A stretch of DNA of 56,242 nt, filler included, from Squatina squatina (lineage: Eukaryota): assembly GCA_031763465.1 (NCBI GenBank). It is 3 parts of 3 records of this genome, joined end to end, with 100 filler letters (N's around TTAATTAATTAA, not from the genome) between each part and the next. Parts side by side here need not be neighbours in the genome. Positions count along the whole stretch, not along the records: positions 42,194 to 56,242 come from JARFOE010000163.1; 2 more parts are not named here. One strand, 5' to 3'. The notes under the pieces are model-generated. The model searched no databases. It saw only the letters and a program-made list of their open reading frames with translations, and had not been told where the DNA came from. Of this stretch, positions 1-56,242 are shown piece by piece (positions within the stretch are counted from its first letter, which is position 1; each line of letters opens with the position of its first letter). A program made the translations under genes and the position numbers.

Positions 1-2168
1 CTTCCAGCTGGGAGTGAGCAGGACCATTACATTTCTCCATCTTATGTGCCCCCAAGAGAAGACACCTTTGGATAGAACAACTTGATTCAATAACTGGACT
101 GGAAAGAACAATACAAAACAGTCAACCAATGAAGGCTAGTGTGAGTGATAGGTAGCTCTGGCACTTGAGCTTTGGCCTTCTGGTTGAATGTCAAGCGTAC
201 AAAGAGTTTTTGAAAAACCTAGATTGGACCCATGGAGCTAAGTGGGATTTCTGGCTGCAACACTGAGCAAAGCCACCAGCGTTCACCTTTTATACTTGAG
301 TTCAAATACAGCCAAGGACAGTTCTTTCTCCACAGCTGGTTGACATGTGAACATCAACTGACTTTTGGAGTGGTCACTGCCAATACAGTGAAATAGAATA
401 TGACTCATTCTATTTGAATTATGCCTCCTGTTGACTGTCTACAGGACAACACAGGCGGCAACTGCACTACACACTGTCCCGTCATTTAGGCTGAGTGAGG
501 AAGCACCGGTTGTGTAGTGAGCAGCATTGCACTGCAACAAAACAAGCAGTTTGTACTTTATATTTCTCATTTCTTTAAAAAAGACAAACATATCACTTAA
601 TATTAAAGTTAGAAATGATTCATAAAGTGATATAACTGGAGAGCACTAAAACAATTTGCCTCAGATTTAGACAAAGATTGCGATCCCTGTTTTAAAAAAT
701 ACCTGTCATAAAAAATGAATTTCTTTATTTCAGCTATCCGCTCATTAAACTTCTGTAAAAATGCTTTGTTTTGAAACGTTTTGGTTCCCAACTATCAGCC
801 AAATTAGAAAAAAAAAACTATGAATTGATAAAGGCTGGGTAAGTAATTGGAGATGAAGCAGTCTGCTCCGATAAAGGAAACAAGCTGATGATGAGTCGCT
901 TGGCATTACTGTCTCCGGCAGTTCCTCCAGAATGTAAATGCAACTGTATCTCTGGGGGGAAAATACACAGAGAAGAGAGAAGAAAAGGGCGATTCATTGG
1001 TGTTTGGGACATCTTGACAATTTACTCGGATCTGCTGCGAGCAACCTCAGTGCTGGCAACGTGTGTCTTCTCCTCGCCACATTACTCTTCATTAAATAGA
1101 TTTTAGTCTCTATTCTGCAGCTTGTGCTCTTGGCCTTTGGTCCCTCTCCTCTCTGTCTGTCATGAAAGATCTCCCTTTTTTTCTGAAAAGACACAGCTTT
1201 CAGGCAACCCCGCACATAATCTGTCCACTGCAGAAATCTAATGTGAGTCTTAACTCTCCATTCGAATACTTTTATGGGTGAGATCTACTGTAAGCATTTA
1301 ATTACCCTGTTTAAAGTCGCCTCCTGAATTTTAGTGANNNNNNNTACTTATGTCAGAATCTATACACAGAGCAGTTTAACCCGACTTACAGCAATATTCT
1401 GCACGGCACTGAAGTGAAAATAAGCCCAATGAGGTTTTTGCACAGCTACTTCCAAAGTGGCTAAAGTAGATGGGTTAAAAATTGACATGTAATGAAGGTT
1501 GGCCTGTTCAAATGATCACAACCACTACAGGTATATGTCCAACTCCAGCTTCTCCTCTCCCTACTTATCTGGTGTTTTCACTTTTAAAGGGCCGACTAAG
1601 AACCCAAGGTGTCAATGAATATACTGCCCTTCACGGGATGCACAAGAAAGAGCTCTGTCATGCCATCATTGCAGCTACGGACAGGCTGGAATGTTGATTT
1701 GAAAATCCGTTGCTTCCTGTGAGAGATTGCTTTGCGTGAGCCGAGCTTTCAACTCATTCAGACACCAGCGGAGTCCTCCTCTCTTTCATGACTTGAGCTT
1801 TGTTGGCCCCCAGCTTAGGTGCCGGAAGCTGAGGAAGCCCACTAATAGTTAACAAACTTTAGGGAGTAGTAAGCTAAACTTGCTGGGCAGATGTGAAGTC
1901 AAAGTGTGACTTTTTGACACAAGCCAGCTGCTGTTACTCCTCCAGATTCAGCCCATTGCTCCCCTGATAAAAACAGCAGTTAATCCTTAAACTGGGCTAT
2001 CAGAAAGTACATGTAGTACCAAGAGATAACTAAAAAGTACACCACAGATTGTTTATTTCAGACAAGCACGAAACAGATACACTTCGAATGTCTGCTGGTC
2101 AAGAACACAGAGACAATATCATAGATACAGTTTTTTTAAAGAATTAATTTATGTAAGCATAAAATATT

Positions 2169-2337
2169 GGGGTAGAAATTCCTCGGGGGCAGTAGTGCAA
2201 AATGGGCGGTATCACATTGCCACTTGATATTCCATTCCATTGACCACAATGGATCTTAATAGCGGGCGGGGCGAACAACAGGTGGCCCATGCGAGACCAC
2301 CCGTTTTGCACTACCAGCCAAGATGAATTTCTACCTC
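2169..2337. mobile_element. MITE, probably PIF/Harbinger-derived
   Basis: ~42-bp imperfect TIRs (GGGGTAGAAATTC..GTAGTGCAAAATGGGCGGT / ACCACCCGTTTTGCACTAC..GAATTTCTACCTC); ATT flanks both ends (3-bp TSD). Confidence 0.75.
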
Positions 2338-4474
2338 ATTATGCTTTGTTTCTGATATCTCAGCTCACTTCGCATCTTAAGGTAGATTTTCCTGGTCCAG
2401 TGCTATTGGATGTATAGTGAATACATGAAAATTGGGCAAGGAGGAAAGCATTTCCGTAACACTTGATTTGTCTCCATTCACTGCACCATTCAATAGCCTC
2501 AATCACAAGTCCAGCAANNNNNNNNNNNNNNNNNNNNNNNNNNNNNNNNNNNNNNNNNNNNNNNNNNNNNNNNNNNNNNNNNNNNNNNNNNNNNNNNNNN
2601 NNNNNNNNNNNNNNNNNCCATCTCTCCATTTCATTGCTAATATTCCAGGCATTGCTTCTCTGGATTTCCCTGTCTTGTTCCTCTGAGCCTCAAATATGCT
2701 ACATCACAACCCAGCTCAGCGTGTCTTACTCCAACTCATTGTTTTCCTGACCCCAAGGGGTGAGGGGAGTGGGAAAAGGGGGAAGGAGTGGGGGAGGAGC
2801 CGATACAGCTCCTGAACTGGTTCGTAGCTTGTGTGGTACATGGTGTTGATCTGTCCCGGCAGATTTCTTGTTCCCATTGTCTATTGTGGTCATTCTCTCC
2901 CTAGTAGCTTGGCTGAGATCTAGAAGTGAGCCAGTGACCTCACCACTCCATGATAATCCAATGCATGACAGCACTGGACAGTCCGCATCAAACTTAATTA
3001 AAACCCCTCGCCCAAATTTATTTTGCTATTCAGGAGTTTATATAAACTTGGGATTTCCAAATTTGAATCCTTTTGAATCCATAGCTACATCCAAATTTCT
3101 CATTTTGCACATCTTATTCAGTCCTCCTACATGGACTCTCCTACTCCCAGCCCTGATCTTGAACCTCTCTCCATTGCAGCCCAACTCTCCACTTCATTGG
3201 TAATTTAAAAGTGATATTTCAAACTCAAACTCTAATTCCCTGTCTGCAGCGCAAATGCGGTGTCCCTGGCCTGAGCAATCTCAAGGACGATCCACTCTCG
3301 GATCAGAGTGCGCAATATAATTGCACCTTATGTCCAATTGGCACAGGGTCTAATCATATGCATACCGGCTTTATTAAATAAAGACAATTCATTTTGTGCA
3401 ATGAAAGACTGGCACAAACCAAAATGTAACAATTATCAAGATTTCATGGATTATAAATTGGTGAAAATCTTGGCATACGGGGGAAAATTACTTGTGTTAC
3501 ACAAAAGTGGATTTACTTAAAACAAGACAAAGCAAATTGGCGGCGAATGCAGAATTGGGGAAAGTTGTAGAAGGGTCGCCAAGTAAACAACATTTTATTG
3601 TCCTTGAAAATAAAGTGGCAGCAGGGACTGCTGCTCTGAAAATCAGAAACTCCTAGATTCAGTTGTTATGCTGTCAATAACATCACTGAGCTATTTATGT
3701 GACATTGCTCGGCTCCAAGTCTCACTTTGATGAGGACATTCTGGAAACTATTAGACGTGCAAAAGCACAGGAAGGGAATGGATAAATTACTGATACATTG
3801 ACATGAGTTTGATGAAGGATTGAGTTCTGTTTCTATCCTTCTCCTAGCTTTTTGATTGCTCTTGCTGCCCCCTTGAATCCATTTCCTTGTCTTCCCCTTG
3901 CTTCTCTGAACTTTATGATCTCTTTTCCAGCTTTCTCTGCTCCTCTCGCTGTCCCCCTGCTGCTGTTTCAGTTGTGCTAAGGGATAGGTTCAGCAAGTTC
4001 AGTCTCTCATCGTGACTTGTCTTCCCCTTAACAGCGAGTGAGAGATGGATAGCGTGTGAGAAAACCTGAGCGGGGAATTGGTTGGAAAACTGTGAGAGCG
4101 ATGAAGAGTGTGAAGAAAAGGAACAGAAAATGTGAAGAACAGGACTGAAAACTGAGAACAGAGAAAGCAATCAAAGAAATCAAAACGAGGGACAAAAAAA
4201 GACAATAAGAACTTTTTTTGAGGGACATTGTCCTCAGGAAAAGGTTTGAGTGTGAACATATGACAAAAATATGACAAACATACAATGCAAGGATATAAAT
4301 CATATCCCTGGAAAAACATGCATGAAACTCTGATTTCTGCCTTTCTTTCTCTTGCACCCAAAGCAGCTTTTCAAGAAGATAGCTCCCCTTTAACTGGAGC
4401 ATATGTAAAAGTTAATAGGTAAAAGTCTGAAAATACTGAATTATGGAATATATATGGATGCTTGCTGAGTTCTT

Positions 4475-5411
4475 GGTGGGAATTTTAACTCCTGAGCGGC
4501 AAAGTGGGCAAGCGAGTGGCCGGCCCATCCTAGGCAGGAGGTCCAGCCGAATTTAATGGCTGGGCCTATTTAACATGCTGCTGGCTGACTTCCCGCCCAG
4601 CTGTTTTGGAAAGAGAAATTTGAATAAATGTAAACTTGATTTAAACTTAAAGACTAGCCTAATAACTCATGCTTAGGTACAATTCCAGTACGTCTCCAGA
4701 CCTCACAGAGCAAGTGTAAGTCTCCCCTGCTCAGACTCTTTGCCCTTCCCTCTTCTCAAACCACTGGCTGTCCCAGAACCTCCATTTCCACCACCCACCC
4801 CCCACACTTAACTTGGGCTTAACTTTCCACCGCTTCCTGCCAAAAAATGGCCTAAAATGAAGTGCTGGGGTGCCTTTGTGTCAATGGATAACGAAGAGAA
4901 AAATCAGGCATGACCAATTGCTGGAAGTATGCGTGTGTGGATGTCACACTTGGCTGTCATACTGCGATTGTTCAATAGCCTGTCAATACTCNNNNNNNNN
5001 NNNNNNNNNNNNNNNNNNNNNNNNNNNNNNNNNNNNNNNNNNNNNNNNNNNNNNNNNNNNNNNNNNNNNNNNNNNNNNNNNNNNNNNNNNNNNNNNNNNN
5101 NNNNNNNNNNNNGGGAGGCCCACATTTTCCTTTGCTACTCCTGGCCCCTTTTGAAATTTACCTGCAAATACCTTTTCAGTCTTCAGACCTGGTTGTAGTT
5201 GCCCTGCCCTCTTTTGGGTTAAGATGGCGTCTGGGCCCTATTGACATAATAGCTCATGTATTTGCGTAAATGAATGAGGCTAAAATTGACTCAGGAGGGT
5301 GCCTCAAGTGTCTGAAAAAGCAAATATTTTACAATTGGAACAGTTTCACCCACCCCATTTGAACTGCCCACCCACCCGGTTTCCGATGGGCAAGAAAGTT
5401 AAATTTCCCCT
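4475..5411. mobile_element. Probable non-autonomous DNA transposon remnant(s) spanning a gap
   Basis: Left end GGGAATTTTAACT and right end AGTTAAATTTCCCC are inverted; GC-rich interior resembles 11791-12486. Confidence 0.4.
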
Positions 5412-6100
5412 CAATTGTCTTATTAATGCCACTGCTCATGAGGTAGCTGTTTGGTACTGTCAAATGTGATGGTTATAAATAAGTCCACCATAAGTTTTAC
5501 TATAATGTTATTTCAGACAGTCTCGGCAGTATGATTGCTTTTATATTACAGATATACTGAGTGACTGGAGTTTAGTGCTCTACATGATATGAAGGTACAA
5601 CTGCTTTGATAATAATATTAGTAATGAAAAACTATTGCCAACATCACTTCATCTTCCACCCTGCAGGACTGTATAACTCTTTAAGGACCATTTTAACTGT
5701 TCTTTCTATTTGTCAGACTGTGACATTTTAACCCTCTGACTGATTCATTTCCTTTGTGCCTTAAAGCAGTTGTTTTTTTTTCCAGCACTTTTCATCTGCC
5801 AAATGTGCTATACATCGAGACATCCTGTGCTTCTACTGAGTGCTTGACAAGATCTCGCCATTGATCAGGAAGACATACAAAGGGGCCCAATGCTATGTGC
5901 AGGTCAAGAGTGCCGACTTTTATTGGCTCACAATAGAGACCAATATAAGAGTTGGATGTGTGTGGTCAGCAGTGCTATTTGGTGTGTTGATTGACTGAGT
6001 NNNNNNNNNNNNNNNNNNNNNNNNNNNNNNNNNNNNNNNNNNNNNNNNNNNNNNNNNNNNNNNNNNNNNNNNNNNNNNNNNNNNNNNNNNNNNNNNNNNN

Positions 6101-6274
6101 TGAGTACATTCAAAACAGAGATCGATAGATTTCTAGATATTAAGGGCATCAAGGGATATGGGGATAGTGCAGGAAAATGGCGTTGAGGTAGAAGATCAGC
6201 CATGATCTAATTGAATGGTGGAGCAGGCTCGAGGGGCCGAATGGCCTACTCCTGCTCCTAGTTCTTATGTTCTT
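6101..6274 (+). mobile_element. CR1-clade (HER1-like) LINE 3' end
   Basis: ORF2 end FKTEIDRFLDIKGIKGYG then tail GATCAGCCATGATC..GAATGGCCTACTCCTGCTCCT..TTCTTATGTTCTT. Confidence 0.85.
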
Positions 6275-8337
6275 ATTATTGTCTGTATCTTTCCACACTA
6301 TTTACTTGTCACCTGACAACAACAATGGATAAACCATTCAGAAAATAACAACCTGCTGTTTACATCTCGGCGTCCCTTGGCAGCACAGAACAAAGGCCTC
6401 TGTTTGAACTTTGTTTTAAATGGATAAAAGTAAATACACAAATTTGTGACACCCTAACGGAAATAAATGCTAGATTTATAAAAGATGAAATTTTATATCC
6501 CACCAACCATCTGCAAAATGCCACGACAAACTGGATTCTGCCAGGTTTCACTTTGACCTGTACACTGTCAATGAACCTCTGTGCTGCCTCCAAGCTAATC
6601 TCAGCAAAAAGAAGCAATCCCCCCCAGGGTAGATTGCCTGTTAGCAAAAGTTCAGATGCAGCACAGAGTAAACACTCGTGGGATACAGGCAATATCTCTG
6701 AACAACCCCCGCCGCCCCCCCCTCCCCACCCCCAATCACCACCACCCGTGATTGCCAACTAACCACAGAAATTAAACTCAGCCACAAAAAACAAACGGTA
6801 ACTGCCAACGCAGCACTACTGTTTGAATTTCAAGAGTAAAACTTCATTTTGGGAAAAAAAACAAATGGTAGACGGCAGCTTTCTGTTTTTTCACATTGAA
6901 GTTGCTTCATATTAAAGATCCATTTCTGACGAAGCAAATGTATTTTGCCAAGTAAAGAAACTGGAAGTACAGCCAGCTCATTTTAAAATTGGATCGAAAG
7001 CATATGAGGTGAAACCATTCTATAATACTCATGTTCTGAAATGCTGGGGAAGCTGGAATTCCACAGTATGAAAATCTCTCTCTGAGAAACAATAGAGTTT
7101 TCAGTATTTGTTATTTGAAATGGCCTCATCATTTTGCACACTGACAACCCATTCTTCCAACAGGAGTCCAAATGCAGATCAGCGGATTAAGGCCTCAATC
7201 TTGGGCAGGGTGGCCTCCAACAAGGCCTAAATTGGGGAGTGAGTGGAGAGCATGGGGGTCATGATCGTGGAGGGCGAGGGTCCTGGGGCGGTGGCAGCCC
7301 AGAGTGTTACTCCTGCTCCTCCAGGGCTCACAAAAATAATTTGACACTTACCTTTGATGGGCCTCTTTAGTTGCACCGCCCGTGGAACTGCTTGGAGTGT
7401 ACACGACGCAGACTCAGACCTGTCCCAACCTAAGATGGCAATTGGGTTCCTTTATATGTCATAAAACTCCCATTTCTTTTTTTAAGCGGGCTTATCATCT
7501 GAATCAGGCAAGCACTTTAGACACCTGATGGTAGGCCCCTTTCAAAATGGAGTCAGCCGCATCGCGGGTGTTCACAGGAGCAGTAAGGCCTTTGCCACCC
7601 TGTTAACATCAGGTGAAGGCAGTGAAACTCGACCTTTGTTCATTCGATGTGGGAGATGTGTATCCAGGACATTCTATGATGCCCGATGCAGTCTTCAGTG
7701 AAAGAGGAATTCTGACTTGTCATCGCTGCAAGTGTTAATCTACAGTTAATTACCAGGAAATAATGCAGTCGTTTCATACTATATGAAAATGAAGTAGTTT
7801 ACAAGGACAGAAAAGAAACATCAAACACTAGCAGCTGTTTGAATGCAATCTCTCAAAGTTGCTAACTTCAGTTTCATTTGCTGCTCTTGTGTTATTGGTT
7901 TTACAGGCATCCTCATTGTAAGAACTGGAAAAACTAAATGTATGTGACTGTTTCTTGCTCCTTGTCCAGAACACTTAGGGCAGCACTTATCACTTAAGCA
8001 ACCACATTTGTTCAATGAATTACAATTGCATGGTATGCAATCTAGTGATTTTTATTGACATCAATAAATAATAGTAATCCCTCTGACATTCAGTGCGGAC
8101 TGATCAGTTTAAAAGAGGTGGGTACACGACCATATTATAAAATACGGAAATAATTCCCCAATGGCTTAGTTGGGAAGCGCACTGCCTAGCACAGAACTGA
8201 ATCATACAGATCAGGAAGGCTCCCGGTTTGATTCCCCTTTTGGAAAGTTGGTTGATCTTAGCCAAGGCAACAGCTAGGCCATTACATTTACCTCAAAACT
8301 TCTGAGGGGGATAATTGCTCCCTATCACAACCCACTA

Positions 8338-8436
8338 AGGCAGGTAAATGGAGTTGAGGTATGAGTCAGTCTTGATCGAACAGAATTGTGGAACAAGCTG
8401 GAGGGGATGAATAGCTTACTCCTGCTCCTATGTTCC
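8338..8436 (+). mobile_element. CR1-clade LINE 3' tail, diverged
   Basis: Similar to the 6180-6274 tail. Confidence 0.6.
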
Positions 8437-8479
8437 AGTACCTCCTGTTGGAAGATGCAGCTGTTTGGATACCAGGTGA

Positions 8480-8823
8480 TGATAGTCATCTCTATAACCT
8501 CCTCCAGCCCTACAACCCTCCGAGAGCTCTGTGCTCCTCCAATTCTGGCCTCTTGCGTATCCCCGATTTCCTTCGCTCCACCGTTGGCGGCCATACCTTC
8601 AGGTGCCTAGGCCCCAAGCTCTGGAATTCCCTCCTTAAACCTCTTGGCCTCTTTACCTCTCTCGTCTCCTTTAAGTCGCTCCTTAAAACCCAACTCTTCG
8701 GTCACCTATCCTAAAATCTCTTGGTGTCAAATTTTAGTTTGATAACCGCTCCTGTGAAGTGCCTTGGGATGTTTTAGCTACTTTAAAGGCTCTATGTAAA
8801 TGCAAGTTGTTCTTGTTATTGTT
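8480..8823 (+). mobile_element. L2-clade LINE 3' end
   Basis: LYNLLQPYNPPRALCSSNSGLLRIP..GGHTFRCLGPKLWNSL..FKSLLKTQLF, tail AAATGCAAGTTGTT. Confidence 0.8.
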
Positions 8824-10652
8824 CCCCACTTATCAACACTTAGCAGCAGAGACCTAATGATGAAGCACCAGCTGTGTGTGGCACAAAACCAGGCCTTTGA
8901 CAGAGAGAATTGGAGAGGATAGTAATAGTGTAAAAAATACAAATTAGATCGATGCTATTAGGCCCAGGCCTCACAACAGCAACAATGAGCAGGTGGCGGA
9001 TGTGCTGAACCAACTGACCATTTTGCGCCAAAATTTAAAATAGGCCCTGTAATGTTTCCAACCCACTTCTTTTTTGTNNNNNNNNNNNNNNNNNNNNNNN
9101 NNNNNNNNNNNNNNNNNNNNNNNNNNNNNNNNNNNNNNNNNNNNNNNNNNNNNNNNNNNNNNNNNNNNNNNNNNNNNTCAACTGGAACAAGGACGAACAT
9201 TCCACACTCGAAGTTCTACGCAGAATAGGAATGTGGGAATGAAGAATGTACATATTGAGCAATGCAAAACATATTCTTTTCTTCAGACAGTGTCCATCAG
9301 CACTGGGAGCACATGGAGCTCTGTTATCATGAACAACCAAATTCAGGCCAAAAGCTGAGTGTCAAATTTATTTTTAGCTCTGGTTCACCACACCGGTTAG
9401 AATGAAAGAAACGGCTTGATTCACAGAAGCATTTGGTGCTCTGGTGCACAAAGAACAGCGATGCCTGTAATTCACTGTCATTTTCACTGTACACATAACA
9501 GAACGACCTGTAAAAAAAAAATCGAACCCAAATGAAAGGTTGCTTTTTTAACCCCAAACTTCTGGTACATAATGGAGGCGCCAACAGACTGTATTGCACC
9601 GCACACTACCCCGATGGACTAAACTGCTCAGATGTCACAAAGTGCAGACCCAGGTCACTGCAATAATAACTTGCACAGTCAGTCTCAACTGCTTGCAGAT
9701 GGGCTGGGAAGATGATACACTTGCAAATTGCATCTGGCTCCCTAACAGCACGCCATGGGCCTCGTGGTTTTAATAATGTGCATATCACTGTCAAACCCTG
9801 TCTCCCGCATTCCCATTAACTTGCATATCTATTTTAAATGCTTACCTGTCTACTGGAATAAGGGCGATTTTGAGTAAAATCAATATTGCACTTCCACAGT
9901 TTCTGGAGATCAATATTTCTACTGTGCTGTGTTTGTTTGTGGGCTGTTTCAGATTCCCTTCTACTTTCCGAAGTCAGTGTTCGTTTACCTGGGTAGTTTG
10001 TAGGTTCAATTTGTGCTTTTGTTTCAGATGCACTGTGGGAAAAGTATAAATAAAGCAGAGGCTGCTCTAGCACTACTAAAATAATGAGGTAGATTTCATT
10101 CATTCAATGAAATGCAAATATTAGCCATACGTATGAGGCTCAAATCATAAAGGTTATTCTTGTCTGAAAACTTAGAAGTTCATCACAATTAGGAGCAAAG
10201 ATTTCCTTTTTGTACTAGTATGACAAAAACATAAACCTGTTCTTTCTAAATAAGTTCTACATGTAGCGCACAGAGCACATTTTCTTCCAAGAAAGTTATT
10301 AGGGCTCACCAGATACAACAAGTAATTTTCAACCATGATTAAACATTTGTACCAGTTATTATACTGGGCATAATATATATTATGTGTACAGTATTATTTT
10401 GTGTGACTGGTATGTATATTATGATGTATATTACATATTATGTTGCTTATATGCTGTAATTGTTATCCATGCAAGTTACGTCTGCAATTAATGTACAATT
10501 TTCCCAGTCTCATTAATTTAAAAGAAAACTGATTCTGCTGTGAGCTTTCATTCTCAGTAATTTTCCATTGAGTTTGAAGGGGAGCAAGGCTTACTGACAG
10601 CAATTCACGGCATGCCCTGCGAATGACCAGTCTTCCTGGAAGCTACGACAAG

Positions 10653-10944
10653 AACAATAACAACTTGCATTTATACAGCATCTTTAACGTAGTAAAACAT
10701 CCCAAGGTGCTTCACAGGAATGTTATAAGACTAAGGTTTGGCACCAGCCACATGAGAAGACATTATGGCAGATGAGGTAGGTTTTAAGGAGCGTCTTAAA
10801 GGAAGATAGAGAGGTAGAGAAGCAGGGAGGTTTAGGGGGGGTGGAGTTCCAGAGCTTAGGGTCTAGGCAGCTGAAGGCACGGCCACCGAAGGTTGAGCGA
10901 TTATAATCAGGGATGTACAAGAGGGCAGAATTTGAGGAGCGCAG
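10653..10944 (-). mobile_element. L2-clade LINE 3' end
   Basis: IPDYNRSTFGGRAFSCLDPKLWNS..FKTLLKTYL on minus strand; CAACTTGCATTTATA tail. Confidence 0.85.
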
Positions 10945-11149
10945 NNNNNNNNNNNNNNNNNNNNNNNNNNNNNNNNNNNNNNNNNNNNNNNNNNNNNNNN
11001 NNNNNNNNNNNNNNNNNNNNNNNNNNNNNNNNNNNNNNNNNNNNAATATTGCATATGTTTGTGGGTGAACTGTACTGAAATGAGAGACTAGTTGAAAGAA
11101 AACTTTGAGGTTTGGATTGTAGATAGCCTCTGGTTTTGGGAAGAGCCAG

Positions 11150-11176
11150 GGCAGAGAAAGGGAGAGAAAATGAGAG

Positions 11177-11207
<31 letters not shown>

Positions 11208-11220
11208 AACAGAGAGAGAT
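11150..11220. repeat. GA-rich simple repeat
   Basis: GAGAGAAA-type purine run. Confidence 0.8.
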
Positions 11221-11339
11221 GTAAAATATACAGAAAGCAGCCCAAAGGTATTCTTGAAATGGGATTAGGATGTAAAGGGTCTTGTTTTTAAACTAATCTG
11301 ATCATACTGAGATTTTGGAGTTGCTGCATTATTTTACAA

Positions 11340-11625
11340 AGACAGTCGTGCATTTCAAAAACATCACAGCACATTGCAAAGTGCATCATAACACATTAAT
11401 AACTCTGGAAGTCACTGTTGTTACGTAGGCAAATGCTGCAGCCAATTTGCCTAAAACAAGGTCCCACAACCAGCCACCGCGATGAACCAGTTAACCTGAT
11501 TTTGGTGGTTATTTCAGAAAGGAATATTGGCCATGACACCAGAACTCCTTGTTCTTCTTCAAATAGTGCCATGGGATCTGTTACAACAACTTGAACAGGT
11601 AGGCGAGGCCTTAGTTTAACATTAC
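11340..11625 (-). mobile_element. SacSINE1/Deu-domain-like SINE, diverged
   Basis: Reverse complement resembles 52200-52485 (CTTCTTCAAATAGTGCCATGGGATC, GCAGCCAATTTG). Confidence 0.65.
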
Positions 11626-11790
11626 ATTCAAAATATAGAAATAGGCAAACAGGAACAAGGTGTTACAAATTTATTTATGTCACAGTCCTTAATTGTGAAC
11701 AGATAGCTGTGAACTGCATTTGTGAGATGTGTTTTCCTGTCTGTCTGTAAGATTAGATACATATGATTTTTTAAAGTGTGTGAAAACATA

Positions 11791-12486
11791 GCAGGTGATT
11801 TTAACCTTACCCACCCAGCGGGAACTAGGCGGCTGAACAGTTAAAATCCCCCGGATCAGTCACCTGGCCTGGAGCCGGCGGAAGCTGATCTGTTGGGATT
11901 TTCACTGCAGGCGGGGAGGACACCCACCCAAAGCCAGCAGGGTCCTTCATAGCACATATATTCAACAACAACAACTTGCCTTCGTATATAATGGCTTTAA
12001 GTAAAACGTTCCAATGCGCTTCACAGGAGCATTATCAGGCAAAACGTGACACTGAGCCACATAAAGAAATATTAGGACGGGTGGCCAAAAGCTTGGCGAA
12101 AGAGGTAGGTTTTAAGCAGCATCTTAAAGGAGGAGAGAGAGGTAGAGAGGCGGAGAGGTTCATGGAGGGAATTCCAGAGCTTAGGGCCTAGGCAGCTGAA
12201 GGCACGGCCACCGTTGGTGGAGCAAATGAAAACGGCGATCCTGATGACATCATCGGGACCAGACTTTTTACGAGTAGGGCTGAACGGGAAATGGCAGCGA
12301 GTTTCCCATCAGGTCAAAACAGCGAAGATCTGGATCGAGGCCAGAAGAGCCCCGAAAAGGTAAGTTTACATTTATTTGTTGAAATTCCTCAAAGGCCCAA
12401 GAGGGCAGGAATGTTCCTCTCGGCCCCACAAGGAAATCGGAGGCCTCACCAGCTGCGACTGCACTGCACAGTTAAAATCAGGGCCA
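11791..12486. mobile_element. Non-autonomous DNA transposon with nested L2
   Basis: Ends TGATTTTAAC / GTTAAAATCA inverted; interrupted by L2 fragment. Confidence 0.5.
11963..12222 (-). mobile_element. L2-clade LINE 3' end
   Basis: (CAA)n tail then GAGGTAGGTTTTAAG..GGAATTCCAGAGCTTAGGGCCTAGGCAGCTGAAGGCACGGCCACC shared with 10653 copy. Confidence 0.85.
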
Positions 12487-13239
12487 CAATTCCAATCTTA
12501 TTACAAAAATGCACAACTGATATTTTCAAATCTGTGGGAGGAACAGCTTGCAAACCCGGGGTATCCACCCAGAAAAATGAGCCTTCATATATTGATAATA
12601 TTTCTCCATTTGTCATGAAAATTGACCTTGTCATGTTATGGCAAAGATATTTTGAAAGAGTCTCACACTTTCTGTCACTGTCTCTGGGAATGAGTCAGTG
12701 CTAATTTGATGGCAGGGAGACAGGCTGTACACTGTGATAGAATTTCAGTCCAGCTAATAGTTATATGCCTGAGGGACAGTACTAACAACATGCAATCTGT
12801 TACTGTGATGTACAACAATTAGTTTTGCAACATTCATTTTCAGCAAGTCTGTAATATCTGCCAGCTACAGTTCATAACAACATGGCCTGTTTGAGAGTCG
12901 TGTGTTTACTGTGAAACAATGGCATGAGTATGACACGGGTAAACAACCTGCACTGAATGAACTTGGTGACCACATGGATGGAGGAGCTCAAACCCATTTT
13001 TGGTCTGTGTTATTATACGTTCAGCTACTTAACTATTCTACTTATTCTCAAATGCAGTGACAATTTTTTATCTTTGAGGCTGAGATAAAATAGCCTCTAA
13101 ATCCTTTCCCTGGAACATTTGACTACTGGAAACCTTATACCCTCTATTCTCTGAACATTAAACCCCTCTGAGTGATGATATGCCAAAGATTTGCCTATTA
13201 TTTGTAGCTCCAACATCACGTGTCCGTTATAATGCTTCA

Positions 13240-13437
13240 TTAGGAACTTAGGAACAGGAGTAGGCCATTTAGCCCCTCGAGCCTGTTCCGCCATTCAATG
13301 AGATCATGGCTGATCTGCGATCCAAATCTGCATACTTGCCTTTGGCCCAGATCCGTTAATACTTTTGGTTAATAAAAAGCTATCAATCTCAGATTTAAAA
13401 TTAACAATTGATCTAGCATCAATTGCCATTGGTGGAA
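13240..13437 (-). mobile_element. CR1-clade LINE 3' end
   Basis: GGAACAGGAGTAGGCCATT..GAGATCATGGCTGATC is the reverse complement of the CR1 tail. Confidence 0.8.
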
Positions 13438-14764
13438 NNNNNNNNNNNNNNNNNNNNNNNNNNNNNNNNNNNNNNNNNNNNNNNNNNNNNNNNNNNNNNN
13501 NNNNNNNNNNNNNNNNNNNNNNNNNNNNNNNNNNNNNTTATTGTACAGGAAATATCACTGAAATGTTGGCACAGCAGTGAATGTGAAAGCGAATAGTCAG
13601 CCTGTAACCTCTGCAGCCTCACAATTAGGGATTAAGAATGGGCCCGTCGGTTGCCAAGTCTGCAGATTCCAACATGGTGGTACTGAAATCATGTAAAACT
13701 GCATCACAGATTATAAACTTTGACTGGAAATAATTCAACTTACACAGAATGAGGCCTCGCTTCTTTGATGTCCGACCATGCCAGACCCAGAAACATGAAT
13801 ACTGGAGGTTTACATTCACAGGTTCCTGACTAACAACACGAGAGTTGGGAAAATACGTGCTGTAAATCTAATTCTGTCGTGTTTATACCTTTGCCTGGAG
13901 CCGAGAATTGGTTTAAGCTATGTACAAAAAAAAATTTATATGCACCATGAAGCGGCTGCAATATTGCTTTAAGGAAGCTTCTAATACAGATGGGACTGGA
14001 GCCCTTTACATCCTCGATATTTGATGGATGTGCAGAGCATGTTTCATAATTAAGAAAATGTGGCTCTTAATCCCTGGTATTATACTTGTATCATGTAGCT
14101 GAGTCTGAACAGTTGCAAGCATGAGTTGCAATTATATTTTGTATAATAAAACAGGAGACTGATCTGTCTGACTTATAACACTGTGTCTAAATGTAGTGTT
14201 GTCAGAAAGAAAGCAGAAACATGGGAATGGTCCACATGATTTTCCAGACATTCACTGTCAGAGCACTAGATATCTCTATATTAAAATTTTCCCTCCGACA
14301 TCAGGAAGCTAAAGCAGAATGACTGCATGTTGATTGATAACTGATCTCCACCCAATTAATTTAAAAACGTGCACTACTTGTGGTCTTCTCCTGCAGGATT
14401 ATATTTCTAATTTCACACTCTGGAAAGCAAATCACTTTTTTAAAGTCATTTTTCAACAGCAGCTACACCTGTCCGTTTCATCACAAGGGACAGCAGGGAA
14501 GTCTGACCCCACGACCTGGCCTTGGACACTGATCACTAAACCATGCTGTGGCTGGTAGCTGCAGGGCTGCTCCAACGCACGACTTCCACCAAGATCCCTC
14601 CCAGCCACCACCTCCCGCTTGGAAAAAAAAAATATGAAACAAAAATACTCCCTGGTCTGAGCCATGGCCTGACTGCATCTGCTGTTCATTCAACAAAGGC
14701 TGACATTTTCCAAATTGATGAATTCCACAGCAGGGCCATACCCCAGTGATCATGTTTGTGCGAA

Positions 14765-15219
14765 GGAGGTTAGGGGGGACAGAGTGGGTGGTCACAATCT
14801 CAAGTTATGTAATGGCCAGAATGATGTTAGATGTCAAGAGGTGGTTCGTTTCCCAGAGAAGAATGAACATGTGGAACAGGTTGCAGGCCCGTGCATTGAA
14901 CACCAGTTCACTGAGTTCCTTCAAACTTAAAGTGGACCTGTTTCTGGCGGGGGCAGAGATTACCTCGTACAAGAGGAAGGCACCGTCTGACATTAATCAG
15001 GGCCAGAATGGTCTCCTGGGCTAGTTCTGATCGCCTAAGGGGGTCGGAGGGGCATTTAGTAGATTTTTTTCCCGAATTGGCCTAGGTTTTTGTCTGGTTT
15101 ATCATCTCTCCCGAGAGATTACAGGGGTCCCAGGTGCTGTAGGGTGGGGAGTGCCTGTATTTTGATGAAAAAGGCATCACTACTGTATGGGATAGGCTGA
15201 ATAGACCAGTAGGCCTTTT
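14765..15219 (+). mobile_element. CR1-clade LINE 3' end (different subfamily, longer UTR)
   Basis: WFVSQRRMNMWNRL..SSLSSFKLKVDLFL, typical CR1 ORF2 C-terminus. Confidence 0.7.
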
Positions 15220-18200
15220 NNNNNNNNNNNNNNNNNNNNNNNNNNNNNNNNNNNNNNNNNNNNNNNNNNNNNNNNNNNNNNNNNNNNNNNNNNNNNNNNN
15301 NNNNNNNNNNNNNNNNNNNCCTTCAACTTTCTATATTAAAACCCACAAATTGCACTGTCATTATTTGATGAACAATTAAAAAATGTTAATGACAAAAATG
15401 ATTTTACATTTGTGACAATACTGTTGTTTTATATTATAATTGTTGTTCAAAGCTACAATTTCACAATATTTGAAAATTTTGGAAGTACTTGTGTGGCAGC
15501 ACGTAAACTGCACGTCATTCTCCACAGGGAATTCCTGTTCCTAATCATCCCATCAAGGAAGTGGAAACAAAGGTAAGTAGGAGAAGAAAAAATAAACAAA
15601 TCAGTGGGCAAGTTGCCTCAATTTTCTCTCATGCGCACCATTAGAAGCTAAAGATTTACATTGGCAAAGGTTTTGAATCTGGTTACGTGTTCAACCTTCT
15701 AGTGAGGAAATAGTAAAACAGTGGTAGGAAGTGTGGTATCCCTTCAAAGAGCAAAAGGAAATAATTCAAAACTAGAAAAATGAAATCGTCCATGTTTTCC
15801 AGTGCTAAGCAATTTAAGGCTTTGTAGGCGTGGGATCAAACGTAGGTTAGCAAGGACAAGGGTTGATCGGTGAATGGATCCTCATGAGGGCAAGACAACA
15901 GAATTTTGGAAAAGATTACCAATGGTGGAAATTCGATTCAGAGGCTTGGTAGGGTCGGCTGGGAGGTCTAAATGTGTCCAATCGAAAACTCATGTGGATC
16001 TGAGATCAGAACAAGTTCACCTGTTCAAACAGGGTTTGGCTTTGACAGGCTCCAGAGCTGTGCCAATGACATGCCAATTAGTTGTCTCACCAACCTTGCC
16101 AGCAGCAGAGCCGCCTGACACCAAAAGAATACACTGCTCATAAACTACGAGCATGTCCAGCAGTGACAACAACACAGTGACTCTGGAGGGAAGGTGATCC
16201 AAAGTGGTTAGATCTTCACAGGGTGGGAAATTTGTCTTTTCCGTTTAAAAAAAAAATCAATATTTTTGTCAGTCGACTAAATAAAGAGCAGACTTTCCTT
16301 CCCCTTTAAATGCAAGGAAACAATGGCGCAGAAATCCTTCCGGGCTGCTCCCGCTCCACCAGCCTTACTTCGCGGAGACCCCATGGGGCCAATATGGAGC
16401 TGGTCTACACAAAATCAGCAGCACTTTTAACATATACATCCTGTTGATTACTCATCATTGGCAGATCATTCAGTGAATTCAAACAAACATTGCTCACAAG
16501 AGTACTAATTTACACTGCACTACTTTATGCTGATCTATATAGTGCATTAAAATAGTGCACGCTACAAATATATTCAACCCAAGGTAATAAATCTTTCATT
16601 CTTCTTGAAGTAATACCTATCATTCTAAGGTCATTCTATGTGCAATGATGTATTATTCACATTTTTGCTCCTCAAACCAGTGCGCTACTTACTGTTATGG
16701 CTGTCATCCATAATATCAGTTGCTTTAAATCAATTATGTGGACATTATGCAGCAGGGAGGCATTGTAAATAGCATAAATATTCAAAACAGATATACATTG
16801 AATATTTATGGCACTCAGTGCCACCCTGATGCATATTCTATTTATACCACAAAAGTGCAGAACATGTTAGTATTTTAGATTTTTTTCCCTTCACTGCTGT
16901 TTCTTCAAACCATTGTGTCATAGCAGAAGGGAAGACCAGGATACCTGCAATCAGGCCTCTCCTTGGCTGCTGCTAGGTATGTGATAAAATAGCCTGTGCT
17001 TGGCGTTGGTCAGAGCTTGTCTGTCAGTTGCTGTTGATAGGTGTGTGAGCATGCATCCTGTAACTGGGTGTCTCCAAACTTTGCTATTCGAGGTGTGTAA
17101 ACTATGGTCTCCACCAGGTGTTACTCAGTGCTTTACTGGATTGGCAGCTAGCAGATGGGAGAGTGCGGCCTGTTTGCAGGCCTCTCTTACTGTCTCTTCA
17201 TAGTAGCCTGATAGGTGGTGCCAGGATGTGGTCTGAAGTGAATCATCCTCCATTTTAACTCCCTCTGATCTGTGAGGAAGTGTCTTACTTTAACACACTT
17301 TCCAAGGTCAGGGTGCAACTTGTGGAAAATTGGAGGCTTGTGCTATCACTCCTTGCAACTATTTAAAAATATATTTATTGTAGCTACTGAGATCAGTAAC
17401 AGAAAACAAAGTACATCCAGTAATACAGTCAGATGCATGTAATCCCAGGTTTAAGGTATTCTTAATGTGACATTCAGCAGACATTTTATGAGTTGTCTGG
17501 GGTCCTTCCATGTTATAAAAATTGTAATCAATTCACTCCTAATTTCAAGTCTAATTACATGTGCTTGCCTAGCAATACTGAAGCAATACTTTTGGCCCAT
17601 TTCAAAATGTCATTATAGTTGAAAGAAAAGTATAGATGGTGAGACTTATTGGCAACATGCCATACACATGAAAAGTACAGCCTGCAATCCTGTGACATAA
17701 ATCTTTTTAAGGCTTTGTAAAGGTTGGTATTTGGGGCCAGATTTGGGGTGTGATTCCCTCACATTTGATTCCAATCGTTATTATGGTGAGGAGTTACTGA
17801 GGAAAACTTTCACTTGAGCCAAAGCTGTTGGTGATAGTCGGGCGGTCTTTGAATAGTAAGGTAAATTCAGTGCTTCACATGGGGAGCTGCATTCGAAGAG
17901 AGCAGAGAGATCTATAATACTGTAGGCCCAATTCACCGACCCATGCTCCCTTCAAGTGTAGCTGTCCACTGGGAGCAGTTGGTTTGTACTAGTGTTGCCT
18001 CTGGAGAGCAAGAGGACAAGTTGAAACCCAGCTCCAGCAACATCTGGTGAAGAGTATACACACAGAGCTTTAACCTGTCTTTTTTCTTTACAGATGCTGA
18101 CTCACCTGCTGTGTATTTACACGTATTTCCAATTTTATGCTAGCCATATCCCACAGGCAAGCGGGCCACAAAATGGGGCCCAGATAAATTTATGGCATCA

Positions 18201-18574
18201 TATCTGTTGAGCACCATAGGTAAGCTGGAGAAATGTACACATGACCTCTGGACTGTATTATGGGTGCTAGTGCACTAAACTGTTATCTCAGAAATTCCAG
18301 TGGTTCAAACCTATCCAGGATACTCATGGAAATTGTTCGGTATGAGCAATCTGATACAAATTTTTAAAGTACAGAAACTTCTACATGAAGACTGCACTTC
18401 AAAAACTTTTATAGGCTGGAGTGCACTCACATTCCAACTACTGACATTTATTTGTTCACAAACAGGAATTTCTAGCAAACAAACCAGACATTTATCTATT
18501 CCGTTTCTCTTTGAAGTTGTTCATAACTGCTGCTAAAGTTGAAGGATTTATTTTGCTCATATATTTTGAAAGAA

Positions 18575-18925
18575 AGAAGGAGCTTTTCATTTATATATTT
18601 AATTGATATAAACTTGTCTTCACTGTACTACTTTTCAAGAGCAGTTGCTGCTGTATAGACAAGCGCGACAGCCAATTTGTGCACAGTAAGATCCCACAAA
18701 CAGCTGATGTGTTCATAGTGGCTGAGGGACGATATTTGGCCAGGACACCAGGACAACTCCTTACTCTCCTTCAAATAGTATCTTCGGATCTATAACATTT
18801 ATTGGCAGGCAGAAGCCTTGCTTTTAAGGATGGCACCTCTATAGCGGTCTGTTAGTCAGCTTTGCTCATGAGCTCAAAACCCACTACCTTCCAGCTTATA
18901 AGTGAGATTGCAACCAACAAAACCA
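18575..18925 (-). mobile_element. SacSINE1/Deu-domain-like SINE, diverged
   Basis: GCCAATTTGTGCACAGTAAGATCCCACAAACAGC..GGCCAGGACACC..CTTCAAATAGT. Confidence 0.7.
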
Positions 18926-19958
18926 AGCAGATGTGCTTTGAAGAAAAGGTACGGATCCCCCCTTTAGACTTCTCTTCACCTTTCTGTTTCTAGACCTCGT
19001 GTTCTTCGACTGAATAGCGACTATCTTCAGAATGAATTACATCAAGAACTCTGCACACAGACTGCTGTAACTGTGCCCAAAGCATGGAAAATAATTAATA
19101 GCCGTGAACTTCAGCTTGAAGTGAAGATGAATATAAAATCGGAAAAATATTTTTTTTTGTTTAAACTCATTATTCAAATTCTTGCTCACTCAATAAGGTG
19201 GAGCTGTCTTGGAAGCTCAGCCAGTAATTTAGGGAATCTAAGATTGGACTTTAAAAGTCTGTAAATTGTCAGAGGAAGGGAAGATTAAACTCAACAGTCT
19301 TGAAGTACTCAGAAAGAATGAGTTGGAGCAGGGACCAGGAAGATGAGTCTTGATTTCAATATCATGAAACGTTAGGGAGGAGAAAAGCATGTAGGATGGA
19401 GTCTTTTGGAGATTACTCGCTGCAGAGGATCAGTGGCCAGAGAGCTATCAATAAAATAAAGACAAGAAAGATTGTGATGAAGGTGCGGCCTGGAAGAAGT
19501 ATTGCCTATCCAGTGACAAGAGTCTTATTGCATCCNNNNNNNNNNNNNNNNNNNNNNNNNNNNNNNNNNNNNNNNNNNNNNNNNNNNNNNNNNNNNNNNN
19601 NNNNNNNNNNNNNNNNNNNNNNNNNNNNNNNNNNNAAAAGCTTCTAAGTGTACACAACCACACCATCAGCTCCTGTCCTGTTGAAAGCTAGCTAGCTAGC
19701 TACATTCCTACAGACGCCAATTTACAACAAATTGTCAACAACTTCCTATTCATTGCAGGCTGTGTTTTTATTACACTGTGGATTGGCTCCTATGGCAATA
19801 AGTAAGGCAGCTCATTTGTTTGTCTTGAACTCACGGAATAAAGCTGTGTTAAAGCATTTTCTGATTCGCAGCCAAAAGCAGTTAAACGATGACACTTGCA
19901 CCCGACTCCACGGACTCTGATGCCTCACAGTATCTGTTATGCCGCACACTGTTTAAAG

Positions 19959-19982
19959 CTCTCTCTCTCTCTCTCTCTCTCT
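19959..19982. repeat. (CT)n microsatellite
   Basis: About 12 CT units. Confidence 0.9.
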
Positions 19983-20379
19983 GAGGGAACCATATTTTCA
20001 ACATGTTTCTGGAACATTTAAAAAAAACATATTTCTCTGAGAGAGCTTGAAGGAAAGTGCGTCGAATAGTTCAGAAAAGGTACTGTACACAAATACTGGT
20101 CAAAGGGCATGAGACCTCCTCCACTAGAGGGCATGGCTGGAGATGTTAAGTCCTGTGATTTGAAGGAAGGGCCATAGCAGTTATGATCCAATATTGTTCT
20201 TTTTCTTGAAAAGTAATAACCGCAAGAAGGAATAGCTGTACTGTTAAAGGCGCATACAAGCAGATTTGTTATCGTTTAANNNNNNNNNNNNNNNNNNNNN
20301 NNNNNNNNNNNNNNNNNNNNNNNNNNNNNNNNNNNNNNNNNNNNNNNNNNNNNNNNNNNNNNNNNNNNNNNNNNNNNNN

Positions 20380-20519
20380 GGAAAGTGGATAAGTATTTGA
20401 AAAATAAGTGTTAAAAAGGGTATGGTGAAAGGGCAGGGATAGCTTTTTCCAGAGTCAGCGCAGGTATTATGGGCCAAACAGCCTCCTTCTGTGCTGTAAA
20501 AATCTCCGGCTCTATGATT
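20380..20519 (+). mobile_element. CR1-clade LINE 3' tail, diverged
   Basis: GCCTCCTTCTGTGCTGT..CTATGATT, same family as 36140-36540. Confidence 0.6.
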
Positions 20520-21900
20520 TGATAAGAGTAGAAAACTGAAACAGAAAACAACACCATCTCTCCTTAAATTAGTGAACAGAAATTAGCAAGTTCCTGAATG
20601 CCACCTGCAGGATGTGAATCTTTTGCTGGTAGCACCAATTGCTACCAGCGCTGAGCTTCAAGTGACACGTTGTAAATTATTTGAATCCCGATCATTCAGC
20701 TTCCAAGCAAAGTCTAAAAACACCAATAAAACTTTATTGCATCTGTCAGTTTAGGTCTGAACTCGACTGAGATCTCAGTCTAATGGAGAAAATCTTAAAT
20801 GACACTAGCACAAAATCAACAATTAAAGTCTTGCTTTAAAATGTTCTCCGATGTCAACAAGTCAGACTTCATTAAATGTCTGGAGTTGTCTAGTTTCAGA
20901 ATGGGTGATTAGACAATGTAATTCATAGATCACTACATGTGGAAATTACCTGCATATGACCTCAGCCTGTGCAGTCTTTTTCCTGCCCTGAACCCATGCC
21001 ACTCAGAGAGCCAAGAGACATCCTGGCGCCAGCAACCCACAATGACTAGTGTTGCCAAAGTGCTAAACAGCCCTTCCCTGTTCATATCATCCCTCAATAG
21101 CAATTGCTTGCAAGATAAGAAAAGATAATTATCGGAGAGTTGATAAAGTAAAAGTTTGCTCAAATTTTATGATGTTGCCAGACAGCTGTTGGCTTCTGCT
21201 GACAAATAGTGTTGAAATTAGTGGGCAATTAACACCACTAAACAAGCAAAGGTGAGGCGCTTAACATTGCAACACCTGTAAAGTAAGCCATACCTGGACA
21301 AGAGGTGGTGTTCAGTTTAATTTATTTTTGATTTATTATTTTTGAGGATGGAGCCAGCACTAGCCATGCAAGGTGTAAATCCTTTATGAATAGTCGATAC
21401 CTTTGTACTGTTATTTGTACTGTGATAATCTGATGCGTGATACTTGGCGTGACACAATTATATCATATGTAAATGCAAGGTCGTTATTTCATAAAACTAA
21501 ATAAGTTCCAAAAATAGATTTGAGCAAAAACTGTTGAAGTCTATTTATAGTACGTCCCTTTTTAGCACAATCAAAGCTCTTATTGCCGCGCTACTGATAG
21601 CATTATATAATGGATAGTATTGGTTGGTCTCTAAGACATGATACAGCATTTAAAATAATTTACATTTCTTGGCCTCCAATATATTACTGACCATTGACAA
21701 AGCGCATGAGCTTCTGAGATCTTGATCTTCAAAAGGCACATGTGCATATACATGTTTATGATCCTATACACACAATGGAAATTCTCCAGAGTCATCCATA
21801 NNNNNNNNNNNNNNNNNNNNNNNNNNNNNNNNNNNNNNNNNNNNNNNNNNNNNNNNNNNNNNNNNNNNNNNNNNNNNNNNNNNNNNNNNNNNNNNNNNNN

Positions 21901-22810
21901 ATGGTGGACTCCCAGCCAGACCTTACAGATCCAGACCTCATGATGCGTGTCATGGGCGCTGTGACAGTTTCTCTTGTGGCACAGGCGGAAGCAACGCAAC
22001 ATCTTACTGTTGCAAAGGAGTCAATAGTTGCTCACATGGATGCTCAGACTGCTCTAATGCAGTCTCAACATAATACCACGCAAGCCCTGACTGCTGCCAT
22101 CGCCACTGGGTCCACCACAGTCCACCAGGATCACATGGTGTCACAGCGGCCCAGCAATCTGTGCTCCATTAGGTTGGTGGGGATGCAGAGGTGCCGGGGG
22201 AGTGGCTCTGTGCTGGTGGAGCAGGAACCTGCTGTCCTCTCTCAGGATGACAGCACTCCTGATCCTGCCACTGCCACTCCATCATTTCTCTTGTCCATGC
22301 CTGTCACCCAGCCAGCCCAGACTGCCACCACCCAGACTCAGGTGGTGCAGTCTGCAGACGGAACTTCCAGGCTCAGAGCTGGTTGAGGGTATCCTCGAAG
22401 ACCATCTGCAGTCTCTGGCCCTGACACACAGAAGCCTTCCACCAACCATTCTACAGCCACAGGGGACACACTGAGAAGTAGTAGGATAGGCATACAAATA
22501 AGGGGTTATAACAAAATGCACAACGGAGATGAGTAAATGCAGAGTTTTCTACTTTTGATTAATTTTTGGTAAACTTCAATTGTTTAATGTTTGTTGTTGT
22601 GTCTCATTTCAGTGCTGGGGAATTAGAATGGAAGGGCAAATGGATGTGGTGATGGGGACGTGCACAGTGACCAGCAAGTGGGATGGAAATCAGTGGAAAC
22701 GAGCTCTGATGAGATTGTCACGGGCATCCCTTGCAGGATCCCGATGGATTCGCTGCCTCCTCTGTCGCGGCTGTTGCTGCTCCTCCTCATGCTCTTGCTG
22801 CCGCTGCTCC
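21901..22810. mobile_element. Probable Harbinger transposon remnant with two convergent ORF ends
   Basis: Plus-strand Ala/Thr/Gln-rich ORF ends at 22386; minus strand 22808-22690 reads EQRQQEHEEEQQQPRQRRQRIHRDPARDARDNLIRARFH*, resembling the Harbinger transposase C-terminus. Confidence 0.5.
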
Positions 22811-24328
22811 TAAAACTTCTAGTAGATACATAGGAGCCCAACTGATTTAATTACCGTATATGCAAACTGAAGACATGGGCTCTATTTTTTAACAAACCAG
22901 ACGTTATCATCACTTTGGAATGGTCAGTGGCAGCTTCAGATAGTGAGGTCAGCCTGGGGCACTGTGATGTGGAGCCGATCGTCAGGTCTGGCATGTACAG
23001 TCGTGCCCCTGTTGGCATCCATTCCTGGTACCACCCGGCACCTGTGTAAGCCTATTAATAATTAATGAGAGGGAATTGCCTCAAAAGGTGCTACCAAAAC
23101 AGTGATTATCGCACTGCTCCACAGGACTACAACTACTGTTGTCTAATGCAATTTCACCAATCAGAATTAGCAGGGAAATGCTAGGAAGCCTTACGACTTA
23201 TAAAATGACAGGCTGCAATAAATCAAGTGCCAATTACACCGGTTATTAGGACAGCTTTACAACATGCTGCACATAGGCTGGATGTAAGTCATTAGGTAAG
23301 TCACCATTACGGAACAACATGTGTATTAAGTCAGGTTAACTAACAATGGTAACCGTAAATAAAACGTGTTGGTAAGATAAAAAGGCTCATGCTATTTTCT
23401 CCTTCTCCCCCTCCCAGTCTTTTATTGCTTCTTAAAATACAACAACCAGGAAATACATCTTTTCCCTCCGCCTCCACTTTTCCCCTTCCTAATCCCAGTG
23501 ATCACGCTGTGTCTAGTTTTACAGGTGCCTGTACTTCCACATTCAAATTGATATTATTCAGGTGTGGGGCCTAGACTCTATGTTGACAGACTTTCTGACC
23601 ACATACATCATCACAGCTTAGCCTGACCCTGACCTCACCCAATATTCACACACGTGCACTTTTTAGCAGAGCTCATTGGACATTATTTAGGAGTTGATTT
23701 AATGGTTGAGGAGATGCTAAGGCAATTGTCACCTTGGCTGAGATCAGCTATCTTTAGGCACACCACAAAATAAACTTGGGATCTTCCTGGTCATGCATAG
23801 CCCAATAACATAATAGGCAGTACGTTTGCCCGTTGAACCATTAGGATGTTCACACTCTGCTGATTCACTCAATATTTGCAGTCAAACTTTGGTTCTGCAG
23901 AGATCTGAATAATATTCTCATTATCTTAACATTAGAATAAGCATTCTGAGAAATTTCAACTTTTGACGTGAAAAGACCCAAACTTTTAAACTTATATTCT
24001 GAATTCAAACTTCAAATGTAACTGTTGTATGAGCAGAAAAAAGCCTAGACTACATTAGATGACTAGGGATTAGATGCCTCATTCCTGCTCTCCCAACCTG
24101 CACAGAGACTAGAACACCGGGGACTCAGGCAGGGGCTCTAGCTAGACCGTGAGAGCCACAGCAAATACTTGGCTCACCAGACCATTAAACTATCTCGGAC
24201 AAAACAGGCAACAAAAACGTGTGTTCATCTTTAAAATCACCCCGCTGTCTTTCAAATATTAAAATGAAGCCCTGTCTGCCCACTCAGGTGGATGTAAAAG
24301 ATCCCATTTCAAAGAAGAGCAAGGAAGT

Positions 24329-24428
24329 NNNNNNNNNNNNNNNNNNNNNNNNNNNNNNNNNNNNNNNNNNNNTTAATTAATTAANNNNNNNNNNNNNNNN
24401 NNNNNNNNNNNNNNNNNNNNNNNNNNNN
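24329..24428. other. Artificial scaffold linker N44-TTAATTAATTAA-N44
   Basis: Exactly 100 nt, symmetric, with a stop-in-six-frames 12-mer at 24373-24384. Confidence 0.95.
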
Positions 24429-25069
24429 CCCAGGCACGTAAGCACTAACTGTAGTGGTTACATCGCAAAGTCCTCTGTATTGCCTGTGAACCAATGTGGT
24501 CTACTATGTTTGCAAGTGATTGTGTGTTTACTTTGACAAAACCCACAGGATATTCATCCTTGTACCTGACTAAACAGGCACATCCCCCATTCCAGCCACA
24601 AATCGCAACCCTAGCTCCCATCTTATACTGACATTCCCCTGATATATGGGTCCTGGCAGGAGCTGGAGTGCACAGCCATATATTTTTTATGGTGGTTCGA
24701 GTTGTGCTGTTAACTGCAGATTTTCCATTACATTAGCCTCATAAGTCATTAACCCTTATCCTTGTAAACCAATCCATGCTAACACAATCCAAGTGTAGCA
24801 GGCAATTAAAGTCGAGTGAGAGAAAAATGTCTCCTTGGCCAATTGAAGGATTCATGGCTCATCCCGCGAGACCTCATTTCTATACCCGTAGGTCCCTCTT
24901 AACCCTTGGCAGCCCCTCGGCACTCACATTCCATTAGCAATGCTATCACGGTCATCCCTATGGACTGAGCCTCAAAGGGACGCCAACTGCATCAGCCTGA
25001 CAGGAGCACTAATGCTACATGTTTGGAGCCCTCAGCCGATGGCAGACTAACACTTCACACTCATTCCAA

Positions 25070-25360
25070 CACGAGGGGCCATTGAGACAAGATTAAATGT
25101 AAAAGCAGGGCAGGAGAAACCTTCTTTAGACAAGGAGCTGTGAGGCTTTGGAATTCACTCCCACGATTAACAGCTGAGGCAGAAATCATATCAACATTCA
25201 AGATTAGATTGGATAGCGGGAGGAAGGAAAAGGAAATGGAGGGAGATGGGCACAGGACGGGTTAATGTGATTAGGTCTATTTGCCCGCATGGAGGTTGAA
25301 TGCTGACACGGACTGGTTGGGCCACATGGCCTGTTTCCATATTGTAATCTCTTTGTATTT
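25070..25360 (+). mobile_element. CR1-clade LINE 3' end, diverged
   Basis: TRGH..RRNLL..VRLWNSLP..TFKIRLD pattern, tail GGCCACATGGCCTGTTTCC. Confidence 0.7.
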
Positions 25361-27794
25361 CTCTCTCTTTCGCTGGAGAAGTGCTTGACTTTAACTAGAC
25401 AACAATCCTCGTTGCCATGATATAAAATCAGAATAATAATGCATAAGGCATCACGACTGTGTGGGACAGGCTGGATGGAGTGGTCTTTTCCTATCCAGTG
25501 TTTTCAAAGTGAAAAAGGCTGTTGATGTGCAGCAAACAACTCTTCTGGATTCTTGTTTTATCACTCCATTGTGCAGAACGTTGCGGCATTCTTCAGCAGG
25601 ATATTGCTTTTGGATCTTGGCCCTGAAGAAAAGGTTAGTGATTAACAGCACCCTAACCCCTTATTAATGTTACTGGTTAGTGACTGCATTAATATTCGGC
25701 CTGTGCAATCAAATGCATAAAGAAATCTCTTCAATTAATTTTTTATAACAATTTATTGTGTCCCGAAAGCTCCTGCAGATTGCAAAGAAAGCTGGCAAAT
25801 TCTGTTTGCAGGATTGTAAATGATGTAGAAGAGCATCAATTGGACTCTTGACATTTACTGGCTAATTGGTAGAAAGGAATCTGGAATAGTTTATGACTAT
25901 ATATGACCGCATAAGGTTAGCATCTCGATTTCGAGTAAGATTTTATTGCTATTTGTTAGCATGTAATGCTACACTGTGTTATTGACACAATGGTTGTGTG
26001 AGGAGGCTGGGGACTGAGGCCAGTGTGGGTTTTATTAACTGTAACGTAACTAAAATAGAAGAAAGACTTGTACATCATCTCCCAGAAAACAGCTCAAAGT
26101 GTTTCACATAAAATGAAGTAATTGAAGTGAAGTACTATTATTGCCAATATTGTCGTGNNNNNNNNNNNNNNNNNNNNNNNNNNNNNNNNNNNNNNNNNNN
26201 NNNNNNNNNNNNNNNNNNNNNNNNNNNNNNNNNNNNNNNNNNNNNNNNNNNNNNNNNGGGTGCCAGGCCCATTTCTCCATTTTGCCATTTTTGGATGCTC
26301 TGTTATTCGGCTGCACCCAGGCGTAAATGCACACCAATTGGGGCCCCTTAACCTTTTTGGGCCTCTTCTGGCCCCTGACTCCTCTTCACTGCTGGGTTGG
26401 CCTGGTGGGAAAAGCACATCAGCTTCCCTGCGTGGGCCGCTAGTTAAATAGCAGTCGGGCCCGAATTACACCATCAGAGCCCTACCTGCACACGGAATTT
26501 CACATAATGGGAATGAATGAGAAGCTGTTTACTCCACTGAGGTTTTATACAATAAGAGCTAATGGGAATGAGTTTTGCCCTTGGAATTCCATACGTGGAC
26601 GGCGTATGTATTTATCAGGAGTCGATAGCATAGGCATCGGAATTCTGCATCTGTACTTTGAATCAAATAGGTTTCCATGGAATAGTCCATTCTTGTAAAC
26701 AGTTAGACCTACCACTGGGAAATGCCGCTCCTACTTGCAACACCATTACATTTTTATTATTACTGCTGTTTTATTTCCCCAAAAGCAATGTCAGGACTTT
26801 ATTGCAACCTGTCTGTCCACATGAAGGAAATGCAATGGCACAGATTGTTAAACTCTGTGTGTGCAGTGATCTGCAAATATATGCTCACCTCTGTGAATAC
26901 TGCCTGTGTTTATGAACTCATTATGAGACCAAGCTGCCGAGAGGAAAATCAAGTAAAGNNNNNNNNNNNNNNNNNNNNNNNNNNNNNNNNNNNNNNNNNN
27001 NNNNNNNNNNNNNNNNNNNNNNNNNNNNNNNNNNNNNNNNNNNNNNNNNNNNNNNNNNGTTTTGTCAAAGAGGTAGGTTTTAAGCAGAGTCGTAAAGGAA
27101 GAAAGAGGTTTGGGGAGGGAATCTCAGATCTTGGGGGGGGGTCTGAAGGCGAAGGAAGTGGCCGATGCGCAAGAGGCCAGGAGCAGCTTTTTTCTTCAGC
27201 TGTGAGAATGCCTCAGCTGATTCGAAGCTGACGGAATTTTCCAATGTTTCCCCTGCTCACTTGACAGTCATTTTATTGTCAACAACTTGGAAAGAAATCA
27301 TTGTGAGGTATTTGAAACCTTGGTGCATGAACTTTGGTCAGTTACTACTGCCTCTTGAGGGTTCGTGTTAAAGTCACAGTTTTCTTGACGACGTAGAAGC
27401 AGTTTGTGGTGGAAAGACAAAACTTTTGCCAAAGAGGTCTGGAAGGTGCTTGGCAGAAAATGTAAGCATCATAAATGTTTTAATGTTGCAAGCCACTTAT
27501 AACCTTATCTGTGTATGAAAGAGCAAGCTTAATATAAATTTTATATTTAATATGAAATTTTTATTACTTGATGGTATGACTTTTGCTGACTGCTAGAGAT
27601 GAGCAATTTTCTTCTTATTACATCAATGATTTAAGAAAAAAATGTCTATGAAACAAATCTGGTTTGGTTAACTCTACTCCACTAAGTTTGGGAGGGCAGG
27701 AAGTGTTCAACATAGCGTTTGTTAACCCTTATATTGTTCCTCTCAAGTTTCTCCCCTTTGCTTCCCTCCTTTTCTGATGGGACTAAATAATAGG

Positions 27795-28100
27795 AAAATA
27801 GGAAGAGGAGGAGGCCATTCATTCCCTCGAGCCCGTTCCACCATTCAGGGAGATCACGGCTGATCTGTAACTCAACTCCATTCACCTGCCTTGGCTCCCA
27901 TATCCTTTCACGCCCTTGTCCATCAAAAATCTATCCATCTCAGATTTAAAGTTATCAATTGAGCTGTAATCTACCGCTTTGTGTGGGAGAGAGTTCCACA
28001 TGTCTACCATCCTTTGAGTGAAGAAGTGTTTCCTAACTTCTCTCCTGAATGCCCTGGCTCTGATTTCAATGTTATGTCCCCTTGTCCTAGATACCCCCAC
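27795..28100 (-). mobile_element. CR1-clade LINE 3' end
   Basis: SRTRGHNIEIRARAFRREVRKHFFTQRMVDMWNSLP..NFKSEMDRFL plus tail. Confidence 0.9.
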
Positions 28101-28694
28101 TACGTTATCTTTACATTTATAGGTAGCTCCTTATAGATGTCGGGGAATTTCTTTTTTAAACCCCCTTTGTCACAAGTGGTCATTCTTCAAAATACCAGCA
28201 GCAACAGTTGGGTGTAGAGTACCAATCACAGACAGTCTTCATTAGTAATTAACACTGAGGGTTAGCCTGTTATGAAATGATATTTTAAACTAAAGGCTGA
28301 TAATGAAACTGCAATGAAAGAGATGCACTGGAAAGTGTGGTCAGGTCTGTAATTCATATCAAGAGCATGTGATCATTTGAGGAGACCCATCACTAAAAAC
28401 AATTTGTTATTATCATGCCTGAAATGGGAAAGTTTGAGTTATTTAAAGAGCTGCTGTCATGCTTTAAGAGTTTTTCGACTGCTCCTGGAAAAGCCTGCTC
28501 CAAAGCTCAGCTGATGAGCATCCAGGATGGGCTACTGTACTGGATACAGTGAGAGGTGGTGGATATGTTACAGTGCAAACTTCGCATTCATGTGAAAAAC
28601 TTATTTCAAAATGATACAATAAACTCAACAAACAGTTGCAACACCAAATGTGATAATTGATCCATCACATCGCTATCTATGTAATTCTATCTTT

Positions 28695-28814
28695 ACACAA
28701 TAGTGTGGTGAGAATGTGGAACTCGCTACCACAGTGTGGTTGAAGCAGATAGCATTGATGCATTTAATGGGAGGCTTGTTGCACACATGAGGGACCAGAG
28801 TGAAATGTGGGGGG
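28695..28814 (+). mobile_element. CR1 ORF2 C-terminal fragment
   Basis: VVRMWNSLPQ..VEADSIDAFNGRL. Confidence 0.7.
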
Positions 28815-28914
28815 NNNNNNNNNNNNNNNNNNNNNNNNNNNNNNNNNNNNNNNNNNNNNNNNNNNNNNNNNNNNNNNNNNNNNNNNNNNNNNNNNNNNNN
28901 NNNNNNNNNNNNNN

Positions 28915-29135
28915 AAAAATGCAAAAAATAGCACAGATCCTGGTGAATGGGAGAGCTACAAAGAACAACAAATGGTGACAGAACAGAAGGTAAGAGTTAC
29001 AGAAAGGGATATCAAAATCAATACAAAAGACTTTTACAATTATATTAGAGAAAAGAGGGTAGCCAGGAGCAATGTTGGCCCCTTAAAAACTGATAATGAT
29101 ATTATAAACAAAAATAAGGAAATTCTAGTCATGTT
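28915..29135 (+). mobile_element. CR1 ORF2 internal fragment (endonuclease-RT linker)
   Basis: DPGEWESYKEQQ..DIKINTKDFYNYIREKRVARSNVGPLK. Confidence 0.7.
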
Positions 29136-30714
29136 CAACAGCCAGCCGTAGTTGTTGATGCGCAGGCAAGAAAAGAAAGGAGTTGTTCATCTTTCTGGTG
29201 GCCCGCCGGTTAATTCTTATTCTGACTGTCCTCAACTCATTACTGTTCCTGTGTCTCTGGTGTGTAAGCTCATTGTATTTTCTAGACATCCATCTTCCCA
29301 CATTGACAGTGACTCCGGGTCAGGAAGCAGGGGGATAAATTATCAGCTGGCATGAAACTCACAAGAGTGTGTTGTAAATATGTTATTTTATTGCTTTTGC
29401 TGATTCCCTAGATATTGAAAAATATTCTGTGTTGGAGGATTTACACTTCCATCTTCTCCTTTCTGCATCTTGTAACATCAGGGCATTTTAACATTTTCTC
29501 AATCGAATACAGACACACTGGTGAAATAAACATTGAGGAGGATAGTAACAGGCTTCAGGGGATACNNNNNNNNNNNNNNNNNNNNNNNNNNNNNNNNNNN
29601 NNNNNNNNNNNNNNNNNNNNNNNNNNNNNNNNNNNNNNNNNNNNNNNNNNNNNNNNNNNNNNNNNAAAACAAGTTTCCCGTTTGCAATGATTATAGGTTT
29701 CAACTGAACGCAGGCACAGGCACTGTACAAAAGGAGATCTCTATTTTAATTCTGTTGTTCATCAGCACTAGAGTCATTCTCAGGAATTCCACCAGCCCAG
29801 AACTAATCAAAGCAATAATGGTTCAAGCCAACAGGAAATAGTGCAGCTGCCTTTCAAGTTGCATGATGAGGTGAGTCCCCGCAGTAAGAACTCCTGGACA
29901 CTCGGAGAAGATCAAAGTTTTAGCATAGCATACCACTAAGAATCAATCATTGAAACTCAGAACAAACAGGAAGTTGACTTCAAACTCCTGATTGCAAGGA
30001 ACGTGGAGCCTCAAGCTATTCTCAAATTGGAATCCCTTTCCTGTGTGAAAGGACTTGCTAAACCCTGCAATTTCTTTTAAGGTGTTGATATGAATCGGCA
30101 TCTCAAATACTTCACACCTTTTTGCTTGGGTAATACAGCCTAGGCTCGTTCAACAATTGTTTCATAATCTGTACAACTTGTTCACAAATCTCAACAATAA
30201 TTAAAAGGGGATCTCCTCAAACCACCCAATCCCTCCCCAGATTGGCATTTAGGTGACTGGCTCCCAGTACCGCTTTCTACAACTGTGCAGGTCACAGAAT
30301 CAACCCTCCAGATTGTCCTGGAGCCATCAGGAATTGAAGATTAATCTCCAGGATACTGCTGCGAGCAACCAGGGAGAAAAGGGCATTAAAAAAAAATTGT
30401 GTTTTATTTTCATTGTCTTTGAACACTTTCGCTTCATAGTTATTGGAGATGGGAAAACAGGTTATTTGTCTGAGAGTCAGAAATCATCCAATTAGGTAAT
30501 GAAAAGTCTTTTCGCTTTCCAGTTGGCATAGGAAGGCGGGGCACAGTGAGGATAGATGTGTTGGGTGACCAATAGCATGGAGGTGGGGCGGGGCGGGGCG
30601 GGTGGAGGCAGGGGGTCATGTGATGAAACCTCCAACCCGAGCTGGCAATACAACTAAGGAAATAGATCTGCACCCAAGTTTCCTCACGCCTAAGTCGTAA
30701 GTCTACGTTCTCTA

Positions 30715-30960
30715 ATGCCCTAGTTATATATGTGCTTTGTGATCCCCAGTGCCCTAGTTACGGACAATGTGTCCCAGTTATAGATGATGCATCAATGTTT
30801 CCTGGTATGCTGATTATAAACGGTGCATCTGTGATCCATGGTGCTCTAGTTGGAAAGGATGTGTTCCTGATCCCTAGTGTCCTGTTTATAGATGATGTGT
30901 CAGTGTCTCCTTGTGCCCTAGTTATAAAGCACAAATTCCCTTGTGTCCTGGTTTTAAAAT
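30715..30960. repeat. Degenerate ~30-40 bp tandem repeat
   Basis: Recurrent CCCTAGTTATA(GATGATG) units. Confidence 0.5.
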
Positions 30961-31369
30961 GGAATGGTATCCCTGTATGTCTTTCCCTTCCCCTCCCACT
31001 TCAGATTTCATGATTTTGATTTGAATTGTCCGAACACCGCTTACCTCAAGTTGGAAATCTTCAGGATGTTCCTTGTATCTGTGAAATACTGCTGAAGAAA
31101 GCAAGGAGGACAATGCTGAAGTGACAGCTTTAGAGGAGTTTTATTTTACTGGCATCTCTGTCCCAATAGTTTGCCCATTGTTTTCTAAAGCAATTCTATC
31201 AGTGGGAACAGAATCTCATAAAGCAGAAAAACCCTCCCGTGTCAGACCTGGTGACACTGTCAGTGCATTTTTGAACACTATTAAAATAATAGCTTAAAAG
31301 GAGTCAGGTCCAAAGAGAAGGCACGAAAAACATACTGGCTATAAAACATTCGAAAGAAAGGCTGATTTT

Positions 31370-31483
31370 GATTGACCAGGAAAGTGGAATTGAAGTCGAT
31401 GATCAGCCATGATCATATTGAATGGTGGAGCAGGCTCGAGGGGCCATATGACCTACTCCTGCTCCTATTTTTTATGTTCTTAT
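31370..31483 (+). mobile_element. CR1-clade LINE/SINE 3' tail
   Basis: GATCAGCCATGATCATATTGAATGGTGGAGCAGGCTCGAGGGGCC..CCTACTCCTGCTCCT. Confidence 0.8.
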
Positions 31484-31554
31484 GATGTAGTATATGTTAT
31501 TATGCCTCCTGAAAATATCTCAAACCACTTACTATAACATATATTACTTGGAAA

Positions 31555-31723
31555 TGCAGGAACGTCTGCAGGCAATGGTGGTAGCCATTTTGTGCACAGC
31601 AAGATCCTACAAATAATGAAAGACTTGAATTTATATAGCGCTTTTCATGCTCACAGGATGTCCCAAAATGCTTTACAGCCAATGAAGTACTTTTGAAGTG
31701 TAGTCATTGTTGTAATGTAGGAA
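31555..31723 (-). mobile_element. SacSINE1-like SINE 3' fragments
   Basis: AGACTTGAATTTATATAGCGC..GCTTTACAGCCAATGAAGTACTTTTGAAGTGTAGTCATTGTTGTAATGTAGGAA. Confidence 0.75.
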
Positions 31724-33689
31724 NNNNNNNNNNNNNNNNNNNNNNNNNNNNNNNNNNNNNNNNNNNNNNNNNNNNNNNNNNNNNNNNNNNNNNNNNNNNN
31801 NNNNNNNNNNNNNNNNNNNNNNNAAAAAAAGGGACTATAGCAAAAAAAATCAACATTGCATCTCCGAAAGGTTGTGACGATGCCATTGTGTACCAATCAC
31901 TCTATCACCTAATCCCCTATTCCACGCACCGATAGGGCTTGTGCTACAAAGCAACAAAGCTGTGTCATCTGTATAAAGCTAGGCTGAAAAAAACCAAGTA
32001 AACGATTGGAAAAGGGATCGCGCAGCTTAGAGCAAATGACTTTCGGTTCATTTTATAAAAACCTTAATTAAGTTGCTGTGAAATGAGGGAATCACAGAGC
32101 GAAGGCAATTTATTATACCGGCTGTCTTTGAACTCAATGAGAAGCGATAAAAGTGACTGGGCAAATGGCAGAGAATCATTCTGGAGTTGTTGTTGATTAA
32201 AGTTAAATTCTTTCTGCAGGATCTGCTGTGACAGAATCCGGTGTTTTCTACTATGTAGGAAAGCTAACTGGTGCATAAAGTCTACAGCACTGATTAACAA
32301 CTCTCCTCCTATATTAGATTAGCATGAAGAATGCATATTTTATACAACAGTTAATGCTCCAGAGAGCTAGAACATTATTACGAATATGAATTACCCAGTG
32401 TTATAGCTCTGCATTATAAATTACTTTCTTGTAAGTAAACATATCGTAAGTCAGGGCTAAAGGCACCATAAATGCTGAAACCATTTCATTTTANNNNNNN
32501 NNNNNNNNNNNNNNNNNNNNNNNNNNNNNNNNNNNNNNNNNNNNNNNNNNNNNNNNNNNNNNNNNNNNNNNNNNNNNNNNNNNNNNNNNNNNNCACTGTC
32601 AGTTTTGTTGGTGCTCAGCTGACACTTGAATCTGCTAACTACATATGTAATGAAACCCTTGTCAGTCCTCCAGACAGGCTGAGCGGTGGGACAACTCACA
32701 GAAATAGAGCGCTGTAGCCTGATGGAGAATTGATATGCTGTCTAATTACAATCTCCCACTCCCACTAGGCCAGTGGCAGGCATCTGCCCTTCTGACTAAA
32801 CAGCAAGAAACCATTAGGCTTTTGAATCTTACAGAGGAGACTGTGCTTCTGCCATCGTTGCGAAGCTGGATACGTGACGGGAATGCACAATTGTGGCAGG
32901 TGAACAAAACAATCACCCGTTAAGAGATTAAAAAGCAATGAGAATACATGGGCATTCTGACTGGAGTACACAGTTTACTGATTCGAATATTGATGGATCT
33001 GAATTGCAACTGTAGTGAGTCAAACAAGCAGGAGACACTTTGTCTAAGTGTCTACTTCAGACAGGAAGCAGGTGGGTGGATTCGTCCTAATGCATTTCAG
33101 AGGTTTAATTTTTTTCAAAAATACAAAGGACTATTGTTGCAGCTGAGCTCACAGAATCAGCACGTTCAGCTGTTTGGTTAAGTGAGCCCGTGGAATAGCT
33201 GTGAGCAGCACAGACTCACCTCTTAGACATCCCACTAATACGTTTTTTCAAAAAAAGCTTCTCAGAAATGCTCAGAATCTCTTCCAAATCTGCTAATTGT
33301 TTTCATTCTCCAACCTGGTCTGTTTGCCATACCACTGAACATGCCATAGGACACTACACTGGTCCAATTCCAATCCGCCTTTTTCTTCTCAAGTTTGCAA
33401 TTAACTGCACAAGAACACATCATTCATGATGTGTGATGTTTGCAAATACACAGCTGTGTCTTAACAGACCACCTGGACAGTGTGTGACCACCTCACATCT
33501 GCAACAGCCACACAGTGTCAAAAGTCTCAACACCAAATGGTTTGGGCTGGACACTATAAAGAACAGCCATGGCTGTTTTTAACATGATTTAGTGAAAATC
33601 TAAGCTAGCCAAATGATGCAGTAAGGTTAATTAATCATTATAAAACAGTTTGGACCAATAAAGTATTTTGACCTGTCACACCATTACAC

Positions 33690-34005
33690 AGGATATACAA
33701 CAGAGAAACAGGCCATTCGGCCCAAACAGTCCATGCCGGCGTTTATGCTCCACTCAAACCTCCTCCTGTCTTTCCTCATCTAAATCTATCAGCATAACCC
33801 TCCATTCCCTTCTCCCTCATATGCTTGTCTAGCCTCCCCTTAAATGCAGCTATACTACTCGCTTCAACCACTCCCTGTGGTAGCGAGTTCCACATTCTCA
33901 CCACTCTCTGGGTAAAGAAGTTTCTTTTGAACTCCCGATTGGATTTCTTGGTGACTATCTTGTATTGATGGCCTCTAGTTATGCTCTTCCCCACAAGTAG
34001 AAACA
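33690..34005 (-). mobile_element. CR1-clade LINE 3' end
   Basis: SITRGHQYKIVTKKSNREFKRNFFTQRVVRMWNSLPQGVVEASSIAAFKGRLDKHM. Confidence 0.9.
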
Positions 34006-34165
34006 ATATGGCGGCACAAGTCAGCCCGGGTGCTTCCGGGCGGTAGCTGGCATTTTTCCCCACTGNNNNNNNNNNNNNNNNNNNNNNNNNNNNNNNNNNN
34101 NNNNNNNNNNNNNNNNNNNNNNNNNNNNNNNNNNNNNNNNNNNNNNNNNNNNNNNNNNNNNNNNN

Positions 34166-34270
34166 CTCTGTGTTCTCTCTCGCTGTGTTAACTCCCTCTC
34201 CATTGACTCTGTGTTGACTCCCTCTGTGTTGACTCCCTGTGTTGTTTTTGCTGTGTTGACTCTCTGTGTC
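34166..34270. repeat. CTCTGTGTTGACT-like minisatellite
   Basis: Several imperfect 13-15 bp units. Confidence 0.65.
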
Positions 34271-36073
34271 GATGGGATCTGTGTCTGGAGCCTCACAGGA
34301 CCTTCGGCAGGGATAGCCTCCACTCAGCTGATCAGCACAGACCCATGTCTAAACCAGTAAGACTAATCAAATTTTAATTTGCCAACTTTTGCATAATGGC
34401 ACATTGTCTGTTCTTTTATTCCTTGTACTATTCCGCAATCCCCTCACATAAAACAATGTGGGACTTTTCTACGTTAGAGGTGCTATATAAATGCAAGCTG
34501 CTTTTGGTTCCAGTAGGTGGGCTTGGGGTGACATCCATGTCTCATAGTCACTGCACCTCTTACTTTGAAAGCACTGGTTATGGTTTGGCTTTTAAGCTCC
34601 TGAGAAACCTTCACACAACCCTTTTTGCTTCATAGAAACTTTGCACAGAAGAATATTTTTAATAAAAGCGATATACTATGATTAGTGGTTACGGGGGATC
34701 CCAAGAGCCCGCGCAGCTTGCAACTGCTAGAAAGATACTGACTTCATTATCTCTCGCCGCTCTTCAAGTTCCATATTTTATGCGATTTTTCTGCCTTAAT
34801 TCCTTGCTAATTTGAATGCGGTGTCCTCGCCCCAGTCTTGGAGTCAGCCATGCGCAGAAGCAAAAGGTAAATTAAATATTGGAGTCTGTAAATTGGATTG
34901 TAAGCTCAGTGTTACGCCGTGTTATTGATGTTAACAAGCAGTAAATGCTGGCTGATTCGGGCTAATTATTCCCAATGTGACCAGTGATGCTGGCTCTGCC
35001 NNNNNNNNNNNNNNNNNNNNNNNNNNNNNNNNNNNNNNNNNNNNNNNNNNNNNNNNNNNNNNNNNNNNNNNNNNNNNNNNNNNNNNNNNNNNNNNNNNNN
35101 CTGGAGCACGTGCACATGAACACCCCTCCAGTGATCTCACAAACACATGTAGCCTGTCATTTTTCTTTAACTTAAACGAGCGGCATTCGTGCCTGAAATA
35201 GCCTTGACGGAAGCAGCGTCTCACAGACCCGATTAGACATGGGGGAAATGTAGCTCTTTAATATATTGCAATTGTTACTTAGAAGGCATCCAAGGTGACC
35301 ACGGCCAATTGGCAATTCGACCGTATTAATTCCAGGGTATCGTGCTGACTGTATCGCACATTACAGTCATTTGTAAGCAGAGGGCCAAACTGTTGCACTG
35401 AGGTGCAACCACTGCGCTGGAAATGTTCCTTCGCATCAAATTGATTTCCTGGTGAGTGGAATAATTACTTCTCGACTCCAGTACCTGCAGTTGTGGGAAT
35501 TACCTGTCAGACTTGCTCGCAATGTGCTCACGCTTTCACATAACTGCTGGTGATAAATATCCCCTAGCTGCATTTGAGCTTAAGTTATGAGAATAAATAG
35601 GCCTGGAAATTGCCTCGTGAGTTATCCATAATCCATTTATATTCCTCTTCAAGATGTATTGATTTTCAAATAGCCAGTCATTTTTTTTTAAATCGGGAGG
35701 CTACTGATTACTTCCCTGCGCCCCATCCCTCCACCAGCTCTAAATCAGTCAAGATTCACAAATTAAACATGGGAATGTATTTTTTCTTGATACTGAAATT
35801 TTTATTTCTAAGACATGTGAAAGTGATTTTTCTTTTCTTGTCTGCATCTTATAATTGAGAAGAGGATCATTATGATTGGCACCAGCACCAGTTTACAGGT
35901 TAATGCATAGAAGATAGGACACATTTATCATAAGATTTGCTCTTTAATGCACAAATGAGAGTCGGGTGTTGGGAGGGTGTGGCCTTGGCAACGTACAGAC
36001 ACTTGAGCTATTCATATCTTCCTGATAAACAAGACAAAAGGCAGTTGTAGCATCTGACAGACTGCGTGTTCAA

Positions 36074-36538
36074 AGAATCATAGAATGACACAGCACAGAA
36101 GGAGGCCATTCAGCCCATCATGCCTGTGCAAGAATTAAATACTAGAGACTGGAAAAACTGGAATTGTTGTCCTTAGAGCAGAGAAGGGTAAGGGGTGATT
36201 TAATAGAGGTGTTCAAAATCGTGAAGGGTTTTGATAGAGTAAATAAGGAGAAACTGTTTCCACTGGCAGTAGGGTCAGGAACCAGAGGACAAAGATTTAG
36301 GGTAATTGGCAAAAGAACCAGAGACAACATGAGGAAAACCTTTTTTACGCAGCGAGCTGTTATGATCTGGAATGCACTGCCTTAAAGTGTGGTGGAAGTA
36401 GATTCGATAAGGAATTGGCTAAATTTGTAAGAGGAAAGAGCAAAGGAAGTGGGACTAATTGGACAGCTCTTTCAAAGAGCCAGCACAGGCATGATGGGCT
36501 GAATGGCCTCCTTCTGTGCTGTGTCATTCTATGATTCT
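36074..36538 (+). mobile_element. CR1 3' fragment (36140-36538) preceded by an inverted identical copy of its 56-bp tail
   Basis: LEQRRVRGDLIEVFKIVKGFD..TRGQRF..FFTQRAVMIWNALP; 36074-36129 is the exact reverse complement of 36483-36538. Confidence 0.85.
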
Positions 36539-36584
36539 ATAAATTGTATTCACTAGTCCTACCTAGTCCTAATAAATTTAATTC

Positions 36585-36714
36585 AAGTAAAACTCCTTTT
36601 CACCCTCTCTAAGGCCTTGATATCCTTCCTAAAGTGTAATGCCCAGAATTGAACACAATACTCCAGCTGATCCCCAAATAATGTTTGATAAAGGTTTAGC
36701 GTAACTTCCTTGCT
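36585..36714 (-). mobile_element. CR1 ORF2 fragment
   Basis: SKEVTLNLYQTL..LEYCVQFWALHFRKDIKALERV. Confidence 0.8.
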
Positions 36715-37059
36715 NNNNNNNNNNNNNNNNNNNNNNNNNNNNNNNNNNNNNNNNNNNNNNNNNNNNNNNNNNNNNNNNNNNNNNNNNNNNNNNNNNNNNN
36801 NNNNNNNNNNNNNNTCCAAATGGTAGTTTCACTTCTCTAAAGTTCAAATGAAATTGCTGAAATTTTATCAGCATGAAACTTGCAAATTGCAATAGGCTGA
36901 ATCATCTCATCGTGCATTTTATGAATGATGCATATTGCTCTGTTTCTCAGTAAATCTCTATTAGATACTGAAAAGTAGTTAGAGTGGTTACAAGCTGACC
37001 ACTGACTCTGATAGACATAATTGCCAATTGAACGTCTTGCCTACAGTGATACATGTACT

Positions 37060-37325
37060 CAGATCTAATGTTATATATGTATCAGAGCTGTTATATACGT
37101 GTATCAGATATGTTGTTATATACATGTATCAGATCTGTTATATATGTGTATCAGATCTGTTGTTATACATATGTATCAGGTCTGTTGTCAGATCTGTTGT
37201 TATATGCATGTATCAGAACTATTATATGCATTTATCAGAACTGTTGTTGTATACATGTATCAGGTCTCAGATCTGTTTTCATATACGTGTATCAGATCTG
37301 TTGTTACATATGTGTATCAGATCTG
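37060..37325. repeat. ~24-27 bp minisatellite
   Basis: About ten imperfect TATCAGATCTGTTGTTATATACATG units. Confidence 0.85.
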
Positions 37326-37494
37326 GGGGCTGAAATTGAGCACCTGTAACGCCCCATTAGCGCCTCCAAGGGGTGCTAATGGGAAATTAGAACGGCCATC
37401 TCGCCTCCCGGGAAATTCAGCTGGGATGTAAAGGCCTTTGCGCCTGGCCAGCTGAATTTCACAAACAGCAAGGGTCAGAAAACATTGGGAGTTG

Positions 37495-37607
37495 CTTAGA
37501 GGCCACCAAATAGTAGTGGTAATGTAGGGCACGGTATAAATCGGGAAATTAGAGGTGCATGTAACAAGAGTAATACAATGGTCATGGGTGACTTTAATCT
37601 ACACATA
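37495..37607 (+). mobile_element. CR1 ORF2 APE-endonuclease fragment
   Basis: INREIRGACNKSNTMVMGDFNLHI, with the GDFN motif. Confidence 0.7.
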
Positions 37608-37707
37608 NNNNNNNNNNNNNNNNNNNNNNNNNNNNNNNNNNNNNNNNNNNNNNNNNNNNNNNNNNNNNNNNNNNNNNNNNNNNNNNNNNNNNNNNNNNNN
37701 NNNNNNN

Positions 37708-38224
37708 ACCGAGCCACATAAGGAGATATTAGGGCAGATGACCAAAAGCTGGGTCAAAGAGGTAGGTTTTATTGAGCGTCTTAAAGGAGCATAGAGAGGT
37801 AGAGAGGCAGAGAGGTTTAGGCAGGGATTTCCGGAGCTTAGGGCCTAGGCAACAGAAGGCACGGCCACCAACGGTTCAGCGATTATAATCAGGGATGCTC
37901 AAGAGGGCAAAATTAGAGGAGTGCAGATATCTTGGGGGGTTCTGGAGGAGATTNNNNNNNNNNCAAGCACAGGGATGATGGGTGAATGGGACTTGGTGTG
38001 AGTTAAAACATGAGCAGCCAAGTTTTGGATGACCTCAAGTTTATGTATGGTAGAATGTGAGAGGCCAGCCAGGAGTACATTGGAATAGTCAAGTCTGGAG
38101 GTAACAGAGGCATGGATGAGGGTTTCAGCAGCGGATGAGCTGAGGCAAGGTCGGAGATGGCTGATGTTACGAAGGTGGAAATAGGTGGTCTTAGTTGTGC
38201 CGCTAGGTCTTAGATATGTGGTTG
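37708..38224 (-). mobile_element. L2-clade LINE 3' region
   Basis: Closely similar to 39421-40017. Confidence 0.85.
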
Positions 38225-39184
38225 NNNNNNNNNNNNNNNNNNNNNNNNNNNNNNNNNNNNNNNNNNNNNNNNNNNNNNNNNNNNNNNNNNNNNNNNNNNN
38301 NNNNNNNNNNNNNNNNNNNNNNNNGCTAGATGCATCTGTCTTCCCCTTGCAACAAAATGTTAAATAAAGATGTCCTTAAAGCATTTTATTTCCAATGGCT
38401 CATTGCTCCTCCAGTACCCATCTTGTCATTGCCTGACAGAGCAAGATAAATATGTTTATAATAAACAGCTTGTGAATAACAAGGAGCTTATACTGATGTC
38501 TCCAACAGGTCAGCAAGAACCTACTCCAACAGCATCAATCTGTCCTAAACAGAGGACACAGAGAGTTCTGACCTTTCCAATGTATTTAATCAGTTATAGC
38601 TTCTACCCCCACCCACCACTCAGGAGGATTTTTTTTCTACTTTATCTTTTTCCCTGTGCTTGACACCATCTCCAAACTGGAGGAAGCCTACTACCATGTC
38701 TCCACCAGTGCTGCTCTGTATCTGTGTGATATGAATGCATAACTTCAAGGTGCAGATGACAAACAGATCACTGAAAGTTCATTCTCAAATTTCATCCAAA
38801 CCGCAGTATTGGACACGATGAATGTTGGAGCATTTACATTAGTGAGGGATAGGAGAACAGCACAAAAATGTCCTTAAAATTCCTGATAACACAATAAAAT
38901 ATATTTTTTAAATAAAACCAATTCATACCCTAGTAAAAACTACCTTCTGCAAATTAATATATTACTACCATTTTTCCCTTTAGTTTTTAATCCTTGTGTT
39001 TCTGCACTCTTTTTGTGAATTCTGTTTGATTCTTTTCCTTGCCTAGTTCTCTCCACAGCTCTGTCTTATGCTATATATTTAATATAATGTATATTGTTTT
39101 TCTCAGCCATAATACTGCTGTATAAATGATGCAGATATTAACAAATCATGGTAACTTCCACCAATTTCCTCATATCACAGTGGG

Positions 39185-40149
39185 GTGTGAACAGGGAGGC
39201 CTGGGGGTATGTGTGCATAAATTTTTGAAAGTGGCAGGTCAAGTTGAGAAAGCAGTTAAAAAGGCTCACGGGATCCTGGGTTTCATAGAGGTATAGAATA
39301 CAAAAGTGTGGAAATAATGATGAACCTGTATAAAACACTGGTTCAGCCATAATTGGAGTACTGTGTCCAATTCTGGGCATCACATTTTAGGAAGGATATG
39401 AAAGCCTTAGAGAAGGTGCAACAACAACTTGTATTTTATATAGCACCTTTAACATAATGAAACATCCCAAGGCGCTTCACAAGAGTATTATGAGACATAA
39501 AACTGACACTGAGCCACATAGGGAGAAATTAGGGCTGGTGACCAAAAAGAGGTAGATTTTAAGGTGCATCTGAAAGGGGGAAAGTGAGATAGAGGGGCGG
39601 AGAGGTTTAGGCAGGGAATTCCAGAGCTTAGGGCCTGGGCAACAGAAAGCACAGCCGCCAATGGTGGAGCGATTATAATCAGGGATGCTCAAGAGGGCAG
39701 AATTAGAGGAGTGCAGACATCTCAAAGGGTTGTGGAACTGAAGGTGATTACAGAGATCGGGAGGGACGAGGCCATTGAGGGCTTTGAAAGCATGGATGAG
39801 AATTTTGAAATCGAGGCGTTGCTNNNNNNNNNNGATGATCTCTAGTTTACATAGGGTAGAATGTGGGAGGCCAGCCAGGAGAGTGCTTTAGAATAGTCAA
39901 GTCTAGAGGTAACAAAGGCATGGATGAGCGCTTCAGCAGCAGATGAGCTGAGGCAAGGGCAGAGATGGGCGATGTTATGGAGGTGGAAATAGGCGATCTC
40001 AGTTATGCTGCGGGTATGTGCAGAAAGGATTTACAAGAATGATTCCAGGAATGAGGGACTTTAGTTACGTTGATAGACTGGAGAAGCTGGGATTGAGAGG
40101 CGATTTGATCGCAGTGTTCAAAATCATGACGTTCTGGACAGAATAGATG
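39185..40149 (+). mobile_element. CR1 ORF2 fragment split by an L2 insertion
   Basis: LEYCVQFWASHFRKDMKALEKV / QKGFTRMIPGMRDFSYVDRLEKLG rejoin in frame across the insertion. Confidence 0.85.
39421..40017 (-). mobile_element. L2-clade LINE, 5'-truncated, nested in CR1
   Basis: SSNSALLSIPDYNRSTIGGCAFCCPGPKLWNSLPKPLR; flanked by GTGCA direct repeat. Confidence 0.85.
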
Positions 40150-41356
40150 NNNNNNNNNNNNNNNNNNNNNNNNNNNNNNNNNNNNNNNNNNNNNNNNNNN
40201 NNNNNNNNNNNNNNNNNNNNNNNNNNNNNNNNNNNNNNNNNNNNNNNNNATTTAAAGAAAGTAAATGGTATTTCTGGGGCCTCCTGTGATGTTGATGAAT
40301 GGTAACATCACAATTTGGCACCAGCAGCATGTGTCTACTTGAGAGCTTGTTTATCGACTGCTAATGAAAAACTATTAATCCATATCATTCCCTGAATCCA
40401 GGCGGAGAGTCTTGTAATGGGAAGCAGCGCACTATCCTGTGACAAATGGACTGCTATTTTTGTCTTTCAGCAATTCTGTAGCTTTGAAAATTCAATGCTC
40501 TTCTCAGAAAACCTCACCTGGAGCAATTTGTTTTATTTGTGTGGTATGGGCCCAGCAACAGAGAAAGAAAATAATGATGCGATTCTTTGGTGCCACTTAT
40601 TTCCAGCTCCCTTTGTTGTGCAAATCCCGACATTGCCCTGATAGATCTCGATAAGCATGCTTAAGAGTGCAATGTGAAGGACTTGTTTCTTCAAAGAATA
40701 GCAACAAGAGTTTAACTAAAACTGCTAAGACTTAGCTTGAGCACTTTATTTAAATTTCAGTTTTGAATGCTGCTTTTGGAGTCGCAGTTGTCTATATTTC
40801 CATCACCTCCAGCTCTTATTTTCTTGGCTGAAATCTGAAACCTGTTTCATTTTGGTCTTGGTCTCTGCTGTTTTTGTTGTCCTGAGCACAGACAGTCACG
40901 GTATTTTTGCTCTGTCGGTCTTTATGCTTTCAGTTTTACAGTATCTCATCAGAGCAATTAAGGATCATNNNNNNNNNNNNNNNNNNNNNNNNNNNNNNNN
41001 NNNNNNNNNNNNNNNNNNNNNNNNNNNNNNNNNNNNNNNNNNNNNNNNNNNNNNNNNNNNNNNNNNNNAATCAATACCCCCATATTTGTAATGGAAAAGT
41101 AATCATTAGGTATACCTGCGTTACTGGAGGCTGAGAACAGAGCTGGAAATAACGACAAAGCAAATCAACTAGCAGCAAATTACATTATTCAGAAACTTTA
41201 ATTAAACAGTCTGTAATTGTTTTCTTTCTCCCTTAAATGAACTGCTGGATTAATTTAGTTTAAATAGCATCCAAAAGCATATTTTACAGTGATCGTGAAT
41301 AGATATGACATAGTTTAGAAGATGTTTCCAATTAGTTAAATTAATCTATTCATTTC

Positions 41357-41376
41357 AGAGAGAGAGAGAGAGAGAG
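41357..41376. repeat. (AG)n microsatellite
   Basis: About 10 AG units. Confidence 0.85.
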
Positions 41377-42093
41377 CAGTCATGATAATAAAAAGAAATC
41401 CTGAAGTCAATATTCCATGGAGATGAAAGCGTACTAACGTGTTATTGCCAATCAAACTGTGTGTTGCTGAAACACAATCATAGCCGTTTTGTTTTTATTT
41501 CAAACTCCTTTGTTAATGGATCTATCTGTATAGAACAGTATCGGTTCTGTTGACAGTTGGGGCCAAATTAAGAATAGAGAAATCTAAATTAACAGTGCGT
41601 GAATCTGCTTGAAATGCAGTTTGATGCATCAGGCTGGGAAGCACCGCAAGGAGCATCAGCTGCAGACAGATCTATCAGAGTCTTGTAAAAATTAGCATTT
41701 TAATTCCGCAGACCATCGTAATGAGCTCTGCTAAATTAATGGCTATAATGAACTTGGAGGCGGACGGTTACTTAGCAGCTCAACATTCAGTAGCGCCACT
41801 CTTGCCAGAAATTGATCCTGGCACGTGAGAAAATGCCAGACAACTTATGGCAGATTTCATGGGGGGGAAGAAATAAACAGAATAAAGGAGAGAGGAGAGG
41901 GCACTAACTGGCTGAAGTGGAGGGAGCAACCAGAGTCCCTTCGATAATCCCAAATTGGGACTAATCTTCGCAGTCTACCAACATCTTAAAAGGATACAAG
42001 TCACTGAGATTATTGTACGGGAATGTCCGCACATCCTGCCAAGCCCTAGTGATTGGAGTGGAATTTGTTTAACTGAACATGACAAGCAGCAGT

Positions 42094-42193
42094 NNNNNNN
42101 NNNNNNNNNNNNNNNNNNNNNNNNNNNNNNNNNNNNNTTAATTAATTAANNNNNNNNNNNNNNNNNNNNNNNNNNNNNNNNNNNNNNNNNNNN
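42094..42193. other. Artificial scaffold linker N44-TTAATTAATTAA-N44
   Basis: Identical structure; 12-mer at 42138-42149. Confidence 0.95.
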
Positions 42194-43372
42194 AATCATT
42201 TTTGCTTACAAACAAAAAGAAAAAAAATGATACGAAGATGATTGTTGTACTTTTGTTTTGCTGAATGGTTTTATTGTGTTTTGTAAAGGATGTCCTTGCA
42301 AAGATATTATTATGTCATTAGTAATGACTTGCTAAATGTTCCTGTAGTTTTCTGCATCATTTCTCTCGAGCTAAAAAAAGTCTATTTCCCAATTCATCAC
42401 AAAAACTCTATTACTAAAGCAATTCTGTGTACTTCTTTCCATCTACATCTTTTTATAATAATGATAATATACAAATTACACTCACAGTACGATATGCTTT
42501 AATAAGCAAATAAATTCAAAGCTGAATAGCCTTGTCTTACGGCACCGTTGTAATTTACCCCAGGAAGTAATATATATCTCAAACACAGAAGCGGAATTAA
42601 CCCAGTTGAGACGAATACTAATGTTTGGAATGTTCAAAGATTTACACATTAAAAAAAAAAATCTTACTGTCTTGATGAAGCTGAGTCTGTGGAAAACATG
42701 GGATTTTACATACCTACCTACAATACACAGAATGCCTCACCAACTCTGCAAACCAGCCACTTATCATGGTGTACTGTAGCCAGATGATCACAAAGATAAA
42801 CTACTCTGAAAAGAGGGGAAACAACTGTTTATTCAGAAAGAAACTGGAATCTGAAAATTAGGAAACAGAATATATTTTTCCATTGAGATAATATACAGAA
42901 AAGTTAAGATGAGCTAGCACGTATGCAAAGTAGAACATTTTAAAATAATATATTAGTTTAAAAGTAACTTCCAGGTAGCAGTGAAAACAATTATAATTGA
43001 TTGCTATCCATTGAAAGGTTTTTCCACACTGCTGTTGTGCACTTATATGAGTATCAACTGAATGAATCACAAAAATATCCAGAATTAATTAACCACTTTT
43101 ATACAACATATATGTGGCTCTGCCCATTGTTTGTAGTATGCGCAAGTGTCATAGCAATGGGACCTTGACATCACTCATAACAAGCATTACTCAACCACAG
43201 ACAGTGCTTCCAACTCTAATGGCAATAATTTGTTTTATTTCAAAACTTGTTCAAAGTATATATATATATATANNNNNNNNNNNNNNNNNNNNNNNNNNNN
43301 NNNNNNNNNNNNNNNNNNNNNNNNNNNNNNNNNNNNNNNNNNNNNNNNNNNNNNNNNNNNNNNNNNNNNNNN

Positions 43373-43727
43373 TGCACTCCCCTGAGGAACCATTGCCCTC
43401 ACCAGTAGTTAGCGAGATGGACTCCGGGGACTCCTGCACTATGTGCCTGGTCCTTCTAGACTGTCTGGCAGTCACACATTCCCTCTCTGCCTGCAGTCTC
43501 TTAAACTGCGGCGTGACCACCTCCATAAATGTGCTATCTACGAAGTTCTCAGCATCGCGGATGCACCACAGTGACTCCAACTGCCGCTCTAGCTCCGAAA
43601 CCCGGAGCTCAAGTTGCTGCAGCTGGTGACACTTGCTGCACATGTGGTCGTCGAGGTCACTGAAAGTGTCCACAACTTCCCACATGGCACAGGATGTGCA
43701 TTCCACCCGGCTGAGCTGCCCTGCCAT
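43373..43727 (-). mobile_element. CR1 ORF1 N-terminus (Cys finger + leucine zipper)
   Basis: VECTSCAMWE..HMCSKCHQLQQLELRVSELERQLESLW. Confidence 0.75.
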
Positions 43728-43749
43728 GCTTTGCCTTTATAGATATTAG

Positions 43750-44190
43750 ACAGTAGGCCAGGAGTAGGCCATTAGGCCCCTCTAGCCTGCCCCGCCATTT
43801 AATGAGATCATGGCTGATCTGATTCTGATCTCAACTCCACTTTCCTGCCTGCTCCCCATAACCCTTGACTCCCCTATTGCTCAAAAATCTGTCTATCCCA
43901 GTCTTGAATACATTCAATGACTCAGCCGCCACAGCTCTCTGGGGTAAAGAATTCCGAAGATTGACAGCCCCCTCATTCTTCTAAACTCCAATGAATATAG
44001 ACCTAACCTGTTCAACCTTTCCTCATAGGACAACCCTTCCATCCCAGGAATCAACCCAGTGAACCTTCTCTGAACTGCCTCCAATGCAAGTATATCCATC
44101 CTTAAATAAGGGGACCAAAGCTGTATGCAGTACTCTTGGTGTGATCCCACCAGCACCCTGAACAGTTGCAACAAAACTTCCCTACTTTAA
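43750..44190 (-). mobile_element. CR1 ORF2 3' end plus tail, with internal deletion near 43965
   Basis: EYCIQLWSPYLRMDILALEAVQRRFTGLIPGMEGLSYEERLNRLGLYSLEFRRMRG jumps to IFGILYP. Confidence 0.85.
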
Positions 44191-44346
44191 TAGTTCATCC
44201 CCCTTGAAATTAATTGAGGAAAAATCAGTAGCAAACCAATGGGAGGNNNNNNNNNNNNNNNNNNNNNNNNNNNNNNNNNNNNNNNNNNNNNNNNNNNNNN
44301 NNNNNNNNNNNNNNNNNNNNNNNNNNNNNNNNNNNNNNNNNNNNNN

Positions 44347-45282
44347 ACTCCACAGCACCCCTTTTATGACTTTCGACCTCTGACCGATGAACTTCAATTT
44401 GTGGCACTAAATGTGATTTCCAGCTGTTGGGCTCTTTAAGATCAGAGTATTTATCTGCAGCTGGTTCAGGGATTTCCACCCAAGCTGCTTTATACTGAAC
44501 ACATTTCTTCTCTGTTGCAGCCTGTCCCTCCTCCTCTCCACTGGCTCTCCCTATCCTTGTTCCTTCCCATTCCTCAGTGGTCGCTGCCACCTCATGCTCA
44601 TCAAAGCTCACTTCCTGAACTGCTTCTTGCTTTTTAAATGAATCGCGCCGTTCTGTCCAATTTAACTTTCTCATTACGACTATATCTCGATCTCTCTCAT
44701 GTCTCTCCACTGTCCGTTCTCTTAGCCTTTGAGTTCCTGCGTGAACAGGGCATACATTCTCTCCCAAGCCCTGCCTGTCAGGTAAAGCTTGGACCTCACC
44801 TGCTGTACCCAGACTTTGAAGATCTTTCTGCAAAGCTTCACTTATTGCTTCACTTGGAGACATTTCTGGATGTTTCCTTGAGCCACACGATTTCTTATCA
44901 GCAAGATATGCAGCTGACAGTTTCTCCGCTGATTGCACGCGTTTCAGCAGAGGTGATCGTGGCGGTTCTCCAATGCGTGGTCGGACAGAATGTCTAACAA
45001 TGGTTGGAGGGGACAGCGTCTTGCCAGGGTATGACTGGGCATTCTTTGAGTAGCATGACAAAGGAGAGGGAGAGCGGTGTGGTGAGGGCGGTTGGGGTGT
45101 TGGTGATGGTGTGCAGGCCAGAGGGGAGGGTGGGATGCTGCTGGTCGATTTCCGACGCCCAGCCTTGTAACGTTGGCTATTGGGCTTAGGGGCCAATCCA
45201 TGCAGAGTACAGGGCCTGATATTCCCAGCTGGTGAGCCTGGAGCGCTGGGTCCAGGGGAGGTGCTCTGAGGTGAGTTAGTCC
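44347..45282 (-). CDS. MAST3: MAST3 last coding exon (C-terminal Ser/Pro-rich tail), truncated by gap before the stop codon
   Basis: Acceptor tttcttacag|GG on minus strand. Reads [33 protein letters not shown]...[24 protein letters not shown]...[17 protein letters not shown]...[19 protein letters not shown]...VPQIEV, matching the MAST3 C-terminus as I recall it. Confidence 0.92.
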
Positions 45283-45531
45283 CTGTAAGAAACAGAGAGG
45301 TTAGTTTCACTAGAGACCGTGATAAAGCTAATGTTTTATGCCTGTTAAATATAAAATTGGAACAGTAACTGGATCTCTACTGATGTCAAATCAGCTCAAT
45401 GACTCCTGTTAACTAGCTCGTACCCAGAAAGGAAAAGAGACATACATTTAACCCTGATAAACTATAACACAGTTTGTTCCACAATCCATCATAAGACAAG
45501 TATATGAAGCACAGAATAAATTGATTGTCAC

Positions 45532-45710
45532 CTGACTGGAGCTCAGGAGCAGGACTTCGACAGGGAGTTACTGGTCCCGGAGACAGGCTGTGAGTGGGTG
45601 ATCCTAGAACACTTTCACTGGACGATAGGGACTGGTGCAAGGCAGAGAAGCTTTTGCTTGTGTGTAATGCTGGTGCCTGCTTGGAAATCTTCTTGAAGTG
45701 TGATCGCTTT
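45532..45710 (-). CDS. MAST3: MAST3 penultimate coding exon (post-PDZ region), 179 bp
   Basis: ccatttacag|A-KRSHFKKISKQAPALHTSKSFSALHQSLSSSESVLGSPTHSLSPGPVTPCRSPAPELQS-G|gt. Phase 1 end joins the next exon in frame. PCRSPAP favours MAST3 over MAST1/2/4. Confidence 0.9.
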
Positions 45711-46084
45711 CTGTAAATGGCAGAAGTAACATTTGGTCAAATTATGCTTCTCATGTAAGAGACAAAATGAGGTACAGCGCAGTCCTGCAAATGCTGAGCA
45801 ACTGCAGCAGAGGAAGGGGGTTTCCAAAGGCAGCACTCGGTGCTGGGGTCATTTGCCATGAGTTGCTTCTGATAGCTGTTGTGAACATTCACACCACATT
45901 GTAGTTTGGTAAAGAATCAGGTTTAAATTGCCTGATGATGTCATTGCCCTTTCCCATAAAACATTTCTGCAAAACATGGATGTTTTCCATATTTTACTCC
46001 GGGTTTTTGATTCCTGGGAATTAGCCAGAAAAAAAGCAGCAACCTTGGACAAAAAATGGAAGAAGAGGCAGGTAGTCTGGCACG

Positions 46085-46187
46085 ATCGAGCTCGCCTGAC
46101 ACTGAGAGTGAGTAATGGACACAGCGCCATCGATCGATCGAGCTCCTGTGACACTGAGAGTCAGTAATGGACACAGCGCCATCGATC
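46085..46187. repeat. ~53-bp tandem repeat in MAST3 intron, cut by gap
   Basis: Two copies of GATCGAGCTC..GACACTGAGAGT..AGTAATGGACACAGCGCCATCGATC. Confidence 0.8.
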
Positions 46188-46337
46188 NNNNNNNNNNNNN
46201 NNNNNNNNNNNNNNNNNNNNNNNNNNNNNNNNNNNNNNNNNNNNNNNNNNNNNNNNNNNNNNNNNNNNNNNNNNNNNNNNNNNNNNNCGACCCGCGGCCC
46301 GAGCCTCACTCGCATATGGGGCGACCTTTGACCGTCA

Positions 46338-46812
<475 letters not shown>

Positions 46813-46813
46813 C

Positions 46814-46946
46814 CTGGTTATCAATAAACTCCCGGGTGTCCTTCTCGATGTGATCCTCGTACAGGTTGGTCGCCAGGTTCATGAGTCCGATCCTGGACAG
46901 CCCGAAGTCGGTCAGTTTGATGTGACCCATCGAGGTGATCAATAGG
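46814..46946 (-). CDS. MAST3: MAST3 kinase-domain exon (DFG/activation loop), 133 bp
   Basis: gttgcag|[45 protein letters not shown]|gtaggg; splices in phase 0 to the VCGTPEY exon. Confidence 0.95.
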
Positions 46947-47203
46947 CTGCAACCACAGTGTATGATCATCACTTACTGACCTCGTCATACTTCACAACAT
47001 CAACTCAGTGCACACAACACATTCACCCAATGGGGCATCGCCATCACCCCGTATATGGGGGAGGGGGTCAGGGCTCCGGTAGAGGGGGGATTTGNNNNNN
47101 NNNNNNNNNNNNNNNNNNNNNNNNNNNNNNNNNNNNNNNNNNNNNNNNNNNNNNNNNNNNNNNNNNNNNNNNNNNNNNNNNNNNNNNNNNNNNNTATCAG
47201 GTA

Positions 47204-47332
47204 GGGTTGGACTGGGCTGTATCGGGTTGGGTTGGACTGGGCTGTATCGGGTTGGGTTGGACTGGGCTGTATCGGGTTGGGTTGGACTGGACTGTGTCGG
47301 GTTGGGTTGGACTGGACTGTCTCGGGTTGGGG
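47204..47332. repeat. 25-bp minisatellite abutting a MAST3 donor site
   Basis: About five GGGTTGGACTGGGCTGTATCGGGTT units. Confidence 0.9.
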
Positions 47333-47338
47333 ACTTAC

Positions 47339-47548
47339 ATCATGCAGCATCTTCTCCAGATTTTCCTGTAACTCGAGGAAGTAGCGGGAGGTGATGAGGG
47401 CTTCATGTGACTTCTCCAGGCAGTCCCGCGCCAGTTCGATGATCTGATGGTGGATGAACCCAAGCACTCCATCCGCGAGTGGCAAAATGCTGTCGGGCGA
47501 GAAGCTGCTGACAATATCCTGAAGTCGTTCCTCCATCTGAGCTGTGGC
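47339..47548 (-). CDS. MAST3: MAST3 DUF1908 (pre-kinase domain) exon, 210 bp
   Basis: ggtgatag|[70 protein letters not shown]|gtaagt; 70 whole codons. Confidence 0.95.
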
Positions 47549-47847
47549 CTATCACCAATAGAAGAGAGAAACCATCAGGTTAATAGGGCGCGTGCAGCAA
47601 GTGTGTATAAAGTTCCAAAAAAAAAGTCAAGCAAAGATTGAAAGGGGCAACATGATAGTGACAGCGAGAATAGTGACAGGATTTCGAAGTTAGCCTTGAC
47701 GTTGATTGAGGGATAAATATTGGCCAGGGCACCGGAAAGAACTCACCNNNNNNNNNNNNNNNNNNNNNNNNNNNNNNNNNNNNNNNNNNNNNNNNNNNNN
47801 NNNNNNNNNNNNNNNNNNNNNNNNNNNNNNNNNNNNNNNNNNNNNNN

Positions 47848-48015
47848 CGGGCCCATTGCCTTTGCTGTATCCAGTGTGCTCAGCCGTTTCTTGATATCAC
47901 GTGGAGTGAATCGAATTGGCTGGATACTGGCTTCTGTGAGGATTGGGGACCTCAGGAGGAGACCGAGTAGAAGTTTATCGAATGCATTCTGAAACTCCAA
48001 GTGAATGTTATCCAA
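47848..48015 (-). mobile_element. Two abutting CR1-group LINE ORF2 fragments
   Basis: IQPIRFTPRDIKKRLSTLDTAKAMGP and DNIHLEFQNAFDK (degenerate YLDFQKAFDK). Confidence 0.65.
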
Positions 48016-48831
48016 TGATTGGCAGTCCTGAGCTGGACTGAAAAGCAGCTGTTGATGTATTTGTTAGCACATTCTAATGACCTACATATTTTTATCCTTC
48101 CAATGCAATTCAGGCTTTCGGTTCACTGAGGCCATGTCAGCAAGAAATAGCAGCAACCAACAACCTGCCTTCATCACATGTGGTTTGTTTCACTATTTCA
48201 ATGCTTACAACATTAACACTTTTTATTTCAAGGATATTAAAAACTCTGGGTTATGAACATTTCCTGCTGTGGAAGAATTGGACCAATTGGAATCAAAACA
48301 CCTGGCAAACACCTTCTGGAAAATCTTCAGACAGAGAACGTTATTACATGTCTTGATATGTGCATTGGCCCGGATATTCCCCTCTGATCACTGAACCAGC
48401 TCCTCACTCACTCGCCCCCTCAGCTTCCTGCACTCTGTCTGTATCGCCGTCTTTCTCTGATGTTCCATATGTGATGTGTGGTTTCCGTAGATCATCACTC
48501 AAGGTGCTGAGCTTAGCACGGCATCTCATTCAAGGAAAGACACGTCAAGAGATTTTTATCGCAAAACCCCCCCCTCTGCTATTTGGCAAGAATGGGGCAG
48601 AGTTTGACAGCAATTAGTGAGTTAGCTAGTTAGGATCAGGGTGAATGGGGCAGAGGTTGGCAGCATTGGATTAGGCTGGGGATAAGGTTAGGGTCTGGCT
48701 TCACATCAGTCACGTTCAGTAAGTAGTATCAAAGGGAGTTTTCTGCAACGTGACTCAGGTGGAACAGTGCTGTACGTTGCCGCGAGATCACTCACTTCAT
48801 CAGCTCCAGGAGCTGCACCAAGGCTGAAGAA

Positions 48832-48877
48832 ATGGGCTTGTTTCTGCTGCTGCCTGTTTGTCTACTGCTGTTTCGAG
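48832..48877 (+). CDS. Putative signal-peptide (leader) first exon of an unidentified secreted/membrane protein
   Basis: Strong Kozak (gaaATGG), MGLFLLLPVCLLLFR-G, then phase-1 donor G|gtaagc. No downstream exon visible. Confidence 0.5.
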
Positions 48878-49179
48878 GTAAGCTGGTGTTGTGTGTCGGT
48901 ATAACCATGTGGTCTTATATCTCATATACCAGAAGTGAAAGCGACAACTGTGGAGAATTATCAGATTAAGCAATAGTTTAAGAGATTACAAAAAGAGACA
49001 ATGAGTTTATCAAATAACCACAAGATTGTTATAGCTGGTTCCTTCATGACTGGAGACTCTTAAATCTGTGTTATAGCAAATTACAAACTCTCATATAATG
49101 GTGGAAGAGACCCTTTAAAACTACATTAAAACTGTGATTAGGAAATTGTAGTGTCACATCACACTCTGCACTCTTAGCA

Positions 49180-49640
49180 AGTGTGTCTATAGTGTGTGTG
49201 TGCCTGTAGTGTGTGTGTCTGTCAGTAATGTGTCTATAGTGTGTGTGTGTCTGTAGTGTGTGGCTGTATGTGGTGTGTCTGTAGTGTGTCTGTAGTGTGT
49301 CAGTCTGTAATGTGTGTGTCTATAGTGTGTGTCTGTCTGTAATGTGTGTGTCTGTAATGTGTGTGTCTGTAGTGTGTGTGTCTGTAATGTGTGTGTAGTG
49401 TGTGTGTGCAGTGTGTGTCTGTAATATATGTGTCTGTAGTGTGTCTGTCTGTAGTGTGTGTGTCTGTAATGTGTCTGTCTGTAATGTGTGTGTCTGTAAT
49501 GTGTCTAGTGTGTGTGTAATGTGTCTGTAGTGTGTGTGTCTGTAGTGTGTCTGTAGTGTGTGTGTCTGTAGTGTGTCTGTCTGTAATGTGTCTGTAGTGT
49601 GTGTGTGCAGTGTGTGGCTGTATGTGGTGTCTGTGTCTGT
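49180..49640. repeat. TG-rich (GTGTGTCTGTA) low-complexity array
   Basis: Visible over ~460 bp. Confidence 0.92.
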
Positions 49641-49644
49641 AAAG

Positions 49645-49724
49645 TGTCTGTGGTATGCTCCTCCTGCACTATGTGGGAAATCAGGGATGCTTCCAGTGTC
49701 CCTGGTGACTATGTGTGCAGGAAG
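49645..49724 (+). mobile_element. CR1 ORF1 N-terminal fragment
   Basis: VVCSSCTMWEIRDASSVPGDYVCRK, homologous to 43727 copy. Confidence 0.7.
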
Positions 49725-49824
49725 NNNNNNNNNNNNNNNNNNNNNNNNNNNNNNNNNNNNNNNNNNNNNNNNNNNNNNNNNNNNNNNNNNNNNNNNNNNN
49801 NNNNNNNNNNNNNNNNNNNNNNNN

Positions 49825-50505
49825 CGCACCACAATCCGCTCAGACACCCTCTCCCTCGTTGCCTTTGGTGGCACTCCATACACCGACAATGACCGGACAG
49901 TCAGCCACAAAGTTTTTGTTCTTGCAGATGGGAATGTGCGTCAGTTCACGGAGAGGACAGAGATGGAGGTCGGGTGCAGTCACGCCTGCGTCGCTGTCTT
50001 GGACAACTTTGTGTATGTGGTGGGCGGCCAGCACCTGCTGTACAGGAGTGGCGAAGGGGCAGTCAGTCGGTGTTTCCGCTACGACCCCCACCTCAATCAC
50101 TGGCTGCGGATTCGGGCCATGCAGGAGGCTCGCATTCAGTTCCAGCTGGACGTGCTGCAGGGGATGCTGTTCGCCACTGGAGGCCGTAATCGGTCTGGGA
50201 GCCTCTTCACAGTCGAGCGTTACTCGCCACGACAGAATGAATGGACAAACGTGTGTTTCCTGAATCGTCGGACCTGGGGACACGCGGGCACATCCAGTGG
50301 GGGGAAGCTCTACATTTCTGGAGGCTACGGCATCACCATCGAGGATAAGAAATCTCTTCAATGCTACAGTCCCGAAACTGACCAGTGGGAATTGAAAACC
50401 CCGATGAATGAGCCACGGGTCCTTCACTCGATGGTCGGGGCCAATGAGAGGATTTACGCACTGGGTGGCCGAATGGACCACGTTGACCACTGCTTCGATG
50501 TCCTG
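49825..50505 (+). CDS. KLHL26: Kelch-like protein 26, kelch-repeat part of the large exon (both ends cut by gaps)
   Basis: 227 open codons: SLVAFGGTPYTDNDR...EMEVGCSHACVAVLDNFVYVVGGQHLLYRSGEGAV...RRTWGHAG...LYISGGYG...EPRVLHSMVG...YALGGRMDHVDHCFDVL; GG/Y/W kelch pattern and KLHL26-specific motifs. Confidence 0.93.
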
Positions 50506-51599
50506 NNNNNNNNNNNNNNNNNNNNNNNNNNNNNNNNNNNNNNNNNNNNNNNNNNNNNNNNNNNNNNNNNNNNNNNNNNNNNNNNNNNNNNNNNNNNNNN
50601 NNNNNCATTACGCCGCATTAGTGCCACCGCTGAATTTTTTTTTAAAGAGATCCATGCCTCATCACTTTGCAGGAACCTGAACCCGGCACTAACAGATCCT
50701 TTTTTCGGTGCCTAATGCTGCCAACATGGCACAAACCAATTGAGAGCACTGTATTTTTATTTTTTGGTAGAATTGCACTTTGATATGAAAATATAAATTT
50801 TGTGAACAGTGAAAACTGGAGGTCACACTTTAAAATATTCGCATTTAGGCCGCAATTTCACCGCCGCTCAGTGGGCGGGACTATGGGCAGGTCTGCCAGG
50901 AAATTGACAAAGATTGACAGTGGGTCAGGACCCCGCTGGCAACCCACCTCCAAGCGCCTTTCCCAAATGTCCGGTCTGCCTGCACTGAGCAAACCTGACC
51001 GGCAGTGGTGAGGGAGGCAATTGATCCAATTATTAGCTTGTTTAGAAGCCCTTAACATTGATACTTTACTCATCTTTTAACTTTACCAGGTCGCCCCCGG
51101 ATTTCACACTGCTCCTGGACCCTGTCTGTTCATCTGAGGCGGAGGTTGAGTGGCCATTGAAACAGGTGATTGGTGACAGTGCTAAAACATGTATAAAACC
51201 TCACACTTTACACTTGCATACTTTCCAAACCCAGAGACTCTTTGGTTTCTCCTCTTGGAGGACAGATTGCGCTTTATGCAGGCTGCATGTATTTGTAGCA
51301 AACTCTCCAGCCAGGCTCACCTCATTGCAGCAACTTCTCTCATCTTTCACAGAGTGCTTCTGTCATCTCACTTTCAATTAGTTTCTACTCCATCAGGGTG
51401 GGAACCATTTACACTCTGTCACCTTGGTCCTCAGAATCTGACCACGATGAATCCCAACACCAGCATCACCAGGCACATCAGCAGCACCAACAACACCACC
51501 AACCTTCTCCACAATCAACTGATGCTGCACAAGACAGAGGGCATCAGCACCCGACTACATTGCCTGACACCTTTCCCAGCCATTGTCTCAGGATGATCC

Positions 51600-51890
51600 A
51601 TACTGTTCACAATTTCAGCATCCTAGTTGACCACGAATTGAGCTTCCAACCCTATATTCTCTCCAGCACAAAGTCTGCCTATTTCCACCTCTGTAATATC
51701 GCCCACCTCTGTCCATCTGCTGCTGAAACCCTCATGCATGCCTTTGCCAGCTCAAGACTCAGCTATTCCAGCTTTGATCTGGCAGGCTCCCATTCTCCAT
51801 GCTCTGTAAACCTCAGCTCATGCAAAATAGGCTTGTATCCTATCATGCACCAAATCCCACTCACCCATCATCCCTGTTTTTGCTGTCCTT
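51600..51890 (+). mobile_element. L2 ORF2 C-terminal fragment
   Basis: VHNFSILVDHELSFQPYILSSTKSAYFHLCNIAHL..AETLMHAFASSRLSYS. Confidence 0.75.
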
Positions 51891-52084
51891 GGTGCTAGCG
51901 AATGCGATAATGTTCCGGGTTCCGTGCTGGCCGCCTGCAGTGACTATTTCCATTGAGTCCTCCCTCCACTCGCAGTTACTGTCTCCATGTTCACCAGCGG
52001 TACAAGGCAGGGCGGCTCACTGAAGCCGACCCCCAGCCTGACTCCTGACCTCCAGCCCAACCCCCCCAGCCCTCAGCCCGCAGA

Positions 52085-52485
52085 GCGTTGCACTGTTGGA
52101 GGGAGCACTGTGCTGTCGGAGGGGTAGTACTGAGCGAGAGCTGCACTGTCGGAGGTATAGTACTGAGGGACCGCTGCACTGTCAGAGGGGAAGTATTGAG
52201 GGAGTGTTGCATTGTCATGGATGCCATCTTTTGAATGAGGCATTAAACCGAGTCCCTGTCTGTCCTCTCAGGTGGATATAAAAGCTCGCATAACAATATT
52301 CGAAGAAGAACAAGGGAGTTCTCCCCAGTGTCCTGGGACCAATAATTTTCCCTCAATCAACATCACTAAAACATTACCTGGTCACTATCACATTGCAGTT
52401 TGTGGGAACTTGCTGTGCGTATATTGGCTGACGCATTTCCTACATTACAACAGTGACTACACTTCAAAATAATTTCTTGGCTGCG
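52085..52485 (+). mobile_element. SacSINE1/Deu-domain-like SINE with internal ~33-bp tandem expansion
   Basis: TTAAACCGAG..CTCAGGTGGATATAAAAG..CGAAGAAGAACAAGGGAGTTCTCCCC..CCTACATTACAACAGTGACTACACTTCAAAA. Confidence 0.8.
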
Positions 52486-52649
52486 AAGACCTATCTCCTG
52501 CGCAAGTCGTCTTCATCATTCCTCAAATCAACATCGGAGAGAGGCCCTGGACTGGAAGTACAGGGAACCAGACACTCTGGGGGAAAGGGGAGAGTGGGTT
52601 GGGTGTATAGGAGGGAGGGAAGAATGCAAAGCCTCTCCAGCTGTTCTAG

Positions 52650-52716
52650 CCGTACAGGCTGACGCTGCATGCGTGCTGACGTACGGTGAAGGAGTCGATT
52701 CAGGAAAATGGCGGCG
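52650..52716 (+). promoter_or_regulatory. CRTC1 proximal promoter/5'UTR, CpG-rich
   Basis: CRE half-sites TGACG at 52660 and TGACGTA at 52677; GCATGCG (NRF1-like) between them; YY1-type AAAATGGCGGC overlapping the ATG. Confidence 0.55.
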
Positions 52717-52833
52717 TCGAACAACCCGCGGAAATTCAGCGAGAAGATCGCGCTCCACACCCAGAAACAGGCCGAGGAGACGGCGGCTTTCGAGGAGGTG
52801 ATGAAGGACCTGAGCATCACCCGGGCGGCCAGG
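52708..52833 (+). CDS. CRTC1: CRTC1 exon 1 (CREB-binding TORC_N domain), 126 bp
   Basis: [42 protein letters not shown]|gtgagt in CpG-rich context. Confidence 0.96.
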
Positions 52834-52867
52834 GTGAGTGGGGCGGGGAGCGGGAGCGGGGGCGGTA

Positions 52868-52898
52868 CCAGGCCCAGGCCCAGGCCCAGGCCCAGGCC
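52868..52898. repeat. (CCAGGC)n in CRTC1 intron 1
   Basis: About five hexamer units. Confidence 0.85.
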
Positions 52899-53020
52899 GC
52901 NNNNNNNNNNNNNNNNNNNNNNNNNNNNNNNNNNNNNNNNNNNNNNNNNNNNNNNNNNNNNNNNNNNNNNNNNNNNNNNNNNNNNNNNNNNNNNNNNNNN
53001 TCACCCTGTTTGTGTTGCAG

Positions 53021-53158
53021 ACTCCATTCCAGTCTTCTGCGTTGGACACGAGTAGATCAACGAGGCATCATGGCTTGGTCGACCGGGTCTACAGGGACAG
53101 AACCCGGCTGGGCTCACCACACCGCCGTGCCATTCCTGTTGACAAACATGGGCGTCAG
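53021..53158 (+). CDS. CRTC1: CRTC1 exon 3, 138 bp (exon 2 absent, presumably in gap 52901-53000)
   Basis: tgtgttgcag|[46 protein letters not shown]|atatcctt. Confidence 0.93.
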
Positions 53159-54299
53159 ATATCCTTCCTCTGTCAGTGTGGTGTGGATGCTGAAATGTGG
53201 TCCAGAGCATGAAGCATAGAGGAAAAAGACCTGCGGTGAGGATCTTTCACTGAGACTGCCAGGTAAAGCCTCACAAGCAGGGTTAGAAAAGTCACGTTGC
53301 TTCGATGTGTTGGGGTCTACTCCTGAAAACCCCTTTGACAGATGGTGCCCGGCCTCTGAGCTGGTCTGAGACTTTGTCTTCCAGCAGGGAGTGTTTTCAA
53401 GGGAAGGACTCTCTCTGATTCCTGACCAACATTCTGCCCTCAAACAAACGCTAAGTGGTTGTGCACCTCAGTATCAGCATGCACTCATTTCAATGTGTTT
53501 TGCTGTATCAAGCTCTTGATATGTGCTGTATAATTTGAAGGGTTATTGGCAAAGTCTTGTATTATAAATGTACGGTATTGACTTGTGTACACAAAATTGA
53601 TGTCATGAAATCAATCGAATAATTATTGACTTGACAGCAACTTACATTTATATAGCGCCTTTAACATATCGAGCATCAGACTTGCCTTATGTTCCAGATG
53701 AGAAGTAGGGTGGGAGGAGGCACGTGTGAAGCAACACCACCAGCATGGACCAGTTGGGCTGAATGGCCTTTTTCCGTGCTGTCATTTTTATGTAATTCCA
53801 GGAGCTTGGATCTTTCATTTCACCATTGCGTCATAATGTTTTTCAGGGTTTCACGCAAGTGCGACAAAAGTGACCCTCGCACTTTCCCTCTTTTCTTCCC
53901 ATGTATGCATTCGAGTTTCTGCAATTGTACTCTGATCCCAGCCAGCCAAATTTCTGCTCTTGGCATGGCTACAGCTGGTGTCTACATTACAGGAGGCTCA
54001 GGTGTGCTTTGGCATNNNNNNNNNNNNNNNNNNNNNNNNNNNNNNNNNNNNNNNNNNNNNNNNNNNNNNNNNNNNNNNNNNNNNNNNNNNNNNNNNNNNN
54101 NNNNNNNNNNNNNNNNNNNNNNNNNNNNNNNNNNNNNNNNNNNNNNNNNNNNNNNNNNNNNNNNNNNNNNNNNNNNNNNNNNNNNNNNNNNNNNNNNNGG
54201 AGAAGTGGAGGTGGGGGTGCAGTGATGTTGGTGTCCAATGAATTGAATTCATGGTGACACTGAATGCCATGTCTTTCGATCTTCCTTGTGTACAGTTGC

Positions 54300-54460
54300 A
54301 GGGAGTTGTGGGCTATCTGGGACAGAGGGGTCGAGAGAGCTGATGAAGATTTGGATCTGTTTATCATGAGTATACATGTGGAAGCTCAGTCTGTGCCTGT
54401 GGATGATGTACTTTGAGCAGTTGAGGGAACGAGGATAGATCCTTGCTGGGCCCTGGATCC
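54300..54460 (-). mobile_element. Degenerate L2-like reverse transcriptase fragment
   Basis: QGSIL-like segment then RLSFHMYTHDKQIQI (degenerate FHMYADDTQL). Confidence 0.5.
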
Positions 54461-55709
54461 TAGTTTGGCGACATTCCACAACTGGACAAGGCCATGAGTA
54501 GAGGTGCAGCAAGAGGGTGCAGCACATCTGCCAAGTGCTGCACCCCCTCGAGAGATGGTGGAGAGCCTGCAGTTGCCCTGGGATGCACGGTGAACACTGA
54601 TGCTGAGCCTTGCATTGTAAAGCGACGGAACACTTTTTTCCTAAAGTTTGCTTCCTTTTTTTTGCAGAAGACCATTTCCTGTCAACACTGAAGCATAAAG
54701 TAAACATTTACCAACATGACCTGCAGGACAATCCGACAGTGACCACTAAGGTGTGGATGGGGGTGGGGTGTCAGGGCACCTGTCATTACAGTTTGATGCA
54801 ATGGCTGGTGATGCTGAGGGGCAAGCGCAGTGCTCGATGTGGTGTCTGCTGTGTTTAGCCATGGAAGTGGGGTGCGTTAGAGGAGTGATTTTCTAACTGC
54901 CTGTCTAGAGGATCCAGTGATGATACCGTCTTCTCATGGGCACCGATCCTAACTTCTGAAAGATGGTGTCAGCCAAAGGAACAAAGTAGTGATTGCAAAA
55001 ATGTGTGGTGTGTGTGTGTGTATATCTTCATATAATGTATTACAATCTTGGGTTTCGCTCCATCCTGGTTGAACATCTCATGCTGCTCATTTAGTCCTCC
55101 AAGTTGAAGCTCTCAGCTAGGTGGCACTATGGCGCCAGTATTTCCTTATTCCCTCTTGCTGGAGAGGACCATGTCCTCTTCTCGGCTGTGTCAGGCCTGC
55201 CCATTACTTCTGGCTACTATTTGTCCCTCTTCTTCCCATTTCTAGCTTCTGCTTACTTTGCTGCCCACAGATCGTTCCAGGGAAATTTGGAGTCTCGGGC
55301 CACCCACTTCCCATACCCCAGCCAGGCAGCTCCCGCTGTCCCTATCCTCCTCACACACCACAGCTTCCGCTTCCCGCCCCATTGGGATTGAGAGCCTAGG
55401 TCTGCTCACTTGTGTTGATGCTGCCCGCCCCATGCTCCTTTCAGCCGTAGGTTCTCCCCTGCCACAGAATACAGGGCCACGAGCTTCTGTTCTTCCACCC
55501 AGCCCACCATCATCCTTCAGTCATCTTCCTGCTTGTTCTGGCCTCGAGCTGTTCTCCTGAGATCATGTCCTCCTCCTCGCTCTAGAGACATCTCGCTCAA
55601 TCTGTCCTCTTGAATTGGTTTCCCAGCATATAGCTGAAAGACCAGATTGGATATTTTCAAATACTTAAAGTAAATATACAATGAAAATATGTTAATTAAC
55701 TCTTGCATA

Positions 55710-55880
55710 GTTTTGGATGAGCTGTGGAATAGTTGAGACTAGAGGTAACAAAGGGATGGATGAGGGTTTCAGCAGCCGAAGTAGGGGTAGGGACGGAGTT
55801 GGGTGGCGTTACCAAGGTGGAAGTAGACTGTCTTGGTGAGGGGGAGGATATGGGGTCAGAAATTCAGTTCCTGGTCAAAG
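55710..55880 (-). mobile_element. L2 fragment
   Basis: CTAGAGGTAACAAAGGGATGGATGAGGGTTTCAGCAGC shared with 38095 and 39900 copies. Confidence 0.7.
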
Positions 55881-56010
55881 GGTTCTTACTGCAGTACGTA
55901 TTGCTCCACAGGATAGGAGCTCTGTGTAAAAATATTTAATTTTCTGCACAGTTTAACAGTTTGTTGCAGAATCCATTCTGTTCTCTGAAGTTTCCTTGAC
56001 TCCACAGCAC

Positions 56011-56072
56011 GCAGACAGCTGTCCCTATGGTTCGATCTATCTGTCGCCCCCACCTGACACCAGCTGGAGAAG
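56011..56072 (+). CDS. CRTC1: CRTC1 exon 4, 62 bp
   Basis: cagcac|[22 protein letters not shown]|gtgagg; in frame with exon 3 and leads into the conserved WRRTNSDS SIK/AMPK site. Confidence 0.92.
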
Positions 56073-56242
56073 GTGAGGGATACTTTTCCTAAACAAAAGC
56101 TCCAATCTCAGTCAGCCTATCTGTTGATAATCACTCATTGTAACAGCAAAAGGCTGGTGTGCTCTGAGTTAAGAATTCAAGACATCATTATGGTTAGACC
56201 TCGATGGCAGAGCTCTGCTCCTGGTTTGGGAGTGGGGGGGGA

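Follow-up and report, generated by a model that had tools for sequence, protein, structure and literature searches.

The CRTC1 locus of Squatina squatina

The window, by which we mean the whole stretch of 56,242 nucleotides that was analysed, carries exons 1, 3 and 4 of a CRTC gene on its plus strand (Table 1). A search with exon 3 retrieved 1808 relatives, the top matches after one snake entry being CRTC1-like proteins of sharks, rays and chimaera, with 89-98% identity. Exon 3 shares 98% identity with a shark CRTC1 (P0010), compared with 66% for a CRTC2-like protein (P0127) and 70% for a CRTC3 (P0241). On these identities CRTC1 is its nearest match within the family, and the gene is assigned to CRTC1 of cartilaginous fish.

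The TORC_N domain is located in exon 1, and the gene model is incomplete in the fragmented contigs. Exon 2 itself is absent from the window, with an exon-2-like piece on the small contig C137458 of the same genome, and the exon numbering used here therefore rests on homology. The third part of the stretch maps to contig C163 without a change of offset. The next 50 kb of this contig, mostly gaps, hold two later exons only; the others lie on small contigs or are missing in gaps. Many runs of 100 N occur across the window, often near exon edges. Those of C163 belong to the assembly itself, and the missing exons thus sit on small contigs. The open frame that contains exon 4 has just 39 aa, short enough to drop the exon from ORF lists regardless of the splice sites.

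Two further candidate coding regions were observed upstream of CRTC1. A Kelch-repeat coding frame at 49825-50505 (+) is likely to be KLHL26, which adjoins CRTC1 in mammals. The start of one database entry (P0347) nearly matches the end of this frame and continues as CRTC1 sequence, which points to the same Kelch-CRTC1 gene order in another genome. Exon-like pieces at 44225-47548 (-) look, from their translations, like a gene for an AGC kinase of the MAST family.

Table 1. Features of the CRTC1 locus in the window and minor-spliceosome snRNA copies elsewhere in the assembly.
Feature	Position	Strand	Details
CRTC1 coding exon 1	52708..52833	+	42 aa; TORC_N (CREB-binding start; PF12884, E 2.6e-20); then GTGAGT donor
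100-N run where exon 2 should be	52901..53000		Present in contig C163 too
CRTC1 exon 3	53021..53158	+	138 nt, 46 aa; AG acceptor before; ends CAG (Gln), phase 0
AT-AC intron, very likely minor (intron 3 by homology)	53159..56010	+	2852 nt including 183 N
U12-type 5' splice site ATATCCTTCC	53159..53168	+	Read from the sequence
183-N run within the intron	54016..54198		N's of assembly contig C163
Interspersed repeat piece in the intron	55725..55879	+	At least 39 other copies, 77-82% identity
U12-type branch box TTTCCTTGAC, predicted branch A at 55999	55991..56000	+	Complementary to the genome's own U12
AC 3' splice site	56009..56010	+	11 nt past branch A55999; read from the sequence
CRTC1 exon 4	56011..56072	+	62 nt; then GTGAGG donor
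U11 copy	L013:562-696		
Sole U6atac-like match	L014:2-121 (contig C636205)	-	Departs from the Rfam consensus in the first 17 positions

Splice signals between exons 3 and 4

The intervening sequence, read directly on the plus strand, starts with ATATCCTT, contains the branch box TTTCCTTGAC and terminates in AC. The donor agrees with the consensus RTATCCTT at 53159-53166, that is, at positions +1 to +8 (consensus as given in PMC3291851), and the branch box agrees with TCCTTRAC. U12-type AT-AC introns in general, as described in PMC3291851, have RTATCCTT, TCCTTAAC and a terminal AC or AG; all three elements and their order are shared by the shark intron, with no difference of substance. The sequence-only reading had placed the intron at these coordinates, with CAG ending exon 3, a U12-type donor, a branch point about 11 nt from the 3' end, a terminal AC and exon 4 directly after it, and each of these elements holds.

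On both strands of the whole window, ATATCCTT occurs six times (5.7e-5 per position) and TCCTTRAC once, the single occurrence being the branch box of the CRTC1 intron. Under an independent-base model, the chance of finding all three elements (donor, branch box and AC) where protein homology requires them is approximately 3e-10. Other matches to RTATCCTT in the window lie at 27900 and 36620 (+) and at 48237, 41997, 39399 and 4296 (-). None of these six has a TCCTTRAC partner in the window, and they are therefore probably chance or repeat-borne.

The intron length is approximate, with the 183-N run, also present in contig C163, lying inside it. The run is unlikely to hide an exon, given that homologous proteins pass from exon 3 to exon 4 with nothing in between. 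A processed or duplicate copy of the exon-3 end was likewise rejected, since an 18-mer from it matches the assembly only once. The interspersed repeat fragment sits approximately 100 nt before the branch box.

Conservation of the protein junction

Removal of 53159-56010 joins exons 3 and 4 in phase 0 and restores the conserved protein. The expected junction, with Gln followed by A(D/E)SCPY, is present in all 27 of the shark, ray and chimaera CRTC1 proteins retrieved, and a later search added 71 tetrapod entries, all of which have Gln followed by (V/I)DSCPYG; both sets of entries are annotation models. Among the best 120 homologs, a pattern match finds the plain junction in 85, and another has it apart from one substituted residue upstream; a further 30 continue as IS(F/L/W) past the Gln, and four UniRef bird entries are four residues shorter. 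When the ATATCCTT donor is left unused, the shark genome's own frame gives ISF, the translation of unspliced ATATCCT. The run-on models are therefore indirect evidence, at the level of annotated proteins, for the same donor in birds, snake, turtle, frog, trout and pipid frog.

Two generalizations had accompanied the sequence-only reading. That such introns are missed by GT-AG gene models is true of the run-on and shortened models (30 and four of 120, respectively) but not of cartilaginous fishes, where 27 of 27 CRTC1 models splice correctly. That AT-AC introns are very rare is true among all introns, yet they make up approximately 22-24% of the minor introns of mouse and human (PMC6717393).

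Comparison with human and mouse introns and with paralogs

Minor introns in CRTC1, CRTC2 and CRTC3 are listed for both human and mouse in MIDB, all with ATATCCTT donors (PMC6717393), in agreement with the sequence-only reading, in which mammalian CRTC genes have a minor intron. The MIDB donor of human and mouse CRTC1 is identical over the first eight bases of the donor at 53159, and its context in both species is CAG followed by ATATCCTTT (PMC6717393). The human intron is at chr19:18745961-18747052 (ENST00000338797) and that of mouse Crtc1 at chr8:70405321-70406077 (PMC6717393); both are classed as minor in Table S6 of PMC11347168. In these two species, expression of CRTC1 peaks in cortex or cerebrum (PMC6717393). 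The shark intron has in common with them the gene, the CAG-ATATCCTT context and a U12-type branch box. It differs in length, being approximately 2.85 kb compared with 1092 nt in human CRTC1 and 757 nt in mouse, and in the branch box, where the 5' side of the shark TTTCCTTGAC matches U12 more nearly perfectly than that of the human GCCCCCTTAACT, but the shark box has G for the first A. A mammal-like CRTC1 entry (P0323) continues as ISF at the corresponding Gln. The donor context and the read-through proteins (amniote, frog and teleost) suggest, indirectly, that the shark intron occupies the same position and phase as that of human CRTC1. The human and mouse CRTC2 and CRTC3 introns share the ATATCCTT donor and belong to paralogs of the shark gene; for CRTC2, the last exon codon CAC in MIDB fits the His before the junction in the mouse protein.

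That CRTC1, CRTC2 and CRTC3 form a catalogued minor-intron family is already known. The CRTC genes are described in PMC6865273 as a three-gene family with one inferred minor-intron gain, the gene being dated to Bilateria. Among the sources consulted, CRTC and minor introns are discussed together in the main text of that paper only: CRTC is not mentioned in the main texts of PMC3291851 and PMC7367187, and the supplement of PMC10639083 has no CRTC1 or shark entry. The intron is unreported in sharks in these sources, though subscription papers or the online MIDB and IAOD may list it.

The same genome contains two paralogs with comparable signals. A CRTC2-like gene (L012 on contig C337889, identified by best matches) has a gap-free intron of 641 nt at the corresponding position, in which CAG is followed by ATATCCTTTT, the branch box is TTCCTTGAC and AC lies 13 nt past the branch A. 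A third exon 4 (L028 on contig C542458), closest to shark and ray CRTC3, is preceded by TCCTTAAC and by AC 9 nt past the branch A; the donor side of this CRTC3-like intron was not found in the contigs of the genome, leaving the acceptor side only. AT-AC signals at one position in all three paralogs of one cartilaginous-fish genome (in the third on the acceptor side only) provide a data point on the age of the intron. Such a pattern is consistent with the one gain put forward in PMC6865273; the intron probably arose a single time, ahead of the duplications that gave rise to CRTC1, CRTC2 and CRTC3.

Minor-spliceosome snRNAs and proposed splicing mechanism

Searches with Rfam models gave hits in the genome for U12 (144.7 bits), U11 (114.4 bits) and a U6atac-like sequence (93.6 bits), all above the Rfam cut-offs. 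The U12 has GTAAGGA at nucleotides 18-24; this stretch, which pairs with the branch box according to PMC3201867, is intact. The predicted pairing of U12 with the branch box of the CRTC1 intron comprises nine pairs, one of them G-U, with A55999 bulged, and the 5' end of U11 is complementary to donor positions +3 to +8. The U11 copy has U after GGG where the Rfam consensus has C, a change that could add a pair with the donor A at +3. The U6atac-like copy lacks, at its 5' end, the consensus sequence through which U6atac pairs with the donor; it may be a pseudogene, with the working gene missed. U4atac was not found among 51 candidates scored; with the assembly split into 1.15 million contigs, this does not imply its absence. 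All four minor snRNAs are present in Callorhinchus milii (Table S7 of PMC11347168).

The splice signals and frame, the conserved junction, the intron of the CRTC2-like paralog and the U11/U12 complementarity make a CRTC1 AT-AC intron with full U12-type signals the best reading of 53159-56010. In this reading its removal is very likely the work of the minor spliceosome, and it is very likely orthologous to the minor intron of human and mouse CRTC1. We place the probability of this reading at roughly 0.95. The U12-type AT-AC intron in CRTC1 that the sequence-only reading had proposed thus has support from its splice signals and protein junction as well as from the paralogs and the snRNAs.

Following established minor-spliceosome biology, the donor and branch box would be recognized together by the U11/U12 particle, with U11 pairing with donor positions +3 to +8 and U12 forming its nine pairs with TTTCCTTG(A)C around the bulged A55999. 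U6atac would then replace U11 at the donor, A55999 would act as the branch, AC 56010 would serve as the acceptor and the two exons would be joined in phase 0. Were the intron retained instead, the first in-frame stop would be at 53210..53212 (+), 17 codons into it. This stop precedes the exons for TORC_M (residues 148-295 of P0010), for Ser151, the SIK/14-3-3 site, and for TORC_C, and the retained mRNA would likely be directed to nonsense-mediated decay.

Alternative splice sites and spliceosome assignment

Splice-site pairs were enumerated with donors between -30 and +59 nt of the AT donor and acceptors between -40 and +30 nt of the AC acceptor. There are 45 in-frame, stop-free pairs near the ends; the 20 that were listed include 12 GT-AG pairs, four GC-AG pairs (donors at 53129, 53152, 53189 and 53207) and three from the AT donor. 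Two AGs flank AC 56010, one ending 3 nt upstream (56007) and the other 4 nt downstream (56014). Splicing by the major spliceosome at nearby GT-AG sites, mainly GT 53154 (GGC/GTCAGA) with AG 56014, would keep the frame at a cost of three residues and would leave the AT-AC pair unused or a minor path. The 16 GT-AG and GC-AG pairs among those listed are all in frame and free of stops, a junction four residues shorter occurs in four UniRef bird entries, and the chimaera ortholog is entered as 'major_hybrid' in a table of PMC11347168. However, none of the 16 keeps the conserved length, and among the pairs listed AT 53159 with AC 56010 is the only one that does (shift 0). The junction that is three residues shorter is found in none of 475 proteins, the RefSeq protein of C. 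milii shows the junction in full and the paralogs carry the same AT-AC signals, so that predominant GT-AG use is very unlikely. More improbable still is use of the U12-type donor with a neighbouring main acceptor, either AG 56007 (one added His) or AC 56016 (two residues fewer). Both are in frame, and minor introns often have cryptic 3' sites nearby, with such events in human CRTC2 (PMC6717393). Either junction is nevertheless absent from the same 475 proteins, compared with 174 that have the plain junction. The branch A of U12-type introns usually lies roughly 10-15 nt from the 3' end, and the spacing of merely 8 nt between A55999 and AG 56007 is shorter than this, which counts against that site. 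The GT-AG, GC-AG, AT-AG and second AT-AC junctions listed were set aside on the ground of protein conservation.

The ends could also be as read here and the intron nevertheless be removed by the major spliceosome, as in the U2-type AT-AC introns that are known to exist (PMC6717393). The response data in PMC11347168 bear on this from both sides. The human CRTC1 intron is non-responsive in seven of nine datasets, including the three with U12, U4atac and U6atac morpholinos, but it responds in the other two, both of CENATAC depletion (24 h and 48 h); the mouse intron is responsive in one of six U11 datasets and not in the other five. The full U12 consensus ATATCCTT at the donor and a branch box complementary to the genome's own U12 argue against U2-type removal, and we consider it the least probable of the alternatives. 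Removal by the minor spliceosome at AT 53159 and AC 56010 is therefore preferred.

The chimaera entry and the age of the intron

In Table S8 of PMC11347168, the intron orthologous to that of human CRTC1 is called 'major_hybrid' rather than minor in Callorhinchus milii. The cell is in column ENSG00000105662 (291 of 675) and row Callorhinchus_milii, and it is the sole such call in that row. The C. milii RefSeq CRTC1 protein has the plain full junction and shifted models exist in birds, so the call is probably an annotation slip or a shifted gene model, and possibly a real conversion. The best 120 of 3086 matches include no Ensembl-type C. milii model that could account for the call. More generally, 34 of the 120 best homologs are mis-joined or run on at the CRTC intron, which constitutes an annotation hazard, and such mis-joined models may explain the published entry. 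It is also conceivable, though very unlikely, that both spliceosomes use the junction in cartilaginous fishes, the AT-AC form being accompanied by an isoform lacking three residues that is spliced at the in-frame GT (5 nt upstream) and AG (4 nt downstream). If so, this dual-use junction would be a natural intermediate of minor-to-major conversion and the 'major_hybrid' call would be real.

Run-on models also give hints of the depth of the AT-AC intron outside the jawed vertebrates. Entry P0300 (UniRef100_A0A8C4QZ44), whose best match of six proteins tested is P0249 of Myxine glutinosa (353 bits versus 200 for the next), continues as ISF at the corresponding Gln. This one hagfish-like gene model hints that the AT-type U12 donor is older than jawed vertebrates and present in cyclostomes. 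By eye, no IS(F/L) run-on was seen in the invertebrate-like rows of an alignment of 107 of 150 representatives, which does not imply absence. Two teleost-like CRTC2 entries (P0144 and P0361) continue as VSF, a run-on that would fit a GT-type U12 donor and a switch of subtype from AT-AC to GT-AG in teleost CRTC2.
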